Origin: Sphingomonas phyllosphaerae
GTDB lineage: Bacteria; Pseudomonadota; Alphaproteobacteria; Sphingomonadales; Sphingomonadaceae
Length of the DNA stretch: 64,000 nt
Assembly: GCA_036946405.1 (NCBI GenBank)
Contig: JAQIJC010000001.1
Coordinates: forward strand, 3,604,609-3,668,608
Direction of reading: 5' to 3'
Shown: piece after piece, positions 1-64,000 of the stretch
How the letters are laid out: each line of letters opens with the position of its first letter
Position numbering within the stretch: position 1 is the first letter of the stretch
Position numbers and translations under genes: made by a program
Notes under the pieces: generated by a model
Told to the model about the DNA's origin: nothing
Database searches by the model: none
What the model saw: the letters and a program-made list of their open reading frames with translations, nothing else

Positions 1-987
1 GTCGTTGTTGGTGACGTACAGCGCCGCGCCCCCCTCTCCGAACGCGGCGTTGGCGGCAGGCGTCGTCGTCTCGATCAGCCCGATCGGCTCGCCATCCGGG
101 GTCAGGAACATGATTCCGCCGGGCATCGAGCACACCAGGGTTCCGTCGCGCGCCACCTTCATCCCGTCGGGCAACCCCGGCTTGCCCTGCGCGTGCCACG
201 CCTTCGCCGACACCAGCACCCGCGAGGCGCGGGGCATCCCGTCGCGCCCGAGATCATAGGCGATCACGCGCGGATCGGCGGAGTCGGACACCGCGACGTA
301 CAGCCGCCGCTCGTCGGGCGACAGCGCGATGCCGTTGGGTCGCGTCAACGACCCGTCGACCAGCACCGCCTCGCCCCCCGCGCGCCAGCGATAGACGCCG
401 TTGACGCTCTGCTCCTTGGCCGGTGACCGATCGTCTCCTGCCAGGCCGTAGGGCGGATCGGTGAACCAGATCGCGCCGTCGCGCGCGACGTGCATGTCGT
501 TGGGGCTGTTGAACCTCTTGCCCTTGTACCGGTCGACCAGCACCGTGCGCGCCCGCGTCCTGAGATCGACGCGATCGATCGACCGCCCGCCGCTGTTGGC
601 GATCAGCAGCCGCCCGCCGCGATCGAGCGTCAGCCCGTTCGCGCCCGGCTCGCGCAGGACCGTTCGGTCGGGATTCGGCGCGCCCGACGGCGACAGGAAC
701 GTCGTCACGCCGCCGCCACGCGACCAGCGCCGCACGATATTGGCGGGCGGATCGGAAAACAGCAGGTAGCCGCCGTCCCGCGGCGCCCACACCGGCCCCT
801 CTGCCCATTGGATGCCGGTCGCGATCACCTCCACCCGCGTGCCCGGCGCGACGATGCGATCGAAGGCCGGGGTCAGCCGCCGCAGCACCACCGCCGGAGC
901 CGCATCCGCAAACCCCGTCAGCGCCGAACCCGCCAGACCCGCCAGCACCGCGCGCCGGCCCGGTCGGTGAGCGTCCATCGCCATCAT
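1..987 (-). CDS. SMP-30/gluconolactonase/LRE family protein (3' end runs off the left window edge)
   Basis: Absent from the ORF track because no stop lies in the window. My minus-strand translation from ATG 987 reads MMAMDAHRPGRRAVLAGLAG (twin-Arg-like signal) ...GPVWAPRDGGYLLFSDPP...FNSPNDMHVARDGAIWFTDPPYG...RPNGIALSPDERRLYVA...LPDGMKVARDG...AALYVTNND. These are typical lactonase propeller motifs. Confidence 0.8.
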   Translation of the reverse strand, partial: MMAMDAHRPGRRAVLAGLAGSALTGFADAAPAVVLRRLTPAFDRIVAPGTRVEVIATGIQWAEGPVWAPRDGGYLLFSDPPANIVRRWSRGGGVTTFLSPSGAPNPDRTVLREPGANGLTLDRGGRLLIANSGGRSIDRVDLRTRARTVLVDRYKGKRFNSPNDMHVARDGAIWFTDPPYGLAGDDRSPAKEQSVNGVYRWRAGGEAVLVDGSLTRPNGIALSPDERRLYVAVSDSADPRVIAYDLGRDGMPRASRVLVSAKAWHAQGKPGLPDGMKVARDGTLVCSMPGGIMFLTPDGEPIGLIETTTPAANAAFGEGGAALYVTNND

Positions 988-1064
988 CCTGCAATCCCCT
1001 CGACTTTTCGCGTCACCCGCACGCTCGCACGGATCGCGCGGCGCGCCAAACGGGTTCAGGCGCG

Positions 1065-1220
1065 ATGGCGCACAAGAAACCGCATCTGCCCGAAAAGATC
1101 TGTGCGAGCTGTCACCGCCCGTTCGCATGGCGCAAGAAGTGGGCGCGCGACTGGGACGCAGTCAAATATTGCTCGGACCGCTGCCGCGGCGTCGGCGAGC
1201 AGCCGGCGCGATCGCCCTGA
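1065..1220 (+). CDS. DUF2256-like small zinc-ribbon protein (51 aa)
   Basis: Below the ORF-track size cutoff. ATG 1065 to TGA 1218-1220 gives MAHKKPHLPEKICASCHRPFAWRKKWARDWDAVKYCSDRCRGVGEQPARSP. The CxxC...CxxxC pattern and WRKKWA..W..VKYCS..CR motif match my memory of DUF2256. Confidence 0.7.
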   Translation: MAHKKPHLPEKICASCHRPFAWRKKWARDWDAVKYCSDRCRGVGEQPARSP

Positions 1221-1271
1221 TCGCCACCCCGCCCCCTTCGACAATCCCTATCGGCGCCACCTTCGCCAACT

Positions 1272-2147
1272 TCACCGCGCGCCGCGCCGGTCGATCGACG
1301 TTAGCGCGCCGAGAAAGTTCGCGATCTCGCGCCGCCTCGCGTCGGTGTCCGCCAGTTCGCCGTCGACCCCCAGCCGCCACCGCAGTGACCGCTGGTCGGG
1401 CGCGTCATGCAGCGCCGCGAACACGTCGGCGCGCTCATCGACCTCCTCCGGCGTCTCCGCCAATCCGGCATCGACCAGCCCGTCCGCCTGCCGCCGCAGC
1501 GCGATCGCGACCTCCCGCAACGACAATTCCGGATGATATTGCACGCCCCAGAACACGCCCTTGTCGTGGCGGATCTCGGCGGCCTGCACTCGCGTCACCG
1601 CATTGCCCGCCAGCCGTGTCGCGCCCGGTGGCAATGTCTCGACCTCGTCGCCGTGGATCGCCGGCGCGTCCCACGTCGCGGCGCGCCCCGCCAGCAGCGG
1701 ATGCTCGCGTCCTTCGGCGGTCGCGACGATCCGCCGCGACAGCCCGGCCTCCATCCGCTCGGGCATCTTGCGCACCGTGCCGCCCGCCGCCGCCACCGCG
1801 ACCTGCAATCCGGCGCACGACCCGAACGATGGCGTTCCCGCCGCGAACACCGCACGCATGAACGCCAGTTGCCGGCGCACCTCGGGCGTGTCGTCATAGA
1901 CGTGCAGCGGCGAGCCGGTCAGGAACACCGCGTCATATTCCGCCAGCTGCTCGGGTGCGAAGGCCGGCGAATCGTCGTCGGCGGGCTGACAGATTTCGAT
2001 CGTCGCGCCGGGCATCATCTGTTCCAGCGTCTCGGCATAGCTCTCGCCCGAACTTTGCCCCGTATGCGCGCGACGCGCCTCGCGCTCCTCGGGAGTCTCG
2101 CTCTGCGCTATCAGAAATCGGGGCACGCTGGTCCACCTCGGGGTCAT
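1272..2147 (-). CDS. type 1 glutamine amidotransferase-like protein
   Basis: Part of ORF 1272..2366. Trimmed to internal ATG 2147 (MTPRWTSVPRFLIAQSE...). Has nucleophile elbow GSCAGLQ and downstream YHPE. The upstream 73 codons are Arg-rich and implausible. Confidence 0.85.
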   Translation of the reverse strand: MTPRWTSVPRFLIAQSETPEEREARRAHTGQSSGESYAETLEQMMPGATIEICQPADDDSPAFAPEQLAEYDAVFLTGSPLHVYDDTPEVRRQLAFMRAVFAAGTPSFGSCAGLQVAVAAAGGTVRKMPERMEAGLSRRIVATAEGREHPLLAGRAATWDAPAIHGDEVETLPPGATRLAGNAVTRVQAAEIRHDKGVFWGVQYHPELSLREVAIALRRQADGLVDAGLAETPEEVDERADVFAALHDAPDQRSLRWRLGVDGELADTDARRREIANFLGALTSIDRRGAR

Positions 2148-2287
2148 GTTCGGGAACCGCGCCAACGCTTCACGTCGCCGGAAGCCCCTGCCGGGCGATA
2201 TTCTTCTCCGGACAGCCACGCCTGTCATCAAGGCTCCACAAACAACGCCCATCCGCGCGCCGTCCCGGTCCGCGCAGATGAAGAGGC

Positions 2288-3883
2288 TTGCCCGTGCTCG
2301 TTTCCCGCCGTTCCCTGATCGTCGGCGCCGGTGCGCTGACCGCTGCACCGTTGTTCGCCGCCACAACCGAAGGCGCGCGCAGGTTCACCCATTCGGTCGC
2401 CAGCGGCGAGCCGGGCCCGGACTCGGTGCTGCTGTGGACGCGTTGCGTGATGGCGGGCGCGGGCGAAGTCACCGCCGAGATCGCCGAACAACCCGACATG
2501 AGCGGCGCGCGCGCGGTCGGCGCACAGATCACCGGTCCGTGGCGCGACTATACCGTGAAGCTCACCGCCGACGGGCTGGCCCCCGATCGCTGGTACTGGT
2601 TCCGCTTCATCGCCCCCGACGGCACGCGCTCGCCGATCGGGCGCACCCGCACCCTGCCCGCCGATGGCGTCCGGCCGTGGCGTGCCGCGATCTTCTCCTG
2701 CTCGAACATCGGCTATGGCTTCTTCAACGCTTATGCCCATGCCGCGGCGCGCGACGATCTCGACTGCTCGATCCACCTCGGCGACTATTTCTACGAATAT
2801 GCGCCCGATCATTATCCGACGAACGGCCAACTGGTCCCCGGTCGCCTGCCGCAACCGCTCGCCGAGACGATCCATCTTGACGATTATCGCCAGCGCTTCG
2901 CCAGCTATCGCGCCGACCCCGACCTCCAGGCGCTCCACGCGCGGTTGCCGATGATCGCGCAATGGGACGATCACGAAAGCGCCAACGACAGCTGGGAGGG
3001 CGGCGCGCAGAACCACGATCTCGCGACCGAGGGCGACTGGAACCAGCGCCGCGCGGCCTCGATCCAGGCGTATCGCGAATGGATGCCGGTGTCCGACGAA
3101 CCGTGGAAAAGCTATGACATCGGCGCGCTTGCGACGCTGTTCCGCACCGAGACGCGCCTCCTCGGGCGCACCCAGCAGCCCGACCTCGACGCGCTGTTCA
3201 AGTCGAGCGACCCCGCCGCCGCCCTGCGCGCGTTCCGGGACGGCGCGTGGCAGGATCCGGGTGCCACGATGATGGGGTGGCAGCAGGAAAGCTGGCTGAA
3301 CCACGCGCTCGCCGCCTCGGTGCGCAGCGGACGACGCTGGCAGGTCGTCGGCTTCGGCACGATCATGGGACAGACCGTGATGCCCGCCGATGCGCAGACA
3401 TGGGTCGCCCCCAACTCCAACCGCTACGTCACCACCGGCATCGCCGCCGCACAGGCCGGGCTGCCGTTCAACTTCGACAATTGGGGCGGCTATCCCGCCG
3501 CGCGTGCGCGCTTCCTGCGGCGGGTCCAGCAGCTCGGCGGCAGCACAGTGCTGATCTCGGGCGACAGCCACAACGCCTGGGCGTACGACCTCGCGCAGGA
3601 CGGCCATGCCGCAGCGGTCGAGTTCGCCGGCCACAGCGTCACCTCGCCGGGCTTCGAAAGCGCCTCGACGTACGATCCGCGCCGCATCGCCGCCGATCTG
3701 GTGCGCGCCAATCCCGAGCTGAAATGGTGCGACACGTCGCGCCGCGGCTATATGGCGCTGACGATCGCGCCCGATCGCGTCCGCAACGACTGGATCATGG
3801 TCGACACGATCACGAAGCGCACCCCCGGCGCGACGATCGGTTATTCGGCGACGGTCGCACGCGGCCGCAACGTGATGGCGTAG
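2288..3883 (+). CDS. phoD: alkaline phosphatase D family protein with Tat signal
   Basis: 531-aa ORF. N-terminus (M)PVLVSRRSLIVGAGALTAAPLFA is a twin-arginine signal. PhoD-type metallophosphatase motifs are present (HLGDYFYEY, WDDHESAND, ISGDSHNAW). The start is TTG 2288, or GTG 2294 preceded by GAAGAGG. Confidence 0.9.
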   Translation: MPVLVSRRSLIVGAGALTAAPLFAATTEGARRFTHSVASGEPGPDSVLLWTRCVMAGAGEVTAEIAEQPDMSGARAVGAQITGPWRDYTVKLTADGLAPDRWYWFRFIAPDGTRSPIGRTRTLPADGVRPWRAAIFSCSNIGYGFFNAYAHAAARDDLDCSIHLGDYFYEYAPDHYPTNGQLVPGRLPQPLAETIHLDDYRQRFASYRADPDLQALHARLPMIAQWDDHESANDSWEGGAQNHDLATEGDWNQRRAASIQAYREWMPVSDEPWKSYDIGALATLFRTETRLLGRTQQPDLDALFKSSDPAAALRAFRDGAWQDPGATMMGWQQESWLNHALAASVRSGRRWQVVGFGTIMGQTVMPADAQTWVAPNSNRYVTTGIAAAQAGLPFNFDNWGGYPAARARFLRRVQQLGGSTVLISGDSHNAWAYDLAQDGHAAAVEFAGHSVTSPGFESASTYDPRRIAADLVRANPELKWCDTSRRGYMALTIAPDRVRNDWIMVDTITKRTPGATIGYSATVARGRNVMA

Positions 3884-3892
3884 CACCGCCCC

Positions 3893-3989
3893 CGTCATTC
3901 CCGCGAAGGCGGGAATCCAGACGCGCAGGTCCGTCGACAGACGCGCAACCGTCAGAGGTTCTGGATTCCCGCCTTCGCGGGAATGACGG
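3893..3989. repeat. Hairpin repeat, family A
   Basis: CGTCATTCCCGCGAAGGCGGGAATCCAG ... CTGGATTCCCGCCTTCGCGGGAATGACGG forms inverted arms. A second, near-identical copy lies at 16783..16876. Confidence 0.85.
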
Positions 3990-4048
3990 AGCGGCGGGCA
4001 GTCACGCACAAATGCCACACAATCCGACAATTAATGCGACCCGCTCCG

Positions 4049-4077
4049 CCGTCACGAACCTGCAACCAATCGGTCAC
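4049..4077 (+). promoter_or_regulatory. Pho-box-like triple direct repeat upstream of the TonB-dependent receptor operon
   Basis: CCGTCAC-gaac-CTGCAAC-caat-CGGTCAC is three 7-mers in 11-bp register. They resemble the PhoB consensus CTGTCAT-N4-CTGTCAY. The array ends 76 bp upstream of ATG 4153. Confidence 0.45.
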
Positions 4078-4152
4078 GCGGACGAAAAGAGCAGCGCCCA
4101 AAGGCGCGGTAACGACGACCGTTAAAGGTCGCGTCACCAAAGGGAAAAGATC

Positions 4153-6465
4153 ATGCTCCGTTCGATGCTGCTCGCCGGCAGTGCGCTGTTCGCCGTGACC
4201 GCGACCCCGGCTTTCGCCGCCGATACGCCACCCGCCGCTGATCCCGCCACGGACACCCCCGCCGACACGCAGGGCAGCGAGGTCGTCGTGCTCGGCTTCG
4301 GACAGGCGCGGCAGGTGCAGACGATCACCGCCGCCGACATTGAACGCCAGACCCCCGGCACCACCCCGCTCAAGGCGCTCGCCAAGCTGCCGGGCGTCAA
4401 TTTCCAGTCAGCCGACGCGTTCGGGGCGTATGAATGGTCGAGCCGCATCTCGCTGCGTGGGTTCAACCAAAACCAGCTCGGCTTCACGCTCGACGGCATC
4501 CCGCTCGGCGACATGAGCTACGGCAACGCCAACGGCCTGCACATCAGCCGCGCGATCATCTCCGAGAACGTCGACGCCACCACCGTCGCGCAGGGTGCGG
4601 GCGCGCTGGGCGAGGCGTCGACCTCCAACCTCGGCGGCACGCTGCAATTCACCTCGCGTCGCCCGTCCGACGCATTCGGAATCGCCGCCTCCGGCACCTA
4701 TGGCTCGAACGACACGTACCGCGGCTTCGTGCGCGTCGACAGCGGCGACATCACCGGCAGCGGGCTGCGCGGCTATCTCAGCTACGGCTATCTGGAGGCC
4801 GGCAAGTGGAAGGGTGACGGCGTCCAGCGGCAGCATCAGGCGAACGCGAAGCTGGTGCAGGATTTCGGCGCACGCGGTTCGATCACCGCCTTCTTCAACT
4901 TTTCGGATCGCCGCGAGAACGACTATCAGGACCTCAGCCTCGAAATGATCCGGCGGCTGGGCTATGACGCCGACAATCTCAACCCCGATTACGCGACCGC
5001 GCTGCGCCTGGGCCAGGTCTATTGGAACCAGCAGACGCGCGCCGCCTCGGCGACCGCGACGCTCCCCTATCCCGGCGCCGGGCTCACCTATCCGTCACCC
5101 TATACCTCGGTCGACGATGCCTATTTCGACGCCGCCGGACTGCGCCGCGATTACCTGACCGGAATCACGATGAACGCGCCGGTCAATGACGCGGTCTCCT
5201 TCGCGATGACCGGCTATTATCATGGCAACGAGGGTCAGGGCGTGTGGGTCACGCCTTACGTCCGCACGCCGGGCGGTTCGGTCCTGTCGATCCGTACCAC
5301 CGAATATGCCATCGACCGCTTCGGCTCGATCGCGCGCGTGTCGGTGGAAACCGGTGCGAACCATCTCGAGGTGGGCGGCTGGTTCGAGGCGAACGGCTTC
5401 CGCCAGGCGCGCCGGTTCTACGGCTTGGCCGATCAGTCGACTCCGTCGCGCAAGGTGCTGTCGTTCCAGCGCGATCCGTTCGCAACCCAGTTCGACGTCG
5501 ACTTCCAGACCGACACGACGATGTATTACGTCAGCGATCGGCTGACGCTCGGACAGCTCACGCTGACCGGGGGCTGGAAGGGCTATCAGGTCGTCAACAA
5601 GGCGACGCCGCTGGTCGGCACGCTCGCCAGCGGCACGATCGATGCGAAGGACTGGTTTCTGCCACAGGTCGGCGCAGTCTATGGCTTCGGCGCGGCCGAG
5701 GCGTTCGTCACTTATACCGAGAACATGCGCGCCTTCGTCTCCTCGGCGACCGGTGCCTCGCCGTTCGCGACCACGCAGCAGGGCTTCGACGCGATCCGCG
5801 GCCGGTTGCGCCCCGAACGTTCGAAGACCGCCGAGGCCGGCGTGCGCTTCCGCGCCGGCGGGTTCCAGGGGTCGATCGCGGGCTATTACGTCGACTTCGC
5901 GAACCGTCTGCTCGCCTATACCAACGGCGCCGGGATCGTCGGCAATCCGGTGACGCTCCAGAACGTCGGCGGGGTCGAGAATTACGGCGCCGAGGCGACC
6001 GCGCTCTACAGGATCGCGCGCCCGCTCTCGATCTTCGCTTCCTATTCGTACAACCATTCCGAATATAAGGACGACGTGCTCGGCGCGAACGGCGCGCTCA
6101 TCACCGCGACGCGCGGCAGGACCGTGGTCGACAGCCCGCGCCACATGGCCAAGGGCGAGGTCGTCTATGACGACGGCCGCTTTCTCGCCCGGGTCGGCGC
6201 CGATTACATGAGCAAGCGCTACTTCACCTACACCAACGACCAGTCGGTCGGCGACCGGGTGCTGGTCGATGCGACGATCGGCTATACGATCGGCGACCTC
6301 GGCGGGCTGCACGGGGTGCGTATCGAGGGCAGCGCGACCAACCTGCTCGACAAGCGCTACGTCTCGACGATCGGCTCGAACGGCTACGGCGGCAGCGGCG
6401 ACAACCAGACGCTGCTCGCCGGCGCACCGCGCCAGTTCTTCGTGTCGCTGCGCACCGGCCTCTGA
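4153..6465 (+). CDS. TonB-dependent receptor
   Basis: 770 aa. Signal peptide MLRSMLLAGSALFAVTATPAFA, plug-domain motifs (PGVNF...ISLRGF...LDGIPLGD), and a long beta-barrel with a C-terminal hydrophobic strand. Confidence 0.9.
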   Translation: MLRSMLLAGSALFAVTATPAFAADTPPAADPATDTPADTQGSEVVVLGFGQARQVQTITAADIERQTPGTTPLKALAKLPGVNFQSADAFGAYEWSSRISLRGFNQNQLGFTLDGIPLGDMSYGNANGLHISRAIISENVDATTVAQGAGALGEASTSNLGGTLQFTSRRPSDAFGIAASGTYGSNDTYRGFVRVDSGDITGSGLRGYLSYGYLEAGKWKGDGVQRQHQANAKLVQDFGARGSITAFFNFSDRRENDYQDLSLEMIRRLGYDADNLNPDYATALRLGQVYWNQQTRAASATATLPYPGAGLTYPSPYTSVDDAYFDAAGLRRDYLTGITMNAPVNDAVSFAMTGYYHGNEGQGVWVTPYVRTPGGSVLSIRTTEYAIDRFGSIARVSVETGANHLEVGGWFEANGFRQARRFYGLADQSTPSRKVLSFQRDPFATQFDVDFQTDTTMYYVSDRLTLGQLTLTGGWKGYQVVNKATPLVGTLASGTIDAKDWFLPQVGAVYGFGAAEAFVTYTENMRAFVSSATGASPFATTQQGFDAIRGRLRPERSKTAEAGVRFRAGGFQGSIAGYYVDFANRLLAYTNGAGIVGNPVTLQNVGGVENYGAEATALYRIARPLSIFASYSYNHSEYKDDVLGANGALITATRGRTVVDSPRHMAKGEVVYDDGRFLARVGADYMSKRYFTYTNDQSVGDRVLVDATIGYTIGDLGGLHGVRIEGSATNLLDKRYVSTIGSNGYGGSGDNQTLLAGAPRQFFVSLRTGL

Positions 6466-6481
6466 TCGAAAGTCCCAACCC

Positions 6482-8893
6482 ATGCGTTCTCTCCTGACGG
6501 CGGGCGTCGCTCCGCTCGCGCTCGTCCTCGCGCTGCCGGCCGCCGCGCAAAGCGTCGCCCCCGCTACCGCCGCCACCGACGCAGCGCCGGCCGGTGACGA
6601 CATCATCGTCACCGGCACCGCCACCCGCGCGGTCGCGCAGATCACCAATGTCGAGATCCAGAAGGTGCTGCCCGGCATCAGCCCGCTCAAGGCGCTCCAG
6701 ACTCTGCCCGGCGTCACCTATCTGACCGCCGATCCATGGGGCAACAACGAGCAGAACATCTCGCTGTTCGTCCACGGCTTCAACGCGCAGCAGCTCGGCT
6801 ATACGCTCGACGGCGTCCCGCTCGGCGACCAGCAATACGGCAATTACAACGGCCTCAGCCCACAGCGCGCGACGATCTCGGAGAATGTCGGCCGCGTCGT
6901 GCTCGCCTCGGGCGCGGGCGATCTCGGCACCGCCTCGACCAGCAATCTCGGCGGGACGATCGACACCTTCACCAACGATCCGAAGCCGGAGTTCGGCATC
7001 TCCGCGGCGCAGACCGTCGGAAGCTACGCGGCGACGCGCAGCTACGTCCGCCTCGACAGTGGCGACATCGGTCAGAACACACGCTTCTACATTTCGGGTG
7101 TCCGCCAGCGCGCGCGGGCCTGGGACTTCGCGGGCTATCAGAAGGGCTGGCAGGGCAATGCCAAGCTCGTCCACGACGACGCGACCGGCAAGCTGACCGC
7201 CTATTTCGCCTATTCCGACAAGGCCGAGCCCAACGAGGACGCGACCGTCGTCTCCGCGACCCAGACGTACCAGCCGTACATCCGCCCGTTCCTCTACCCG
7301 AACTTCGCGGGGATGCAGGCGTATCTCGCCAACCAGCTGCCGTACAACAACGCCGCCAGCTATGCGGCATCGGGGTCGAACTACAGCAATTACTATAGCG
7401 CCGCGCTACGCACCGACTATCTCGGCTATCTGAAATACGACTGGAACGTCACCGACCGCGTGACCTTCTCCAACCAGGCGTATTTCCACCACAACGACGG
7501 CGTCGGCATCGTCGCCGGCCCGATCACCGTCGCCGGGCTGCCGCAGCTCTTCTCCTTCTATTACCCCGGCGTCGCGGGCAGCAGCCCCACCTCGGCGGCG
7601 AACCTCGCGCGGCTGTCGACGATCTTCGGCGGCTCCGGCCTGGCGACGCGCACCACCGAATATCGCATCGACCGCGTCGGCGGCATTTCGACGCTGCGCG
7701 CCGAACTCGGCGACCACACGATCGAGCTGGGCGGCTGGTACGAGCATCAAAGCTCCGCCGCCTACCGCCGCTGGTACGCGCTCGACGTCAACAATCCATC
7801 CTCGCCCTATGAGCGCCCGCTCGACCTCGCCAGGCCGCTCATCACGCAATATGGCAGCGAGATCCGGGTGACCGAGATCCAGGCGCACCTTCAGGACGCG
7901 TGGAAGATCGTTCCCACGCTGACGCTGCAGGCCGGGTTCAAGAGCACCTTCCAGCATGCGCGCCAGCGCGTGCCGGTGCAGCCGATCCCCGGTTCGTTCA
8001 CCGGCTCGCGCGAGCTGCCGGTCGGGCGGATCAACACCGACGAATGGTTCCTGCCGCAGGTCGGCGCATTGTGGGATGCGACCGACCACGAACAGCTGTT
8101 CGTCAACGCGCAGAAAAACATCCGCCAGTTCCAGACGAGCGCCGCCGCAGGCCTTTCGCCGTTCGCGCTCGGCAGCCAGACGCTGTTCGAATTCTTCAAG
8201 AGCAATACCAAGCCCGAAACCAGCTGGACCTATGAAGCCGGCCTCCGCACCCGCCGCCCGCTCGATCTCGGGCCGCTAACCGGGTTCGAGGGTCAGATCA
8301 GTTACTATCACGTCGATTTCTCGAACCGGCTGCTCGCGATCAGCCCGACCACCACGATTACCGCGATCATCAGCGGCGCACCGATCATCGCCAATGTCGG
8401 CAGCGTGCGGACCGACGGCGTCGACGCGGCGGCGACGCTGCGCTTCGGCGACCGCTTCTCGCTCTACAATGCGCTGTCGTACAACAACTCGCGCTACGCC
8501 GATAACTACACGGTCGGCGCGGCGCAGACCGTCGTGCCGACCGCCGGCAAGAAAGTCCCCGGCTCGCCCGACTGGCTCAACAAGACCGTCGCGACGCTTC
8601 ACGGTAACGGAGTGGAGCTGCAACTGATCGGCGACTATATCGGTCGTCGCTATGCCACGTTCACGAACGATCTGAAGGTGCCGGGCTATTTCACGCTCTC
8701 CGGGCGGATCGGCTTCGACATGCCGCTGTCGGGCGAGGGTCTGGCGAAGAAGCTGAACGTCAGCCTCAACGTCATCAACATCACCGACAAGAAGGCCTAT
8801 TCGACGATCAGCGTCGGCGCGGCATCTGGGACGTACAATTTCTTCCCGCTCGCGCCGCGTCAGGCGTTCGTCACGCTTAGCGCGGGCTTCTGA
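6482..8893 (+). CDS. TonB-dependent receptor (tandem paralog)
   Basis: ORF 6269..8893 trimmed to ATG 6482 (MRSLLTAGVAPLALVLALPAAAQS). Plug motifs DDIIVTG...LPGVTY...VHGFN...LDGVPLGD. C-terminal ...FVTLSAGF. Starts 16 nt after the previous stop. Confidence 0.9.
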   Translation: MRSLLTAGVAPLALVLALPAAAQSVAPATAATDAAPAGDDIIVTGTATRAVAQITNVEIQKVLPGISPLKALQTLPGVTYLTADPWGNNEQNISLFVHGFNAQQLGYTLDGVPLGDQQYGNYNGLSPQRATISENVGRVVLASGAGDLGTASTSNLGGTIDTFTNDPKPEFGISAAQTVGSYAATRSYVRLDSGDIGQNTRFYISGVRQRARAWDFAGYQKGWQGNAKLVHDDATGKLTAYFAYSDKAEPNEDATVVSATQTYQPYIRPFLYPNFAGMQAYLANQLPYNNAASYAASGSNYSNYYSAALRTDYLGYLKYDWNVTDRVTFSNQAYFHHNDGVGIVAGPITVAGLPQLFSFYYPGVAGSSPTSAANLARLSTIFGGSGLATRTTEYRIDRVGGISTLRAELGDHTIELGGWYEHQSSAAYRRWYALDVNNPSSPYERPLDLARPLITQYGSEIRVTEIQAHLQDAWKIVPTLTLQAGFKSTFQHARQRVPVQPIPGSFTGSRELPVGRINTDEWFLPQVGALWDATDHEQLFVNAQKNIRQFQTSAAAGLSPFALGSQTLFEFFKSNTKPETSWTYEAGLRTRRPLDLGPLTGFEGQISYYHVDFSNRLLAISPTTTITAIISGAPIIANVGSVRTDGVDAAATLRFGDRFSLYNALSYNNSRYADNYTVGAAQTVVPTAGKKVPGSPDWLNKTVATLHGNGVELQLIGDYIGRRYATFTNDLKVPGYFTLSGRIGFDMPLSGEGLAKKLNVSLNVINITDKKAYSTISVGAASGTYNFFPLAPRQAFVTLSAGF

Positions 8894-8895
8894 GC

Positions 8896-9990
8896 GTGAT
8901 GACGCGCCGCGCCGCCCTCGGGTCCGCGATCGCTTTGGGGGTGGCCTCCACCGCCGGCGCGGCGTCGACCGCGAAAAAGCCGCTGGTGTTCGCGCACCGC
9001 GGCGCCTCGGCATTGCGCCCCGAACATACGCTCGGCGCCTATGCCAAGGCGATCGCGGACGGCGCCGACTTCATCGAGCCCGATCTGGTCCCGACGAAGG
9101 ACGGCGTGCTGGTCGCGCGGCACGAGAACAACATCGTCGAGACGACCGATGTCGCCGATCACCCGGAATTCGCGCCGCGCCGCACGACGAAGACGATCGA
9201 CGGCGAGCCGCAGACCGGCTGGTTCACCGAGGATTTCACGCTCGCCGAGCTGAAGACGCTCCGCGCCAAGGAACGGCTCGGCACGGTCCGCCCCGAAAGC
9301 CGCAGCTATGACGGCCAGTTCCAGATCGTCACGCTCGACGAGGTCATCGACTTCGCCGCGGCCGAGGCGGCGGCGCGCGGGCGAACGATCGGGCTGGTGC
9401 CCGAGTTGAAGCACTCGACCTATTTCGCGTGGCTGGGGCTGCCGGTCGAGGACCGCTTCCTCGCGGTGCTCGCCGCGCACGCTTATACCCGTCGCGCCCC
9501 GGTGCAATTGCAGTCGTTCGAGGTCGCCAACCTGCGCTACGTTCGCGGAAAGCTGCCGAAGGGCGGCAACCTCCGGCTCGTCCAGCTGATCGGCGATCCG
9601 ACGCAGAAGCCGGCGGATGTGGCGAAAGCCGGCGGCACGCTCGACTATCGCACGATGGTGTCGCCCGCCGGGCTTCGCGAAATCGCGCGCTACGCCGACA
9701 TCGTCGCGCCGAACACGCGGATGCTGATCCCGCTCGCCGCCGACGGACGGCTCGGCGCGCCGACCAATCTGGTCGCCGAAGCACATGCCGCCGGGCTGGA
9801 GGTCTGCCCCTGGACTTTCCGTCCCGAGAACCGCTTCCTCGCCGCCGACTTCCGCAGCACCGCCGGGCCGGACGCGCGCCACGATGCCGGCTCGGTGGTC
9901 GAAATGCGCCGCTACATCGCACTCGGCATCGACTCGTTCTTCACCGACGATCCCGCGCTCGGGCGGCGGGCGGTGGACGGCGACCGATAA
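8896..9990 (+). CDS. glpQ: glycerophosphodiester phosphodiesterase with Tat signal
   Basis: (V)MTRRAALGSAIALGVASTAGAAS, then FAHRGASALRPEHTLGAYAKAIADGADFIEPDLVPTKDGVLVARHE (GDPD catalytic motifs). Start is GTG 8896 or ATG 8899, 2-5 nt after the receptor stop. Confidence 0.9.
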   Translation: MMTRRAALGSAIALGVASTAGAASTAKKPLVFAHRGASALRPEHTLGAYAKAIADGADFIEPDLVPTKDGVLVARHENNIVETTDVADHPEFAPRRTTKTIDGEPQTGWFTEDFTLAELKTLRAKERLGTVRPESRSYDGQFQIVTLDEVIDFAAAEAAARGRTIGLVPELKHSTYFAWLGLPVEDRFLAVLAAHAYTRRAPVQLQSFEVANLRYVRGKLPKGGNLRLVQLIGDPTQKPADVAKAGGTLDYRTMVSPAGLREIARYADIVAPNTRMLIPLAADGRLGAPTNLVAEAHAAGLEVCPWTFRPENRFLAADFRSTAGPDARHDAGSVVEMRRYIALGIDSFFTDDPALGRRAVDGDR

Positions 9991-9995
9991 AGCGG

Positions 9996-10024
9996 TTGCG
10001 CGAAAGGCGTCCGGCTCGTATATT
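9996..10024 (+). promoter_or_regulatory. possible sigma70-type promoter TTGCGC-N17-TATATT
   Basis: Read directly from the sequence. It lies about 120 nt upstream of ATG 10145. No other support. Confidence 0.3.
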
Positions 10025-10144
10025 CGGATGCGTCTGGTGTAGCCTTTCGCTTCATCGGCTTTCCCGACGGCTCCGCAGCGATGCGGGGCCGTTGTGCTTT
10101 TCGCCGGTTTCGGCGTTATCGTTCCCCAAGGAGAATTTCGCAGC

Positions 10145-10507
10145 ATGGCAGGTTACAAGGCCCCGGACTTCAACCAGCGCGCCGCCGCCGCCCGCGACGC
10201 CAAGGCACGCGCGCTCGAGGCGTTGAAGAACAAGGCCGCCCCCGATCCTGCAGAGGTCGCCGCCCGTCTCGCCGCGCGCGAGGCCAAGGAAGCTGCGGAG
10301 GCCGAGAAGCGCGAGCAGCGCAAGGCGGCGATCGCCGCCGAAAAGGCCGCCAAGGAAGAGGCGCGCGCGCAGGCCGCCGCCGAAGCCGCTGCCGCCGCCG
10401 AGGCGGCCGCCGCCGCCAAGCGCCCGCCGGTGCTGCCGACCGCCGCCGAACTCAAAGCGGCGCGCGACGCCCGCTACGCCGCGCGCAAGGCTCGCCAGAA
10501 GAAGTGA
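10145..10507 (+). CDS. Ala/Lys/Glu-rich small protein, DUF6481-like
   Basis: ORF 10094..10507 trimmed to ATG 10145, preceded by AAGGAG (10128-10133). Sequence MAGYKAPDFNQRAAAARDAKARALEALK...AELKAARDARYAARKARQKK. Codon GC3 is high. The family call is from memory. Confidence 0.6.
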   Translation: MAGYKAPDFNQRAAAARDAKARALEALKNKAAPDPAEVAARLAAREAKEAAEAEKREQRKAAIAAEKAAKEEARAQAAAEAAAAAEAAAAAKRPPVLPTAAELKAARDARYAARKARQKK

Positions 10508-11175
10508 TCCGCCCCGAGCTGCTCGGGGTAGCGGAGGTGCCGGACGGACCGCCGTTGCGGCTGTTCCGTCGCGGTGCCGACTTCATGATCGTGCTCGAAC
10601 GCAACGAGCTGATGAGCACGCGGATGAGCGGCTCGGAAGTCGCGCTCGGCACGATGACGTGTGACCGGTTGGTCGACCGGCCCGCCCCGCACCTCCTGAT
10701 CGGCGGCTATGGCATGGGCTTCACGCTCCGCGCTGTGCTCGCCCGGCTGGGGACCTCGGCGCAGGTCACCGTTGCCGAGCTGGTCCCGGGCATCATTGAA
10801 TGGGCGCGCGGGCCGATGGCGGCGCTGACCGACGGCTGCCTCGACGACCCGCGCGTGACGCTTAGGATGGGCGATGTCGGCGCGGCGATCGCCGCCGGCA
10901 GCGGACGCTATGACGCGATCCTGCTCGACGTCGACAACGGCCCCGATGGGCTGACCCGCCCCGCCAACGACGGCCTCTATGGCCCGCGCGGGCTGGCCGC
11001 GGCGCGTGCCGCCTTGCGCCCCGGCGGGGTGCTGGCGGTGTGGTCGGCGGCGCCCGATCCCCGCTTCGCCCGCCGCTTCGCCGACAGCGGCTTCGCGGTC
11101 GACGAGGTCAAGGTCCGCGCGCGCGAGAACGGCAAGGGTGCGACCCACGTCATCTGGTTCGGCTTGCGCCGCTAG
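10504..11175 (+). CDS. spermidine synthase-like class I SAM-dependent methyltransferase
   Basis: C-terminal 223 codons of ORF 10081..11175. GTG 10504 overlaps the upstream TGA (GTGA). Motifs LLIGGYGMGFTL...AELVPGII...YDAILLDVDNGP...GGVLAVWS. Confidence 0.8.
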   Translation: MIRPELLGVAEVPDGPPLRLFRRGADFMIVLERNELMSTRMSGSEVALGTMTCDRLVDRPAPHLLIGGYGMGFTLRAVLARLGTSAQVTVAELVPGIIEWARGPMAALTDGCLDDPRVTLRMGDVGAAIAAGSGRYDAILLDVDNGPDGLTRPANDGLYGPRGLAAARAALRPGGVLAVWSAAPDPRFARRFADSGFAVDEVKVRARENGKGATHVIWFGLRR

Positions 11176-11201
11176 GCTCGGTCGGAACCCCGCTCCTGAG
11201 C

Positions 11202-11231
11202 CGTCATTGCGAGCGTAGCGAAGCAATGACG
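11202..11231. repeat. Hairpin repeat, family B (minimal single hairpin)
   Basis: CCGTCATTGCGAGCGTAGCGAAGCAATGACG. Same arms as 25916..25993, 30864..30940 and 40516..40545. Confidence 0.8.
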
Positions 11232-11405
11232 ATGAGGGGCAGCAGATATCCCCAACGACACCTGTCACCCCGGCGAAGGCCGGGGCCCAGTTGGGAAGGC
11301 CTCTCAGGTGAAGCGCAACGCTGGTCACCTGCGGCACCCGACTAGATACCGGCCTTCGCCGACGTACATCACCTAGTGCTGTCACCCGCCCCGGCCTGAT
11401 GGTAG

Positions 11406-12380
11406 ATGCCGCGCATGGGTCACGGGCACCATCACCATCACCATCACCACCACGGCCACGATCACGGGCATGACCACGATCACGGCCATTCCCACGCACA
11501 TGCCACCCCGCCCGAGCGCTGGGATCATGTGTTCGCGATCGGGATCGCGCTCAACCTCGTCTATGTCATCGCCGAGGGCGTTGCCGGCTGGCTGTTCGAC
11601 TCGGTCGCGCTGCTCGCCGACGCCGGGCACAATCTCTCCGACGTGCTCGGGCTGGCGGTGGCATGGGGCGGCGCGGCGCTGGCGCGCACCGCGCCGTCGA
11701 AGCGCTTCACCTATGGGCTGAAGGGGTCGACGATCCTCGCCGCGCTCGCCAACGCGCTGCTGCTGCTGGTCGCGATCGGCGCGATCGCGCTGGAGGCGGT
11801 GCACCGCTTCGGGTCCGCACCCGCCGTGCCGGGGCTGACCGTCTCGGCCGTCGCCGCGCTCGGGATCGCCGTCAACGCGGTGACCGCATGGCTGTTCGCG
11901 CGCGGGCGCAAGGGTGATGTCAACGTCCGCGGCGCCTATCTCCACATGCTCGCCGACGCGCTGGTGTCGGCCGGGGTGGTCGCGGCCGGGGTCGTGATCT
12001 GGCTGACCGGCGCGGCATGGATCGACCCGCTGGTCAGCCTCGTCATCGCGGTGGTAATCTTCTGGCAGACCTGGGGGCTGCTGCGCGAGACCGTCGAGAT
12101 GTCGCTGTCCGCGGTGCCGCGCGGAATCGACTATGACCGGGTCAAGGACGCGCTCGCCGCGCTGCCCGGCGTCGAGGCCGTGCATGACCTCCACATTTGG
12201 CCGATGTCGACCACCGAACCGAGCCTGACCGCGCATCTGCGCATCCCGGCGGGGCATCCGGGCGACACGTTTCTGGAGGATGTGCAGGCGATGCTGCACG
12301 AGCGCTTCGGAATCGGCCATACGACGGTACAGATCGAGACCGGCACCGCCTGTACGCTCGCGGACGAGCGCACCGTCTAG
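11406..12380 (+). CDS. czcD: cation diffusion facilitator family transporter with His-rich N-terminus
   Basis: MPRMGHGHHHHHHHHHGHDHGHDHDHGHSHAH, then the CDF signature ...ALLADAGHNLSDV...YLHMLADALVS.... Has six predicted TM helices plus a C-terminal cytoplasmic domain. Confidence 0.9.
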   Translation: MPRMGHGHHHHHHHHHGHDHGHDHDHGHSHAHATPPERWDHVFAIGIALNLVYVIAEGVAGWLFDSVALLADAGHNLSDVLGLAVAWGGAALARTAPSKRFTYGLKGSTILAALANALLLLVAIGAIALEAVHRFGSAPAVPGLTVSAVAALGIAVNAVTAWLFARGRKGDVNVRGAYLHMLADALVSAGVVAAGVVIWLTGAAWIDPLVSLVIAVVIFWQTWGLLRETVEMSLSAVPRGIDYDRVKDALAALPGVEAVHDLHIWPMSTTEPSLTAHLRIPAGHPGDTFLEDVQAMLHERFGIGHTTVQIETGTACTLADERTV

Positions 12381-12646
12381 GGTCTGTACTCAATCGCAAC
12401 AAGGTCGTGACGGAGCGGATTTTGGCGCCAGGCCAGGAGCAAGGAGGGAGCGATGCTTTTGCATCGTGACCGACGCGCAACGCCGCACGGCGCCAAAAGC
12501 CGCCCGCCGCGGAGCGGTCGCCTGAGGAAGGCCGCCCAGCATCGTCGCTCGCTTGCGGGTAGCTCTGCTACCCGGCTGCGCTGCACTCCTCGTGGGCGAC
12601 CTTCCTCAGGCGATCTCGATCCTTGTTGCGATTGAGTACAGACCCT
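12379..12646. mobile_element. MITE-like element with perfect 26-bp terminal inverted repeats
   Basis: AGGGTCTGTACTCAATCGCAACAAGG at 12379-12404 is the exact reverse complement of 12621-12646. Internal inverted pairs are 12420-12429/12489-12498 (TTTTGGCGCC) and 12519-12531/12600-12612 (CGCCTGAGGAAGG). A hairpin lies at 12557-12573. No credible ORF inside. Confidence 0.6.
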
Positions 12647-12649
12647 CGG

Positions 12650-14785
12650 CTATCTTCGGATCAATTCGCGTCCCAGGAACGCATTCAGCAGCGCCGCGCG
12701 GCGCGCATCTTCCGCATGATCGGCGCCGACCGAATGCCCGCCCTCCAGATATTCGTGGAAGTAAACCGTGTTCCCGTTCTGCTTCAACAACGCCGCCAGC
12801 TTGCGCGCATGGCCGGGATGAACGCGGTCATCCTTGGTCGAAAGATAAAAGAATACAGGCGGATAGCGGACCCCGGCCCTCACGTTCTGATAGGGTGAGT
12901 AGCGCCGGATGAACGCCCAGTCGGCGGGCTTGTCCGGATCGCCATATTCGTCGATCCACGACGCTCCAGCGGACAGATGCGAATAGCGCCGCATATCCTC
13001 CAGCGGCGACCCCGCGATCACCGCCCCATAGAGGTCCGGCCGCTGCTGCATCGCCACCCCGACCAGCAAACCGCCGTTCGAACGCCCTGAGATCGCAATC
13101 TTTCCTTTCGTCGACACGCCGGTGCGGACCAGATCGTCGCCGACCGCGTGGAGGTCGTCGAACACATTCTGGCGCTTCTCGCGAAGCCCTGCCTGATGCC
13201 AGCGCGGCCCATATTCGCCGCCGCCACGCAAATTGGCGAGCACATAGGCCCCGCCCTGCTCGACCCAGAACAGCGCCAGCGGCCCGGCGCGATAGGGTTG
13301 CTCGGTGAGATAGGTCGGCGTCTGTGCGTTGCGGAACCCGCCATAGGCATGGATCAGCGCGGGGGCCGGCGCGGTCGCGCCCTTCTTGGTGACGAGGAAA
13401 TAAGGCACGCGCGTGCCGTCGCGCGACGTCGCAAAGCGTTGCACCACCTGATATTTCGCCGCGTCGAACCGCGCCGGCAGCGCCTGTACCGCGCGTGGCG
13501 CCGTGCCCGTGCGCGCCGCATAGAGTGTCGGCGGGGTGAGCATCCCCTCGACGGTGACGAACGCCGCGTCGCTCTTTCCCGTCGTCGCGCCGAGATGAAG
13601 CGTGCTGTTGCCGGGCAGCGCGACCGGGGTCTGCGTCCAGCGCCCGTCAGGTTGACGGCGCAGCGCGACCAGCCGGCCCGACACGTCGTCGAGCAATTTG
13701 ACCCATAAGACGTTGTCGCTGGCCGAGACATCCTCGATCGCCTGCGTCGCGCTCGGTGCCATTACCAGCTCGCCCTTGGGATGACGCCCGGCGATGATGT
13801 CAGGGAGCGACCAGGCGACGAGCGCACCGGCCGGGAAGCCGTCGGCGGGTTTGTTGAGCTTCGCGATCGCTCGCCCGCCGATCACGTCGGTGACGTCGGC
13901 ACCCTTGGGCAGTCCGAGCGGGACGAACCTGCCGTCCGCCGCCTGCACCAGCAGCTCGCGCTCGAAAAAGGTGTGGCCGACGCTGACCATCGGCCAGCGA
14001 CGCGTGGCGTCGACGAACGCCGCCGCGCCGACCTGCACCGCGCTGGCCGGCGATTCGTGGACGGTGGTCGCTGCCGCCAAGGGCGTGCCGCGCTTCCACA
14101 ATTTCGCAATGCGCGGATAGCCGGAGGTCGTCAGCGACCCTGCACCCCAGTCGGTCGCGACCAGCAACGTGTCGCGATCCACCCAGACGACGTCACTCTT
14201 CGCCTCGGGCAGGACGAAGCCGTCGTCGACGAAACGGCCGGTGGTCAGGTCGAATTCGCGGACCACCTGCGCGTCGGTGCCGCCGGGGCTGAGCCGGACG
14301 AGGCAGCGCGCATAATCGGGTTCGAGGCACGTCGCGCCGTGCCAGACCCAGCTCTTGCCCTCAGCCTTGCCGAGCGCGTCGACGTCGATCAGCGTGCGCC
14401 ATTGCGGGCGACCGGCCTGATAGTCGGCGAGCGTCGCGACCCGCCACAATCCACGCGGATTTTTCGCATCGCGCCAGAGGTTTGTGACGCGGTCGCCGAG
14501 CACAGTGTCGACCTCGGCGATCTGCGCCTCATCGTCGAGGATCGCCTTGGCGCGGGCGCGATCCTGTTCGAAACGCGGGCTTTTGGTGAGCAGCGCCTCG
14601 GTTTCGGCGTTCCATGCCTTGACCTGCTGGAGCGCGCGCGTGCCCTCGGTCTGCTCCAGCCAGAGGTACGGGTCGGCGGCAGGGGCAGCGGCGAGGACGA
14701 TCGGGGCGAGCGCGAGCGGGATCAGACGGTGCATGACGATATGGTAACGGCTGCCACGATCGGGCGGAAGGGCGCGCGACGCCAT
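12650..14785 (-). CDS. prolyl oligopeptidase family serine peptidase (S9)
   Basis: 711 aa. N-terminal beta-propeller region plus C-terminal alpha/beta hydrolase with GRSNGG (nucleophile Ser) and ...GGHSVGA. Sec signal MHRLIPLALAPIVLAAAPA follows an alternative ATG at 14734. ATG 14785 has a GGAG upstream and overlaps the upstream stop. Confidence 0.9.
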   Translation of the reverse strand: MASRALPPDRGSRYHIVMHRLIPLALAPIVLAAAPAADPYLWLEQTEGTRALQQVKAWNAETEALLTKSPRFEQDRARAKAILDDEAQIAEVDTVLGDRVTNLWRDAKNPRGLWRVATLADYQAGRPQWRTLIDVDALGKAEGKSWVWHGATCLEPDYARCLVRLSPGGTDAQVVREFDLTTGRFVDDGFVLPEAKSDVVWVDRDTLLVATDWGAGSLTTSGYPRIAKLWKRGTPLAAATTVHESPASAVQVGAAAFVDATRRWPMVSVGHTFFERELLVQAADGRFVPLGLPKGADVTDVIGGRAIAKLNKPADGFPAGALVAWSLPDIIAGRHPKGELVMAPSATQAIEDVSASDNVLWVKLLDDVSGRLVALRRQPDGRWTQTPVALPGNSTLHLGATTGKSDAAFVTVEGMLTPPTLYAARTGTAPRAVQALPARFDAAKYQVVQRFATSRDGTRVPYFLVTKKGATAPAPALIHAYGGFRNAQTPTYLTEQPYRAGPLALFWVEQGGAYVLANLRGGGEYGPRWHQAGLREKRQNVFDDLHAVGDDLVRTGVSTKGKIAISGRSNGGLLVGVAMQQRPDLYGAVIAGSPLEDMRRYSHLSAGASWIDEYGDPDKPADWAFIRRYSPYQNVRAGVRYPPVFFYLSTKDDRVHPGHARKLAALLKQNGNTVYFHEYLEGGHSVGADHAEDARRAALLNAFLGRELIRR

Positions 14786-15207
14786 CAGAAGAATCGCTCC
14801 AGCCAGGCGGCGGTCGCCTCGGTGAGCCCGACGATCTTGTCGGTCGCTTGCCGGTACAGCTTGAAATCGAGCTCGAATTGCGGCGCGTCATCAGGACCTT
14901 GGCGCCAGGCGCGCAACTCGCCTCGTCCGCAGGCGCGCTTCGCCACGCCCTCCCGGCGGATCGTGACCGAGACGCGCGGGGTCTGGCGCAGCGCGTCGGT
15001 GCGTGGCGTCGCGACGGCGGCGGTCACGATCCCGCGCGCGATGAGCCCGCGGCCGCCATGCGTCTCGCTGGCGAAGAGGAAGATACGGTCGCCGATGTTG
15101 ATCGTCTTGCCGCCGTACATCGCCTTTTGGGCGATGAAGGTTGCCGTATCGGCCATGGGATCGTCGATCGCGGCCTTGAGGGCGAAATGGAAAAAGGCAC
15201 GTGGCAT
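14785..15207 (-). CDS. hypothetical protein (140 aa)
   Basis: ATG 15207 to TGA 14785-14787. GC3-rich codons. MPRAFFHFALKAAIDDPMADTATFIAQKAMYGGKTINIGDRIFLFASETHGGRGLIARGIV.... I recognise no motif. Confidence 0.55.
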   Translation of the reverse strand: MPRAFFHFALKAAIDDPMADTATFIAQKAMYGGKTINIGDRIFLFASETHGGRGLIARGIVTAAVATPRTDALRQTPRVSVTIRREGVAKRACGRGELRAWRQGPDDAPQFELDFKLYRQATDKIVGLTEATAAWLERFF

Positions 15208-15389
15208 CAGCGGGTTGCGCGGGGCACTACCGGCGTTCGGAACGCGGATGTTTGCGAAGTTCGCGCAAAACGAGCGTCGAGAGGGCGGTGGGGCAAGGGC
15301 ATGGGCGTCACGCCGGCCAGTCTAGCCGATGGGGTGCGGTGTAGGACAGGGGTGGTGTGGCAACGGCCAACGCTCCCCTCGCGCCGTCG

Positions 15390-15569
15390 CCCCTGCGGAG
15401 GCAGGGGCCTATGGCTGTGTCGTCCGGGCGGACGGGTTGACACAATAACGCCAGTTGTCGTGTCAACGTCGCGCGGCACAAGACAGACATGGGCCCCTGC
15501 CTGCGCAGGGGAGACGCCCCGCGCGGGTTGCACGCAACGACATACACATCGCCCCTGCCTCCGCAGGGG
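15390..15569. repeat. Three family F hairpins (CCCCTGC-N4-GCAGGGG)
   Basis: Copies at 15390-15407, 15494-15511 and 15552-15569, immediately downstream of the nadA stop. Confidence 0.75.
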
Positions 15570-15581
15570 TGACGGCGGAGA

Positions 15582-16580
15582 TCAGTCGCCCGTCACCTTC
15601 GCCGGACCGAGGTCGCCCTGCCCGACCGTCGTGCTCGCCATCGCCAGCATCGCGTCGAGGCTCTTCTTGGCCTGCACGCGCAAACCTTCGTCCATCTCGA
15701 TCCGCGGGGTCAGATCGCGCAGCGCGACATAGAGTTTCTCCAGCGTATTCAGCGCCATATATGGACAGATATTGCAATTGCAGTTCCCGTCCGCGCCCGG
15801 CGCGCCGATGAAGGTCTTGCCCGGCAGCGCCTTTTCCATCTGGTGGATGATGTGCGGTTCTGTCGCCACGATCAGCGTGTCGCCCGGCATGGCCATCGCG
15901 TAATCGAGGATACCGCGCGTCGAGCCGACGTAATCGGCATGGTCGAGGATCACCGCCGGACATTCCGGGTGCGCCGCGATCGGCGCGGTCGGATACTGCG
16001 CGCGCAGCTTGAGCAGCTCGGTTTCGCTGAACGCCTCGTGGACGATGCACACGCCCGGCCACAGGATCAGATCACGCCCGGTCTTGCGCGCGAGATAGCC
16101 GCCGAGGTTGCGATCGGGGCCGAAGATGATCTTCTGCTCGGGCGGGATCTTCGACAGGATCGTCTCGGCCGAGGAGGAGGTGACGATGACGTCGCTGAGC
16201 GCCTTCACCGCCGCCGAGCAATTGATATAGGTGAGCGCGATGGCATCGGGATGCTGCGCGCGGAACGCGGCGAATTGCTCGGGCGGGCAACTGTCCTCAA
16301 GGCTGCACCCGGCGTCCATGTCGGGGAGGATCACCGTCTTCTGCGGCGAGAGGATTTTCGCCGTTTCGGCCATGAAGCGCACGCCGCAGAAGGCAATGAC
16401 GTCGGCGTCGGTCGCCTGCGCCTTGCGGCTGAGGTCGAGACTGTCGCCGACGAAGTCCGCGAGGTCCTGGATCTCGGGCTTTTGATAGTAATGCGCGAGG
16501 ATCACGGCGTCGCGCTCCTTGCGGAGGCGGTCGATCTCGGCGCGCAGGTCGAGGCCCGTCAGGTTCGTCGGCTGTTCCAT
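15582..16580 (-). CDS. nadA: quinolinate synthase
   Basis: MEQPTNLTGLDLRAEIDRLRKERDAVILAHYYQKPEIQDLADFVGDSL...FCGVRFMAETAKIL...CNCNICPYM. This is typical NadA. Confidence 0.95.
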   Translation of the reverse strand: MEQPTNLTGLDLRAEIDRLRKERDAVILAHYYQKPEIQDLADFVGDSLDLSRKAQATDADVIAFCGVRFMAETAKILSPQKTVILPDMDAGCSLEDSCPPEQFAAFRAQHPDAIALTYINCSAAVKALSDVIVTSSSAETILSKIPPEQKIIFGPDRNLGGYLARKTGRDLILWPGVCIVHEAFSETELLKLRAQYPTAPIAAHPECPAVILDHADYVGSTRGILDYAMAMPGDTLIVATEPHIIHQMEKALPGKTFIGAPGADGNCNCNICPYMALNTLEKLYVALRDLTPRIEMDEGLRVQAKKSLDAMLAMASTTVGQGDLGPAKVTGD

Positions 16581-16661
16581 GTCCGGTCAGATGGCCTGTG
16601 CACGGGGCGCAATCAAGCGGAACGATGCGGGGGGCTGGCGAGCAAGGCGCAACAAAATCAT

Positions 16662-16742
16662 CCATTCGCACTGAGCCTGTCGAAGTGCGTGTTACGTGCA
16701 CTCCGCTTGGCGCACGTGCTTCGACAAGCTCAGCACAAACGG
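16662..16742. repeat. Hairpin repeat, family D
   Basis: CCATTCGCACTGAGCCTGTCGAAG ... CTTCGACAAGCTCAGCACAAACGG. Other copies at 33466..33546, 36475..36542 and 57635..57704. Confidence 0.85.
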
Positions 16743-16782
16743 GGGTGGGCATGGACCGATACGCTCAACACGAACAAGTGGG

Positions 16783-16876
16783 CGTCATCCCGCGAAGGCG
16801 GGGGTCCATACGCGCAGGTCTTCGCAATGGTCGAGACGTCAGAGGTTCTGGATTCCCGCCTTCGCGGGAATGACGG
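16783..16876. repeat. Hairpin repeat, family A (second copy)
   Basis: CGTCATCCCGCGAAGGCGGGGGTCCATACGCGCAGGTC ... GTCAGAGGTTCTGGATTCCCGCCTTCGCGGGAATGACGG. Colinear with 3893..3989. Confidence 0.85.
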
Positions 16877-16925
16877 TGGGGGGGGCGGGAATGACTGAGG
16901 ACGGGTGGGCGAACGGACCCCCGCC

Positions 16926-17633
16926 CTACCGCGCGTTGCCGAGCACTTCCTCGAGCGAGCGCGTCAGGTCCCATTGGTCGCGATTGTCGGGGCGCGGCTC
17001 GCCGGTGAAACGCACCTCGACGTTGACCGGCAGATTGGCGGCCTCCAGCGTGCCCTCGAACAGGCGCTCCAGCGCGGCGCGGGCGTTCTCGCGTGCCTTG
17101 CGCATGTTCTCGGGCTCGCGCGCCTTGGCGGCGACGACGTCGGTCGCTTTCGCCGACACCTTCTTCTGCAACTCGGCCATTGCGCCGCGCGGCGGCAGGA
17201 CGCCGGTGGTGGTGTCGATCGTCACGCGGCTCTCGTCGATATTGGGCGCGCCGACCGTCACGTCGGGCACCTCGACCAGCAAGCGGCGGCGGCGCTCGTC
17301 GTAGCGGAAGTCGCGCGGGCGCAGGCTGCCCAAGGGCACGAAATAATCGACGTCATACGGCGCCTTGATGACGCGGACATATTTGAGCCAGCCGAACATC
17401 CGCGTCGCCGAGGCGGTCGACTGGACGGTGCCCGACAGATGGCTCACGCGCAGCTCGTTGCTGCCGTACAGCCGCCCCGCGACGACGCGCGCGACCGCGA
17501 CGCCGCTCCCGTCGGTGGCGACGGTGTATTTCTCGGTGAAATAGCGATAGCCGACGAAGGTCGCGACGAGGATCGCGGTGGCGATCGCGAGCGACACCAG
17601 CAGCTTGCCGAGCCCGGTCAGATGCTCCGCCAT
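16926..17633 (-). CDS. DUF4230-like membrane-anchored protein
   Basis: 235 aa. N-terminal TM segment LLVSLAIATAILVATFVGY. The remainder resembles DUF4230 by my recollection. ATG 17633. Confidence 0.6.
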   Translation of the reverse strand: MAEHLTGLGKLLVSLAIATAILVATFVGYRYFTEKYTVATDGSGVAVARVVAGRLYGSNELRVSHLSGTVQSTASATRMFGWLKYVRVIKAPYDVDYFVPLGSLRPRDFRYDERRRRLLVEVPDVTVGAPNIDESRVTIDTTTGVLPPRGAMAELQKKVSAKATDVVAAKAREPENMRKARENARAALERLFEGTLEAANLPVNVEVRFTGEPRPDNRDQWDLTRSLEEVLGNAR

Positions 17634-18475
17634 AGATCCCCCTCCTCCGTCACCAGCCCGCGCCGCGCGAGATCGAGCAGATGCGCGAGCACCGAACGCG
17701 ACGCCGCGCCTAGCAAGCGTGCGTCGAGCCCGACGTACATGCGCGCGACCATCGCCGCGATCGGCTGCGGCCCCTCGCGGAGCTGCCGCAGGATCTGCCC
17801 CTCGCGCTGCTTGCGGTGGCCGAGCATCCCGCGCACCAGCCGCTGCGGGCGCTCGACCGCCTCGCCGTGGCCGGGGTAATAGATGCGGTCGTCGCGGAGC
17901 AGCAGCTTTTCGAGGCTCGCCATGTAATCGCCCATGTCGCCGTCGGGTGGTGAGACGACGCTGGTCGCCCAGCCCATGACATGGTCGCCCGAAAAGAGCG
18001 CGTTCGTCTCGGGCAGCGCGAAGGCGAGATGGTTGGCGGTGTGGCCGGGGGTGGCAACGGCCTGAAGGGTCCAGCCGTCGCCAGTGACCTGCTCGCCGTC
18101 CGCCAGTACGCGATCGGGGGCGTAATCGGCATCGAAGGCGGCGTCGGCCTGCTCGCCCGCCTCGCGTACCACCAGCGGCGCGCAGCCGGTGATCGGCGCG
18201 CCCGTCTCGGCGGCGAGGCGGCGCGCGGCAGGAGAATGGTCGCGGTGGTGATGGGTGATGAGGATCGCGCGAACCGGGCGCGCGGCGATGGCCCGGAGCA
18301 GCGCGGCGTGGTGCGCGTCGTCGGCAGGACCGGGGTCGATAATCGCGAGGTCGCTGGTGCCGACGAGGTGCGTCTGCGTGCCGGTGTAGGTGTAAGCCGA
18401 GGCATTGGGGGCGAGGACGCGCGTCACCAAAGGTTCCAGCGTCACGGCCACGCCGGTGGGAAGCTCGTCTGCCAT
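17618..18475 (-). CDS. MBL-fold metallo-hydrolase
   Basis: ORF 17618..18529 trimmed to ATG 18475 (MADELPTG...). Contains ILITHHHRDHSPAA (HxHxDH) and TPGHTANHLAF. Confidence 0.85.
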   Translation of the reverse strand: MADELPTGVAVTLEPLVTRVLAPNASAYTYTGTQTHLVGTSDLAIIDPGPADDAHHAALLRAIAARPVRAILITHHHRDHSPAARRLAAETGAPITGCAPLVVREAGEQADAAFDADYAPDRVLADGEQVTGDGWTLQAVATPGHTANHLAFALPETNALFSGDHVMGWATSVVSPPDGDMGDYMASLEKLLLRDDRIYYPGHGEAVERPQRLVRGMLGHRKQREGQILRQLREGPQPIAAMVARMYVGLDARLLGAASRSVLAHLLDLARRGLVTEEGDLWRSI

Positions 18476-18533
18476 CTGCGCTTCACATGGCGGCGGTGCC
18501 GGGCGGGTGCAAGGGTAGACGACACGCATCCGC

Positions 18534-18619
18534 CGTCACCCCGGCCTTGAGCCGGGGCCCCGCCTCTTCCTGGCGGCCGGAGGAAGAAACGGGATCCCGG
18601 CGCGAGGCCGGGATGACGG
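18534..18619. repeat. Hairpin repeat, family C (ORF-less copy)
   Basis: CGTCACCCCGGCCTTGAGCCGGGGCCCCGCCTCTTCC-loop-GGAAGAAACGGGATCCCGGCGCGAGGCCGGGATGACGG. Confidence 0.85.
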
Positions 18620-18631
18620 TGGAGGAGATGG

Positions 18632-20254
18632 TCAATCGCGGTCGGCGATGCGGCGGCGCATGTCGGCGAGTTCGCGGTCGAGCGAGGCCAGCGCCTCGGC
18701 GCGTTGCGCGTCGGTCAGGCCCGTATTGACCGCCAGCCCGGCACGGGCGCTTTCCAGACCGGCCAACGCGGCGCGGAGCGACTGACGACGCAGCTTGTCG
18801 GCGTCGAGGCGGACCCGCATCGCATCCATCTGCGCCGCGTGACGCGCCGCCCACGCCGCCTGTCGCTCGACACGCGCCGATTCGAAGGCGGCCCGACGTT
18901 CGATCTGTGCGGCCTGACGCTGCACGCGCGCGGCGTCGAGCGCGGCCTGTCGGGCGGCATTGCGCCCCAGTTCGGCGTCGCGTGCGCCCAGCTCGGCGAC
19001 GTCGGCGTCGCCGGGCACCGGCGGAACCGGCGGCATCGGCGGCATCGGCGGCACCGGCGGGACCGGCCCGGTGGCGGGCACCGGCGGGGCCGGTGGCGCC
19101 GGCGGCACGGGCGCAGGGTTGGCGGCGAGATACCGTTCGGCCGCGTCCCCGGTGTAGGTGGTGGTACGGCCGTCCCTGGTGACGATGACCGTCGTGTGCC
19201 GGCCCTTGTCCGTCTGCACGCTGATATGGCGGGTGCCCGGCTCCGTCGGCATGTCGGGCACGTCGGGCGTTTCGGGAGTCTCGGGCATCTCCGGCATCGT
19301 CATCTCGATCCCCGTCGCATCTTCCACTCCGGCGCGCACGCGCTCGGCGGCCTGCGTGCCGGAGGCGGTGAAGGCGAGGCCGCCGATCGCCAGCGCCATG
19401 ATCGCCATGCTGCCGGTCGCGGTCTGCGTGCGCGTGGCGTTCTTCTTGCCGAGCATCTTCAGTCTCCCTTTCAGATCCTTGACGGTGTTGAGGTGGCAGG
19501 CCGGCGACACCGCGCGACCGTGCGCGGCCTTGACGATCGCGCAGCCATAAGCGTGGCGCGCCGCCCCACCGGAGCGCGCCAGCACGCGCGCGTCATTGGC
19601 CATTTCCTGATCGGCGCGGAACTTGCGGAAGGCCGTCCACGCCAGCGGGTTGAACCAGTGCAGCGCGAGCACCGCCAGCGCGACCCAATTGGCGACCAGA
19701 TCGCCGCGCGCGTGGTGGCCCAGCTCGTGTTCGAGCGCGAGCGCGCGTTCCTCGGGATCGAAGCGTGCCGCGAAGTCGCGCGGGAAGGCGACGACGCGAT
19801 CGAAGACGCCGAAGGCGAGCGGGCCGTCGGTGGCGGCGCTCTGCACGACGGTGATCGAGCCAACGCGGTCGACCGCGATCCCAAGCCGCAGCACGTTGTA
19901 GCGGAAGCGGAGATAGCCGACCGCCTGCCACACGAGCAGCAGCGCCGCCCCGCCCAGCCACAGGCCCAGCGCGACCGGCGGCCAGCCGAGCGCGGTATGG
20001 GTCGTCTCGACCGGCAGCGTGGCGACCGGATCGCCGAGCATGATGACGATCGGCTCGGGCGCGGGCAGCACCGGCAGCGCCTCGCCGCGCCAGCCCTCGG
20101 GAAGCGGCGGCATCACCATCCGCAGCGCGGGCAGCGCCCACAGCGCATAGGCGACGCGCGCGCCGAACGCGTTGCGGACCGGTCCGCGCAGGACCAGAAC
20201 GGCCAGCATCAGCAGCGCCGACGCCAGCATCGCCTCGAGTGCCCAGCCGATCAT
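18632..20254 (-). CDS. M56 family (BlaR1-like) membrane metalloprotease / signal transducer
   Basis: 540 aa. Multi-TM N-terminus with HELGHHARGD (HExxH). The C-terminal part is Pro-rich (PPAPPAPPVP...PPMPPMPPVPPVP) followed by Ala/Arg/Gln coiled-coil-like repeats. There is no PBP-type sensor. Its ATG overlaps the regulator stop (ATGA). Confidence 0.85.
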   Translation of the reverse strand: MIGWALEAMLASALLMLAVLVLRGPVRNAFGARVAYALWALPALRMVMPPLPEGWRGEALPVLPAPEPIVIMLGDPVATLPVETTHTALGWPPVALGLWLGGAALLLVWQAVGYLRFRYNVLRLGIAVDRVGSITVVQSAATDGPLAFGVFDRVVAFPRDFAARFDPEERALALEHELGHHARGDLVANWVALAVLALHWFNPLAWTAFRKFRADQEMANDARVLARSGGAARHAYGCAIVKAAHGRAVSPACHLNTVKDLKGRLKMLGKKNATRTQTATGSMAIMALAIGGLAFTASGTQAAERVRAGVEDATGIEMTMPEMPETPETPDVPDMPTEPGTRHISVQTDKGRHTTVIVTRDGRTTTYTGDAAERYLAANPAPVPPAPPAPPVPATGPVPPVPPMPPMPPVPPVPGDADVAELGARDAELGRNAARQAALDAARVQRQAAQIERRAAFESARVERQAAWAARHAAQMDAMRVRLDADKLRRQSLRAALAGLESARAGLAVNTGLTDAQRAEALASLDRELADMRRRIADRD

Positions 20255-20619
20255 TGCTTGAGCGCCTTGAGCAGGGCTTCGATCTCGCTGATGTCCTGAT
20301 CGCTGAGCGCGTCGCGTTCGGCGAGGTGCGCTACGAGCGGGGTCAGCCGGCCGCCGAACAGCCGGTCGATCAGTCGTTCGGATTCACGCGCGACATAATC
20401 CTCGCGGCGCACCGCCGGGCTGTAGAGATAGCGGCGGCCGTCGACCTCGTGGCGGACGGCTTCCTTGCCGAGCAGCCGCCCGAGCAGGGTCTTGACGGTG
20501 GCGGCGCTCCAGCCGCGCTCCGGGTCCACCCGCTCGGCCACATCCTGCGCGGTGAGCGGGCTTTCGTCCCACAGCACCTCCATGACCGCATGTTCGGCAT
20601 CGCTGATCCGTTCGACCAC
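20251..20619 (-). CDS. BlaI/MecI/CopY family transcriptional repressor
   Basis: ORF 20251..20637. ...ISDAEHAVMEVLWDESPLTAQDVAERV...WSAATVKTLLGRLLGKEAV... is a winged-helix motif. I prefer GTG 20619, six nt after GGGAG. GTG 20637 is the longest option. Confidence 0.85.
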   Translation of the reverse strand: MVERISDAEHAVMEVLWDESPLTAQDVAERVDPERGWSAATVKTLLGRLLGKEAVRHEVDGRRYLYSPAVRREDYVARESERLIDRLFGGRLTPLVAHLAERDALSDQDISEIEALLKALKQ

Positions 20620-20644
20620 GACTCGCTCCCTCGTCACGCTTATC

Positions 20645-20681
20645 GACTACAGCTGTAATCATGTCGATTACGTCTGTAGTC
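20645..20681. promoter_or_regulatory. two TACA-N-TGTA operator boxes (BlaI-type) overlapping a TTGACT -35
   Basis: GACTACAGCTGTAATC (20645-20660) and GATTACGTCTGTAGTC (20666-20681) are mutual inverted repeats matching 14 of 16. Each contains TACAnnTGTA. On the gene strand TTGACT lies within the distal box. Confidence 0.55.
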
Positions 20682-20715
20682 AATAGCGATTTCACGGGAG
20701 GTGGCCGGTTATTCC

Positions 20716-22368
20716 TTACAGCTTGCGCTGCCGGAGCGCCGTCAGCGTGGTCGCGGGGGTGATTTGCTCGATGTCGGTGCGGCAATGGAGCAGCCGCACC
20801 CCCGACGCGGCGCGCAGCCGGTCGAGCGCGGGGGCGAAGTCGGCGGTGCGCTCGATCGTCTCGGCGGTCGCGCCGTATGCGCGGGCGAGCGCGGCGAAGT
20901 CGGGGTTGTGGAGCCGGGTCGCGGCGGGGCGGTCGGGGTATTCGCGCTCCTGGTGCATCCGGATCGTGCCATAGGTGGCGTTGTCGACGACGATCACGAG
21001 CAGGTCGGCATGGTGCTGGACCGCGGTCGCCAGTTCCTGCCCGTTCATCAGGAAGTCGCCGTCGCCCGCGACCGCGACGACGCTGCGTCCCGGCCGGCGC
21101 AGCGCGGCGGCGACCGCCGCGGGCAGGCCATAGCCCATCGCACCGGCGGTCGGCGCGAGCTGCGTGCCCGGCCCGGCATAGCGCCAGTAGCGGTGCCACC
21201 AGCCCGAGAAATTGCCCGCGCCGTTGCAGATGATCGTATCGCCGGGCAGCGCGTCGCGCATCGCCGCGACGCACGGGCCGAGGTCGAGCGCGACGCCATC
21301 GCGCGGCTGCGGCACCGTCCAGGCCTCGTAATCGCGACGCGCCTCGGCGGCATGCGGGTGCGCACCGCCGTCGAGCGGGACCAGCGCCTCGGCGAACTCC
21401 GCCATGCCGGCGCAGATCGCGAGGTCGGTGGCATAGACGCGGTGCAGCTCCGCCGGATCGGGATGGACGTGCACGAGTCGCTGGCCGGGATGATCGGGGC
21501 TGACGAGCGCATAGCCGTCGGTGGTCGCCTCGCCGAGCCGCGCACCGACCACCAGCAGCAGATCGGCGTCGCGGACGCGCGCGACCAGCGCCGGGTTGGG
21601 GCCATAGCCGAGGTTGCCGGCATAGGCCGGGCAGTCGTTGGCGATCGCGTCCTGGCGGCGGAAGGCGGCGGCGACCGGCACGCCCGCGCGCGTCGCCCAG
21701 TCGGCGAAGGCGTTGGCCGCGGCGGTGTCCCACCCTGCCCCGCCGACGATCGCGAGCGGGCGCTCGGCGGTGGCGAGCAGGTCGCGCAGCCGATCCAGCG
21801 TGTCGGCGTCGACATCCTGCGACACGCGGTCGACGCGCGCGCGATCGGTCGCCTCCACCTTATCGAGCAGCATGTCCTCGGGCAGCGCCAGCACCACCGG
21901 CCCCGGCCGCCCGCTCACCGCGGTGGCATAGGCGCGCGCGACATATTCGGGGATGCGCCGCGCATCGTCGATCCGCGCCGCCCATTTGCACAGGGGCGCG
22001 AACATCGCCGCGAAGTCGATCTCCTGAAACGCCTCGCGGTCGCGGGTGCCGCGGTCGACGTCGCCGATGAACAGGATCATCGGCTGCGAATCCTGATGCG
22101 CGACATGGACGCCGATCGCGGCGTTGGTCGCCCCCGGCCCGCGCGTGACGAAGGCGACGCCGGGGCGGTGCGTCAGCGTGCCGTCGGCACACGCCATGAA
22201 CGCCGCCCCGCCCTCCTGCCGGCACGTCACCACGTCGATCTGGGGCGTGTCGTGGAGCGCATCAAGCACCGCGAGGAAGCTCTCCCCCGGTACGGTGAAC
22301 ACGCGGTCGCAGCCCTGTGCGACGAGCTGGTCGACCAGAATACGGCCACCGGTTCTGAGGCTTGTCAT
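20716..22368 (-). CDS. thiamine pyrophosphate-binding enzyme (acetolactate synthase large subunit-like)
   Basis: ORF 20716..22404 trimmed to ATG 22368 (MTSLRTGGRILVDQLVAQGCDRVFTVPGESFL). TPP motif AVAGDGDFLMNGQEL...VVDNATYG. Confidence 0.85.
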   Translation of the reverse strand: MTSLRTGGRILVDQLVAQGCDRVFTVPGESFLAVLDALHDTPQIDVVTCRQEGGAAFMACADGTLTHRPGVAFVTRGPGATNAAIGVHVAHQDSQPMILFIGDVDRGTRDREAFQEIDFAAMFAPLCKWAARIDDARRIPEYVARAYATAVSGRPGPVVLALPEDMLLDKVEATDRARVDRVSQDVDADTLDRLRDLLATAERPLAIVGGAGWDTAAANAFADWATRAGVPVAAAFRRQDAIANDCPAYAGNLGYGPNPALVARVRDADLLLVVGARLGEATTDGYALVSPDHPGQRLVHVHPDPAELHRVYATDLAICAGMAEFAEALVPLDGGAHPHAAEARRDYEAWTVPQPRDGVALDLGPCVAAMRDALPGDTIICNGAGNFSGWWHRYWRYAGPGTQLAPTAGAMGYGLPAAVAAALRRPGRSVVAVAGDGDFLMNGQELATAVQHHADLLVIVVDNATYGTIRMHQEREYPDRPAATRLHNPDFAALARAYGATAETIERTADFAPALDRLRAASGVRLLHCRTDIEQITPATTLTALRQRKL

Positions 22369-22430
22369 GGGCGGGCAGCCTAGAGGGAAGCGAAGGTGCC
22401 GCAAGGGGGTTGTGGTCTAGCCCTTCCACG

Positions 22431-22461
22431 CCGTCGCCCCGGACCTGATCCGGGATGACGG
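22431..22461. repeat. Hairpin repeat, family C (single-arm copy)
   Basis: CCGTCGCCCCGGACCTGATCCGGGATGACGG. Confidence 0.7.
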
Positions 22462-22573
22462 AAGGGGCGGCGGGGCCGTTGCCTTCGCGGTGCCGCGCGC
22501 TAAGGAGCGGGGGTGTGCGGCACGGGGCACCGTGGCGCGCGCGATCCGAGGGCCGGACGGGAGTGGGCAAGCC

Positions 22574-23287
22574 GTGGTCGATAAGGTGTATGACGATGCC
22601 GCCGCCGCACTGGACGGGCTGCTGTTCGACGGGATGACGATCTGCGCCGGCGGGTTCGGGCTGTGCGGCATCCCCGAGCGGTTGATCGACGCGATCCGCG
22701 ACGCGGGCACCAGGGACCTGACGATCGCGAGCAACAATGCCGGGGTCGATGGCGAAGGGCTCGGCAAGCTGCTGCGCACGCGGCAGGTGAAGAAGATGAT
22801 TTCTTCCTATGTCGGCGAGAACAAGGAGTTCGAGCGGCAATTCCTGTCCGGCGAGCTGGAGGTGGAATTCTGCCCGCAGGGCACGCTGGCGGAACGGTGC
22901 CGCGCGGGCGGCGCGGGCATCCCCGGCTTCTACACCAGGACGGGCGTCGGTACGCAGGTCGCCGAGGGCAAGGAAGTGAAGGTCTTCGACGGCGAGGAGT
23001 ATATCCTCGAACGCGGCATCCGCGCCGACCTGTCGATCATCAAGGGCTGGAAGGCCGACGAGAGCGGCAACCTGATCTTCCGCAAGACCGCGCGCAACTT
23101 CAACCAGCCGATGGCGACCGCGGGCCGGATCTGCGTCGCCGAGGTGGAGGAAGTGGTGCCGGTCGGCACACTCGACCCCGATCACATCCACCTGCCCGGC
23201 ATCTATGTGAAGCGGATGATCGTCGGCAGCCCCTACGAGAAGAAGATCGAGTTCCGCACCACCCGCCCGCGCGTGCAGACAGCGTGA
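22574..23287 (+). CDS. scoA: 3-oxoacid CoA-transferase subunit A
   Basis: ORF 22490..23287 trimmed to GTG 22574 ((M)[34 protein letters not shown]...[13 protein letters not shown]...). This gives the typical length of about 237 aa. Confidence 0.9.
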
Positions 23288-24231
23288 AGCGCGCGGGCGT
23301 CCTGCTGGCGCTCGCCGCGACGCTCGGCGGATGCGCGGCGCAGCGGCGGGTGCTGCTCGGGCGGCCGAGCGCGCCGGTGCTGGCGGTCGATCCGCCCACG
23401 CCGCCGGGCGTACCGCCCGCGATGGCATGGCTGTACGGTTCCGGCGAAGCGGCGGCGCTGTCGGAGCAGGCGTATAACGGCATGGTCCGTTATGTCCGCG
23501 ACGTGCTTACTGTCGCACGCGACCGGCGCGGGCGGCTGCCGTCGCAGCGCGCCGCTGGGACGCTGCCGCGCTGGCCGGCGTCGGTGGTGCTCGCGCCCGG
23601 CGCGACCGCGGCGAGCGCGGAGACGGTGCCGTGCGGGACGCTGCCGCCCGCGGTGGTGCTCGACATGGACGAAACCGCGGTGCTCAACCTCGGCTACGAA
23701 TATGACGATGCGCAGACCGCGCGCGGCTTCGACCAAAAGCGTTGGGAGCGCTGGGAACAGGCCGGCGCGACACGCGTGGCCGCGGTGCCGGGGGCGGTGG
23801 CGGCGTTCCATGCGTTGCGCGCGATGGGGGTGACGATGGTCATCAACACCAACCGCTCGATCACCAATGCCGAGGCGACTGCGCAGGCGCTGACGAACGC
23901 CGGGCTCGGGGAGTTCCGGCACGGCGAGACATTGTTCCTGAAGGGCGATGCCGACGGCAAGTCGGGCAAGGACGGGCGGCGCGCAGCGATCGCGGCGAAA
24001 TATTGCGTCGTCGCTTTGGCCGGCGACCAGCTCGGCGACTTCGCCGACCTCTTCAACCCGCCCGGCCCGGCCCCCGCGGTCGGACGGCGGATGCTGACCG
24101 CGGTCGCGCCGATCGAGGCGCGTTGGGGCAATGGCTGGTTCGTATTGCCCAACCCCGTCTACGGCACAGGGCTGGGCAGTGGCTGGGACGAGACCTTCCC
24201 GGCCGACAAACGCTGGAAGGACGTGCCATGA
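23284..24231 (+). CDS. HAD-IIIB acid phosphatase / 5'-nucleotidase, lipoprotein e(P4)-like
   Basis: Last 315 codons of ORF 22663..24231. GTG 23284 overlaps the scoA TGA (GTGA). Lipobox [11 protein letters not shown] motif [13 protein letters not shown]. Motif [11 protein letters not shown]. Confidence 0.8.
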
Positions 24232-24542
24232 CCGACGAACCCAAGGGCGCGATTTCGCTGGAGCATGGCGACGTGCTGACCGACCGTTCGGCGGAGGTCG
24301 CGCGGATCTGGGTCACCGATGGCGCGGGCGCGTCGGTGTGGATCAACGCGGGCGTGCTCGATGACGCGGAGGTGTTCGGCTATCTGATGGCCGACACCGT
24401 CCGCCACGCCGCGCGCGCCTATGCCGGCACTTACGGCATGACCGAGGACGAAGCGTTGCAGGCGATCGTCGCCGGGCTGAGCGCGCAATTGCGCGAGCAG
24501 GCGACCGAGATCACCACCATCCAGAACGGGAGCCTGAACTGA
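24228..24542 (+). CDS. DUF5076-like small protein
   Basis: Last 104 codons of ORF 23742..24542. ATG 24228 overlaps the upstream TGA (ATGA). [65 protein letters not shown].... The family call is from memory. Confidence 0.7.
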
Positions 24543-25192
24543 TGTCGCAGGAAGCGAAGGGCTGGGATCGCAACGGCATGGCGGCGCGCGCCGCGCGCGA
24601 GCTGAAGGACGGTTATTACGTCAACCTCGGGATCGGCATTCCGACCCTGGTCGCCAACAACATCCCCGACGGGATGACAGTGACGCTCCAGTCCGAAAAC
24701 GGGATGCTGGGCATCGGGCCGTTCCCCTATGACGACGAGGTCGATCCCGACCTGATCAACGCCGGCAAGCAGACGATCAGCGAGTTGCCCTCCTCGGCCT
24801 ATTTCGGCAGCGAGCAGAGCTTCGCGATGATCCGCGGCGGGCATATCGACCTGACCGTGCTGGGCGCGATGGAAGTGTCCGAGGGCGGCGACATCGCCAA
24901 TTGGATGATCCCCGGCAAGATGATCAAGGGCATGGGCGGCGCGATGGATCTGGTCGCGGGCGTCAAGAAGATCATCGTCGTGATGGAGCATGTCTCCAAG
25001 GATGGCAGCCCGAAGTTCCTGCCCGCCTGTTCGCTGCCGCTGACCGGGAAGAACGTCGTCGACATGATCGTCACCGATCTGGCGGTGTTCCAGCGCCCCG
25101 ATCACGACTCGCCGTTCCGGCTGGTCGAGCTGGCGCCGGGCGTCACCGCGGACGAGGTCGCGGCGAAGACGGCGGCGCGATACGAGGTTTGA
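24542..25192 (+). CDS. scoB: 3-oxoacid CoA-transferase subunit B
   Basis: [37 protein letters not shown]...SENGMLG...GAMDLV. The ATG shares one nt with the upstream TGA. Confidence 0.9.
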
Positions 25193-25196
25193 GGCG

Positions 25197-25889
25197 ATGG
25201 CCTATACGCTGATCACCGCAAATCGGAATTATTCGAGCTGGTCGCTGCGGCCGTGGGTGTTGATGACCTCCCTCGGCATCGCCTTCGAGGATCGCATCGA
25301 ACCGTTCGCGGCGATGGACAATTACGATGCGTTCCGCGCCTTCTCGCCGACCGGGCAGGTGCCGGTGCTGATCGACGGCGAGCGGACAGTGTGGGATTCG
25401 CTCGGGATCGCGCTCTATCTCGGCGAGCGGCATGACGGCGTATGGCCGACCGGCGCGGCGGCGCGTGCGTGGGCGATGTGCGCCGCGACCGAGATGCACG
25501 GCGGGTTCGGCGCGTTGCGGCGCGAACGGGCGATGACGGTCGGGCAGCGCGTGACGCCGCACGCCACCTCGCCGCGACTCGCGCGCGAGGTCGCGCGGCT
25601 GGCGGAGTTGTGGGAAGAAGGGCTGACGCGGTTCGGCGGCCCGTTTCTGGCGGGCGAGCGCTTCGGTGCGGTCGATGCGTTCTTCGCGCCGGTGGTGTTC
25701 CGGGTGCGGACCTATGGCATCGACGTCGGTGCGGCGGGCGCGGAATGGGTCAAGCGGATGCTGAAGCAACCGGCGATGCGCGCGTGGGAAGATGCTGCGT
25801 TGGCGGAGACGTTCCGCGAGGCGTCGCATGAGGCGGAAGTGGCGGCGGTCGGCGTAGTGACCGAGGATCGTCGGGCGTCTTCAACGTAA
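25197..25889 (+). CDS. glutathione S-transferase family protein
   Basis: MAYTLITANRNYSSWSLRPWVLM...GQVPVLIDGERTVWDSLGIALYL. This is a GST N-terminal thioredoxin-like motif. Confidence 0.85.
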   Translation: MAYTLITANRNYSSWSLRPWVLMTSLGIAFEDRIEPFAAMDNYDAFRAFSPTGQVPVLIDGERTVWDSLGIALYLGERHDGVWPTGAAARAWAMCAATEMHGGFGALRRERAMTVGQRVTPHATSPRLAREVARLAELWEEGLTRFGGPFLAGERFGAVDAFFAPVVFRVRTYGIDVGAAGAEWVKRMLKQPAMRAWEDAALAETFREASHEAEVAAVGVVTEDRRASST

Positions 25890-25915
25890 AAGATTACGAA
25901 GCCGGCTCTCTCTTT

Positions 25916-25993
25916 CGTCATTGCGAGCGGAGCGAAGCAATCCGGGGCGTCCTGGTTCAACCCTGGATTGCTTCGCTACGCTCGCAATGACGG
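25916..25993. repeat. Hairpin repeat, family B
   Basis: CGTCATTGCGAGCGGAGCGAAGCAATCC-loop-GGATTGCTTCGCTACGCTCGCAATGACGG. Confidence 0.85.
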
Positions 25994-26079
25994 CGGAGGG
26001 CGACGCCCCCCGTCGTCCACGCCATTTTGTTACGCGCGAACTTGGATGCGCGATGCTTTTCGGTTAACAGCCGCGGATC

Positions 26080-27510
26080 ATGTCCTCCGCTCCCCGCACA
26101 TTGTACGAGAAGGTCTGGGACGCTCACGTGGTCGAGCGTCGCGACGATGGTTCCTGCCTGATCTATATCGACCGGCACCTCGTCCATGAGGTGACCAGCC
26201 CGCAGGCGTTTGAGGGGCTCCGCGCCGCCGGACGCCGGGTGCGGCGCCCCGACCTGACGCTCGCGGTGCCCGATCACAACCTGCCGACCACCGCGCGCGT
26301 CGATGCGAACGGGCACGAGTTGCCGATCGCCGATCGCGAGAGTGCCGAGCAACTGGGCGCACTGCGCCACAACGTCGCCGCGTTCGGCGTGCCCTATATC
26401 GATGCGCTGTCGGCCAAGCAGGGCATCGTCCATGTCGTCGGACCGGAACAGGGCTTCACCTTGCCCGGCACGACGATGGTGTGCGGCGATAGCCATACCT
26501 CGGCGCATGGCGCGCTGGGCGCGCTCGCGTTCGGGATCGGCACCAGCGAGGTCGAGCATGTGCTCGCGACGCAGACGCTGATCCTGTCGCCGTCGAAGAC
26601 GATGGAAGTGCGCGTCGACGGCACGCTCGGCTTCGGGGTCAGCGCCAAGGACGTCGTGCTGGCGATCATCGGCAAGATCGGCGCGGCCGGCGGCACTGGC
26701 CATGTCATCGAATTCACCGGCGAGGTGATCCGCAACCTGTCAGTCGAGGGGCGGCTGACGATCGCCAATATGTCGATCGAGGGCGGTGCGCGCGCCGGGA
26801 TGATCGCGCCCGACGAGACGACCTTCGCCTATCTGAAGGGTCGTCCACTCGCGCCGCAGGGCGCGGATTGGGACAAGGCGGTCGCGTGGTGGCGGACGCT
26901 GCCGAGCGATGCAGGCGCGCGCTACGACAAGAGCGTGGTGCTCAACGCCGCCGACATCGCGCCTTCGCTGACGTGGGGCACCAGCCCCGAGGATGTCGTG
27001 CCGATCACCGGCTTCGTCCCCGCGCCCGACAGCTTCGCCGACCCGTCGAAGCGCGAGGCGGCGCAGAAGTCGCTCGATTACATGGGGCTGACCCCAGGCA
27101 TGCGGATGCAGGACGTGCCGGTCCAGCATGTCTTCATCGGCAGCTGCACCAACAGCCGCATCGAGGACCTGCGCGCCGCCGCCGGGGTGGCGAGCGGCCG
27201 GCACGTCGCCGACGGCGTGCACGCGATGGTCGTGCCCGGCTCGGGACTGGTCAAGCGGCAGGCGGAGGCCGAGGGGCTCGATCGCATCTTCACCGAGGCC
27301 GGGTTCGAGTGGCGCGAGCCGGGCTGCTCGATGTGTCTGGCGATGAACCCCGACAAGGTCCCGCCGGGTGAGCGCTGCGCCTCGACCAGCAATAGAAATT
27401 TCGTGGGACGTCAAGGACCTGGCGCCCGCACCCATTTGTTGTCGCCGGCAATGGCGGCGGCGGCCGCGGTCACCGGACGGCTCGCCGACGTGCGCGAACT
27501 GATGGGTTGA
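26080..27510 (+). CDS. leuC: 3-isopropylmalate dehydratase large subunit
   Basis: [18 protein letters not shown]...[16 protein letters not shown]...[12 protein letters not shown]...[11 protein letters not shown]...CSMCLAMN. Confidence 0.95.
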
Positions 27511-27527
27511 GGATAAGGGGACGCGAC

Positions 27528-27635
27528 ATGAAGAAGGTTTTCATTTTCCTGATCGCCGGCTCGGTGCTGAGCGGTGTCGCCGCTTATGCCGCGATCGCGC
27601 GCCCGGCGATCCCGGCCAGCCGACCGGCGCGCTGA
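27528..27635 (+). CDS. candidate 35-codon hydrophobic micro-ORF between leuC and leuD
   Basis: ATG 27528 follows [41 protein letters not shown]. Its TGA shares a base with the leuD ATG (TGATG). The 5' codons are unusually AT-rich for this genome. Confidence 0.35.
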
Positions 27636-28264
27636 TGGAGCCGGTCACGCGCGTTGCGGGCACCGCTTATCCCTGGGGTGCCAAGAATATCGACACCGAC
27701 GTCATCATCCCGGCGCATTGGCTGAAGACGATCAAGCGCTCGGGGCTGGGCAAGGGCGCGTTCGAGACGGTGCGCGCACAGCCGGGCAACATCTTCGACG
27801 ATCCGCGCTACGCCGGCGCGCCGATCCTGATCGCGGGCGACAATTTCGGCTGCGGGTCGAGCCGCGAACATGCCGCCTGGGCGCTGGGCGACATGGGGAT
27901 CAAGGCGGTGATCGCGCCGAGCTTCTCCGACATCTTCTCGGGCAATGCGTTCAAGAACGGCATCGTCCCGGTCGTGCTGCCGCAGGAGGCGGTCGACCGG
28001 CTGATCGAGGTGGCGAAAAGCGATCCGGTCATCGTCGATCTGGAGATGATGACCGTCACCACCCCCTATCAGGACCGCTTCCCCTTCGAACTGGACGCCT
28101 TTCGCCGTCGCTGCCTGATGGAAGGGCTGGACGAGGTCGGGCTGACACTGGCAAAGGATACCGCGATTTCGAAATTCGAGGAGCGGCTCGACGACGAGCG
28201 GCCCTGGATCAAGGGAGAGCGGGTGGATGCGGGCTTTGCTGTCGAGGGCGCCGGGCGGACCTGA
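27635..28264 (+). CDS. leuD: 3-isopropylmalate dehydratase small subunit
   Basis: [33 protein letters not shown]...[17 protein letters not shown]. Confidence 0.95.
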
Positions 28265-29228
28265 AACTCTGGAAGTCGGGGAGCTGCCCGATCCGAGCCC
28301 CGGTGCGGGCGAGGTGGTGGTCGCGATCAAGGCCTGTTCGATCAACTATCCCGACGTGCTGGTGATCGAGGATCGCTACCAGTTCCAGCCGCCCCGCCCC
28401 TTCGCGCCCGGCGGTGACATCGCCGGCATCGTCGCCGAAATCGGCGCGGGTGTGACGCAGTGGCGCGTCGGCGACCGCGTGATGGGTACGGTGCTGATGG
28501 GCGGGCTCGCCGAACGACGCGCCGTCTCCGCCGATGCACTCTATCCGTTGCCTGACGGGCGCGGATTCGAGGAGGGCGCGGCGGTGCTGCTCACCTATGC
28601 CACCAGCATCCATGCGCTGGTCGATCGCGGGCGCGTGAAGGCGGGCGACCGCGTGCTGGTGCTCGGCGCGGCGGGGGGAGTCGGGCTGGCGGCGGTCGAG
28701 CTGGCGAAAGCATTTGGCGCGCAGGTGGTCGGCGCGGTGTCGAGCGAGGACAAGGCACAGGCGGTGCGCGCTGCCGGAGCCGACGAGGTGATCGTCTATC
28801 CGCACGCGCCGTTCGACAAGCCGGCGTCGAAGGCGTTGGCGGACCAGTTCAAGCAGGCCGGTGGCGCGCATGGCTTTCAGGTGATCTACGACGCGGTCGG
28901 CGGCGACTATGCCGAGCCGGCGCTGCGCGCGATCGGCTGGGAGGGACGCTATCTGGTGGTCGGCTTCCCGGCCGGGATCCCGAAGCTGCCGCTCAACCTG
29001 ACGTTGCTGAAAAGCTGCGACGTGTGCGGGGTGTTCTGGGGCGCCTTCGCCGGACGCGAGCCGGCGGCCAATCGCGCGCACATCCTGCACCTGCTCGAGC
29101 TGTGGGAGGCGGGGCGGATCGCGCCGCGGGTCACCGAGGTGTTCCCGCTCGATCGGGGCGGCGCGGCGGTCGCCCGGCTTGGCCAGCGCAGCGCGATCGG
29201 CAAAATGGTGGTGCGCGTCGCCGATTGA
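28227..29228 (+). CDS. NADPH:quinone oxidoreductase / zinc-type alcohol dehydrogenase family protein
   Basis: [23 protein letters not shown]...[14 protein letters not shown]...[17 protein letters not shown]. Confidence 0.85.
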
Positions 29229-29289
29229 GCGACATTGAATGTCGTCGGGGCGCGCACTATCCATCGATCATAGACCGATGGGAGCCAGC

Positions 29290-29613
29290 ATGACCCTTTT
29301 CGACGATCGTGAGCGCGCGTTCGAAGCCAAGTTCGCCCGCGACGAGGAGGTGGCGTTCCGGATCACGGCGCGCCGCAACCGGCTGGTCGGGCAGTGGGCG
29401 GCGCAACTCATGCAGCTCACCCCCGCCGAAACCGACGCTTACGCCAAGGCGGTGGTACAGGCCGATTTCGAGGAGGCCGGCGACGAGGACGTGGTCCGCA
29501 AGGTCTATGGCGACCTGACCGCGGCCAACATCGACATCGACGAGGCGGCGGTGCGCCAGGCGCTGGCGGACCAGACCGTCGAGGCGCGTCGCCAGCTGAT
29601 GCAGCCGGAGTAA
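29290..29613 (+). CDS. DUF1476 (ATPase inhibitor zeta-subunit-like) protein
   Basis: ORF 29239..29613 trimmed to ATG 29290 after GGAG. MTLFDDRERAFEAKFARDEEVAFRITARRNRLVGQWAA.... Confidence 0.75.
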   Translation: MTLFDDRERAFEAKFARDEEVAFRITARRNRLVGQWAAQLMQLTPAETDAYAKAVVQADFEEAGDEDVVRKVYGDLTAANIDIDEAAVRQALADQTVEARRQLMQPE

Positions 29614-29618
29614 CCCCG

Positions 29619-29852
29619 ATGCCGATGGAAGGAAGCGACATCGCCGCGCTCATCAAGGCCGGCATCCCCGATGCCGATGTCGAGATGACCGATCTGGCCG
29701 GCGACGGCGATCACTGGTCGGCGCGCGTCGTGTCGGCATCGTTCGCCGGAATGCCGCGCGTCAAACAGCATCAGGCGGTCTATGCCGCACTGGGCGGGCG
29801 GATGGGCGGCGTGCTCCACGCCTTGCAGTTGACCACCGCCGTTCCGAAGTAA
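29619..29852 (+). CDS. bolA: BolA family protein
   Basis: Last 77 codons of ORF 29394..29852. MPMEGSDIAALIKAGIPDADVEMTDLAGDGDHWSARVVSASFAG...RVKQHQAVYAAL. Confidence 0.85.
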   Translation: MPMEGSDIAALIKAGIPDADVEMTDLAGDGDHWSARVVSASFAGMPRVKQHQAVYAALGGRMGGVLHALQLTTAVPK

Positions 29853-29889
29853 GCGCGAGACGCACGACCGCATTCGCAAGGAAGACGAT

Positions 29890-30228
29890 ATGACCGACGA
29901 TACCAACGCCCGCATCGACGCGCTGGTCAAGAACAACCCGGTGGTGCTGTTCATGAAGGGCTCGCCGCTGTTCCCGCAATGCGGGTTCTCGAGCCGCGCG
30001 ATCGCGATCCTAGAGCGGCTGGGCGTGCAGTTCGAGAGCGTCGACGTGCTGCAGGATCAGGCGATCCGGCAGGGGATCAAGGGCTATTCGGACTGGCCGA
30101 CGATCCCGCAACTCTATGTCGGCGGCGAGTTCGTCGGCGGATCGGACATCATGATGGAGATGTACGAGGCCGGCGAGCTGGCCGAACTGTTCCAGAAGGC
30201 GGGTGCGGCAGCGGCGCCGCAGGCGTAA
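29890..30228 (+). CDS. grxD: Grx4-type monothiol glutaredoxin
   Basis: VVLFMKGSPLFPQCGFS...WPTIPQLYVGGEFVGG. The CGFS active site is present. Confidence 0.9.
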   Translation: MTDDTNARIDALVKNNPVVLFMKGSPLFPQCGFSSRAIAILERLGVQFESVDVLQDQAIRQGIKGYSDWPTIPQLYVGGEFVGGSDIMMEMYEAGELAELFQKAGAAAAPQA

Positions 30229-30262
30229 GGAAACCTGCGCCGCGCCGGTCGGTTGATCGGCG

Positions 30263-30856
30263 ATGGTGGATGAACCTCACAGCGTCGGCGACATCCTCGA
30301 TGCGATCGACGATCTCGCCGGCAAGCAGGACGAGATCGCAGTCGGCGACGTCGTCGAGGCGCTGGGCGCGCGCGGCTTCGGGCCGTTCCTGATCGTCATG
30401 CCGCTCATCGACATTTCGCCGATCGGCAGCATTCCCGGCCTGCCGACCGCGATGGCGGCGGTCATCATGCTGATCGCGGTGCAGATGGCGCTGGGGCGCA
30501 AGCACCTGTGGCTGCCCGGCTTCGTGCGGCGGCGCGCCGTGTCCTCGGACAAGGTGCGCAAGGCGGTGGACAAGACGCGCGGGGTCGCGCGGTTCATGGA
30601 TCGCTGGTTCCACGGGCGCTTGCCGGCGCTAACGCGCGGGCCGTTCGTGCGCGCGGCGGCGATCGGCGTAATCGCGCTCGCCTGCGCGGTGCCGCCGCTG
30701 GAACTGCTGCCGCTCGCCACCACCGCGCCGATGCTGGCGATCGCGGCGTTCGGGCTGGCGATCACCGCGCGCGACGGGTTGCTGATGATCGTCGCGACGG
30801 TGCTGGCGATGGCCGCGGTCGGGATCGGTGTGGGGTTGTGGAGCGGGCGGGGTTAG
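30263..30856 (+). CDS. exoD: exopolysaccharide biosynthesis protein ExoD family
   Basis: 197 aa. ...VGDVVEALGARGFGPFLIVMPLIDISPIGSIPGLPT.... Hydrophobic C-terminal half. Confidence 0.8.
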   Translation: MVDEPHSVGDILDAIDDLAGKQDEIAVGDVVEALGARGFGPFLIVMPLIDISPIGSIPGLPTAMAAVIMLIAVQMALGRKHLWLPGFVRRRAVSSDKVRKAVDKTRGVARFMDRWFHGRLPALTRGPFVRAAAIGVIALACAVPPLELLPLATTAPMLAIAAFGLAITARDGLLMIVATVLAMAAVGIGVGLWSGRG

Positions 30857-30863
30857 CGCGCAT

Positions 30864-30940
30864 CGTCATTGCGAGCGGAGCGAAGCAATCCAGGGCGTCC
30901 TGGTCCGGCTCTGGATTGCTTCGCTCCGCTCGCAATGACG
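30864..30940. repeat. Hairpin repeat, family B
   Basis: CGTCATTGCGAGCGGAGCGAAGCAATCC-loop-GGATTGCTTCGCTCCGCTCGCAATGACG. Confidence 0.85.
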
Positions 30941-30952
30941 TGATACTGGTAT

Positions 30953-31036
30953 CGTCGCCCCGGACTTGATCCGGGGCCCCGCTTGCCTTTGGCTCGGCAA
31001 GAAGAAGCGGGATCCCGGATCAGGTCCGGGATGACG
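30953..31036. repeat. Hairpin repeat, family C (ORF-less copy)
   Basis: CGTCGCCCCGGACTTGATCCGGGGCCCCGCTTGCC-loop-GAAGAAGCGGGATCCCGGATCAGGTCCGGGATGACG. Confidence 0.85.
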
Positions 31037-31039
31037 ATA

Positions 31040-31073
31040 AGAAAAGGCCGCCCCGTTGTTCACGGTGCGGCCT
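31040..31073 (-). terminator. Rho-independent terminator candidate downstream of the CsbD-like gene
   Basis: On the minus strand: AGGCCGC-loop-GCGGCCT followed by TTTTC. It starts 27 nt after the stop at 31100. Confidence 0.5.
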
Positions 31074-31099
31074 CCCGTTCATCTCACGCGCAGGGCCGA

Positions 31100-31282
31100 T
31101 CAGATGTCGTCGCCGAGCGCGCCCTTGACCTTGCCCTTGAACTGCTCGCCCTTGCCTTCGGCCTGCTGTGCCTTGCCTTCGGCGGCGAGGTTCGGATCGC
31201 GGTTGTGGTCGCCGACGGCTTCCTTCACCTTGCCGATCGCTTCGTTGACATTGCCCTTGATCTTGTCGGTCAGCTCGCCCAT
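31100..31282 (-). CDS. CsbD family general stress protein (60 aa)
   Basis: Last 60 codons of ORF 31100..31912. AAGGAG lies upstream of ATG 31282. MGELTDKIKGNVNEAIGKVKEAVGDHNRDPNLAAEGKAQQAEGKGEQFKGKVKGALGDDI. Confidence 0.8.
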   Translation of the reverse strand: MGELTDKIKGNVNEAIGKVKEAVGDHNRDPNLAAEGKAQQAEGKGEQFKGKVKGALGDDI

Positions 31283-31317
31283 CGTCGATCTCCTTACTCG
31301 AAACCCTGTGACGACAG

Positions 31318-31342
31318 AACGGTGTTGCAACGCCGCAGTTCC
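31318..31342 (-). promoter_or_regulatory. EcfG-type general stress response promoter GGAAC-N16-CGTT
   Basis: The minus strand reads GGAAC tgcggcgttgcaacac CGTT. Its -10 element lies about 35 nt upstream of the csbD-like ATG. This matches the alphaproteobacterial sigma-EcfG consensus exactly. Confidence 0.6.
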
Positions 31343-31365
31343 GTAACGGCAGGACAAACCTTGTT

Positions 31366-32409
31366 TCAGATCAATCCCGACAGCGGACTCGACGGGTCGG
31401 CATAGCGGCGCTTGCCCATGCGACCGGCACGGTAACCCAGCCGTCCAGCCTCGACCGCGGCCTTCATCGCCGCCGCCATCAGCACCGGATCCTTGGCCTC
31501 GGCGATCGCGGTGTTCATCAGGATGCCGTCGCAGCCCAGCTCCATCGCCACCGCCGCGTCGCTCGCCTGCCCGACCCCGGCATCGACCAGCACCGGCACG
31601 CCTGCACCTTCGACGATCAGCCGGATCGTCACCTGATTCTGGATGCCGAGCCCCGAGCCGATCGGCGCACCGAGCGGCATGATCGCCACCGCGCCCGCCT
31701 CTTCGAGCTGCTTCGCGGCGATCGGATCGTCGACGCAATAGACCATCGGCTTGAAGCCCTCGCGGACCAATACCTCGGTCGCCTTCAGCGTCTCGCGCAT
31801 GTTCGGATAGAGCGTGCGCGCCTCGCCCAGCACCTCCAGCTTCACCAGATCCCAGCCGCCCGCCTCGCGCGCCAGCCGCAGCGTGCGGATCGCGTCCTCG
31901 GCCGAGAAGCATCCGGCAGTGTTGGGCAGATAGGTGACCTTCTTCGGGTCGATATAGTCGGTCAGCATCGGCGCGTTCCGATCGCTGACGTTGACGCGGC
32001 GCACCGCAACGGTGACGATCTCGGCGCCGGAGGCCTCGACCGCGGCGGCGTTCTGCGCGAAATCCTTGTACTTGCCGGTGCCGACGATCAGCCGCGAGCG
32101 GAACGTCCGCCCGGCGACCGTCCAGCTGTCGTCGGTGATCGGCTGCACATGATCGCCGCCGCCCCCCGCGACCGGATGGTCGCCGCCGCCGACGAAGTGG
32201 ACGATCTCCAGCTCGTCGCCATCCTCGACCACCACCTGCGTCAGCGTCGAGCGCGGGACGACCTCGAGGTTGCGTTCCACCGCCACCTTCTCGGGAACCA
32301 GCCCGAGCGACTCCGCCAGCTCGGCGAGGGTGATCCCGGCGGTCACGCGCTTGTGCTCGCCGTTCACGGAAATGGTGATGGTGCCGTCAGTATGTGCCAT
32401 GCGCGTCAT
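31366..32409 (-). CDS. thiG: fused sulfur-carrier ThiS / thiazole synthase ThiG
   Basis: Single 347-aa ORF. The N-terminal ~70 aa is ThiS-like, ending ...[12 protein letters not shown] linker [18 protein letters not shown] follows. Then ThiG: [19 protein letters not shown]...KLEVLG...[10 protein letters not shown]. Confidence 0.85.
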
Positions 32410-32474
32410 CTAGGCACGCGCGCCGCGAGGGGCAACGTTGCGCCGCACCGCGCCGGATGCGATGATGCGGCGCG

Positions 32475-32909
32475 ATGACCGACACCGTCTATGTCCTGAA
32501 CGGACCGAACCTCAACCTGCTCGGGATGCGCGAGCCCGATATTTATGGGCATGACACGCTCGACGATATCGCCGGCGCGCTGGAAGACCGGGCGCGCGAG
32601 CTGGGGCTGGCGATCGATATGCGCCAGTCCAACCACGAAGGGCATCTGGTCGACTGGCTGCACGAGGCGCAGGCGCATGACGCGCGCGCGGTGCTGCTCA
32701 ACGCCGGGGCGTTCACCCATACCTCGATCGCGATCCATGACGCGATCAAGGCGATCAGGACGCCGGTGATCGAGGTGCATCTGTCGAACCCGCACACGCG
32801 CGAGGAATTTCGTCACACGTCGTTCGTCGGGCGCGCCGCGAAGGGCAGCATTGCCGGTTTCGGCGCACTGTCGTACCAGCTCGCGCTTGAAGCCGCGGCG
32901 CGCTTCTGA
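32475..32909 (+). CDS. aroQ: type II 3-dehydroquinate dehydratase
   Basis: VYVLNGPNLNLLGMREPDIYG...QSNHEGHLVDWLH...NAGAFTHTSIAIHDA...EVHLSNPHTREEFRH. Confidence 0.95.
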   Translation: MTDTVYVLNGPNLNLLGMREPDIYGHDTLDDIAGALEDRARELGLAIDMRQSNHEGHLVDWLHEAQAHDARAVLLNAGAFTHTSIAIHDAIKAIRTPVIEVHLSNPHTREEFRHTSFVGRAAKGSIAGFGALSYQLALEAAARF

Positions 32910-32948
32910 CAGGAGCCGCGACCAAAGGTCAGGGATAATCGGGGTTCA

Positions 32949-33434
32949 ATGGCTGACATTTCACACAATAGCGGGTCGATGCAGGTCGATGTCGATCTGG
33001 TCCGCCAGCTCGCCGAGCTGCTCGACACCACGCAGCTGACCGAGATCGAGGTCGAGGACGGCGATCGCAAGATTCGCGTCGCGCGCAAGGCGGCAGCGGT
33101 CAGTGCCGCGCCGGCGATGCATTATGCGCCGGCGCCTGCTGCGCCCGCGGCCCCGGCCGCGCCGCAGGTCGACGTCGCCGGGCCGTCGGCACCGTCGGAT
33201 GCAAACGCGGTGCGCTCGCCAATGGTCGGCACCGTCTATCTCGCCGCCGAGCCGGGTGCGAAGCCCTTCTCCAGCGTCGGGCAGAGCGTCGCGGCGGGCG
33301 ACACGCTGCTGATCGTCGAGGCGATGAAGGTGATGAACCCGATCACCGCGCCATCGGCGGGCGTCGTCAAGGCGATCCTGGTCGACAACGGCCAGCCGGT
33401 CGAGTTCGACCAGCCGTTGGTGGTGGTGGAGTAG
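32949..33434 (+). CDS. accB: acetyl-CoA carboxylase biotin carboxyl carrier protein
   Basis: Ala/Pro-rich linker, then ...[10 protein letters not shown]...[16 protein letters not shown]... (biotinyl-Lys motif). Confidence 0.95.
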
Positions 33435-33465
33435 GCTACGCCGCTCCCGCGCGCCTTTCTCTTCC

Positions 33466-33546
33466 CCGTTCGTGCTGAGCCTGTCGAAGCACGTGCCGCA
33501 AGCATCGCGCTTCGGACACGCCCTTCGACAAGCTCAGGGCGAACGG
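33466..33546. repeat. Hairpin repeat, family D (between accB and accC)
   Basis: CCGTTCGTGCTGAGCCTGTCGAAG ... CTTCGACAAGCTCAGGGCGAACGG. Confidence 0.85.
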
Positions 33547-33565
33547 ACCTCTAGGTTTGTCACCC

Positions 33566-34915
33566 ATGCCCCAGATCAAGAAACTGCTGATCGCCAATCG
33601 TGGCGAGATCGCGCTGCGCATCCACCGCGCGTGCCACGAAATGGGCATCAAGACCGTCGCGGTCCACTCGACCGCCGACGCCGATGCGATGCACGTCCGG
33701 CTCGCGGACGAGGCGATCTGCATCGGGCCGCCCGCCGCGGCGGACAGCTATCTCAACATCCCGAACATCATCTCGGCCGCCGAGATCAGCGGCGCGGACG
33801 CGATCCATCCCGGCTATGGCTTTCTCAGCGAAAACGCGAAGTTCGCCGAGATCGTCGAGCTGCATAATCTGATCTTCGTCGGGCCGAAGCCCGAGCATAT
33901 CCGCGTGATGGGCGACAAGGTCGAGGCCAAGCGCACCGCGGGCGCGCTCGGGCTGCCGCTGGTGCCGGGCTCGGACGGCGCGATCAGCGATGTTGCCGAG
34001 GCGCAGGCGCTCGCCGAGGAAATCGGCTATCCGGTCATCATCAAGGCCGCCAGCGGCGGCGGCGGACGCGGCATGAAGGTGTGCCAGTCCGCCGATCAGC
34101 TCGAAACGCTGATGCAGCAGGCGGGCAGCGAGGCGAAGGCGGCGTTCGGCGATGCGACCGTCTACATGGAAAAGTACCTCGGCAACCCGCGGCACATCGA
34201 GTTCCAGGTGTTCGGCGACGGCAACGGCAACGCCATCCACCTCGGCGAGCGCGACTGCTCGCTCCAGCGTCGCCACCAGAAGGTGGTCGAGGAAGCCCCC
34301 TCCCCGGTCATCACCGCCGACGAGCGCGAGCGGATGGGCGGGATCGTCGCCAAGGCGATGGCCGACATGGGCTATCGCGGCGCGGGGACGATCGAGTTCC
34401 TGTGGGAAGACGGCGAATTCTACTTCATCGAGATGAACACCCGGCTGCAGGTAGAGCATCCGGTGACCGAGGCGATCACCGGGCTGGATCTGGTCCGCGA
34501 GCAGATCCGCGTCGCCGAGGGGCATCCGCTGACGCTGCGTCAGGAAGACGTGGTGTTCCGCGGCCATGCGATCGAGTGCCGGATCAACGCCGAGGACCCG
34601 CGCACCTTCGCGCCGTCGCCGGGGCTGGTGAAGCAATATCACGCGCCGGGCGGGATGCACGTCCGCGTCGATTCGGGGCTGTACGCCGGCTACAAGGTGC
34701 CGCCCTATTACGACAGCATGATCGCCAAGCTGATCGTCTACGGCACCACCCGCGAAGGCGCGCTACGCCGCCTGCGCCGCGCGCTCGAGGAGTTCGTGAT
34801 CGAGGGGATGAAGACCACCATCCCGCTGCATCAGGCGCTGCTGGATGATCCCGAGTTCCGCGAGGGGGCGTACACGATCAAATGGCTGGAGGAGTGGCTC
34901 GCCAAACAGGGGTGA
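33566..34915 (+). CDS. accC: acetyl-CoA carboxylase biotin carboxylase subunit
   Basis: The ORF starts at TTG 33557. I prefer ATG 33566 ([23 protein letters not shown]...). ATP-grasp motifs GGGGRGM and [14 protein letters not shown]. Confidence 0.95.
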
Positions 34916-34951
34916 GATAAGCTCACTCTTCCGGCCATTCTCACCAATCTG

Positions 34952-35321
34952 CGTCGCCCCGGGCTTGACCCGGGGCCCCGCTTCTTCTCCCCTTCGCGCA
35001 TGGCTGGCGGCTGGGTCTACATCATGGCCGATCGCTATCGCGGGACGATGTATGTCGGCGTGACGGCTGATCTGGTCGCGCGGGTCGCGCAGCATCGCGC
35101 CGGCAAGGGATCGGAGTTCTGCGCTCATTACGGTTTGAACCGGCTCGTCTGGACCGAGTTCAGCGAGCAGATTGCCGCCTGCATTGCGCATGAGAAGCGC
35201 CTAAAACGCTGGCGACGCGAGTGGAAGTTCGCGTTGATCGAGCGTCACAATCCCGACTGGCTCGATTTGTTGGAGCGGTTCGCGTGAAGAAGCGGGGCCC
35301 CGGATCAAGTCCGGGGCGACG
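34952..35321. mobile_element. family C hairpin element carrying a GIY-YIG gene in its loop (candidate autonomous copy)
   Basis: The left arm 34952-34987 and right arm 35286-35321 are reverse complements at 34 of 36 positions. The ORF 35000..35287 fills the space that is a 10-20 nt loop in the other copies. Confidence 0.45.
35000..35287 (+). CDS. GIY-YIG nuclease family protein (95 aa)
   Basis: MAGGWVYIMADRYRGTMYVGVTADLVARVAQHRAGKGSEFCAHYGLNRLVWTEF...IAHEKRLKRWRREWKFALIERHNPDWLDL. GIY-YIG-type Tyr/Tyr/Arg/Glu positions are present. Confidence 0.85.
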   Translation: MAGGWVYIMADRYRGTMYVGVTADLVARVAQHRAGKGSEFCAHYGLNRLVWTEFSEQIAACIAHEKRLKRWRREWKFALIERHNPDWLDLLERFA

Positions 35322-35356
35322 AAACGGTTAGGTCCGAAGCGACGGCTTGAGTGAGT

Positions 35357-36370
35357 TCAGGCGTGCCCCTCCACCAGCCCCAGCAACCGATCGCGCTTGT
35401 CGAGCAGCGCCGCCATGTCGCCCGTCGGCGCCACGCGCCCCGCCATCGCGCGGTCGAGCCGCGTCCGCGCCGCGGGGGTGATATCCCCCAGCCGCGCGGC
35501 GATCTCTTCCATTTCCGCCATCCGTGCCCAGCAATCGAGCACCACGTCGCACCCCGCCGCGATTGCGCCGGCGGCCTTGTCGCCCGCCGAGCCCGACAGC
35601 GCCTTCATGTCGATGTCGTCGGTCATCAACAGCCCGTCGAAGCCGATCCGCCCGCGGATCACCTCCTCGATCACCACCGGTGACAAGGTCGCGGGGCGCT
35701 CGGCATCCCAGGCCTGATAGACGATATGGCTGGTCATCCCCATCGGAGCGTGCGCCAGCGTACGGAACGGCGCGAGGTCGTCTTCCAGCTCGGCCGCCGA
35801 GGCGGTGACGGTCGGCAAGTGGTAATGCGTATCGACCAGCGCGCGGCCGTGTCCCGGCATGTGCTTGACCACGCCGACCACGCCACCCGCTGCCAGCCCC
35901 TCCAGCGTCGCACGACCCATCGCGGCGACCCGCATCGGCTCGTGCCCGAACGCGCGACAGGTGATCGCCTCGGTCGTCTCGGGGCGCGCCACGTCGAGGA
36001 TCGGGTGGCAGTCGACGGTGATCCCGACCTCCGACAGCATCAGCCCCAGCGCGTGGCCGTTGGCGCGCGCCGCCTCGATCCCCGACATCGGCGCCAGCTC
36101 GTAGAGCCGGTCGAAGTCCGGTCCGGCGGGGAACGCCGGCCATTCCGGCGGCCCGAGCCGCGCGACGCGTCCACCCTCCTGATCGACGAGGATCGCGACA
36201 TCGTCGCGGCCCTCCAGCTCGCGCAGCGAATCGGTCAGCGCCCGCAGCTGCGCGCGCGTCTCGACATTGCGGCGGAACAGGATGTAGCCGGCGGGGCGCA
36301 CCGCATGGAAGAAGGCGCGTTCCGCCGCGGTGAGGACGGGGCCGGACAGGCCGAAGATCACAGGCTTCAT
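35357..36370 (-). CDS. nagZ: beta-N-acetylhexosaminidase
   Basis: MKPVIFGLSGPVLTAAERAFF...ILVDQEGGRVARL...KHMPGHGRA..DTH...LMTDDIDMKAL. This is GH3 NagZ. Confidence 0.9.
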   Translation of the reverse strand: MKPVIFGLSGPVLTAAERAFFHAVRPAGYILFRRNVETRAQLRALTDSLRELEGRDDVAILVDQEGGRVARLGPPEWPAFPAGPDFDRLYELAPMSGIEAARANGHALGLMLSEVGITVDCHPILDVARPETTEAITCRAFGHEPMRVAAMGRATLEGLAAGGVVGVVKHMPGHGRALVDTHYHLPTVTASAAELEDDLAPFRTLAHAPMGMTSHIVYQAWDAERPATLSPVVIEEVIRGRIGFDGLLMTDDIDMKALSGSAGDKAAGAIAAGCDVVLDCWARMAEMEEIAARLGDITPAARTRLDRAMAGRVAPTGDMAALLDKRDRLLGLVEGHA

Positions 36371-36474
36371 GCGCGCGCTTCTAGGGCGGAATGCGGGGTG
36401 GAGGAAATGACTTTGGAAGTCTGCGCGTCCGGCTTAGCTATGGGCGCTAATGTCGGGCCGTCGACCCACACCTG

Positions 36475-36542
36475 CCGTGCGTGCTGAGCTTGTCGAAGGG
36501 CGGATGAACGGGCACGTGCTTCGACAAGCTCAGCACGAACGG
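36475..36542. repeat. Hairpin repeat, family D
   Basis: CCGTGCGTGCTGAGCTTGTCGAAGGGC ... GTGCTTCGACAAGCTCAGCACGAACGG. Confidence 0.85.
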
Positions 36543-36599
36543 TCAGGGTGATGCCGGCGGGTCGGGAAGCGCTTTGGGTGACGATTGCGGGAGAAGACG

Positions 36600-37472
36600 A
36601 TGCGCGTTTCGGGTTGCCTGGCTTGCCTCATCGTCGCGGCCCTGCCCCACGTCGCACGGGCGCAGGACGCGCCGCCGCCGGCCGATCCGGGCGCGCTGCA
36701 ATCGACCACGCCCGACGACCTTCCCCCGCCGCGGGTCCCAATGCGCGTGCAGGTCGCCGTTGGGCCACAATGGCAGCCGTGGTTTCCCGGCGATGACCAG
36801 CGGCGGCTGAGCCCGTGGTTCAGCCTCTCGCGCACGCGCGGCGACACGCCGTTCGCGTTCGGCGCGCCGGATGACGGCACCAACCTGACGCTGATCCGCC
36901 GCGGGCGGACCGAATATGCGATCGCACTGCGCCGTGAAGGGCGGCGGCGCGGCAACGATCTCGTCCCCGGCCTGCCGGGTATCGGGCGGACGCTGGAACT
37001 GGGTGGCTCGATCGAGACATGGACCGGCGATCAGGTCCGCTGGCGCGGCGACGTGCGCAAGGGCGTCAACGGGCACAACGGCTGGATCAGCCAGCTCGGG
37101 ATGGACTATGTCCGCCGCGATGGCGACGACTGGCTGGTGTCGCTGGGCCCGCGCGTCCTGATCGGCGACGGACGCTATCAACGCGCCTGGTTCGGCGTCG
37201 ACGATCGCGCCGCCGCCGCGACCGGGCTGGCGCGTTACACGCCCAAGGCCGGGCTGCGTTCGCTGGCGTTGACCGGCAGCGCGTCGAAGGAAATCACGCG
37301 CCATTGGGGCGTCGAGACAAACGTGACCTACGAACGGCTGGTCGGTGGCGCCGCCGATTCGCCGATCATCCGCCGCGTCGATTCGGCGACGCAGCTACAG
37401 GTCGCGATCGGCGTGCATTACACCTTTTCGGTGCGGCTCCCCGATCGCGGCATCTTCCGCCTCATCCGGTGA
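36600..37472 (+). CDS. mipA: MipA/OmpV family outer-membrane protein
   Basis: ORF 36585..37472 trimmed to ATG 36600 after GGGAG. Signal MRVSGCLACLIVAALPHVARAQ. Beta-strand-rich sequence ending ...VAIGVHYTF-like. The family call is from memory. Confidence 0.75.
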   Translation: MRVSGCLACLIVAALPHVARAQDAPPPADPGALQSTTPDDLPPPRVPMRVQVAVGPQWQPWFPGDDQRRLSPWFSLSRTRGDTPFAFGAPDDGTNLTLIRRGRTEYAIALRREGRRRGNDLVPGLPGIGRTLELGGSIETWTGDQVRWRGDVRKGVNGHNGWISQLGMDYVRRDGDDWLVSLGPRVLIGDGRYQRAWFGVDDRAAAATGLARYTPKAGLRSLALTGSASKEITRHWGVETNVTYERLVGGAADSPIIRRVDSATQLQVAIGVHYTFSVRLPDRGIFRLIR

Positions 37473-38196
37473 CGAAACAGCCCTCGCCGGCCAGCTTCAG
37501 CCGTGCGCAGAGATCGCTGGCGGCGGCGGCGTTGCCGGCGTTGACGCGCAGGCGATAGACGGTGCGACCCTTCACGACCGCCGGCTGGACGATCTTCTCG
37601 AGCGTCGCGACATAGCCGAAGCGGCGCGCGATCTGGCTCCATGCGGTGTTCGCGACCGCCTGGCTGGGAAAAGCGCCGAGCTGGACCATCGCCCCACCCG
37701 ACGACGCGCCCGACACCTGCGTCGCGGGTGCGCTGACCGGGCGTTGCGCGCGCAGCGGCGCGGCCGCCTGCGGCACCGACACGCTGGCGGTCGACGCGCC
37801 GCTGGCGGTCGCCCCGGGGCCGGGCACGGGCGACGTGGCGCGGGCGACCGGCGCCTCGGGCACCTGCGCGAGATCGATCGCGGCATCGGTGTGGCTGCCG
37901 GCACTGGCGGCGATCGCCGAGTCGCCCTCGCCGATCACCTTCATCCCGCCGGGCTCGTCGGGGCGAATCTTATAGTCGCCGGCCGGGGCGGCGATCAGCC
38001 GCCCGTCGCCGCCGCTGCCCGAAAACTGCCAGCGATACAGGCCGAACAGGATCGCGGCGAGCACCAGCAACCCCACCGCGACCAGCGCGACGATCCGCCC
38101 GACCGGCACCGCATAGGGATCGTCGGCCTCGACGGTGTCGAGCCACGGCAGGCGATCCGCGTCGCTCATCCGGCCGATCGGCTCCCCCTCCCGCAT
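37462..38196 (-). CDS. SPOR domain-containing membrane protein
   Basis: ORF 37462..38352 trimmed to ATG 38196, which shares one nt with the argS TGA. TM segment IVALVAVGLLVLAAILFGL. C-terminal SPOR-like MVQLGAFPSQAVANTAWSQI...VYRLRVNAGN...LCARLK. Confidence 0.8.
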   Translation of the reverse strand: MREGEPIGRMSDADRLPWLDTVEADDPYAVPVGRIVALVAVGLLVLAAILFGLYRWQFSGSGGDGRLIAAPAGDYKIRPDEPGGMKVIGEGDSAIAASAGSHTDAAIDLAQVPEAPVARATSPVPGPGATASGASTASVSVPQAAAPLRAQRPVSAPATQVSGASSGGAMVQLGAFPSQAVANTAWSQIARRFGYVATLEKIVQPAVVKGRTVYRLRVNAGNAAAASDLCARLKLAGEGCFVTG

Positions 38197-39923
38197 CAGT
38201 GCATCTCCGCCACCGCCTCTACCCCCATGATGGCGAGGCCGTTTCGGATGATCTGGCCGATCGCGGCGGCGAGCGCCAGACGTGCCGCGGTGACCGCGTG
38301 ATCGTCGGGTACCAGGAAGCGGCGGTCGGGGCGGTCGTTGCCGGCATTCCATAGCGAGTGGAATTCGGCCGCCAGATCATAGAGGTAGAAGGCGATGCGA
38401 TGCGGCTCGCGCGCTGCCGCAGCGGTTTCCACGACGCGCGGGAACTGGCTGGCGAGCCGCACCAGCGCCAATTCCTCCGTATCAAGCCGGGACAGGTCGG
38501 CATTCTCGGCCGAAATACCTGCCTCCGCGGCGCGGCGGTGCAGCGAATGGACGCGCGCGTGCGCATATTGGACGTAGAAAACCGGGTTTTCCTTCGATGC
38601 CTCGACCACCTTGGCGAAGTCGAAGTCCATCTGCGCATCCGGCCGGCGCGTCAGCATCGTGAAGCGGACGACGTCCTTGCCGACCTCGCGCACCATGTCC
38701 GCCAGCGTCACGAAATTGCCCGCCCGCTTCGACATCTTGACCGGCTCGCCGCCGCGCAGCAGCCGCACCATCTGCACCAGCCGCACGTCGAAGCGCGTCT
38801 TGCCCCCGGTCAGCGCGGCGACCGCCGCCTGGATGCGCTTGACGGTGCCGGCGTGGTCGGCGCCCCAGATATCGATCAGCTGATCGGCGCTTTCGGCCTT
38901 CTGGAAATGATACGCCATGTCGGCGCCGAAATAGGTCCAGCTGCCGTTCGACTTGCGGATCGGGCGATCCTGATCGTCGCCGAACTGCGTCGAGCGGAAC
39001 AGCGGCAGCTCGACCGGCTCCCAATCCTCGGGCGTCTCGCCTTTAGGCGCTTCGAGCACGCCGTCATAAATCAGGTCGCGCGCGCGCAGCACCGCCTCGG
39101 CAGCCTCGGGCTTCTTCGCCGCCTGCAACTCCGCCTCCGACGAGAAGACGTCGTGGTGGATGCCGAGCAGCGCGAGATCATCCTTGATGAGCACCAGCAT
39201 CGCCGCGACCGCGCGGATGCGGAACAGCGCCAGCCACTCGCTCTCGGGCGCGGCGGCATAAAGGTCGCCGAACTCCTGCGCGAGCGCCTGCCCGACCGGC
39301 ACGAGATAATCGCCCGGATACAGCCCCTCGGGGATCGCACCGACATCCTCGCCGAGCGCCTCGCGATACCGCAGGTGCGCCGAGCGTGCGAGCACGTCGA
39401 CCTGTCCGCCGGCGTCGTTGACGTAATATTCGCGGACCACCTTGTGTCCGGCGAACTCGAGCAGGCTGGCGAGCGCATCGCCGACCACCGCGCCGCGGCA
39501 ATGCCCCATGTGCATCGGCCCGGTCGGATTGGCGGAGACATATTCGATGTTCACCGACACGCCCTGCCCGCGCGTCGAGCGACCATAATCGCCACCCTCG
39601 CCGACGATCGTCGCAATCTCCTTGCGCCACACATCGTCGTGCAGCCGGAGGTTGATGAACCCCGGCCCTGCGACGGACACGTCGGCGACCTCCGGCAGCG
39701 CGCGCAATTCGCCCGCGAGCGCCTCTGCCAGCGCGCGCGGGTTGGTGCCGGCGGGCTTGGCGAGCACCATCGCGGCGTTCGTCGCCAGATCGCCGTGGGT
39801 CGCGTCACGCGGCGGCTCGACCGTGACGTTGCGGCGATCGAGGTCGGCCGGGAGTGTGCCGGCGGCGGTCAGCGCGTCGAGCGCGGTGTCGACATGGGCG
39901 GTGAAGCGGGTGAAAAGCGTCAT
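38196..39923 (-). CDS. argS: arginine--tRNA ligase
   Basis: 575 aa. ...NIEYVSANPTGPMHMGHCRG... (HIGH-type motif) and ...KMSKRAGNFV... (KMSK motif). Confidence 0.95.
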   Translation of the reverse strand: MTLFTRFTAHVDTALDALTAAGTLPADLDRRNVTVEPPRDATHGDLATNAAMVLAKPAGTNPRALAEALAGELRALPEVADVSVAGPGFINLRLHDDVWRKEIATIVGEGGDYGRSTRGQGVSVNIEYVSANPTGPMHMGHCRGAVVGDALASLLEFAGHKVVREYYVNDAGGQVDVLARSAHLRYREALGEDVGAIPEGLYPGDYLVPVGQALAQEFGDLYAAAPESEWLALFRIRAVAAMLVLIKDDLALLGIHHDVFSSEAELQAAKKPEAAEAVLRARDLIYDGVLEAPKGETPEDWEPVELPLFRSTQFGDDQDRPIRKSNGSWTYFGADMAYHFQKAESADQLIDIWGADHAGTVKRIQAAVAALTGGKTRFDVRLVQMVRLLRGGEPVKMSKRAGNFVTLADMVREVGKDVVRFTMLTRRPDAQMDFDFAKVVEASKENPVFYVQYAHARVHSLHRRAAEAGISAENADLSRLDTEELALVRLASQFPRVVETAAAAREPHRIAFYLYDLAAEFHSLWNAGNDRPDRRFLVPDDHAVTAARLALAAAIGQIIRNGLAIMGVEAVAEMH

Positions 39924-40078
39924 GCCGCGCCGCTTAGCTCAAGGGCGAGGCGGACGCAAAATGCCGCTGCACCGGCTTGGTTGCAGCAATCGCAACGACG
40001 AATGCGCGACCGGCAATTGCGCTGTTGCAGTGCAGCAGGGATGCTGCAGCGCATCATCTCCAGACAAGGAAACGTCGC

Positions 40079-40366
40079 ATGCGCTCCTCGCTCTCCCTCG
40101 CCCTGATCGCCGCTGCGCTGCTCCCCGCCGTTGCGGCCGCCGCACCGGTCGAGCGCAGCTTCACGCGCGATGGGCACACCTATGTCTATTCGCTGACCGC
40201 GAACCAGGACGGCACCACGCTGATCCAGGGCCATGAGGTCGGCAGCAGCAACGGTCGCTTCCGCCTGACCGTCAACGGCACGCGGGTGTCGGGGCAGGCC
40301 AACGGCCGCGACGTGTCGTTCCGCGCGGCACACCCGCTCGCGCCGGTGTCGGTCGCGACGAACTGA
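40079..40366 (+). CDS. small secreted hypothetical protein (95 aa)
   Basis: ORF 39977..40366 trimmed to ATG 40079 after AAGGAA. Signal MRSSLSLALIAAALLPAVAAAAP. High GC3. Confidence 0.6.
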   Translation: MRSSLSLALIAAALLPAVAAAAPVERSFTRDGHTYVYSLTANQDGTTLIQGHEVGSSNGRFRLTVNGTRVSGQANGRDVSFRAAHPLAPVSVATN

Positions 40367-40420
40367 TCTGGCGCCTCGTCAGCCTGGGTGTGACCCGGGA
40401 GGCGGATCGCTGAAATAGCC

Positions 40421-40506
40421 CGTCATCCCGGGCTTGACCCGGGATCCCGCTTCTACCGGCGACGGTCAGAAAGGAAGCGGGGTCCCGGATCAAGTCCGGG
40501 ACGACG
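40421..40506. repeat. Hairpin repeat, family C (ORF-less copy)
   Basis: CGTCATCCCGGGCTTGACCCGGGATCCCGCTTCT-loop-GGAAGCGGGGTCCCGGATCAAGTCCGGGACGACG. Confidence 0.85.
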
Positions 40507-40515
40507 AAGAAAGTC

Positions 40516-40545
40516 CGTCACTGCGAGCCTAGCGAAGCAATGACG
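40516..40545. repeat. Hairpin repeat, family B (minimal)
   Basis: CGTCACTGCGAGCCTAGCGAAGCAATGACG. Confidence 0.8.
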
Positions 40546-40552
40546 TTTCCGA

Positions 40553-41716
40553 TCAGAAGCCTTCGGGCAGGTCGATCGCCCCGACCGTCTCGTGATAGCG
40601 CGACACCGCGTACCGATCGGTCATCCCGGCGATGAAGTCGGCTATGTGCCGGCTGATCCCCGGCTCGCTGTCCGGCAATCGCTCGCGCCATTCCTCCGGC
40701 AACAACCGCGGGTCGTCGCGATAGGCGGCGAACAGCCCCGACACGACGCGATGCGCCGCGCCCGCCGCCGCCAGCTGTCGTGGGTGGTGGTAGAGATTGG
40801 CGTACATGAAGCGCTTGAGCTCGCGCTCGGCGGTTGCCATCGACGGCGAGAAGCCGATCAGCGCGCGACCGGCGGCGCGCACGTCCTCGACGCTCGCGAC
40901 GCCAGCATCCGCGATCCGCGCGCGCGATTCGGCGATCAGGTCGTTGACCATCGCGCCGATCTGGCTGCGGACCAGCTCGCCCGCCAGCCGTTCGCGCGGC
41001 AAGTCGGGGAAGCGCGCGGTGACGCGTCGCCAGCCGTCCGCGATCAGCGGCACCGCCTCGATCTGGTCGAGCGTCAGCAGCCCGGCGCGCAAGCCATCAT
41101 CGATATCGTGATTGTCATAGGCGATGTCGTCGGCCAGCGCCGCGACCTGCGCCTCCAGCGAGGCATGGCTGGTCAGCTCCAGCGCCCCCTCGGCATCCGC
41201 TTCCGCCAGCGCCCAGGCCGGCACCGCGATCGGGCCGTTGTGCTTGGCGAGCCCCTCCAGCGTCTCCCACGTCAGGTTGAGCCCCGGCCAGCGCGGATAG
41301 GGGCGCTCGATCCGCATCAGCGTGCGCAGCGTATGGCCGTTGTGGTCGAACCCGCCCGCCGCGCCCATCGCCTGCCGCAGCGCGTCCTCGCCGGCATGGC
41401 CGAACGGCGGGTGGCCGATGTCATGCGCGAGACACAGCGCCTCGGTGAGATCCTCGTTGAGCCCCAGCACGCGCGCGATCGTCCGCCCGATCTGCGCGAC
41501 CTCGAGGCTGTGAGTCAGGCGGACACGGAAATGATCGCCGTCGGGCGCGAGGAACACCTGCGTCTTGTGGCGCAGGCGGCGGAAGCTGATCGAGTGGATG
41601 ATCCGGTCGCGGTCGCGCTGGAACGCGTCGCGTGGGCCGCGATCGGCGCTTTCCTCGCGGTGCAGCCGCCCGCGGCTGCGCGCCGGATCCGCCGCCCACG
41701 GCGCGAGCGCGGCCAT
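40553..41716 (-). CDS. dgt: deoxyguanosinetriphosphate triphosphohydrolase-like protein (HD domain)
   Basis: ...[24 protein letters not shown]...[16 protein letters not shown]...[14 protein letters not shown].... Confidence 0.9.
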
Positions 41717-41717
41717 G

Positions 41718-43673
41718 TTACTTGCCGCCCAGCTTCGTCATCTTCTGCCCGGCCTCGCTGGTGAAGGTGAAAGCAGACAACCCCTGCTTCTTCAGCGTGT
41801 TGACCATCGCACGAGCCTCGGCCTCGGTCTTGTACGGCCCGGTGACCAGCCGGTTGGTGGCGCGGTTCGACACCGTATAGGCGCGCTTGCCGGCAAGCGC
41901 ATCGGCCTTGCCCTGCACGTTCTTCCACGCCTTGGGCAGATCACCTTCGTTGGCGCCGCTGGCGACCTGTACCCAGATCCGCTCGGGCTCGGCGCGTGCG
42001 GCCTTCTTTTCGGCGGCTTCCTTGGCGGCGGCCTCCTTCTTCGCCTTTTCCGCGGCGAGTTCCTTCGCGCGCGCCTTGCGATCGAGCGGCCTGGCCGCCG
42101 GCTTGGCGGCAGGCTTCTCCTCCGGCTCATCGGCGGCGGCGACCGCCTTTTGCGAGAGGCGCTTGACGGCGGCGAGCTTGGTGCGCTTCTGCTCGTCGGC
42201 GGCGGCATTGCGCTCGGCGGTCCGCGCGGCTTCGTCCAGCGTCGCGGCGGACGGCGCCGGCGGGGCGACCACCGGCACGCGCTGCGCCCCCGGCATCGGC
42301 GCGACGCCGAGCTCGGCGGCCGGCACCGAGATGCCCGCGACGATCCGGGCGAGGATCGAATCCTCGCTGATCCGCGGCGGGCTGACGCGCAGCGGCGGCG
42401 CGCGGCGTGTGATCTCGCGACGCGGCGGCGTGGTCGTCGCGGCGGCGAGTTGCGGCGCCGGCGGAGGGGTAGCGGTTCGCGCAGGAACCGGCTGTGCCGA
42501 CGCGACGGCGGTCGGCGCAGACGCGCGCGCCGGTGCGGGTGTGGGTGTCGCGGCGGCGACCTGAGGCGTCGGCCGAGCGGTTTCGATCACGGGTTGCGGA
42601 GCCGGACGCGACGCTTCCACCGCCGCCTGCTGCACGGGCGGCACGGGGACGGGTGCGGGTGTGGATGCGGGTGTGGCGGGGGTCGGCACCGGCGCACGCG
42701 TGTTCGCCGCCGCCAGTTGCGCCTCGGCGCGGTCGCGGCGGCGTTGCTCGCTGCGCGACAGCTTCTTCTGCGACGTCGGCAGCGGCTGAACCGTGGGTGC
42801 GATCGCGGCGACCTGCGTGCGCGCCGGCGTCACCGCCAGCGGCGTCAGCGGCGGCACCATCCGCGCATCGGCGAGCCGCGCCGGGGTCGGCGCGACTTCG
42901 CCGAAATGGACCGCGAACGCGCGATCGACCGGCGACAGCGACGGCAGTCGCTGGAAGAATGCCGCCAGCCCGCCCGCCATGCCGCGCGGCATCATGCTGG
43001 TCGCGATCTTGTTCGCGCCCGGCACGTCACCGTTCATCGCGAGGATGAAAGCGCGCGCACGCCATGCGCCGCGATCCTGCCGGCGCAGCAACGTCTCGAT
43101 TTCCGCCAGCGCCTCGTCGCGGCGCCCCGAGATGCCGAGCGACAGCGCGTAGCGGCGGCGGATCTCATCCTCCTTCGCGGCCTCGCGTCCGCCCTGCGCC
43201 AGCGCGAGGCGATAGTCCTGCTGCGCGCGTTCCTGCTCGCCGATCAGATCATAGGCGAGGCCGCGATCGTCGGCATATTGCGGCATCGGCGCGCCTTGCC
43301 GCTGCGCCTGTTCGAAATAGCGCAGCGCCTCGCCCGGCCGCTCACCGTTGACGAGGATGCGCGCGATGCCCGCCTTGACGCGGCCGTTGTTGGGATCGAC
43401 CGCCTCGGCGCGCTTGTAGAGTGCGGCGGCGGCGGTCGCATCGCCGAGCGCGAACGACAGGTCGCCCGCCTCGATCAGCGCCGACAGGTCGCGCGGCGCA
43501 CTGCCGAGCCGACGCACGACATCGGCGAGCCGGTCGGCGTCGGGGTTGGGAGTCGCGACGACCTCCTGCGCGGTTGCGTGCCCCGCGCCGACGATCGTAC
43601 CCGCGGCAAGCGCCACCGCGAGGCACCCGGCGAGCGGAAAACGTCCCGATCGCGATCGAGCGATATGGGTCAT
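41718..43673 (-). CDS. TPR-repeat / SPOR domain-containing protein
   Basis: ORF 41718..43850 trimmed to ATG 43673 ([25 protein letters not shown] signal). N-terminal TPR-like repeats, a long Pro/Ala-rich linker, and a C-terminal SPOR-like [13 protein letters not shown]...[21 protein letters not shown]. Confidence 0.8.
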
Positions 43674-43922
43674 GCGCAAAGCTCCCCGCGCCCACCCGCG
43701 ACGGAGCAGGACGGATCGGAAAAAGAAGGTGTCGAAATCGCGGCGCCACCGTCGCCCGCATCGATCACCACGGACCCGGTGGCGACGAGGGCAGGCGGAC
43801 GGAAGGTCATCGCGCCATAGAGCGTGTCGCCACCGGGCCGGCAATGACATGGCCGACCCGGCTGCGACGAAGCGAGCCTGTACGGCGGTGCGCGGTCGGT
43901 CCGCGCGCCGCCGCCGCAGCCG

Positions 43923-45413
43923 TTACTGGTTGTTCTGGCGGTGCAGGAAGCGCGGCAGATCGCCCGGCTCGCGCCCGTCGTCCTCGACCGCGCGGCCACC
44001 GGCATTGCGGGTCGCGTTCTGCATCCGCTCGAACAGCGTGCCGCCCAGCTTGACGCGCGGCTGTGCGGGGGCGGGCGTCTCTTCCTCGGCACCCGGCGCG
44101 AGGAAGCGGCGCCGCTGCGCGTCACCCGCCGGCGGCGTGGCGGGCATCAGCGACTCCGCCCCCAGTACCAGTTCGTCCTCGGCCGGGCGCGCCGGCGAGG
44201 GATCGACGTTCGCGCCACCGTTGGCCGGCGGCACGCCCTCGGCCATCGCGCCGGCGGCGGCGCCGCTCGGTTGCTGCGGCGGGACGGCCGGGGTCGGCTC
44301 GTAAGCGACCGGCTGCGGCGCGGGGGTCGCGGCCGGCGCGGCGGCGGCTGGCGCCGGGGCGGCATCGGTGCGACGCGGCGCGGAGAAGCTGAACGTGCGC
44401 GGCGGCTCGGACGGCGCGCTGGCGGCGGCGGGGGCCGTCGCCTGACCGACACTCTCTATACCGGTCGCGACCACCGAGACGCGGATCTTGCCTTCCAGCT
44501 CCGGGTTGAACGCCGAACCCCAGATGATGTTCGCGTCCGGATCGACCAGCTCGCGGATGTGGTTGGCGGCCTCGTCGACCTCGAGCAGGCGCATGTCGTC
44601 GCCGCCGGTGATCGAGACGATCACGCCCTTGGCGCCCTGCATCGACACGCCGTCGAGCAGCGGGTTGGCGATCGCCTTCTGCGCGGCGATCAGCGCACGG
44701 TCGTCACCTTCCGCCTCGCCGGTCCCCATCATTGCCTTGCCCATCTCTTGCATCACCGAGCGGACGTCGGCGAAGTCGAGGTTGATGAGGCCGGGCATGA
44801 CCATTAGGTCGGTGATGCCGCGCACGCCCTGCTGCAGCACCTCATCGGCCATTTCGAAGGCCTGCTTGAACGTGGTGTTGGCGTTGGCGACCAGGAACAG
44901 GTTCTGGTTCGGGATCACGATCAGCGTGTCGACGAACTTCTGCAATTCCTCGATGCCCGCATCGGCCGACTTCGCGCGGCGATTGCCCTCAAAGCTGAAC
45001 GGCTTGGTCACGACGCCGACCGTCAGGATGCCCATGTCGCGCGCCGTCTTGGCGATCACCGGGGCCGCGCCGGTGCCGGTGCCGCCGCCCATGCCCGCGG
45101 CGATGAAGCACATGTGGCTGCCCTCGAGCAGCCGGCCCAGCTCCTCGATCGTCTCCTCGGCCGCGGCGCGCCCGATCTCGGGACGGCTGCCCGCGCCCAG
45201 CCCCTGCGTGATCTTCGCGCCGAGCTGGATCTTCTGCTCCGCCTCGGACTGCTTGAGCGCCTGCGCGTCGGTGTTCGCGACGAGGAAGTTCACGCCCTGC
45301 ACGTCCGCGCGCATCATATTGGCGATCGCGTTGCCGCCGGCGCCACCGACGCCGATCACGGTGATCCGCGGGGTCAGATCGTCGAGATCGGGCGTGATGA
45401 ATTCGATGCTCAT
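43923..45413 (-). CDS. ftsZ: cell division protein FtsZ
   Basis: [14 protein letters not shown]...[13 protein letters not shown] (tubulin signature). Long Pro/Ala linker. C-terminal DLPRFLHRQ peptide. Confidence 0.97.
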
Positions 45414-45529
45414 CGCAACATTACTCCGTCCGCCCGCGTCGCTGATTTCATAACGGGCCGTTTACACCGATGTGCAACATGCGGGCGCGCGGTGAAAGAG
45501 GAAACACCGCGAAACGCCCTGTTGTCGCG

Positions 45530-46789
45530 TCAATAATTCGCCTTCGCGGCCTGCACGAGCTTCCAGAAGCCGCGCAACCCCCTCTGACGGTGGACCATTT
45601 GCTGCGTCGGCGCGAGGCCGCGCAGGTCGATGGGATCGCTGGCGGCGAAGAACGCCAGCCCGGCCAGCGTCGCGAAACCGGGACCGGAATGCGCCTCCGG
45701 CAGCCCGGTCAGCCCGCGCGGGCGGCCGATCCGCACCGACCGCCCCAGCGCCTGCTGCGCATAGTCGGCGATCCCCTTCAACTCGGCGCCGCCACCGGTC
45801 AGCACCACCTGCCGCCCAACCGGTCCCTCGAACTTTAATTCCTTGAGCGCCGACTGGATTTCGCCGACCAGATGCTCCAGCCGCAGCCGGATCACCGCGA
45901 TCAGCGCTGCCTTGGTGATCTGGAGCGCTTCGGAATCCTCTTCCTGCGTGCGCTCGCGAATCGTCACCATCTCGTGATTGTCGCGCGGCGAGGCGTTGGC
46001 CGAGCCGTGGAAGCATTTGATCCGCTCGGCCTGCAAGCGCGTGGTGCCGAAGGCGGAAGCGATATCGTCGGTGATGTCGGCCGCGCCGAACGGGATCGAC
46101 TTGAGCCCGACCAGCATCGATCCCGCGAACAGCGAAACGTTGGTGATCCCCGCGCCGATCTCGACGAGCGCGACGCCCAGATCGCGTTCCTCGCTGGTGA
46201 GGCAGGCGAGCCCGGTCGCGACCGGCGCGGCGATGATCGACTTGACCTCCAGATGCGCCGAGCGGACGCACAGGTCGAGGTTGCGCACCGGCGAGCCGTC
46301 GGCGGCGATGACGTGGATGTGGACGCCGAGCCGGTCGGCATGGAGCCCGAGCGGCTTCTTCACCCCGGTCAGCCCGTCGAGCGTGTAGAGCGCGGGCTGC
46401 GCGTGGAGCACCATCCGCCCCTGCGGATCGATCGACTGCCGCCCTTCGTGGAGCAGCGCGTCGATATCGGCCTGTTCGATGCGCATCCCGCCCAGCTCGG
46501 CCTCGATGAACGCCTCGTCGCTGACCAGCCCGCCCGCCGAGAAGCCCGCCCAGACGTTTTCGATGTTGAAGCCGGCGATCCGCTCCGCCTGTTCGACCGC
46601 CTCGCGCACCGCGACCTCGGTGGCGCTCATGTCGGCGATATAGCCGCGCTTGACGCCGCGGCTCTCGCGCTGGCCAGTGCCGAGCACGTTGAGTTCGCCG
46701 CCATCGCCCTTTTGCGCGATCATCGCCGATACCTTGGACGATCCGATGTCCAGCGCGGTAATCAGGCCGTCGGGTGCCACCTTCGCCAT
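45530..46789 (-). CDS. ftsA: cell division protein FtsA
   Basis: MAKVAPDGLITALDIGSSKVSAMI...VEIGAGITNVSLF...VLTGGGAELKGI. Actin-like ATPase. Confidence 0.95.
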   Translation of the reverse strand: MAKVAPDGLITALDIGSSKVSAMIAQKGDGGELNVLGTGQRESRGVKRGYIADMSATEVAVREAVEQAERIAGFNIENVWAGFSAGGLVSDEAFIEAELGGMRIEQADIDALLHEGRQSIDPQGRMVLHAQPALYTLDGLTGVKKPLGLHADRLGVHIHVIAADGSPVRNLDLCVRSAHLEVKSIIAAPVATGLACLTSEERDLGVALVEIGAGITNVSLFAGSMLVGLKSIPFGAADITDDIASAFGTTRLQAERIKCFHGSANASPRDNHEMVTIRERTQEEDSEALQITKAALIAVIRLRLEHLVGEIQSALKELKFEGPVGRQVVLTGGGAELKGIADYAQQALGRSVRIGRPRGLTGLPEAHSGPGFATLAGLAFFAASDPIDLRGLAPTQQMVHRQRGLRGFWKLVQAAKANY

Positions 46790-46801
46790 CGCTCTACCCC
46801 C

Positions 46802-47791
46802 TCATGCTTCGCCGGAACGCAGCGCTTCCCCGGCGCGCGCCTCGATCGTTCGGTCGTTGTCGCCGATCACGTTGTTGCCCGTCGCCGCCGCGGCATCGGC
46901 AGGCGGGTCGTTGCGGCCGTCGTCCGCGACCTGTTGCTTGTCCTGCCCCGCGCGACGCGCATACATTTTGGCCGGATCGCGCAGGTCGAAGCGCAGCCAA
47001 CCCTTGCCGAGCAACGGATCCGCGCCATCCATCTGCGCGAACTTGATGAGCGCCTGCGGCGCGCCGTCCTGCGGCAGCGCCAGCGTCTCGCCGGTCGTGA
47101 AGGTCAGATCCCAGCGACGGTTGCCGACCCAGGTCGCGGCGCGGATGCGCGGGCGCAGCGCGGGGGCGGCGGCGAGCAGCGCCTGATAGCCCGGCTCCTG
47201 CTGGTTCGCGCCGGGGCCGATCACCAGCGGCAGATCGGGCATGTGCGTCGGCGCGACCGGCGCGAGCAGCCGCCCGGTCGCGTCGATCAGCGTCAATTGC
47301 CCCTTGTCCTGCCAGATCGCCGCCGGCTCGCGCTCGGTGATGTGGATCACCAGCCGGTCGGGCAACCGCCGCGCGACATAGGCGTCGGAAATCCAGCCAT
47401 AGGCAAGCAGCCGGTCGCGGACGCGCTCCAAATCGACGCGCAGCATCGCGCGCGACGACTGATCCTCCAGCGCGACCGCATAGACCGTCTCGCGGTCCAT
47501 CCGCTTCAGCCCGGTGATGTCGACTTGCTCGACGCGCAGCCCGGCGCGTCCCGCCGCCTCAGCGACGCCAGCGCCGATCGCCTGCGGCACGCCGAGCAGG
47601 TTGGCGACGAACAAGGTCGCGACGCCGACCCCGCCCAGCACCGTCCACGTCACCGCCTTGCGCAGCGCGTCCTCGCTGATCGGCATCTTCGCGAGCAGCC
47701 GGTCGCCGAGCGACGCCTTGGGCACGCGGCGACGGTTGGGGGTCGGGCGACGCCCCGGCGGTGCCGCGCCGCGCTTGATCGTGCGGCTCAT
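46802..47791 (-). CDS. ftsQ: cell division protein FtsQ
   Basis: N-terminal basic region, TM segment VTWTVLGGVGVATLFVA, POTRA-like LRVEQVDITGLKRMDRETV. Its ATG overlaps the ddl TGA (ATGA). Confidence 0.9.
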   Translation of the reverse strand: MSRTIKRGAAPPGRRPTPNRRRVPKASLGDRLLAKMPISEDALRKAVTWTVLGGVGVATLFVANLLGVPQAIGAGVAEAAGRAGLRVEQVDITGLKRMDRETVYAVALEDQSSRAMLRVDLERVRDRLLAYGWISDAYVARRLPDRLVIHITEREPAAIWQDKGQLTLIDATGRLLAPVAPTHMPDLPLVIGPGANQQEPGYQALLAAAPALRPRIRAATWVGNRRWDLTFTTGETLALPQDGAPQALIKFAQMDGADPLLGKGWLRFDLRDPAKMYARRAGQDKQQVADDGRNDPPADAAAATGNNVIGDNDRTIEARAGEALRSGEA

Positions 47792-48708
47792 GAACGGAGC
47801 GCCTCATCGACGATCGCCTGCACCAGCTCGGGATAGCTCATGCCGGTATGGCGCGCCTGTTCGGGGACGAGGCTGAGCGGGGTCATGCCCGGCTGGGTGT
47901 TCACTTCGAGCAGGAACAGCCCGTCAACGCCGCGCTCGTCATCCCAGCGGAAGTCGGAACGGCTGGTGCCGCGACAGCCGAGCACGCGATGTGCCTGCAA
48001 CGCCAGCGCCATGCACGCCTGCGTGATCTCGTCAGGGATCTCGGCCGGAAAGATATGGTCGGTCATCCCGTCGGTATATTTGGCGTCGTAATCGTACCAT
48101 CCGGACTTCGGTCGCAATTCGGTGACGCCGAGCGCCCGATCGCCGAGCACAGCGGTGGTCAGCTCGCGCCCGCGTACATAGGGTTCGGCGAGCAGTTCCT
48201 CGAATTCCTGCCACGGCCCGGTCGCATCGCGCGCGATCGGGTTGCCGTAATTGCCCGCATCGGTGACGATCGCCACCCCGACCGACGAGCCCTCGTTGAC
48301 CGGTTTCAGCACATAGGGGCGCGGCAGCGGATCGGCGTCGTGCACGTCGGCGCTTTTCACGATCCGCCCGCCGGGCATCGGGATGCCGGCGGGGACCAGC
48401 ACCTGCTTGGTCAGCACCTTGTCGATCGCGATCACCGAGGTGGCGAGCCCGGAATGCGTATAGCGCAGGCCCATCAGGTCCATGAGCCCCTGCACGCTCC
48501 CGTCCTCGCCCGGCGTGCCGTGGAGCGCGTTGAAGACGAGGTCGGGGTTTGTTTCCGCGAGCCTGGCAGCGACGTCGCGCGCCATGTCGATGCGCGTCAC
48601 GCGGTGGCCGAGCGACTCGAGCGCGTCGGCGACACCGTTGCCGGATGAGAGCGATACCTCGCGCTCGGCCGACCAGCCGCCCATCAGGACCGCGATGTGG
48701 AGGGTCAT
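47788..48708 (-). CDS. ddl: D-alanine--D-alanine ligase
   Basis: MTLHIAVLMGGWSAEREVSLSSG...ALHGTPGEDGSVQGL...EVNTQPGMTPLSL. Confidence 0.95.
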   Translation of the reverse strand: MTLHIAVLMGGWSAEREVSLSSGNGVADALESLGHRVTRIDMARDVAARLAETNPDLVFNALHGTPGEDGSVQGLMDLMGLRYTHSGLATSVIAIDKVLTKQVLVPAGIPMPGGRIVKSADVHDADPLPRPYVLKPVNEGSSVGVAIVTDAGNYGNPIARDATGPWQEFEELLAEPYVRGRELTTAVLGDRALGVTELRPKSGWYDYDAKYTDGMTDHIFPAEIPDEITQACMALALQAHRVLGCRGTSRSDFRWDDERGVDGLFLLEVNTQPGMTPLSLVPEQARHTGMSYPELVQAIVDEALRS

Positions 48709-49778
48709 GCTCCCTCTCCCCGTTGGGGAGCATCGGGTGAACAGCGCGCCTCGCTGTTCAGATCAGGCTGGGAGCCTGATCGACCCGATGCTGGCTGGGG
48801 TGAGGGGTCGATGTCTCGCAGAGAGGTCGGGCTCGGTGAGACATGAGCCCCTCTCCCAACCCTCTCCCCGGAGGGGAGAGGGCTAATCGCCTCCACCAAA
48901 CCCACCCGCTGTATCTCCCATTCCAGTTCCACACCGCTCGCCGCCTTCACGCGCGCCCGGACATCCTCACCCAACGCCTCGATATCCGCACTGCTCGCGC
49001 TGCCGAGATTGAGCAGGAAGTTCGTATGCTTCTCGCTGACCTGCGCATCCCCCCGCCGCAACCCGCGACACCCGGCTTCATCGACCAAAGCCCAAGCCTT
49101 ATGCCCATCGGGATTCTTGAACGTCGACCCGCCGGTTTTCGAGCGCAGTGGCTGCGACGCCTCGCGCGCGGCGGCGATCCGGTCCATCTCGGCCTGGATC
49201 GCGGCGGGTTCGCCGGGCTGGCCGCGGAAGGTGGCGGCGATCACCACCGCGCCCTCCGGCAGGTCGGAATGGCGATAGGTATAGCCCAGCGCACCCGCCG
49301 CCAGCGTCCGCCGCTCGCCCGAGCGCAGCACCACTTCGGCCTCGACCAGCACGTCGGCGGTTTCGCGCCCATAGGCCCCGCCGTTCATCCGCACGAACCC
49401 GCCGACCGTGCCGGGGATCGAGCGCAGGAACTCCAGCCCCGCCACCCCGGCGTCGCGCGCGGTGGAGGATACGAGGATGCCGCTCGCCCCACCGCCGCAG
49501 CGCAGCGTCACCGCGTCGAGCGCGGCGGCGGTTGCGAACGGCTTGCCGAGCCGGACCACCACGCCGGGCACCCCGCCATCGCGAACGATCAGGTTCGAGC
49601 CGAGCCCGAGCGGCATGACCGGCACCGCCGGATCGAGCGCCGCGAGGAACGCGCACAAATCGTCGGCATCGGCGGGCTCGAACAGCCACTCCGCCGCCCC
49701 ACCCGCCTTGAACCAGACGAGTGGCGCCAGCGGGGCGTGCGGCGTCAGCCGCCCGCGGACCTCGGGAAGCGCGCTCAC
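48705..49778 (-). CDS. murB: UDP-N-acetylmuramate dehydrogenase with a repeat-encoded C-terminal tail
   Basis: ORF 48705..49817. LPEVRGRLTPHAPLAPLVWFKAGGAAE...GGAYG...FKNP...ELEWEIQRVG. After this, about 60 codons read through the family E repeat. I prefer GTG 49778 (GTGA overlap with the upstream micro-ORF). GTG 49817 is the longest option. Confidence 0.9.
   Translation of the reverse strand: MSALPEVRGRLTPHAPLAPLVWFKAGGAAEWLFEPADADDLCAFLAALDPAVPVMPLGLGSNLIVRDGGVPGVVVRLGKPFATAAALDAVTLRCGGGASGILVSSTARDAGVAGLEFLRSIPGTVGGFVRMNGGAYGRETADVLVEAEVVLRSGERRTLAAGALGYTYRHSDLPEGAVVIAATFRGQPGEPAAIQAEMDRIAAAREASQPLRSKTGGSTFKNPDGHKAWALVDEAGCRGLRRGDAQVSEKHTNFLLNLGSASSADIEALGEDVRARVKAASGVELEWEIQRVGLVEAISPLPSGERVGRGAHVSPSPTSLRDIDPSPQPASGRSGSQPDLNSEARCSPDAPQRGEGA
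48709..48883. repeat. Hairpin repeat, family E (composite, inside the 3' end of the murB ORF)
   Basis: GCTCCCTCTCCCCGTTGGGGAGC, nested hairpins, then GAGCCCCTCTCCCAACCCTCTCCCCGGAGGGGAGAGGGC. Same core as 54890..55000. Confidence 0.8.
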
Positions 49779-49975
49779 CACGGTCCGGCGCGCCACAATT
49801 GCGCCCACGCCTGCCACGCCGCCATGTTCGCCTCGCCCGCACGCCGCGTCGCCTCCTGCGCCGCGATCAGCGCCGCACCCGCATCGCTAGCGTGGCGACC
49901 GGCCTCCAGCGCGCGGCGCTGGGTGTCGAGAAGCTGCTTCTGCCAGTTGATCGCGGCGTCGAACCAGTTGGTCAT
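49775..49975 (-). CDS. candidate 66-aa Trp-rich helical protein between murC and murB
   Basis: Internal ATG 49975 of ORF 49775..50014 overlaps the murC TGA (ATGA). Its TGA overlaps a murB GTG (GTGA). [66 protein letters not shown]. 58 of 66 codons end in G or C. Confidence 0.45.
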
Positions 49976-51376
49976 GCGCGTTCCCCGATCGCGGCGGCCA
50001 GCCCGGCCGCCCATTTGGTGATGTCGCCCGCACCGAGGCAGATCACCTGATCGCCCGCGCGCACCTCGTCCGCCAGCACGTCGGCCAGCGCGGCGGCATC
50101 CGCCACCACCGCCGCCTGGCGATGCCCACGCTCCTGCAACCCCGCGACCAGCGCCTCGGCATCGACGCCCGGCACCGGCGCTTCACCAGCGGCATAGACC
50201 GGGGTGACATAGACCTGATCGGCGTCGTTGAACGCGCCGCGGAAGTCCTCCATCAGATTGCCGAGCCGCGAGTAGCGATGCGGCTGCACGACCGCGATCA
50301 CTCGCCCCTGCGCACTCTCGCGCGCGGCGGCGAGCACCGCGCGGATCTCGACCGGGTGGTGGCCGTAATCGTCGATGATCGTTGCGCCGCTTACCTCGCC
50401 GACCTTGGTGAAGCGCCGCTTGACGCCCGAGAAGCGCTCAAACCCCTTCTGGATCGTCGCGTCGTCGATCCCCAGCTCCAGCGCGACGCCGATCGCGGCG
50501 AGCGCGTTCTGGACGTTGTGCCGCCCCGGCATCGGCAGGTCGATCCCCTCGATCGAGCGCACCGCGCCGTCGCGCGCGCGGACCTGCGCCTCGAAGCGGT
50601 TGCCGCCCGGATAGGGCGTGACGTTGACCTCCGCGCACGTCCGCCGACGCCGCAAAGCCATAGGTGACGATCCGCCGGTCGCGGACGCGCGGGATCAACG
50701 CCTGCACCTCGGGATGGTCGAGGCACAGCAGCGCCGCGCCGTAGAAGGGCACGTTCTCGACGAACTCGACATAGGCGTCTTTGGCGCGGTCGAAGTTGCC
50801 ATAATGGTCGAGATGCTCGGGATCGATGTTGGTGACGACCGCGATCGTCCCATCGAGCCGCAGGAAGCTGCCGTCGCTCTCGTCGGCCTCGACCACCATC
50901 CAGTCGCTCGCGCCCAACCGCGCGTTCGAGCCGTAGCTGTTGATGATCCCGCCGTTGATGACGGTCGGATCGACCCCGCCGGCATCGAACAGCGCCGCGA
51001 CCATCGAGGTCGTCGTGGTCTTGCCGTGCGTCCCCGCGACCGCGACCGTCGACTTCAGCCGCATCAGCTCGGCGAGCATTTCGGCGCGGCGCACAACCGG
51101 GATCCGGTTGCGCAGCGCCGCCTCGACCTCGGGGTTGCCGCGCTTCACCGCGGTCGAGGTCACGACCACCGCGACGCCTTCGACGTTGGCGGCGTCATGC
51201 CCGATCGTCACCGCGATGCCGCGCGCGCGCAATCCCTCGATCACATAGCCCTCGGCGACGTCGGAGCCCTGCACCTTGTAGCCGAGATTGTGCATCACCT
51301 CGGCGATGCCGGACATGCCGATCCCGCCGATCCCGACGAAATGAATCGTGCCGATGTCGGTCGCGACCCCCTTCAT
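49972..51376 (-). pseudogene. murC: UDP-N-acetylmuramate--L-alanine ligase, reading frame interrupted near 50629-50634
   Basis: The N-terminal two-thirds lies in ORF 50438..51376 ([28 protein letters not shown]...[11 protein letters not shown]...[14 protein letters not shown], then nonsense). The C-terminal third lies in ORF 49972..50661 in another frame (...[18 protein letters not shown]...[10 protein letters not shown]...VVQPHRYSR...). The frames meet at GACGTGCGCGGAGGTCAACGTC. Confidence 0.85.
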
Positions 51377-52533
51377 GCGAACGCCTTCCGCGTCTGCGCC
51401 TTGCCGACCTTGATACGTGCGCGCGGCGCGTCGAGGCTCTCAACCAGATCGGCGAGATCGGTAACGGCGTTGGGCGCACCGCACGAACGCGCGCGCGTCG
51501 CGGCGTTGCCGAGCGCTTCGGGGTCAAGTCCGAGTTTCTGCATCTGCTTGGCGAGTTCCGTCGGCGTGAAGGCGGTCTGCTGAATGGTGCGCGCGCCGCC
51601 CGCGGCGGTGATCTCGCGCGCATTTGCGGTCTGGTGGTCGTCGGTCGCCGAGGGCAGCGGCACGAGGATCGCGGGACGCCCGGCGGCGGTCAGCTCGGCG
51701 ATCGTCGACGCCCCCGCGCGGGCGATGACGAGGTGCGACCAGCCCAATTGCTCGGGCAGATCGGGGAGATAGGTGGCGAGATCGGCGGCGATGTCGAGGC
51801 TGGCGTATTTCTCACGCACCGCGTCGATATCCTCGATCCGCGCCTGATGCGTGACCTGCAAGCGGCGGCGGAACGCGACCGGCAACAGCGCCAACCCGTC
51901 GGGCACCACCTGGCTCAGCACCGACGCGCCCTGGCTGCCCCCGGTCACCAGCACGCGGAAGATGCCGTCCTCGTCGGGCACCGGATAGGGCTTAGCGCGC
52001 AACGCCAGCACGCTCTCGCGCACCGGATTGCCGATCAGATGCGCCTTGGCGCGGTGCCGCGGGGTGAGCCGCTCGGTCTCGGCATAGCTGGTCGCGATCG
52101 CATCGACGCGCCCCGCCACCAGCCGGTTGACCCGGCCCAGCACCGCATTCTGCTCATGGACCGCGGTCGGGATCTTCTCCGCGAACGCCGCCGACAGCGC
52201 CGGAAAGGCGGGATAGCCGCCGAAGCCGACCACCGCCGCGGGCTTGAAGGTGCGGTACAGGTCGCGCGCGGACTTGCGTCCCTCCACCATCAGCCGGGCC
52301 GCCTTCGCCCAGCCGAGCGGCCCGCCCGCGAAGCGCCCGGCGGGGATGACATGCGTCTGCACGCCCTCGAACAGCCCGGGGAAGCGCACCCCGCGCGCAT
52401 CGCTGACCAAAGCGACGCGGTGCCCGCGCTTCATCAGCTCGGCCGCCAGCGCGGCGGCGGGCACCATATGCCCGCCGGTCCCGCCGGCGGCGAGCACGTA
52501 GTGGCGGGGGCGGAAGTCGCGGACCTGCGTCAT
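51373..52533 (-). CDS. murG: undecaprenyldiphospho-muramoylpentapeptide beta-N-acetylglucosaminyltransferase
   Basis: Last 386 codons of ORF 51373..53673. ATG 52533 overlaps the ftsW TGA (ATGA). [20 protein letters not shown]...VTGGSQGA...[11 protein letters not shown]. Confidence 0.95.
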
Positions 52534-53759
52534 TCGGCGCTCCAGCGTTGCTGCGCGATATACGGACTGCGCAGCAGGAACGGATTGCGGCGCGTAAAGG
52601 CGAGCAATAGCCCCATCCCCATCGACAGCGCGACCATCGACGACCCGCCATAGCTGATGAACGGCAGCGTCATCCCCTTCGACGGCGCCAGCCCGGTGTT
52701 GACCGCCATCGAGATCAGCGCTTGCGCGCCGAACTGCACCGCCAGCCCGGAGGCGGCGAGCAGGCGGAACGGGTCCTGTTCGTCGAGCAGCTTGACGAAC
52801 ACCCGCACCACGATCGCGAGGAACGCCAGCCCGACGATCATGCACGCCAGCAAGCCGAACTCCTCGCCGATCACCGAGAAAATATAGTCGGTATGCGCCT
52901 CGGGCAGCCCGTATTTGACCGTCCCCGCGCCCGGCCCGGTTCCGAACCAGCCGCCGGAGGTCAGCGTGTTGTGCGCGGCATTGGTCTGGAAGTGATCGGC
53001 CGCGCCCTCGCCCTCGACGCCGGGAAACAGGAAGGCGTCGATCCGCTTGCGCGCGGTGCTGTAGAACAGATAGGCCGCGATCAGCGCGACCGGCACCATC
53101 GACAGGAAGCCGAAGATCACCCGGGTCGGCGTCCCCGCGATCGTCACCAGCGCCAGCCAGATCACGCAGAACATCACGGTCTGCCCGAAATCGGGCTGCA
53201 GCATCAGCAGCATCGCGATCAATCCGGTCAAAGCGGCGGTGATCGCGGTCACCGGCAGCTCGGCATCGCGCGACTTGAACGACAGCAGCCACGCGACCGT
53301 CACGACGAAGAACGGTTTGAGAAATTCGGACGGCTGAAACTGCGCGAACCCGAACCCGACCCAGCGCCGCGCGCCGTTGACGCTGACCCCGAGGAACGGC
53401 ACCAGCACCATCAATGCGACGCACACCGCCGCCCCGATCAGCGACATGCGCCGCGCCATCGTCAGCGGCAACATCGACACGCCGAACAGCACCGGCAGCG
53501 ACACCGCCACCCACATCACCTGCCGCCAGAAATAATGCAGCGGCGCGAAGTGGAGATGCTCGCCCGAATAGCGCGTCGCGCTGACCGGCGAGCCGGCGGC
53601 GACCGCGATCAGCCCGATCGCGATCAGGAACAAGGCGAGCAGCAGCAGCACGCGGTCGATATCCCAGAACCACGTCCCCAGCGGCGACGGATCGCCGCGC
53701 CCGCCGCGGTTGCGCAGCGAGACACCGGGACGCGCCGGCTCGGTTCGGGTCGCGCTCAT
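52530..53759 (-). CDS. ftsW: FtsW (SEDS family) cell division protein
   Basis: 409 aa, polytopic. ...QPSEFLKP...TDYIFSVIGEEFG...PSKGMTLPFISYGGSS. Confidence 0.95.
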   Translation of the reverse strand: MSATRTEPARPGVSLRNRGGRGDPSPLGTWFWDIDRVLLLLALFLIAIGLIAVAAGSPVSATRYSGEHLHFAPLHYFWRQVMWVAVSLPVLFGVSMLPLTMARRMSLIGAAVCVALMVLVPFLGVSVNGARRWVGFGFAQFQPSEFLKPFFVVTVAWLLSFKSRDAELPVTAITAALTGLIAMLLMLQPDFGQTVMFCVIWLALVTIAGTPTRVIFGFLSMVPVALIAAYLFYSTARKRIDAFLFPGVEGEGAADHFQTNAAHNTLTSGGWFGTGPGAGTVKYGLPEAHTDYIFSVIGEEFGLLACMIVGLAFLAIVVRVFVKLLDEQDPFRLLAASGLAVQFGAQALISMAVNTGLAPSKGMTLPFISYGGSSMVALSMGMGLLLAFTRRNPFLLRSPYIAQQRWSAE

Positions 53760-55147
53760 GCCAGCTCCTCCACCGCCGCGCGGAAGGCCGCGCCCCGTTG
53801 CTCGAAATCGCGAAACTGATCGAACGAGGCGGCGGCGGGCGACAGCAGCACCACGTCGCCGCGCTCGGCCTCCTGCGCCGCCAGCTTCACCGCGCGCTCC
53901 AGCGTCTCAACCTCGGCAACCGGCACCTGCCCGCGCAGCACCGCGGCGAAGCGCGGCCCGCCCTCACCGATCGTATAAGCACGCACGACATTGCCGAGGT
54001 GGGGCACGCAGGCATCGAGATCGTCGCCCTTCACCTTGCCGCCGAGAATCCAGTGGATGCGCGGGAAGGCGGCCAGCGCGGGCGCGGCGCTTTCGGGGTT
54101 GGTCGCCTTGCTGTCGTTGATCCACGCCACGCCGTTCAGCGTCGCGATCCGCTCCATGCGGTGCGGCAGCCCTGTGAAAGCTTCGAGCGCGCGCTCGATC
54201 GTCTCGGCGTCGACGCCCAGCGCCTCGGCGACCGCGACCGCGGCCTTGGCATTCTGTTCGTTGTGCGGGCCTTGCAGCGACGGCCAGCACGCCTGCTCGC
54301 CGGGCAGCGGCACGCCGTCGATGAAGCGGACGTTCAGCCCCTCCGGCGCGTTCGCGAGCACGTCATGCTCGGCCTCCGCTTCATAGTCGACGATCGCGAG
54401 GTGCGCGGGCGACTGCATCGCGAACAGCCGCGCCTTGCTGGCGGCGTACGCCTCGAAACCATCATAGCGATCGAGATGGTCGGGGGTGACGTTGAGCAGC
54501 ACCGCGACGTCGCAGTCGAGCGTCTGCGTCAGGTCGATCTGGTAGCTCGACAGTTCGAGCACGTAGACGCCGCCTTCCGGCAGCGGTTCCTGCGCGAGGA
54601 TCGGCAGGCCGATGTTACCGCCCATCAGCGTTGGGATGCCGGCGGTGTCGAGGATGTGGTGGACCAGCGCCGTCGTGGTCGACTTGCCGTTGGTGCCGGT
54701 GATCCCGACGACCTTGTGTGCGGGCAGGTCGGCGCGGGCCTGCGCGAACAGCTCGATGTCGCCGATGATCGGCACGTCCACGGCGCGCGCCGTCGCGGCG
54801 AGCGGGTGCGTGTTGAGCGGCACGCCGGGCGAGACGACGAGCGCGTCGACGGTGGCGAGGTCGAGTGTCTCGAGATCAATTACTTCAAGCCCTCTCCCCT
54901 CCGGGGAGAGGGTTGGGTGAGGGGCAGGGGTCTCACCGAGACCGTCTTCTCTGCGAGGCACCGACCCCTCACCCCAACCCTCTCCCCGGAGGGGAGAGGG
55001 AGTCAGGGCATCACGCTTGGCGACATCGCTATCCCACGCCAACACCGTCGCCCCGCCCGCGAGCAACGTACGAACGGTCGCGGCGCCCGAGCGTGCCAGC
55101 CCGAGCACCGCATAATGTTTCCCCGCCCAGGCGCGCGAGACGATCAT
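53756..55147 (-). CDS. murD: UDP-N-acetylmuramoylalanine--D-glutamate ligase with an in-frame 37-aa repeat-encoded insert
   Basis: ORF 53756..55231 trimmed to ATG 55147, which overlaps the mraY TGA (ATGA). [21 protein letters not shown]...[12 protein letters not shown].... Insert [37 protein letters not shown] lies in the N-terminal domain. Confidence 0.95.
54890..55000. repeat. Hairpin repeat, family E, exactly 111 nt, inside the murD coding sequence
   Basis: CCCTCTCCCCTCCGGGGAGAGGG-TTGGGTGAGGGG...CCCCTCACCCCAA-CCCTCTCCCCGGAGGGGAGAGGG. Both ends fall on murD codon boundaries. Confidence 0.85.
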
Positions 55148-56214
55148 CGCAGCTTCAACGTCGACAGCCCGGCCAGCGCCAGCACCAGCGAGATGATCCA
55201 GAAGCGGATCACCACCGTCGGCTCGCTCCACCCCAGTTGCTCGAAATGATGGTGGATCGGGGCCATGCGGAAGATGCGCTTGCCGGTGCGCTTGTACCAG
55301 AACACCTGGATGATGACCGACAGCGCCTCGACCACGAACAGCCCGCCGATGATCCCCAGCACGATCTCGTGATGCGCGACCACCGCGATCGTACCGAGCG
55401 CGCCGCCCAGCGCGAGGCTGCCGGTATCGCCCATGAACACCGCCGCCGGAGGGGCATTATACCACAGGAACGCCAGCCCGCCGCCGATCACCGCGCCGCA
55501 GAAGATCGCCAACTCGCCCGCGCGCGGCACGTGCGGGATGCCGAGATAGTCGGCGAATTTCACGTTGCCGGCCAGATAGACGATCAACAGGAACGCGACG
55601 CTGGCGATGATGACCGGCATCGTCGCCAGCCCGTCCAGCCCGTCGGTCAGGTTCACCGCATTGCCGAACGCGACGATCGTGAACGCGGCGAAGATCGGGT
55701 AGAAATAGCCGAGGTCGATGAAGTAGCGGCTGGTGAACGGGAAATAGAGGCCGGAGCCATTTTCCTGCATCACGATCCACGCTGCCACGCCCGCGATCGC
55801 GAATTCCAGCAACAGCCGCACGCGGCCGGAGACGCCCGCGGTGCTGGCCTTGCGCACCTTGTCGTAATCGTCGAGGAAACCGATCGCGCCGAAGCCAAGC
55901 GTGACGAACAGGCACGCCCAGACGAACGGGTTGCGCAGGTCCATCCAGATCAGCACCGACAGCACGAGGCTGGTGAGGATCATCAGCCCGCCCATCGTCG
56001 GGGTGCCGCGCTTGGCGAGATGCGTCTGCGGACCGTCGGCGCGGATCGGCTGCCCCTTGCCTTGCCGGACGCGCAGCCAGCCGATGAAGCGCGGGCCGAT
56101 GATGAGCCCGATCAGCAGCGCGGTGGCGATTGCCGCACCGGCGCGAAACGTCTGATAGCGGATCAGGTTGAACCCGCCCGCGAAACCGAGTTGTTCGGCG
56201 ATCCAGTACAGCAA
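55144..56214 (-). CDS. mraY: phospho-N-acetylmuramoyl-pentapeptide-transferase
   Basis: (M)[10 protein letters not shown]...PTMGGLMIL...[13 protein letters not shown]...[12 protein letters not shown]...PIHHHFE. TTG start. Confidence 0.97.
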
Positions 56215-56215
56215 C

Positions 56216-57586
56216 TCAACTCATCCCGTTGGCAAGGCCGCTGACCAGCCGCGACAGGCCGACGCCGTTCGATCCCTTCACGAGCAAGGTGTCGCCCGGG
56301 CGGATCAGCGCCCGCACGCGATCGAGCGCCTGGCCGGCATCGGGCACATGGACGAAATCGACCCGTCCCTCAAGCGCCGCGGCCAGCGGGCGCATCGCCT
56401 CGCCGACCAGCACGGCCGCTTCGACGCGCGCCGCGACGACGTCGTCGGCGAGCCCGGCGTGGAAATCCGCCGACCCCTCGCCCAGTTCGCGCATTTCGCC
56501 GAGCACCGCGACGTGCCGGCCACCGGCCTGCTCGAGCACCGCCAACGTCGCGCGCATCGATGCGGGATTGGCGTTGTAGCTCTCGTCGATCACGGTCGCC
56601 TCGCCGTCCCCGACGCGCACCGTCAGCCGCGCGCCGCGCCCCGGCAGCCCACCCAGCTCGCCCAGCGCCAGCCCGGCGAGCGCCAGATCGGCACCCACCG
56701 CATCCGCTACAGCCAGCACCGCGAGCGCGTTCGACACCCAATGCCGCCCGGGCTGCGCGATCGTGAAACTCAGCTCGCGCCCACCGACACGCGCGGTGAC
56801 GAAGGTGCCGCCGCTGCGCACCACCATCGCATCGCTGGCGCAGACATCGGCCTCGCGGTTGAGCCCGAAGGTGACGATCCGCCCGGCATAGGGCTTGGCG
56901 GCGTCGATCAATCGCTCGCGATGCGGGCTGTCGAAGGGCACGATCGCGGTCCCGCCGGGCTCCAGTCCGCGGAAAATTTCACCCTTCGCATCCGCGATCG
57001 CGCTTTCGTCGGGGAAGAATTCGGTATGCGCGGGCGCGATCGCGGTCACCAGCGCGACATGCGGGCGCACCAGCGTGGTCAGATGCGCCAGCTCGCCGGG
57101 ATGGTTCATCCCCATCTCCAGCACCGCAAAGTCGGTGTCGGCGGGCATCCGCGCGAGGCTGAGCGGGACACCGGTGTGATTGTTGTAGCTCTTCACCGAG
57201 CGATGCGCGCGGACGCCGGGTGCCCGGTCGAGCGTCGCGAACAGCGCTTCCTTGGTCGAGGTCTTGCCGACCGAGCCGGTGACCCCGATCACCTTGCCCG
57301 CCACCCGCGCACGCGCGGCCCGGGCGAGATCCTCGAGCGCGGCGAACGTGTCGTCGACGCGCACCGCCGGGTGCGCGGTCGGCTGCGACACGATCGCGCC
57401 GCCCGCCCCTTGCGCGAACGTCTGGTCGAGGAAGCGATGGCCGTCAGTCGCCTGTCCGGCCAGCGCGATGAACAGGTCGTGGTCGCCGACCTCACGCGAA
57501 TCGAACGCGACGCCGTCGACGGTGAAGTCGGCGGTAGCAGTGCCGCCGGTGGCGGCGGCGATCTCGGCGGCGGTCCAGAGCGTCAT
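56216..57586 (-). CDS. murF: UDP-N-acetylmuramoyl-tripeptide--D-alanyl-D-alanine ligase
   Basis: [15 protein letters not shown]...[13 protein letters not shown]...[11 protein letters not shown].... Confidence 0.95.
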
Positions 57587-57634
57587 GCGCGCGGCCTAGC
57601 GGAAGCGGCACGAGCAGGAACAGCGGCCACACCA

Positions 57635-57704
57635 CCGTTCGCCCTGAGCTTGTCGAAGGGCGTGTCACGCGCGACACGTGCTTCGACAAGCTCAGCACGA
57701 ACGG
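57635..57704. repeat. Hairpin repeat, family D (between murE and murF)
   Basis: CCGTTCGCCCTGAGCTTGTCGAAGGGC ... GTGCTTCGACAAGCTCAGCACGAACGG. Confidence 0.85.
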
Positions 57705-57719
57705 TGGCGTGGGCGGGGC

Positions 57720-59135
57720 TCATGCCGCCACCTCGCGCGCGACCGTCACGTCGTCGAACGGCAGCACGAGGTCGCCGACGATCTGTCCCTGCTCATGTCC
57801 CTTACCCGCGATCAGCACGATATCCCCCGCGCGCGCCTCCGCGACCGCCGCGGCGATCGCGGCGCGGCGGTCGCCGATCTCGCGCGCGCCGCGCGCACCT
57901 TCGAGGACCGCGCGGCGGATCGTCGCCGCGTCTTCGGTGCGCGGATTGTCATCGGTGACGATTACCACGTCGGCGCTCGCCACCGCGACCTGCCCCATCG
58001 GCACGCGCTTACCCGCGTCGCGGTCGCCGCCCGCGCCGAACACGAGGATCAGCCGCCCCTCGACATGCGGGCGCAGCGCTGCGCACGCCGCCTCGATCGC
58101 GTCCGGAGTGTGCGCATAATCGACATAGACCGGCACCCCGCCCGCGGTGATCGCGGCGCGCTCCAGCCGCCCGCGCACCGGCTGCAACCGCGCCAGCCCG
58201 GCGAGCGTCTGCGCGACATCGCCCCCGGTCGCAATCACCAGCCCCGCGGCGACCAGCGCGTTGGCGGCCTGATACCCGCCGATCAGCGGCAACGTGACAC
58301 GGTGGTCAACGCCGTCCGCCCGGATTGTCAATCCCTGCCCCAGCAAGGTCGGATCGCGCGCGATCAGCCGCAGGTCGTCGCCATGTTCGCCGACCGTGAA
58401 GACGCGGTTGCCGCGCTCGCGCGCGATATCGATCACACGTTCGGAGTTCGGATCGTCGACCCACACCACCGCAGTGCCGCCATCGGCCAGCACCTGCGCG
58501 AACAGCCGCAGCTTGGCGGTGAAATAGGCCGCCATATCGCCGTGATAGTCGAGATGGTCGCGGCTGAGATTGGTGAACGCCGCCGCACGCACCGGCAGTC
58601 CTTCGGTGCGATACTGGCTGAGCCCGTGGCTCGACGCCTCGAACGCCACATGCGTCACGCCTTCGCGCGCCAGCCCGGCGACGTTCGACAGGAAGGTGAC
58701 GACATCGGGCGTGGTCAGCCCGGTCACGACGCGCTCGTCGGCGGTGGCGACGCCCAGCGTACCGATCGACGCGGCATGATGCCCCGCCATCCGCCACAAT
58801 TGCCGCGTCATCTCGACCGTCGAGGTCTTGCCGTTGGTGCCGGTGACCGCCACCGCCGTCTCCGGGAACGGCGCGAAGAACCGTGCCGCCAGCCGCGCGA
58901 AGGTCTCGCGCGGATTATAGTCGCGGATGTGGAGCGCCCCTTCGACGCGCACGCCGGGCCGCGCGACGACCGCGACCGCGCCGGCCTCGATCGCGGCCGG
59001 GATGAAGTCCTCGCCGTTCACCCGCGCACCTTCGAACGCGCCGAAGATCGTCCCCGGCGCGACCTTGCGGTGATCGATCGCGAATCCCGTGATCGCCTGC
59101 TCGCCGCCGTGCTCGACCAGTTGCGACAGCTTCAT
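57720..59135 (-). CDS. murE: UDP-N-acetylmuramoyl-L-alanyl-D-glutamate--2,6-diaminopimelate ligase
   Basis: ORF 57720..59489 trimmed to ATG 59135 (MKLSQLVEHGG...). VTGTNGKTST...DYAHTPDA...GAGGDRDAGKR. Confidence 0.95.
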   Translation of the reverse strand: MKLSQLVEHGGEQAITGFAIDHRKVAPGTIFGAFEGARVNGEDFIPAAIEAGAVAVVARPGVRVEGALHIRDYNPRETFARLAARFFAPFPETAVAVTGTNGKTSTVEMTRQLWRMAGHHAASIGTLGVATADERVVTGLTTPDVVTFLSNVAGLAREGVTHVAFEASSHGLSQYRTEGLPVRAAAFTNLSRDHLDYHGDMAAYFTAKLRLFAQVLADGGTAVVWVDDPNSERVIDIARERGNRVFTVGEHGDDLRLIARDPTLLGQGLTIRADGVDHRVTLPLIGGYQAANALVAAGLVIATGGDVAQTLAGLARLQPVRGRLERAAITAGGVPVYVDYAHTPDAIEAACAALRPHVEGRLILVFGAGGDRDAGKRVPMGQVAVASADVVIVTDDNPRTEDAATIRRAVLEGARGAREIGDRRAAIAAAVAEARAGDIVLIAGKGHEQGQIVGDLVLPFDDVTVAREVAA

Positions 59136-59145
59136 GCCACGCCCC

Positions 59146-60861
59146 TCACTGCCCGCCGCTCTTCGGCGCGCGATCGGGATCCTCCCACAAGGTCGGCACG
59201 ATGTCCGACACGTCGATGTCGTGATGATCGTCGGGGGTGACGCCCAGGATCGCGCCGACGCGCGAGATCGTGCGCCCGACCACCGGCGCGACGTTCCACG
59301 CGGCGGTCTTCCACCCAAAGGTTTCCTTCGTACCGAGCGGCGAGTCGAGCATCGCGACCACCACATAGCGCGGCGCGTCCATCGGGAAAGCCGCCGCGAA
59401 GGTCGCGACGTTGCGCGACCGGTCGTAGCCGCCCGCGACCGCCGCCTCGGCGGTGCCGGTCTTGCCGCCGACCCGGTAGCCCGGCGCATCGCCCTTGCGC
59501 CCGGTGCCGCGCAGCACGATCAGCCGCAGCATCTGGCGCATCCGCGCGCTGGTCGCCTCGCTGATGACGCGCCGGCCCGCGACCTCATGCCCCGGCTGCA
59601 CCTTGAGCAAGGTCGCCGGACGCCACGTTCCGCCATTGACCAGCGCGGCATAGGCGTTGGCCAAGTGCAGCGGCGTCACCGCGATGCCGTGCCCGTACGC
59701 GGTGGTCATCGTCGTGGTGCGCGCCCAGAAGGTCGGCCACAACGGCCGGCCCTTCTCGCGGATCTCGATATCGGGGCGGGTGTCGAAGCCGAGCTTGCGG
59801 AACATCTTCTGCATCCGCTCCGGCCCGACCTCGTCGGCGACGCGCGCGGTGGCGACGTTCGAGGAATAGATCAGCGTTTCCGCCATGTTGAGCCAGCGTT
59901 TCGGATCGCCGCGCTCGTCGTGGATCGTGAAGCGCCCGACCTGCAACGGATGCGTCGCGTCGAAGCGCCGCTCCATCGAGGTGACGACACCATTGTCGAT
60001 CGCCGCCGCCATCGTGATCGGCTTGAAGGTCGAACCCAGTTCGAACACGCTCTGCGTGGTGATGTTGCGAAGCTGCTCGGTGCCCGACATGCCGACGCGG
60101 TTCGGGTTGAAGGTCGGCAGCGACACCATCGCCACCACCTCGCCGGTATGCGCATCGAGCACGATCCCGCCGCCGCCGCGCGCGGAGAACGTCGTCATCG
60201 CGCGACCCAGCTCGCTTTCCATCGCCGCCTGGACGCGCGTGTCGATCGACAGCGTCACCGGCTGGTTGATCGTCGCGGGATTGGTCAGCCGTTCGTCGAG
60301 CGCGCGCTCGATCCCGCTCATCCCGTGCCCGCCGCTGATGAAGCCCAGCACATGCGCGCCGAGCGTCGATTGCGGATACAGCCGCTGCGTCTCGCGCTCG
60401 AAGACGATGCCGGGCTCGCCGATCGCATTGACCGCCTCGACCAGCGCCGGGCTGGCGCGGCGGTTGAGATAGGTGAAGCTGACCGGGCGCGTGATCTGCG
60501 CATAGAACCACGCCTGATCGCCGCGATCGGGCATCAGGTCGGCGAGCTTCTGCGCGATCTGCGACGGATCGCCGAGCAGCTTCTTGGGGTGGACGCCGAT
60601 CGTCCAGGCGTCGATCGTGCGCGCGAGCGGCGCGCCGTTGCGATCGACGATATCGCCGCGCGGCGCGGCCAGCACCGGCGCGGTGCCGCGCTCGCCACCC
60701 TCGGTCAGCCCGAGCATCGCCAGCCGCCCGATCACGATCAGCACCGCCGCCGCGAACAGCAGCATCAGCATCATCAGGCGAAGATGTTGCGTCGCCAGCA
60801 ATTGCTGGCGCTGGTCGCCCGAGCGGCCGGCACGAAGGGGTCGGGCGACCAGCGTGGTCAC
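59146..60861 (-). CDS. ftsI: penicillin-binding protein 3-type peptidoglycan D,D-transpeptidase
   Basis: N-terminal TM segment LMMLMLLFAAAVLIVIG. Motifs ELGSTFKP (SxxK), YSSN (SxN) and GKTGTA (KTG). GTG 60861 overlaps the ftsL TGA. Confidence 0.95.
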   Translation of the reverse strand: MTTLVARPLRAGRSGDQRQQLLATQHLRLMMLMLLFAAAVLIVIGRLAMLGLTEGGERGTAPVLAAPRGDIVDRNGAPLARTIDAWTIGVHPKKLLGDPSQIAQKLADLMPDRGDQAWFYAQITRPVSFTYLNRRASPALVEAVNAIGEPGIVFERETQRLYPQSTLGAHVLGFISGGHGMSGIERALDERLTNPATINQPVTLSIDTRVQAAMESELGRAMTTFSARGGGGIVLDAHTGEVVAMVSLPTFNPNRVGMSGTEQLRNITTQSVFELGSTFKPITMAAAIDNGVVTSMERRFDATHPLQVGRFTIHDERGDPKRWLNMAETLIYSSNVATARVADEVGPERMQKMFRKLGFDTRPDIEIREKGRPLWPTFWARTTTMTTAYGHGIAVTPLHLANAYAALVNGGTWRPATLLKVQPGHEVAGRRVISEATSARMRQMLRLIVLRGTGRKGDAPGYRVGGKTGTAEAAVAGGYDRSRNVATFAAAFPMDAPRYVVVAMLDSPLGTKETFGWKTAAWNVAPVVGRTISRVGAILGVTPDDHHDIDVSDIVPTLWEDPDRAPKSGGQ

Positions 60862-61469
60862 CGCAGGCGGCTCCGTTCGGCACGCGCGCCGCTCAGCAGG
60901 TCGCCCAGCGTATTGTCGCTGAGCAGCCCGCGATCGAGCATCGCGACCTTGGCGACCTTCACCGGCGCGGCGGCGGCACGCACCGCGACCTTGGTGACCG
61001 TGATCGGCGCGCTGGCAGCCGCGACCTGCACCGCAGCGACCTTCACGACAGCGGGCGCGGCGGTGGCGGTGCTGGCGGTGGCGACCGCAGGCGTGATGGC
61101 GGCGACCGGCGCGGCGGGGACGATCAGCTGCGCGGTCTGTACCTGCACGTCACGCCCCGGCACCGGCAGCCCCTGCACCGGCGACAATGCCGCCAGCGCA
61201 CGCTCGTCCGCGACGAATTGCTGCGCCGTCGGCACGGTCAGCGCCAGCGTGTTGCCGTTCCAGCGCTCGAGTTGCGCGAGGTTGGCGCGCACGTCGAACT
61301 CGGTTTCCAGCGCGCGGATGTCGCGCTCGGCGGACGCGATGCGACGGTCGACCTGCTCGACCCGCTTGCGCTCCGCCGCGACCTGCGACGAGACGAGGTA
61401 GAAGCCGATTGCCACGATCGCGCAGCCGGTCAGCCACCCGAAGCCCCTCAACCGATATATCGCCGCCAT
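60858..61469 (-). CDS. ftsL: FtsL-like cell division protein with Ala/Val-rich tail
   Basis: ORF 60858..61490 trimmed to ATG 61469 after GGAGG. TM segment FGWLTGCAIVAIGFYLVSS, then coiled coil ERKRVEQVDRRIASAERDIRALETEF. Position between rsmH and ftsI. Confidence 0.75.
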   Translation of the reverse strand: MAAIYRLRGFGWLTGCAIVAIGFYLVSSQVAAERKRVEQVDRRIASAERDIRALETEFDVRANLAQLERWNGNTLALTVPTAQQFVADERALAALSPVQGLPVPGRDVQVQTAQLIVPAAPVAAITPAVATASTATAAPAVVKVAAVQVAAASAPITVTKVAVRAAAAPVKVAKVAMLDRGLLSDNTLGDLLSGARAERSRLR

Positions 61470-61471
61470 CG

Positions 61472-62413
61472 TTACGCCTCCAAACGCCAAGGGGCCGCCC
61501 CGGTACGCCGGGCGGTGCGAAGTGTGGCGGAGCGGGCGCGCGGGTTCGCGGCCAGTTCCGCTTCGCCCGCGCGGATCGCACGGGCGGTGATTTCGAAAGT
61601 CGGTGCGCGCGTCGGCGCACTGACCGGCATGTGCCGCGAGCCGGCGGGTGCGGCACCCGACCGGTCGCGCAGGAAACGCTTGACGATGCGATCCTCCAGC
61701 GAGTGGAAGGTCACGATCGCCAGCCGCCCCCCGGGCTTGAGCACGCGCTCGGCGGCTTCCAGCCCTTGCGTCAGCTCGTCCAGCTCGCCGTTGATATGGA
61801 TGCGCACCGCCTGAAAGGCGCGGGTCGCAGGGTCCTTCTTGTCGTGCGGGCGATGGCCGAGCGCCTTACGGACCACGTTGGCGAACTGCGCGGTCGTGGT
61901 GAGCGGGCGCGCCGCCACCACCGCGCGCGCGATCCGCCGCGACTTGGGCTCCTCGCCATAGCGATAGAGCACGTCGGCGATCGCCTCTTCCTCGGCCTCG
62001 TTGAGGAAGTCGGCGGCGGACATACCTTCCTGGCTCATCCGCATGTCGAGCGGCCCGTCCGACTGGAACGAGAAGCCGCGCTGCGCCTGATCGAGCTGCA
62101 TCGACGACACGCCGATATCCATCGTCACGCCATCCACCGGCACCGCATCGCGCGCCGCCAGTTCCGATTCGAGCGCCGAGAAGGTGGCCGGCACGAGCGT
62201 CAGCGCCGCCTCTTCCTCCAGCGCGCGGCCGTTGGCGATCGCATCCGGATCGCGATCGAACGCGATCACCGCCGCGCCGGTCGCGAGGATCGCGCGGGTG
62301 TAGCCGCCGGCACCGAAGGTCGCGTCGACATGGCACTCGCCGGGGGCAGGGGCGAGCGCGGCGACGACGTCGTCGAGCAGCACGGGGATGTGCGGGGCGG
62401 CGGTGCTGCTCAT
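61472..62413 (-). CDS. rsmH: 16S rRNA (cytosine1402-N4)-methyltransferase
   Basis: [10 protein letters not shown]...[14 protein letters not shown]...[15 protein letters not shown]...SLEDRIVK. Confidence 0.95.
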
Positions 62414-62943
62414 GACAGGGAGATCCCCTTGTCCTCGCAGGTGAACTCGACATACTCCTTGAGGAACGGGTCGATGCCCGGCGTCTCGATCAGGACGTTG
62501 GGTGCCCAGATCGTGATCCAGTTGAACGCGCCGAGGAACACCGCTGCGCCCTGGATGCGGGCGTAACGGCGCTCGAACGTCGGCATGATGAAGCGGCCTG
62601 AGCCGTCGAAGGGCAGCGGCTCGGCGCCACCGGCGCGGTCGAGGATATTGTAATCGGTGCGCCCGCTCGTCGCGAACTGCGCGGCGTCGAGCGCCTCCAG
62701 CTTCGCCTTCCAGAACGGCACGAAGCCGGGATCATAGGCGATCAGGCAGCGATGTTCAGGGTGCGGCGCGATGATGACGGTGCCGCCGTCCTTGCCGTCC
62801 TCGCGCGGGGCATTCTTGGCGAGCGTCGCGCGCAGGGTGTTCGGAATCGCGACCCGGCCCTTGTCATCGACAAGACCAAGCCCCTTTCCCTGATAATCCA
62901 CCCTGTCGACCACGCCCACCTCGCACCCGGAGCGCACAACCAT
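62410..62943 (-). CDS. mraZ: division/cell wall cluster transcriptional regulator MraZ
   Basis: ORF 62410..62991 (TTG) trimmed to ATG 62943. Two SpoVT/AbrB-like halves with DDKGRVAIP and [10 protein letters not shown] later GTG start remains possible. Confidence 0.85.
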
Positions 62944-63019
62944 CCTGCCCGGCGCACAGCCCTCGCCGCGCGCCGACGTTGCCGTCAGCAAACAACAGTG
63001 GTTCTGCCCCCAATGTCGT

Positions 63020-63078
63020 CGGGGATAGGTAACAGGGTTGATCGGGGAAGAGAAGGGATATTCGGGGAAATCCGGGGA
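63020..63078 (-). promoter_or_regulatory. 10-bp-phased TCCCCG repeat array upstream of mraZ (candidate MraZ operator)
   Basis: Gene strand: GATCCCCGGA TTTCCCCGAA TATCCCTTCT CTTCCCCGAT ... CTATCCCCGAC. The plus-strand CGGGGA boxes are at 63020, 63043, 63063 and 63073, with a degenerate one at 63053. Confidence 0.4.
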
Positions 63079-63347
63079 TCGTTCGCGGACCTCTTAGAAT
63101 TTGGCGCAAATCCAAGGCGGAGCGTGCGCGGGCCACTCCGAAACCGGCTTCGCGCGGGCGCCGTGAGGCATCGCAAACCCGGGATTTTCCGCATTCCGGC
63201 GCGCCGTCCCCGAATTTCCCCGACGACGATTCCGTCCCTCGACGGGCAAGCGACGGCCGAAGCGGAGGATGGAATGAGGGGGTCGCCCGCGATTCGGGGC
63301 GCGACACGACACGATGCCGGCCGCGGGCGCAGGCCGCGGCACCGTCG

Positions 63348-63704
63348 TCACAACATGCCGTTGGTCGAGGACGCGTCGGCAGCGGGTTGCGATGGCGCGG
63401 GCGATTCGACGGCCGACGGGGTCGGCGCGGCGCCGGGGGTCACGCCCATTTCGGCGAGCGGCTCGTTGGTCGGCGCGGCGGTGGGGGCAGAGGCCGGCGC
63501 GCTCATGTTCGCGACCAGTTCCGGTTGCGATGCACCGGTCGCGCTGACCGGTTGTTGCTGGTTCACCGAAGAAAAGATCGCGCTCGCCAGCCCGATCAGC
63601 AGCACGACCGCAGCGAGGCCGATCATCCCGACACGCACGCGCTGCCGGGTCTGTTCTGCCTGCTGCCGTTCGACGGCGGCCTTGTCTTTCGGAGGAGACT
63701 TCAT
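63348..63704 (-). CDS. hypothetical membrane-anchored low-complexity protein (118 aa)
   Basis: MKSPPKDKAAVERQQAEQTRQRVRVGMIGLAAVVLLIGLASAIF (one TM segment), then an Ala/Pro/Ser-rich tail. GC3-rich codons. No clear Shine-Dalgarno sequence. Confidence 0.5.
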   Translation of the reverse strand: MKSPPKDKAAVERQQAEQTRQRVRVGMIGLAAVVLLIGLASAIFSSVNQQQPVSATGASQPELVANMSAPASAPTAAPTNEPLAEMGVTPGAAPTPSAVESPAPSQPAADASSTNGML

Positions 63705-63743
63705 CGGTCGCGCATTTCTAACTGATCGTCGCGCGATTGTCGA

Positions 63744-64000
63744 TCAATTCGTTAACGCAGCGCCGCGCACCAATCCCTTCGATGCCAGCCAGGCGGGATC
63801 GTAGAGCGTCGACAGGTAGCGGAACCCGGTGTCGCACAGGATCGTCGCGATCCGCTTGCCAGGCCCCAGGTGCCGCGCGAGCCGCACCGCGCCTGCGACG
63901 TTGATCCCCGACGACAGCCCGAGGCACAGCCCTTCCTCGCGCAGCAGCCGGTCGGTCCAGTCCAGCCCTTCCTGATCGGGGATGCGGAATTGCGCGTCGA
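63744..64000 (-). CDS. PLP-dependent cysteine synthase family protein (C-terminal fragment, 5' end off the right window edge)
   Basis: Not in the ORF track. My translation reads ...DAQFRIPDQEGLDWTDRLLREEGLCLGLSSGINVAGAVRLARHLGPGKRIATILCDTGFRYLSTLYDPAWLASKGLVRGAALTN, ending at TGA 63744-63746. GxSSG and CDxGxRYLS are CysK/CysM-like. Confidence 0.75.
   Translation of the reverse strand, partial: DAQFRIPDQEGLDWTDRLLREEGLCLGLSSGINVAGAVRLARHLGPGKRIATILCDTGFRYLSTLYDPAWLASKGLVRGAALTN

Follow-up and report, generated by a model that had tools for sequence, protein, structure and literature searches.

Results

A GIY-YIG gene lies between two inverted hairpin arms

The intergenic DNA between accC and a GH3 gene in Sphingomonas phyllosphaerae carries a short gene that is bracketed on both sides by copies of one hairpin repeat. 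Within the 64-kb stretch of DNA that we analyzed (the window), this open reading frame (35000..35287, + strand) is intact, is the sole GIY-YIG gene, and encodes a 95-aa protein that, judged from its homologues, is probably a single-domain Ssn-like GIY-YIG nuclease. An Ssn-related hairpin repeat makes up both arms; its forward orientation is on the + strand in the left arm (34952..34987) and on the − strand in the right arm (35286..35321). An earlier note on this DNA had described 36-nt inverted arms with the ORF placed in the loop between them. We reproduced the reverse complementarity (34 of 36 positions), the 12-nt distance from the left arm to the gene start, and the overlap of the gene's TGA with the right arm, which amounts to 2 nt. 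When three mismatches were allowed, a search of the window returned exactly these two copies of the arm; the expectation from 100 shuffles was 0. The left arm reads CGTC, GC, an 8-bp stem with a CTTGA loop, and then GCCCCGCTTCTTC; it forms a local hairpin when folded, lies directly downstream of accC, and receives a terminator-like score. We searched for a sigma-70 promoter for the ssn-like gene and found none.

The 95-aa protein matches the Pfam GIY-YIG family (PF01541) over residues 4–76 with E = 1e-10, its only Pfam match, and an NCBIfam search returned no family. AlphaFold predicts one compact domain (pLDDT 93.6), and the top PDB structure matches of the predicted fold are all GIY-YIG domains. 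The closest solved structure, both by sequence (profile E = 3.8e-6) and by fold, is the UPF0213/YhbQ-type protein BH0048 (PDB 1ZG2), which is of equal size and likewise consists of a single GIY-YIG domain, although the relationship is distant (29% identity over 79 columns). We know of no reported link between the UPF0213/YhbQ family and flanking hairpin repeats. Residues Y7, Y18, and E65 are invariant in a 22-sequence alignment of the family. Sphingomonad relatives are numerous, at 69–87% identity, and the wider protein family comprises 13,556 clusters at 50% identity with E-values up to 1e-3. The gene is under strong purifying selection, with a median dN/dS of 0.10 and the same value (0.10) for the window's copy against that of the related genome L004; stop codons interrupt 4 of 80 gene copies, and 95% of the ORFs are intact.

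The structure conserved in the arms is a small local hairpin

Both arms carry the same hairpin and loop on opposite strands. The conserved core of the arm spans 31 nt and reads CGTCACCCCGGG-CTTGA-CCCGGGGTCCCGCT (CGTCACCCCGGGCTTGACCCGGGGTCCCGCT in the family consensus), and bases 32–36 beyond this core are lineage-specific. The two differences between the window's arms had been read as compensatory within each arm's own hairpin, and both indeed fall on the loop-closing pair (left arm, G-C; right arm, A-T). Among 85 unique arms from 81 genomes this pair is GC in 50, AT in 23, and CG in 9, and it is paired in 83 of the 85. In elements whose arms differ from each other at both bases of a stem pair, within-arm pairing is kept 47 times and lost 3 times. 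The maintained structure is the small hairpin within each arm, and a long inter-arm duplex was rejected as the conserved structure because this covariation favors the local hairpins. Near-invariant positions among the 85 unique arms are GTC at positions 2–4 and C at position 26.

Gene-less copies of the arms occur elsewhere in the window

Besides the gene copy, the window holds four loci of the same repeat family, which the earlier note had called family C and had listed as three closely spaced arm pairs and a single-arm copy. All were recovered. The pairs are inverted arms without a gene between them, at 18534..18619 (13 nt between the arms), 30953..31036 (12 nt), and 40421..40506 (14 nt). 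Folded alone, they form long hairpins of −35 to −40 kcal/mol (z = −6 to −8), the pair at 18534..18619 giving −40.5 kcal/mol with z = −6.2. The orthologous site of the pair at 30953..31036 is occupied in the related genomes L004, L005, and L007, and that of the pair at 40421..40506 in L004–L007.

The fourth locus is a single hairpin at 22432..22460 (+ strand), CGTCGCCCCGGA-CCTGA-TCCGGGATGACG, in which a left arm's 5′ half appears to be fused to a right arm's 3′ half. This arrangement suggests a deletion derivative of a pair, by analogy with 40515-40545, a central deletion of a palindrome that is still complete in L004–L007. A degenerate hairpin of the same type, CGTCAGCCTGGGTGTGACCCGGGAGGCGG, lies at 40377..40405 (+ strand) and is missing from L004. 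A permissive Rfam scan of the 30–41 kb region matched the palindromes to miRNA-type hairpin models only, all below threshold. The window also contains several further families of palindromic repeats, and some of these are polymorphic for presence or absence with no linked gene; in the loci that we compared, no gene-sized insert was seen between the arms of these other hairpin families.

Homologous genes in other genomes are bracketed by the arms

We examined 80 sphingomonad genomes, one per species and from about 10 genera, which yielded 76 testable loci. The gene is bracketed by an inverted repeat scoring at least 19 in 66 of these 76 loci and at 0 of 204 random control positions drawn from the same loci, where the highest score was 12. 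The earlier note had proposed asking whether every GIY-YIG paralogue is bracketed by the same arms; by this measure, most homologues are. Counting hairpin cores instead gave the canonical arm-gene-arm order in 65 of 78 loci, most of the others carrying extra arms. At homologue loci the left arm lies on the + strand and the right arm on the − strand. The association extends to 71 metagenomic loci whose proteins are about 45–50% identical to the window's protein: bracketing arms of their own, scoring at least 14, occur in 44 of the 71, against 0 of 93 controls. The arms of these distant relatives have different stems and a common layout of (C/T)GTCAT, stem, short loop, stem, and ATCCAG, with many reading GTCATTCCCGCGAAAGCGGGAATCCAG, and the arm sequences change along with the protein subfamily. 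Together, the comparisons support the view that gene and hairpin repeat form a genuine functional pair, linked beyond chance.

The spacing of paired arms is bimodal, with 18 pairs at 10–75 nt and 64 pairs at 308–443 nt, and partial-deletion intermediates with a spacing of 100–280 nt were absent from the 1.44 Mb of loci examined. Those 1.44 Mb contain 18 short pairs, 55 unpaired arms, and one extra paralogue, a divergent pseudogene with its own variant arms; no other gene was ever found between family arms. These observations suggest that the inverted doublet is the usual gene-less form in sphingomonads and that the gene occupies the position of the doublet's spacer.

The locus resembles the Ssn/SRM system

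Small single-domain GIY-YIG genes (CDD cd10448) flanked by the Neisseria NTS repeat CGTCATTCCCGCGMAVGCGGGAATCYRG and by a degenerate motif, the SRM, have been described recently (Chenal et al., Nat Commun 2025, PMC11893778). At least one repeat lies near 71% of the homologues, for which that study required E < 1e-10 to N. meningitidis SsnA, and repeats lie on both sides of 42%; 81% of the genomes with more than 200 repeats carry an Ssn homologue, and Sphingomonas and Rhizorhabdus are named among the repeat-rich genera (PMC11893778). For purified SsnA to bind it, the hairpin must be single-stranded DNA in one particular orientation; the protein binds neither RNA nor double-stranded DNA and cleaves a few nucleotides upstream, at a site outside the hairpin in the variable flank (PMC11893778). 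In the N. meningitidis enzyme Y6, Y17, and E64 are essential, and the homologues of other Neisseria species and of Wolbachia cut their own repeats, with variation in cut position and cross-specificity (PMC11893778). The only function demonstrated so far is in Neisseria, where the enzyme restricts transforming single-stranded DNA as it enters; in N. meningitidis it lowers transformation by repeat-carrying DNA (PMC11893778). The earlier note was not aware that an association of this kind had been shown for small GIY-YIG proteins; that statement is out of date, since the association, the correlation between repeat number and presence of the gene, the biochemistry, and the analogy to insertion sequences, IS200/IS605, and REP/BIME are all in PMC11893778.

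The published SRM motif, HGTCWYN(0-2)YYVSBRHN(0-5)WNVSBRGN(0-2)RNCYNB, is fitted by our family consensus and by 133 of 219 family arms, or by 164 of 219 when position 5 is relaxed. The arms of the window's own gene read CGTCGC and miss the motif by one base, having G at the W of position 5. Strict matches in the 64-kb window number 9, against 0.5 expected from shuffles, and three are exact Neisseria NTS, with canonical NTS copies at 3893–3920 and 16848–16875; two arms of the window's gene-less pairs fit the published motif strictly, namely the right arm of the pair at 30953..31036 and the left arm of the pair at 40421..40506. The near-invariant GTC (positions 2–4) and C26 of the arm coincide with the published determinants of cleavage and binding. 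On the protein side, the spacing of Y7, Y18, and E65 equals that of Y6, Y17, and E64 in N. meningitidis SsnA, an equivalence taken from position, and the 95-aa protein is 42–49% identical to eight homologues flanked by canonical NTS (E-values of 1e-24 to 1e-32).

The likeness extends to the organization of both systems. Each has a single-domain GIY-YIG protein of about 94–100 aa, inverted flanking hairpins with the layout CGTCA(T/C), stem, short loop, stem, and conserved C, and many gene-less copies in the genome. The NTS differs in sequence, in that the stem CCCCGGG/CCCGGGG and the CTTGA loop belong to the sphingomonad arms, which unlike the NTS also have a lineage-specific inner extension, CCCGCTTCTTC. 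A further difference is that the sphingomonad gene-less copies are mostly tight inverted doublets and that the gene takes exactly the place of the doublet's 12–14-nt spacer. Membership in the Ssn family is supported by homology to NTS-flanked relatives and by shared features, those present here being the single-domain size, the catalytic residues, the inverted flanking repeats, and the many repeat copies. As the Ssn/SRM system was already published in 2025 (PMC11893778), the locus would be a new member rather than a new system.

Gene and arms form a unit with sharp ends found in many contexts

The unit of gene plus arms ends sharply, with arm columns at least 90% conserved, above the level of the gene's third codon positions, and with conservation falling to background exactly at CGTC and GACG. 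Direct repeats of at least 2 nt, the sign of a target-site duplication, are absent from the ends of 59 of 63 gene units and 17 of 18 short pairs. Inverted complementarity that continues past CGTC/GACG is for the most part no greater than chance would give; a few stretches run longer. On the left, the flanking sequence is poor in G and rich in pyrimidines (T occupies position −1 in 44 of 81 loci); on the right, it is poor in C and rich in purines.

Judged by a liberal criterion, the 81 loci represent at least 46 different contexts of flanking genes, and requiring homologous genes on both sides raises the number to 64; these counts may be inflated by rearrangement at repeat-rich breakpoints and may in part not reflect transposition. 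The genus Sphingomonas by itself accounts for several of the contexts. Compared with other Sphingomonas genomes, synteny breaks at the accC|GH3 junction itself. At the accC-GH3 site the gene form is common to five related genomes, and two copies at the window's orthologous locus have nonsense mutations with intact arms (W51* in L005 and Y18* in L007), as do the copies in L044 and L058. Sphingomonas sp. Leaf231 keeps the accC-GH3 order and has a decayed gene-less pair at the exact position of the gene. Gene form and gene-less form can therefore occupy one orthologous site. The position downstream of accC is taken by an ordinary terminator in S. sanguinis and by an NTS-like doublet, belonging to a different family, in S. 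adhaesiva. One copy in L005 contains mirror-image 23-nt insertions in both arms.

The earlier note had proposed comparing close strains for presence/absence polymorphism of the hairpins. The family-C short copies that we compared are old and fixed at orthologous sites, and no recent movement of these copies was seen across four related genomes, since comparable gene-less copies are fixed in all four. Plasmid carriage of the unit was found in 13 of 72,556 records, all of them large secondary replicons, and the unit is not typical plasmid cargo.

The bracketing of 66 of 76 homologues, the at least 46 contexts, the sharp ends, and the presence of about one gene per genome against many gene-less copies support the interpretation that gene plus arms behaves as a discrete module that appears to be relocatable. 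From such comparisons of sequence, the conclusion that the unit is or was mobile is well supported. We infer that it is probably an old, rarely moving mobile module that is now largely maintained by selection.

Discussion

Comparison with other mobile and nuclease systems

The organization recalls a REPtron, in which a RAYT gene accompanies REP or REPIN repeats. Both have a single-copy gene, inverted flanking hairpins, and many gene-less singlets or doublets that are dispersed in intergenic DNA, with the hairpin conserved through covariation. The enzymes differ, the RAYT being an HUH/Y1 transposase with a covalent 5′-phosphotyrosine intermediate and the enzyme here a GIY-YIG hydrolytic nuclease. 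GIY-YIG nucleases hydrolyze DNA and form no covalent protein-DNA intermediate. We rejected identity with a REPtron, as both the Pfam and the fold search found only GIY-YIG and no HUH/Y1 transposase. Elements of the IS200/IS605 type show the recognition of subterminal single-stranded DNA hairpins and the cutting at a distance that are predicted for the present unit, and they share with it the lack of a target-site duplication. In those elements both end hairpins act on the same strand, giving single-strand excision, whereas the arms here are inverted and place the CTTGA-loop hairpin on the + strand (left end) and the − strand (right end); the catalytic fold also differs, and identity was rejected. 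A classical transposon with terminal inverted repeats, or a MITE, was likewise discarded, given the lack of target-site duplications in nearly all gene units and short pairs.

Among nucleases, GIY-YIG homing endonucleases of the I-TevI type and Slx1 have the same catalytic fold, and the Slx1 nuclease domain is among the top structural matches of the 95-aa protein. Slx1 is structure-specific for branched DNA. Enzymes of these kinds have additional DNA-binding domains or protein partners, and their substrates are duplex or branched DNA, whereas the 95-aa protein is a bare nuclease domain. A GIY-YIG homing endonuclease was rejected because the protein consists of the nuclease domain only (95 aa) and its gene lies in the accC-GH3 intergenic DNA, not in an intron or an allelic target.

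Alternative explanations for the gene and its repeats

One account of the unit makes it an autonomous mobile element, whose GIY-YIG nuclease would mobilize itself and, in trans, the gene-less pairs, as a RAYT does with REPINs. The authors of the 2025 study likened the repeat-gene-repeat arrangement to an insertion sequence and drew parallels with IS200/IS605 and with REP/BIME, as a hypothesis (PMC11893778), with which the earlier note's REPtron-like inference agrees. We hold this account as a tentative possibility. It agrees with the terminal-inverted-repeat-like layout and sharp ends, with about one gene per genome against many gene-less pairs (1 paralogue, 18 short pairs, and 55 unpaired arms), with the at least 46 contexts, several of them inside the genus Sphingomonas, and with the finding of gene or gene-less form at one site in different genomes; the divergent paralogue with its own variant arms and the distant subfamilies with co-varying arms also speak for it. 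What makes it doubtful is in part chemical, in that hydrolysis without a covalent protein-DNA intermediate would leave strand transfer dependent on the host. With the predicted cuts on opposite strands, the single-strand excision route of IS200/IS605 would be inapplicable, and with the lack of target duplication these points make the nuclease mechanistically awkward as a mobilizer. Nor are there deletion intermediates of 100–280 nt. At orthologous sites the short copies of family C are old and fixed, and a dN/dS of 0.1 with 95% intact ORFs is at least as much in keeping with a gene maintained by the host as with a selfish gene. We found no later paper on the mobility of Ssn modules and no demonstration in the literature that such units transpose. 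Of the earlier note's proposal of a nuclease-based analogue of a REPtron, the pairing of gene and repeat and the relocatable unit hold up, and the nuclease as mobilizer is left unsupported, target-site duplications being absent and the short copies fixed. A new class of mobile element, in which a hydrolytic, single-strand-specific GIY-YIG nuclease operates and the arms are regenerated or homogenized by foldback templating, is likewise a tentative possibility, with the mirror-image 23-nt insertions in both arms of the L005 copy as a hint of such templating. Nuclease-driven mobilization, if demonstrated, would still be new, since PMC11893778 raises the likeness to insertion sequences only as a hypothesis, and it would amount to a nuclease-based counterpart of RAYTs and REPINs.

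It is also imaginable, though unlikely, that the gene-less pairs are primary and that the gene invades them, or is lost from them, in a homing-like manner through cleavage and recombinational repair from a gene-carrying copy. The strictly bimodal arm spacing (10–75 or 308–443 nt) and the accC-GH3 site, where five genomes have the gene and Leaf231 has a gene-less pair, both agree with such a cycle, and the nonsense genes with intact arms in L005, L007, L044, and L058 resemble the decay phase of a homing endonuclease. The published cut site, however, is outside the hairpin in the variable flank and not between the arms, and arms of 31–36 nt are short for homologous repair. Moreover, nearly all pairs are unoccupied and the gene is low-copy, the loops of gene-less pairs share no sequence with the gene-proximal junctions, and purifying selection on the gene is strong. 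That the gene is a passenger, having landed inside one of many hairpin pairs spread by another enzyme such as a Y1/HUH RAYT-type transposase, seems very improbable. Other palindromic families in the window, some polymorphic without a linked gene, lend it some plausibility; it is countered by the link of gene and arms in 66 of 76 sphingomonad and 44 of 71 distant loci, with arms that co-vary with the protein subfamily, by the absence of any other gene between family arms, and by published biochemistry in which every Ssn examined bound and cleaved the repeat that flanks its own gene (PMC11893778). We give equally little credence to the arms being RNA-level or transcriptional elements of the gene, for example a terminator, pairing of the 5′/3′ UTRs, or a site of autoregulation, even though the left arm is terminator-like and directly downstream of accC, the start codon follows this arm by 12 nt, and the stop codon overlaps the right arm. 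Many copies stand without any gene, and because the two arms present the hairpin on opposite strands, a single transcript would carry only one arm in the conserved orientation; published SsnA binds neither RNA nor dsDNA (PMC11893778), and no Rfam family scored above threshold.

An Ssn-type module in sphingomonads

The locus is therefore best explained, in our judgment, as what is very probably an Ssn-type module, a putative GIY-YIG endonuclease gene between two inverted cognate hairpin repeats of the SRM type. Its likeliest mechanism, by homology to the SsnA proteins, would be binding of the hairpin as single-stranded DNA and nicking a few nucleotides 5′ of CGTC. When arm-carrying DNA becomes single-stranded, the 31-nt core would form a hairpin of 8 bp, preceded by CGTC at its 5′ end and followed by CC at its 3′ end. 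Binding by the protein would be limited to one strand orientation of the arm hairpin, and the nick would fall within the variable flank of that strand, a few nucleotides before the 5′ end of CGTC. Since the two arms are inverted, the predicted cuts would lie just outside the unit and on opposite strands. The gene-less pairs (18534, 30953, and 40421) and the single hairpin (22432) may be further substrates of the same enzyme. Natural competence is a trait of Neisseria that is not established for sphingomonads, and the likeliest roles in sphingomonads would be control of incoming or replicating single-stranded DNA, spread of the repeat family, or both.

To our knowledge, Ssn enzymes are the only known site-specific nucleases that cut exclusively single-stranded DNA, and each Ssn subfamily has its own hairpin specificity. 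The present locus would supply a sphingomonad enzyme-site pair, consisting of the 95-aa protein and the 31-nt site CGTCRCCCCGGG-CTTGA-CCCGGGGYCCCGCT, which could extend the toolbox for single-stranded DNA. Beyond this, the comparative data bear on the question raised by the 2025 paper, whether Ssn modules are, or once were, mobile and seeded the repeat families that accompany them.

Palindromic Repeats of the Window

Two inverted doublets, each a pair of arms separated by a short spacer and enclosing no gene, lie at positions 3893–3988 and 16783–16875, and their arms are exact or near-exact copies of NTS (CGTCATTCCCGCGAAGGCGGGAATCCAG), the hairpin repeat of the Neisseria Ssn nucleases. The spacers of the two doublets are ∼40 nt each and are mutually related. 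These doublets constitute a second Ssn-type repeat family of the same genome, for which no cognate gene is present within the 64-kb window. A further family of palindromes, of the type CGTCATTGCGAGCGGAGCGAAGCAATCC... and located at 11201–11231, 25915–25992, 30863–30940, and 40515–40545, displays the CGTCAT...ATCC layout of arms of the SRM type (the published degenerate motif of NTS; PMC11893778), but the loop is long, and they fail the strict SRM motif for this reason. The copy at 25915–25992 is missing in L004, one of four loci from other genomes (L004–L007) that are related to the window at this locus. The copy at 40515–40545 is a full palindrome with its centre deleted, the complete form being kept in all four.

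The palindrome family CCGTTCGCCCTGAGCTTGTCGAAGGGC (16662–16742, 33466–33546, 36513–36545, and 57614–57725) shows recent presence/absence polymorphism. The copy at 33466–33546, between accB and accC, is missing in all four syntenic genomes, and the stretch at 36448–36570, which belongs to the same family, is missing in three of the four.

Other repeats were also observed in the window. A repeat of ∼92 nt, which includes GCCCCTC.CCCAACCCTCTCCCCGGAGGGGAGAGGGC, occurs at 48793–48884 and, inverted and 6 kb away, at 54888–54979 (88% complementarity), and appears to represent a further palindromic intergenic family. The inverted repeat at 15375–15526, which has 60-nt arms and includes CGTCGCCCCTGCGGAGGCAGGGGCC, is another element of the CGTC-hairpin type. 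The tandem array at 19003–19113, with a 9-nt period of the GGCGGCATC/GGCGGCACC type, lies within long overlapping ORFs at 18632–20254 (−) and 18704–20299 (+) and is probably a Gly/Pro-rich coding repeat.

Gene-Carrying Copies and Arm Symmetry

Comparison with three loci from other genomes (L164, L166, and L167) identifies the element-bearing accC|GH3 junction (34916–35356) as a synteny breakpoint. S. yunnanensis, S. adhaesiva, and S. sanguinis instead carry an ArsC-family gene and others after accC, and in S. adhaesiva a methyltransferase gene and a NotI-like restriction gene are also found at this place.

At L044:4833–5344, from a Novosphingobium MAG, the ssn gene is a pseudogene with an in-frame TAG and is flanked by two complete doublets, not two single arms. 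The 1.7-kb contig JANNWD010000018.1 (L010), binned as a Bacteroidota MAG, bears a typical sphingomonad element that has the same arms and encodes a protein sharing 75% identity with that of the window. The contig has probably been binned wrongly, which is a likelier explanation than transfer between phyla.

The gene-less pair at ∼5990–6160 of L005, orthologous to that at 30953–31036 of the window, contains two 23-nt insertions, one in the small-hairpin loop of each arm, that are mirror images of one another (CCCTTCGACAAGCTCAGGAGAGC and the reverse complement of CCCTTCGACAAGCTCAGGAGAGC). The inserted block is similar to the repeat family CCTGAGCTTGTCGAAGGG of the window. Both arms have therefore changed in mirrored fashion, which suggests either that one arm was templated on the other or that the insertion is intrinsically symmetric.

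Follow-up and report, generated by a model that had tools for sequence, protein, structure and literature searches.

Palindromic repeats that lie in frame inside bacterial genes were first described as the Rickettsia RPEs (Ogata et al. 2000, as cited in PMC3733652 and PMC3184786). RPEs are palindromes of ~100-150 nt in frame in conserved, often essential genes, the added peptide lies outside the functional core, and the RPE host proteins are functional (PMC3733652, PMC3184786). They come from an obligate intracellular lineage and are rich in AT. An RPE site generally holds one element, which is inherited vertically and then decays.

REPs and REPINs are short GC-rich palindromic units paired into a hairpin of ~100 nt (PMC3733652, PMC8049555). 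They are found mostly between co-directional genes, a minority is intragenic, and they have no target-site duplication (PMC3733652). Di Nocera et al. 2013 (PMC3733652) list REPs within genes of many bacteria, S. alaskensis and S. wittichii among them. The supplement of that paper does not name murD as a gene that carries a REP, and the paper describes no recurrent site used by several families. The bacterial MITEs (Correia/NEMIS, ERIC/RU, Nezha) are small and non-coding with terminal inverted repeats, and can form an in-frame internal fusion or a 3' gene extension (PMC3184786, PMC2759123).

The window analyzed here is a stretch of 64,000 nt from Sphingomonas phyllosphaerae. It contains a palindromic element, T1, inside murD, the gene for UDP-N-acetylmuramoyl-L-alanine--D-glutamate ligase, in the gene order mraY-murD-ftsW. 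The gene and the parts of the element are as follows.

53756-55147, minus strand: murD, 463 aa, from domain and homology matches
54890-55000, minus strand: palindromic element of the T1 family, 111 nt, murD codons 50-86, from sequence, inverted repeat and fold
54978-55000, minus strand: terminal hairpin, 5' end on the gene strand, CCCTCTCCCC-GGA-GGGGAGAGGG, 10-bp stem and 3-nt loop
54890-54912, minus strand: terminal hairpin, 3' end on the gene strand, CCCTCTCCCC-TCC-GGGGAGAGGG, direct repeat of the other end, 10-bp stem
54913-54977, minus strand: inner imperfect stem TTGGGGTGAGGGG / CCCCTCACCCAA with a subfamily-specific centre, from repeat analysis and fold

The plus strand of 54890-55000 reads CCCTCTCCCC TCC GGGGAGAGGG TTGGGTGAGGGG ... 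CCCCTCACCCCAA CCCTCTCCCC GGA GGGGAGAGGG. At its ends, 54890-54917 and 54973-55000, the element has arms of 28 nt that are 100% complementary; an inner arm pair of 32 nt is 75% complementary, and the centre has ~40 nt. This centre is common to two other loci, L201 and L001, and resembles that of a second T1 copy in the window. The two terminal hairpins start 88 nt apart; were the stretch between these direct repeats deleted, 88 nt would be lost and the reading frame shifted. The 23-nt hairpin pattern occurs three times in the window against 0.00 expected from 100 shuffles. The gene-strand RNA of the element folds at -101.6 kcal/mol, compared with -61.7 +/- 3.9 kcal/mol for shuffled sequences (z -10.2), and none of the 200 shuffles was as low. 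Since 147 nt (49 codons) precede it, T1 occupies exactly codons 50-86. It codes for 37 Gly/Pro/Glu/Arg-rich residues placed right after ...VAKRDALT. Sequence, repeats, fold and frame thus agree with the first-pass annotation, which had claimed a 111-nt palindromic repeat with two end hairpins, in frame over 37 whole murD codons.

Searches of the window for known structured elements gave no match that reached an Rfam gathering score, and the sub-threshold matches of microRNA-precursor hairpins at the murD element are generic hairpin noise. The terminator scan of the gene strand at the element showed no terminator-like site. Other strong hairpins in window genes were considered as elements and rejected as compositional, namely the 3' part of murE (z -0.6) and the ftsZ linker (z -3.1), as were hairpins at 23290 (shuffle z -0.6) and 37715 (shuffle z +0.6).

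The architecture of T1, two 23-nt hairpin ends and an inner stem, is REP/REPIN- or MITE-like. As in REPs, where palindromic units of 20-40 nt combine by twos into a larger hairpin, the 23-nt ends of T1 are paired in one structure, but the REP/REPIN tag GTAG or CGTC is absent from T1, in the window, in murD and in the metagenome copies listed. Pfam detected no transposase among the 19 small ORFs of the 64-kb window, and in particular no Y1_Tnp match that would point to a RAYT. The terminal inverted repeats, 28 nt and fully complementary, are shared with MITEs, and the second T1 copy, which extends murB at the murB-ddl junction, recalls their 3' gene extensions. Unlike MITEs, T1 has no consistent target-site duplication, and each of its terminal repeats is itself a perfect hairpin. 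With the RPE-like class T1 shares a ~100-nt palindrome found at several unrelated loci and, in murD, a length that is a multiple of three, no stop codon and an intact ORF orthologous to insert-free genes. Homology to RPEs is unlikely by base composition, T1 being GC-rich and from a free-living bacterium. The murD site also differs from RPE sites in that it has been used by at least ten families with turnover between them, and its palindrome is well conserved.

The host ORF is a full-length MurD. Its ATG at 55147 overlaps the mraY stop as ATGA (55144-55147), and its stop overlaps the ftsW start, again as ATGA, at 53756-53759. The full-length product has the Mur_ligase_M and Mur_ligase_C domains (Pfam) and the GTNGKST P-loop. 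Its closest relatives are Sphingomonas MurDs with 86-87% identity. E. coli MurD matches with E 6e-67, the alignment being broken between query residues 41 and 96. The Pfam domain MurD-like_N scores 25.7, under the cutoff of 27, because the insert splits the domain. The domains, the E. coli MurD match and the presence of both overlaps support the earlier description of ordinary MurD flanks and an ORF open to the ATGA junctions. The assembly of the window has at least one probable indel error, of 1 nt in murC.

An AlphaFold2 model of the protein, made from a shallow alignment of 37 sequences, has a mean pLDDT of 84.8. Residues 51-83 have pLDDT < 50; they are preceded by a helix (42-47) and followed by a strand (87-89). 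The top Foldseek matches of the model are E. coli MurD structures with TM 0.74-0.78. The 37 extra residues are predicted to form a disordered loop that links helix alpha2 to strand beta3 in the N-terminal domain; the remainder of the insert-bearing enzyme is modelled with confidence as a normal MurD fold. Going by the Rossmann-like topology, the alpha2-to-beta3 connection would lie on the edge opposite the nucleotide-binding strand ends, away from the UDP site.

The murD loop was compared at 80 loci from species-representative Sphingomonadales genomes. The segment from GLARSG to SPGV is 58-59 aa long in insert-free taxa (such as Novosphingobium, Sphingorhabdus, Stakelama and S. paucimobilis) and 81-110 aa in insert-bearing species. 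All the long inserts are strong palindromes at the DNA level; the hairpin takes up the whole insert and folds at -60 to -123 kcal/mol. Such palindromes are present at 37 of the 80 loci, a count that takes in L043, L075 and the collapsed L045 (S. faeni P300S2, with a 76-nt deletion and a frameshift at the element), and they start within ~15 nt of one position. Four more loci (L008, L039, L011 and L057) have short footprints, which in L008 and L039 are solo T3 hairpins, the one in L008 being exact (ATC CTC CCC GCG CAC GGG GAG GAT CTG). The loop also varies in length without palindromes, from 58 to 74 aa, with variants such as ADAVQDDSITTDVVELHF. In a set of 150 MurDs, each representing a cluster at 50% identity, nearly all have a segment of 52-68 aa, and no repeat-type insert was found outside the GLARSG-type (sphingomonad) MurDs. 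The murD loop is a long-lived hot spot, occupied in about half of the sampled Sphingomonadales species. A common DNA motif was looked for at the empty murD sites and none was seen.

At least ten sequence families are found in the loop, among them the following.

T1 family: CCCTCTCCCC..GGGGAGAGGG, murD-loop inserts
T2 family: CCCCTCCCCTTCAGGGGAGGGG, murD-loop inserts
T3 family: AATCCTCCCCGGNACGGGGAGG, murD-loop inserts
Family TTCCCCGGCGAAGGCCGGGG: peptide ..PGLRRGT
Family TTCCCCCGCGAAAGCGGGGG: peptide ..RFRGGT
Family SRAKSRG..LGTNE
Distinct elements: L018, L036, L059, L067
Families known only as proteins: P0037, P0161

T1, T2 and T3 have a common CCTCCCC-like core and may be distant relatives. 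The other families are clearly unrelated.

The families differ in how they are placed. In every T1 locus, the window included, the element starts at murD nt +147, and the T3 core starts at +143 in all eight T3 loci. T2 starts at +147, +148, +151 or +154 and is read in two frames, as PLPFRGGVGGG in L054 and L013 and as PPLQGRGWGG in L012, L026 and L042; T2 therefore entered the murD loop more than once. The fixed starts of T1 and T3 could reflect a single ancient insertion per family that was spread by recombination, which would mean fewer independent events.

In a neighbour-joining tree of MurD made with the loop removed, the families are scattered. Within the tight S. faeni/aurantiaca clade a 99-nt T1 is present in L005, L006, L007, L014, L035 and L058, and a 128-nt T3 in L010 and L021. 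The flanks of the T3 carriers are of the local-clade type up to ~10 nt from the element. A local replacement is favoured on this ground, and the import of T3 into the T1 clade by recombination of a large foreign segment was rejected.

A second site of turnover is the murB-ddl junction, where the window has another T1 copy with a further element inside it.

48712-48882, minus strand: second copy of T1, composite, 171 nt, murB-ddl junction, from repeat pattern and orthology to L001-L003
48731-48790, minus strand: N1 element, a 60-nt palindrome CATCGGGT...ACCCGATG inside a terminal hairpin of the second T1 copy

The second copy is orthologous to a 111-nt T1 at the murB-ddl junction of the closest relatives, L001-L003. 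The murB ORF reads through it and gains a C-terminal tail of ~58 aa, with an ATGA overlap onto ddl at its end; the N1 peptide contains ..ASGRSGSQPDLN... N1 is nested in a T1 or T2 terminal hairpin at three independent places: this copy, the murD loop of S. zeae (L013) and the murD loop of L201. In the S. faeni clade the murB-ddl junction has four states; it is empty (L007), holds T1 (L035), holds another family (L058, L021), or holds a chimera with the left half of T1 and the right half of that other family (L006, L010, L014, L045). These resident elements show that they are substrates for further insertion and recombination.

The T1 subfamily of the window is present at the identical murD nucleotide in Sphingomonas sp. 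BE138 (L001), where it has an internal deletion, and in GCA_942641475.2 (L201), where it has the additional nested 60-nt element. The murD loops of the close relatives S. endophytica (L002) and NPDC079357 (L003), 85-86% identical, contain no palindrome.

T1 is also widely dispersed. Its left-end 23-mer GGGGAGAGGGTTGGGGTGAGGGG was found in at least 120 metagenome contigs, and the contigs among the matches listed have a GC content of 61-74%, with numerous variants of the element at unrelated loci. Among the matches listed, 4 of ~92 assessable metagenome copies are in frame inside real genes (for an FAD dehydrogenase, a membrane glycosyltransferase, a radical-SAM methylthiotransferase and DnaE). 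Copies that survive in frame are a minority within the superfamily. The first-pass annotation had considered repeats in essential coding sequence uncommon; repeats within genes are a minority but a documented one, sphingomonads included (PMC3733652).

From this dispersal T1 would be a mobile element. The copies in murD are flanked by CT...CT, those at murB-ddl of L001-L003 by AG...AG, and the metagenome copies listed mostly by CT...AG. CT...CT is thus not general across T1, T2 and T3 copies and was rejected as a target-site duplication, and no consistent direct repeat was present in the flanks of all the T1, T2 and T3 copies compared. A clean pair of empty and filled sites was not found; at murB-ddl, L007 (empty) and L035 (filled) differ beyond a clean insertion. 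The absence of duplications is compatible with mobilization of the IS200/IS605 type (RAYT), as a resemblance only.

The element in murD is not simply decaying; its orthologous copies are conserved well above the synonymous rate. The 99-nt T1 copies of the S. faeni clade have a mean identity of 0.916. In the flanking murD of the same clade, identity is 0.733 at third codon positions and 0.952 at first and second positions. T1 identity is above that of the flanking third positions, and therefore the palindrome is maintained, not drifting. Within the 99-nt T1, identity is 0.97 in the terminal hairpins, 0.93 in the inner stem and 0.815 in the centre. The cause would be either homogenization, by gene conversion or quasi-palindrome correction, or selection on nucleic-acid structure. 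An alignment fold of 11 T1 copies showed conserved stems with few informative compensatory changes, and speaks neither for nor against selection.

Taken together, we put a probability of about 80% on T1 in murD being a repeat that is translated and tolerated, in an unusually permissive loop which serves as a lasting landing pad. T1 would have settled in frame after codon 49 and be translated as an extra 37-residue loop, at a place in MurD that would be exceptionally permissive. The nested N1 copies and the states of the murB-ddl junction are the basis for proposing that further elements land on, or recombine with, the palindrome already in place; in this way the site would stay occupied while the occupant changes. 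Translating ribosomes would melt the hairpin, and for that reason the operon would not be broken. The first-pass annotation had pictured a mobile hairpin that landed in a surface loop and was tolerated. A dispersed repeat, in frame and in a predicted disordered loop, fits that picture, with mobility resting on the dispersal; a single lucky landing does not fit 37 of 80 species and at least ten families.

Insertions were surveyed in the rest of the operon, in 14 dcw genes from rsmH to ftsZ with 47-80 loci each, as lineage-specific in-frame inserts of 15 aa or more. Such a survey would under-call an insert shared by over half of the sequences, and it passed over a few orthologs whose frame was broken or contained stops. 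Under these thresholds no internal position other than murD core position 51 has palindromic inserts. At 12 loci MurB has a C-terminal tail that is a junction element through which the murB frame runs. Length also varies in the FtsQ tail, the FtsZ linker and the FtsW N-terminus, where the 14-gene survey showed no palindromic elements. Strong hairpins were distributed over the gene junctions as follows.

murE/murF junction: 21 of 69 loci
murC/murB junction: 27 of 55 loci
murB/ddl junction: 8 of 54 loci, plus the 12 tails
murG/murC junction: 5 of 69 loci
mraY/murD junction: 6 of 77 loci
ftsA/ftsZ junction: 0 of 47 loci, the spacer always being >50 nt
ddl/ftsQ junction: 0 of 52 loci

In three species with an empty murD loop, a full element is present in the mraY-murD junction instead. 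The 116-nt ftsA-ftsZ spacer has no such element.

Permissiveness combined with random insertion could in principle give the same pattern as a landing pad. Elements would then insert everywhere, and the murD loop would be the one internal dcw position that tolerates 25-50 extra residues, with no targeting, landing pad or function. The length variation of the loop in species without palindromes, 58-74 aa, is in line with this, as are the in-frame survivors in many other proteins, both among the metagenome copies and in PMC3733652. We nevertheless consider it an unlikely account. It leaves unexplained why the FtsZ linker and the FtsQ tail, which also vary in length, are free of palindromes, and why the starts fall within 15 nt instead of throughout the loop. 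Nor does it explain the threefold nesting of N1 in T1 or T2 hairpins, or the conservation of orthologous copies above the synonymous rate.

A different explanation places the function in the nucleic acid. An RNA or DNA hairpin ~150 nt inside murD, shortly after the mraY stop that overlaps the gene, would be selected, the families would be recruited convergently, and the peptide would be a by-product. Such a hairpin might be a barrier to 3'-5' exonucleases that stabilizes the upstream mraY and murF message, a processing site or a translation pause. The repeated use of one site by unrelated families would be expected of it, and so would a palindrome conserved far beyond the neutral rate at all codon positions, except that gene conversion or self-correction of the palindrome can account for the conservation. 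The clustering of operon elements at murE/murF, murC/murB, murB/ddl and the murD loop, with none at ftsA/ftsZ, points the same way, and REPs in E. coli are known to stabilize upstream mRNA (discussed in PMC3733652). The full elements in the mraY-murD junction of the loop-empty species look complementary to those in the loop, but this complementarity amounts to three loci. The murD loop has no element in about half of the species, some of them close relatives of the source strain, and neither a terminator-like feature on the gene strand nor an Rfam family was detected at the element. On balance this explanation is improbable. A functional docking point for a strong hairpin ~150 nt into murD, kept palindromic by selection and tuning the stability, processing or translation of the mraY-murD mRNA, has a small chance of being correct; if it were, the coded loop would be the price of an RNA element where genes overlap without a spacer.

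That the segment is a native ancestral MurD loop, palindromic by chance, or a mis-assembly is hardly credible: many orthologs have extra residues at the same place, murC of the window has its probable 1-nt error and the L045 assembly is collapsed at the element, but the segment matches a repeat at unrelated loci, insert-free MurD is the rule outside Sphingomonadales and common inside the order, the orthologous inserts come from unrelated sequence families and are themselves DNA palindromes, and an assembly artefact is excluded because BE138 and GCA_942641475.2, which are independent assemblies, carry this 111-nt subfamily in frame at the identical nucleotide.

In-frame palindromic repeats as such are already known, and the insertion in the window adds another member to them. 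The literature searched contained no murD-specific report and no recurrent multi-family hot spot in an essential gene, although such a search is no proof of novelty. In-frame repeats are usually presented as rare tolerated accidents, whereas here one codon-scale site is reoccupied across a bacterial order. The site is a natural system for asking whether elements target existing hairpins and how palindromes stay intact inside coding DNA. It also allows one to ask whether an operon of overlapping genes gains RNA structure only via a permissive protein loop. MurD is a drug target, and the loop marks a highly permissive insertion site in it. Peptides derived from such repeats should not be taken for protein motifs. 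The elements can also collapse in short-read assemblies, with possible false frameshifts in essential genes as the result; in the public L045 assembly, the probable collapse at the murD element is 76 nt.

In the Sphingomonas faeni clade the murB-ddl junction (approximately positions 16180-16330 of each locus) exists in four states among the loci L006, L007, L010, L014, L021, L035, L045 and L058: empty, occupied by the palindromic repeat T1, occupied by an element of another family, or occupied by a chimera. In L006, L010, L014 and L045 the occupant is chimeric: its left half is T1, its right half that of the other family. Together, the chimeras and the varied occupants within one species group are direct evidence that different elements recombined at one site.

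The stop/start overlap between murB and ddl is preserved at this junction. The window murB ORF with its T1 tail terminates in an ATGA overlap with ddl, and the junction copies of many relatives likewise finish ...GGGGAGAGGG(CT/AGC)ATGA. The 3' end of the window murB (48705-48885) runs on through a composite T1, which gives the ORF an extra tail of ~58 aa. Nearby, in the murC-murB interval, a small ORF lies on the minus strand at ~49830-49975, its start forming an ATGA overlap with the murC stop.

The T3 family has as its true ends AAATCCTCCCC...GGGGAGGATTT. Where T3 lies at a junction between genes, a GGAGGA Shine-Dalgarno-like motif in its right end falls 4-8 nt upstream of the next start codon. 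The junction copies, in locus coordinates, are:
L007, 15201-15322, one T3 copy
L022, 13777-13894, one T3 copy
L026, 13767-13885 and 16209-16327, two T3 copies
L039, 15213-15331, one T3 copy
L042, 16102-16232, one T3 copy

Other spacers also hold palindromes. The window murE-murF spacer is 133 nt, untranslated and filled by a palindromic element of an unrelated family (57632-57706; CACCGTTCGTGCTGAGCTTGTCGAAGC...CCTTCGACAAGCTCAGGGCGAACGGTGG); a strong hairpin occurs at this junction in 21 of 69 related loci. Whereas mraY and murD overlap in most species, in L048, L056 and L061 they are separated by a 115-160 nt spacer containing a full palindromic element, and in these three species the murD loop is empty. 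Yet another repeat family is represented at 30856-30960 of the window, directly 3' of an ExoD-family gene, by a near-perfect palindrome with a 33-bp stem (-77 kcal/mol, z -11).

In L045 (S. faeni P300S2) a single T1 hairpin is left at 10148-10170. Loss of 76 nt between T1's two terminal direct repeats puts murD out of frame; most likely the palindrome collapsed in short-read assembly. L012 (Sphingomonas sp. TREG-RG-20F-R18-01) has a 275-bp tandem repeat (9858-10530; 2.4 copies, 94% identical) covering a T2-family element and the murD 5' end. Its product is a decoy 92-aa MurD N-terminal ORF (10001-10279), directly preceding the true murD (10276-11664). The L014 MurD alone carries a non-palindromic 31-aa insert (YETHPCEFWSNYDDNVEDPYDLWGAFDDNGQ), with many acidic and aromatic residues, at core alignment position 239.

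The window murC (49972-51376, minus strand) is read in two frames, broken by one extra A at 50630 (GCGCGG-A-GGTC). This A is missing in four close relatives and every other locus surveyed; its probable source is an error in sequencing or assembly, the alternative being a genuine frameshift within an essential gene.
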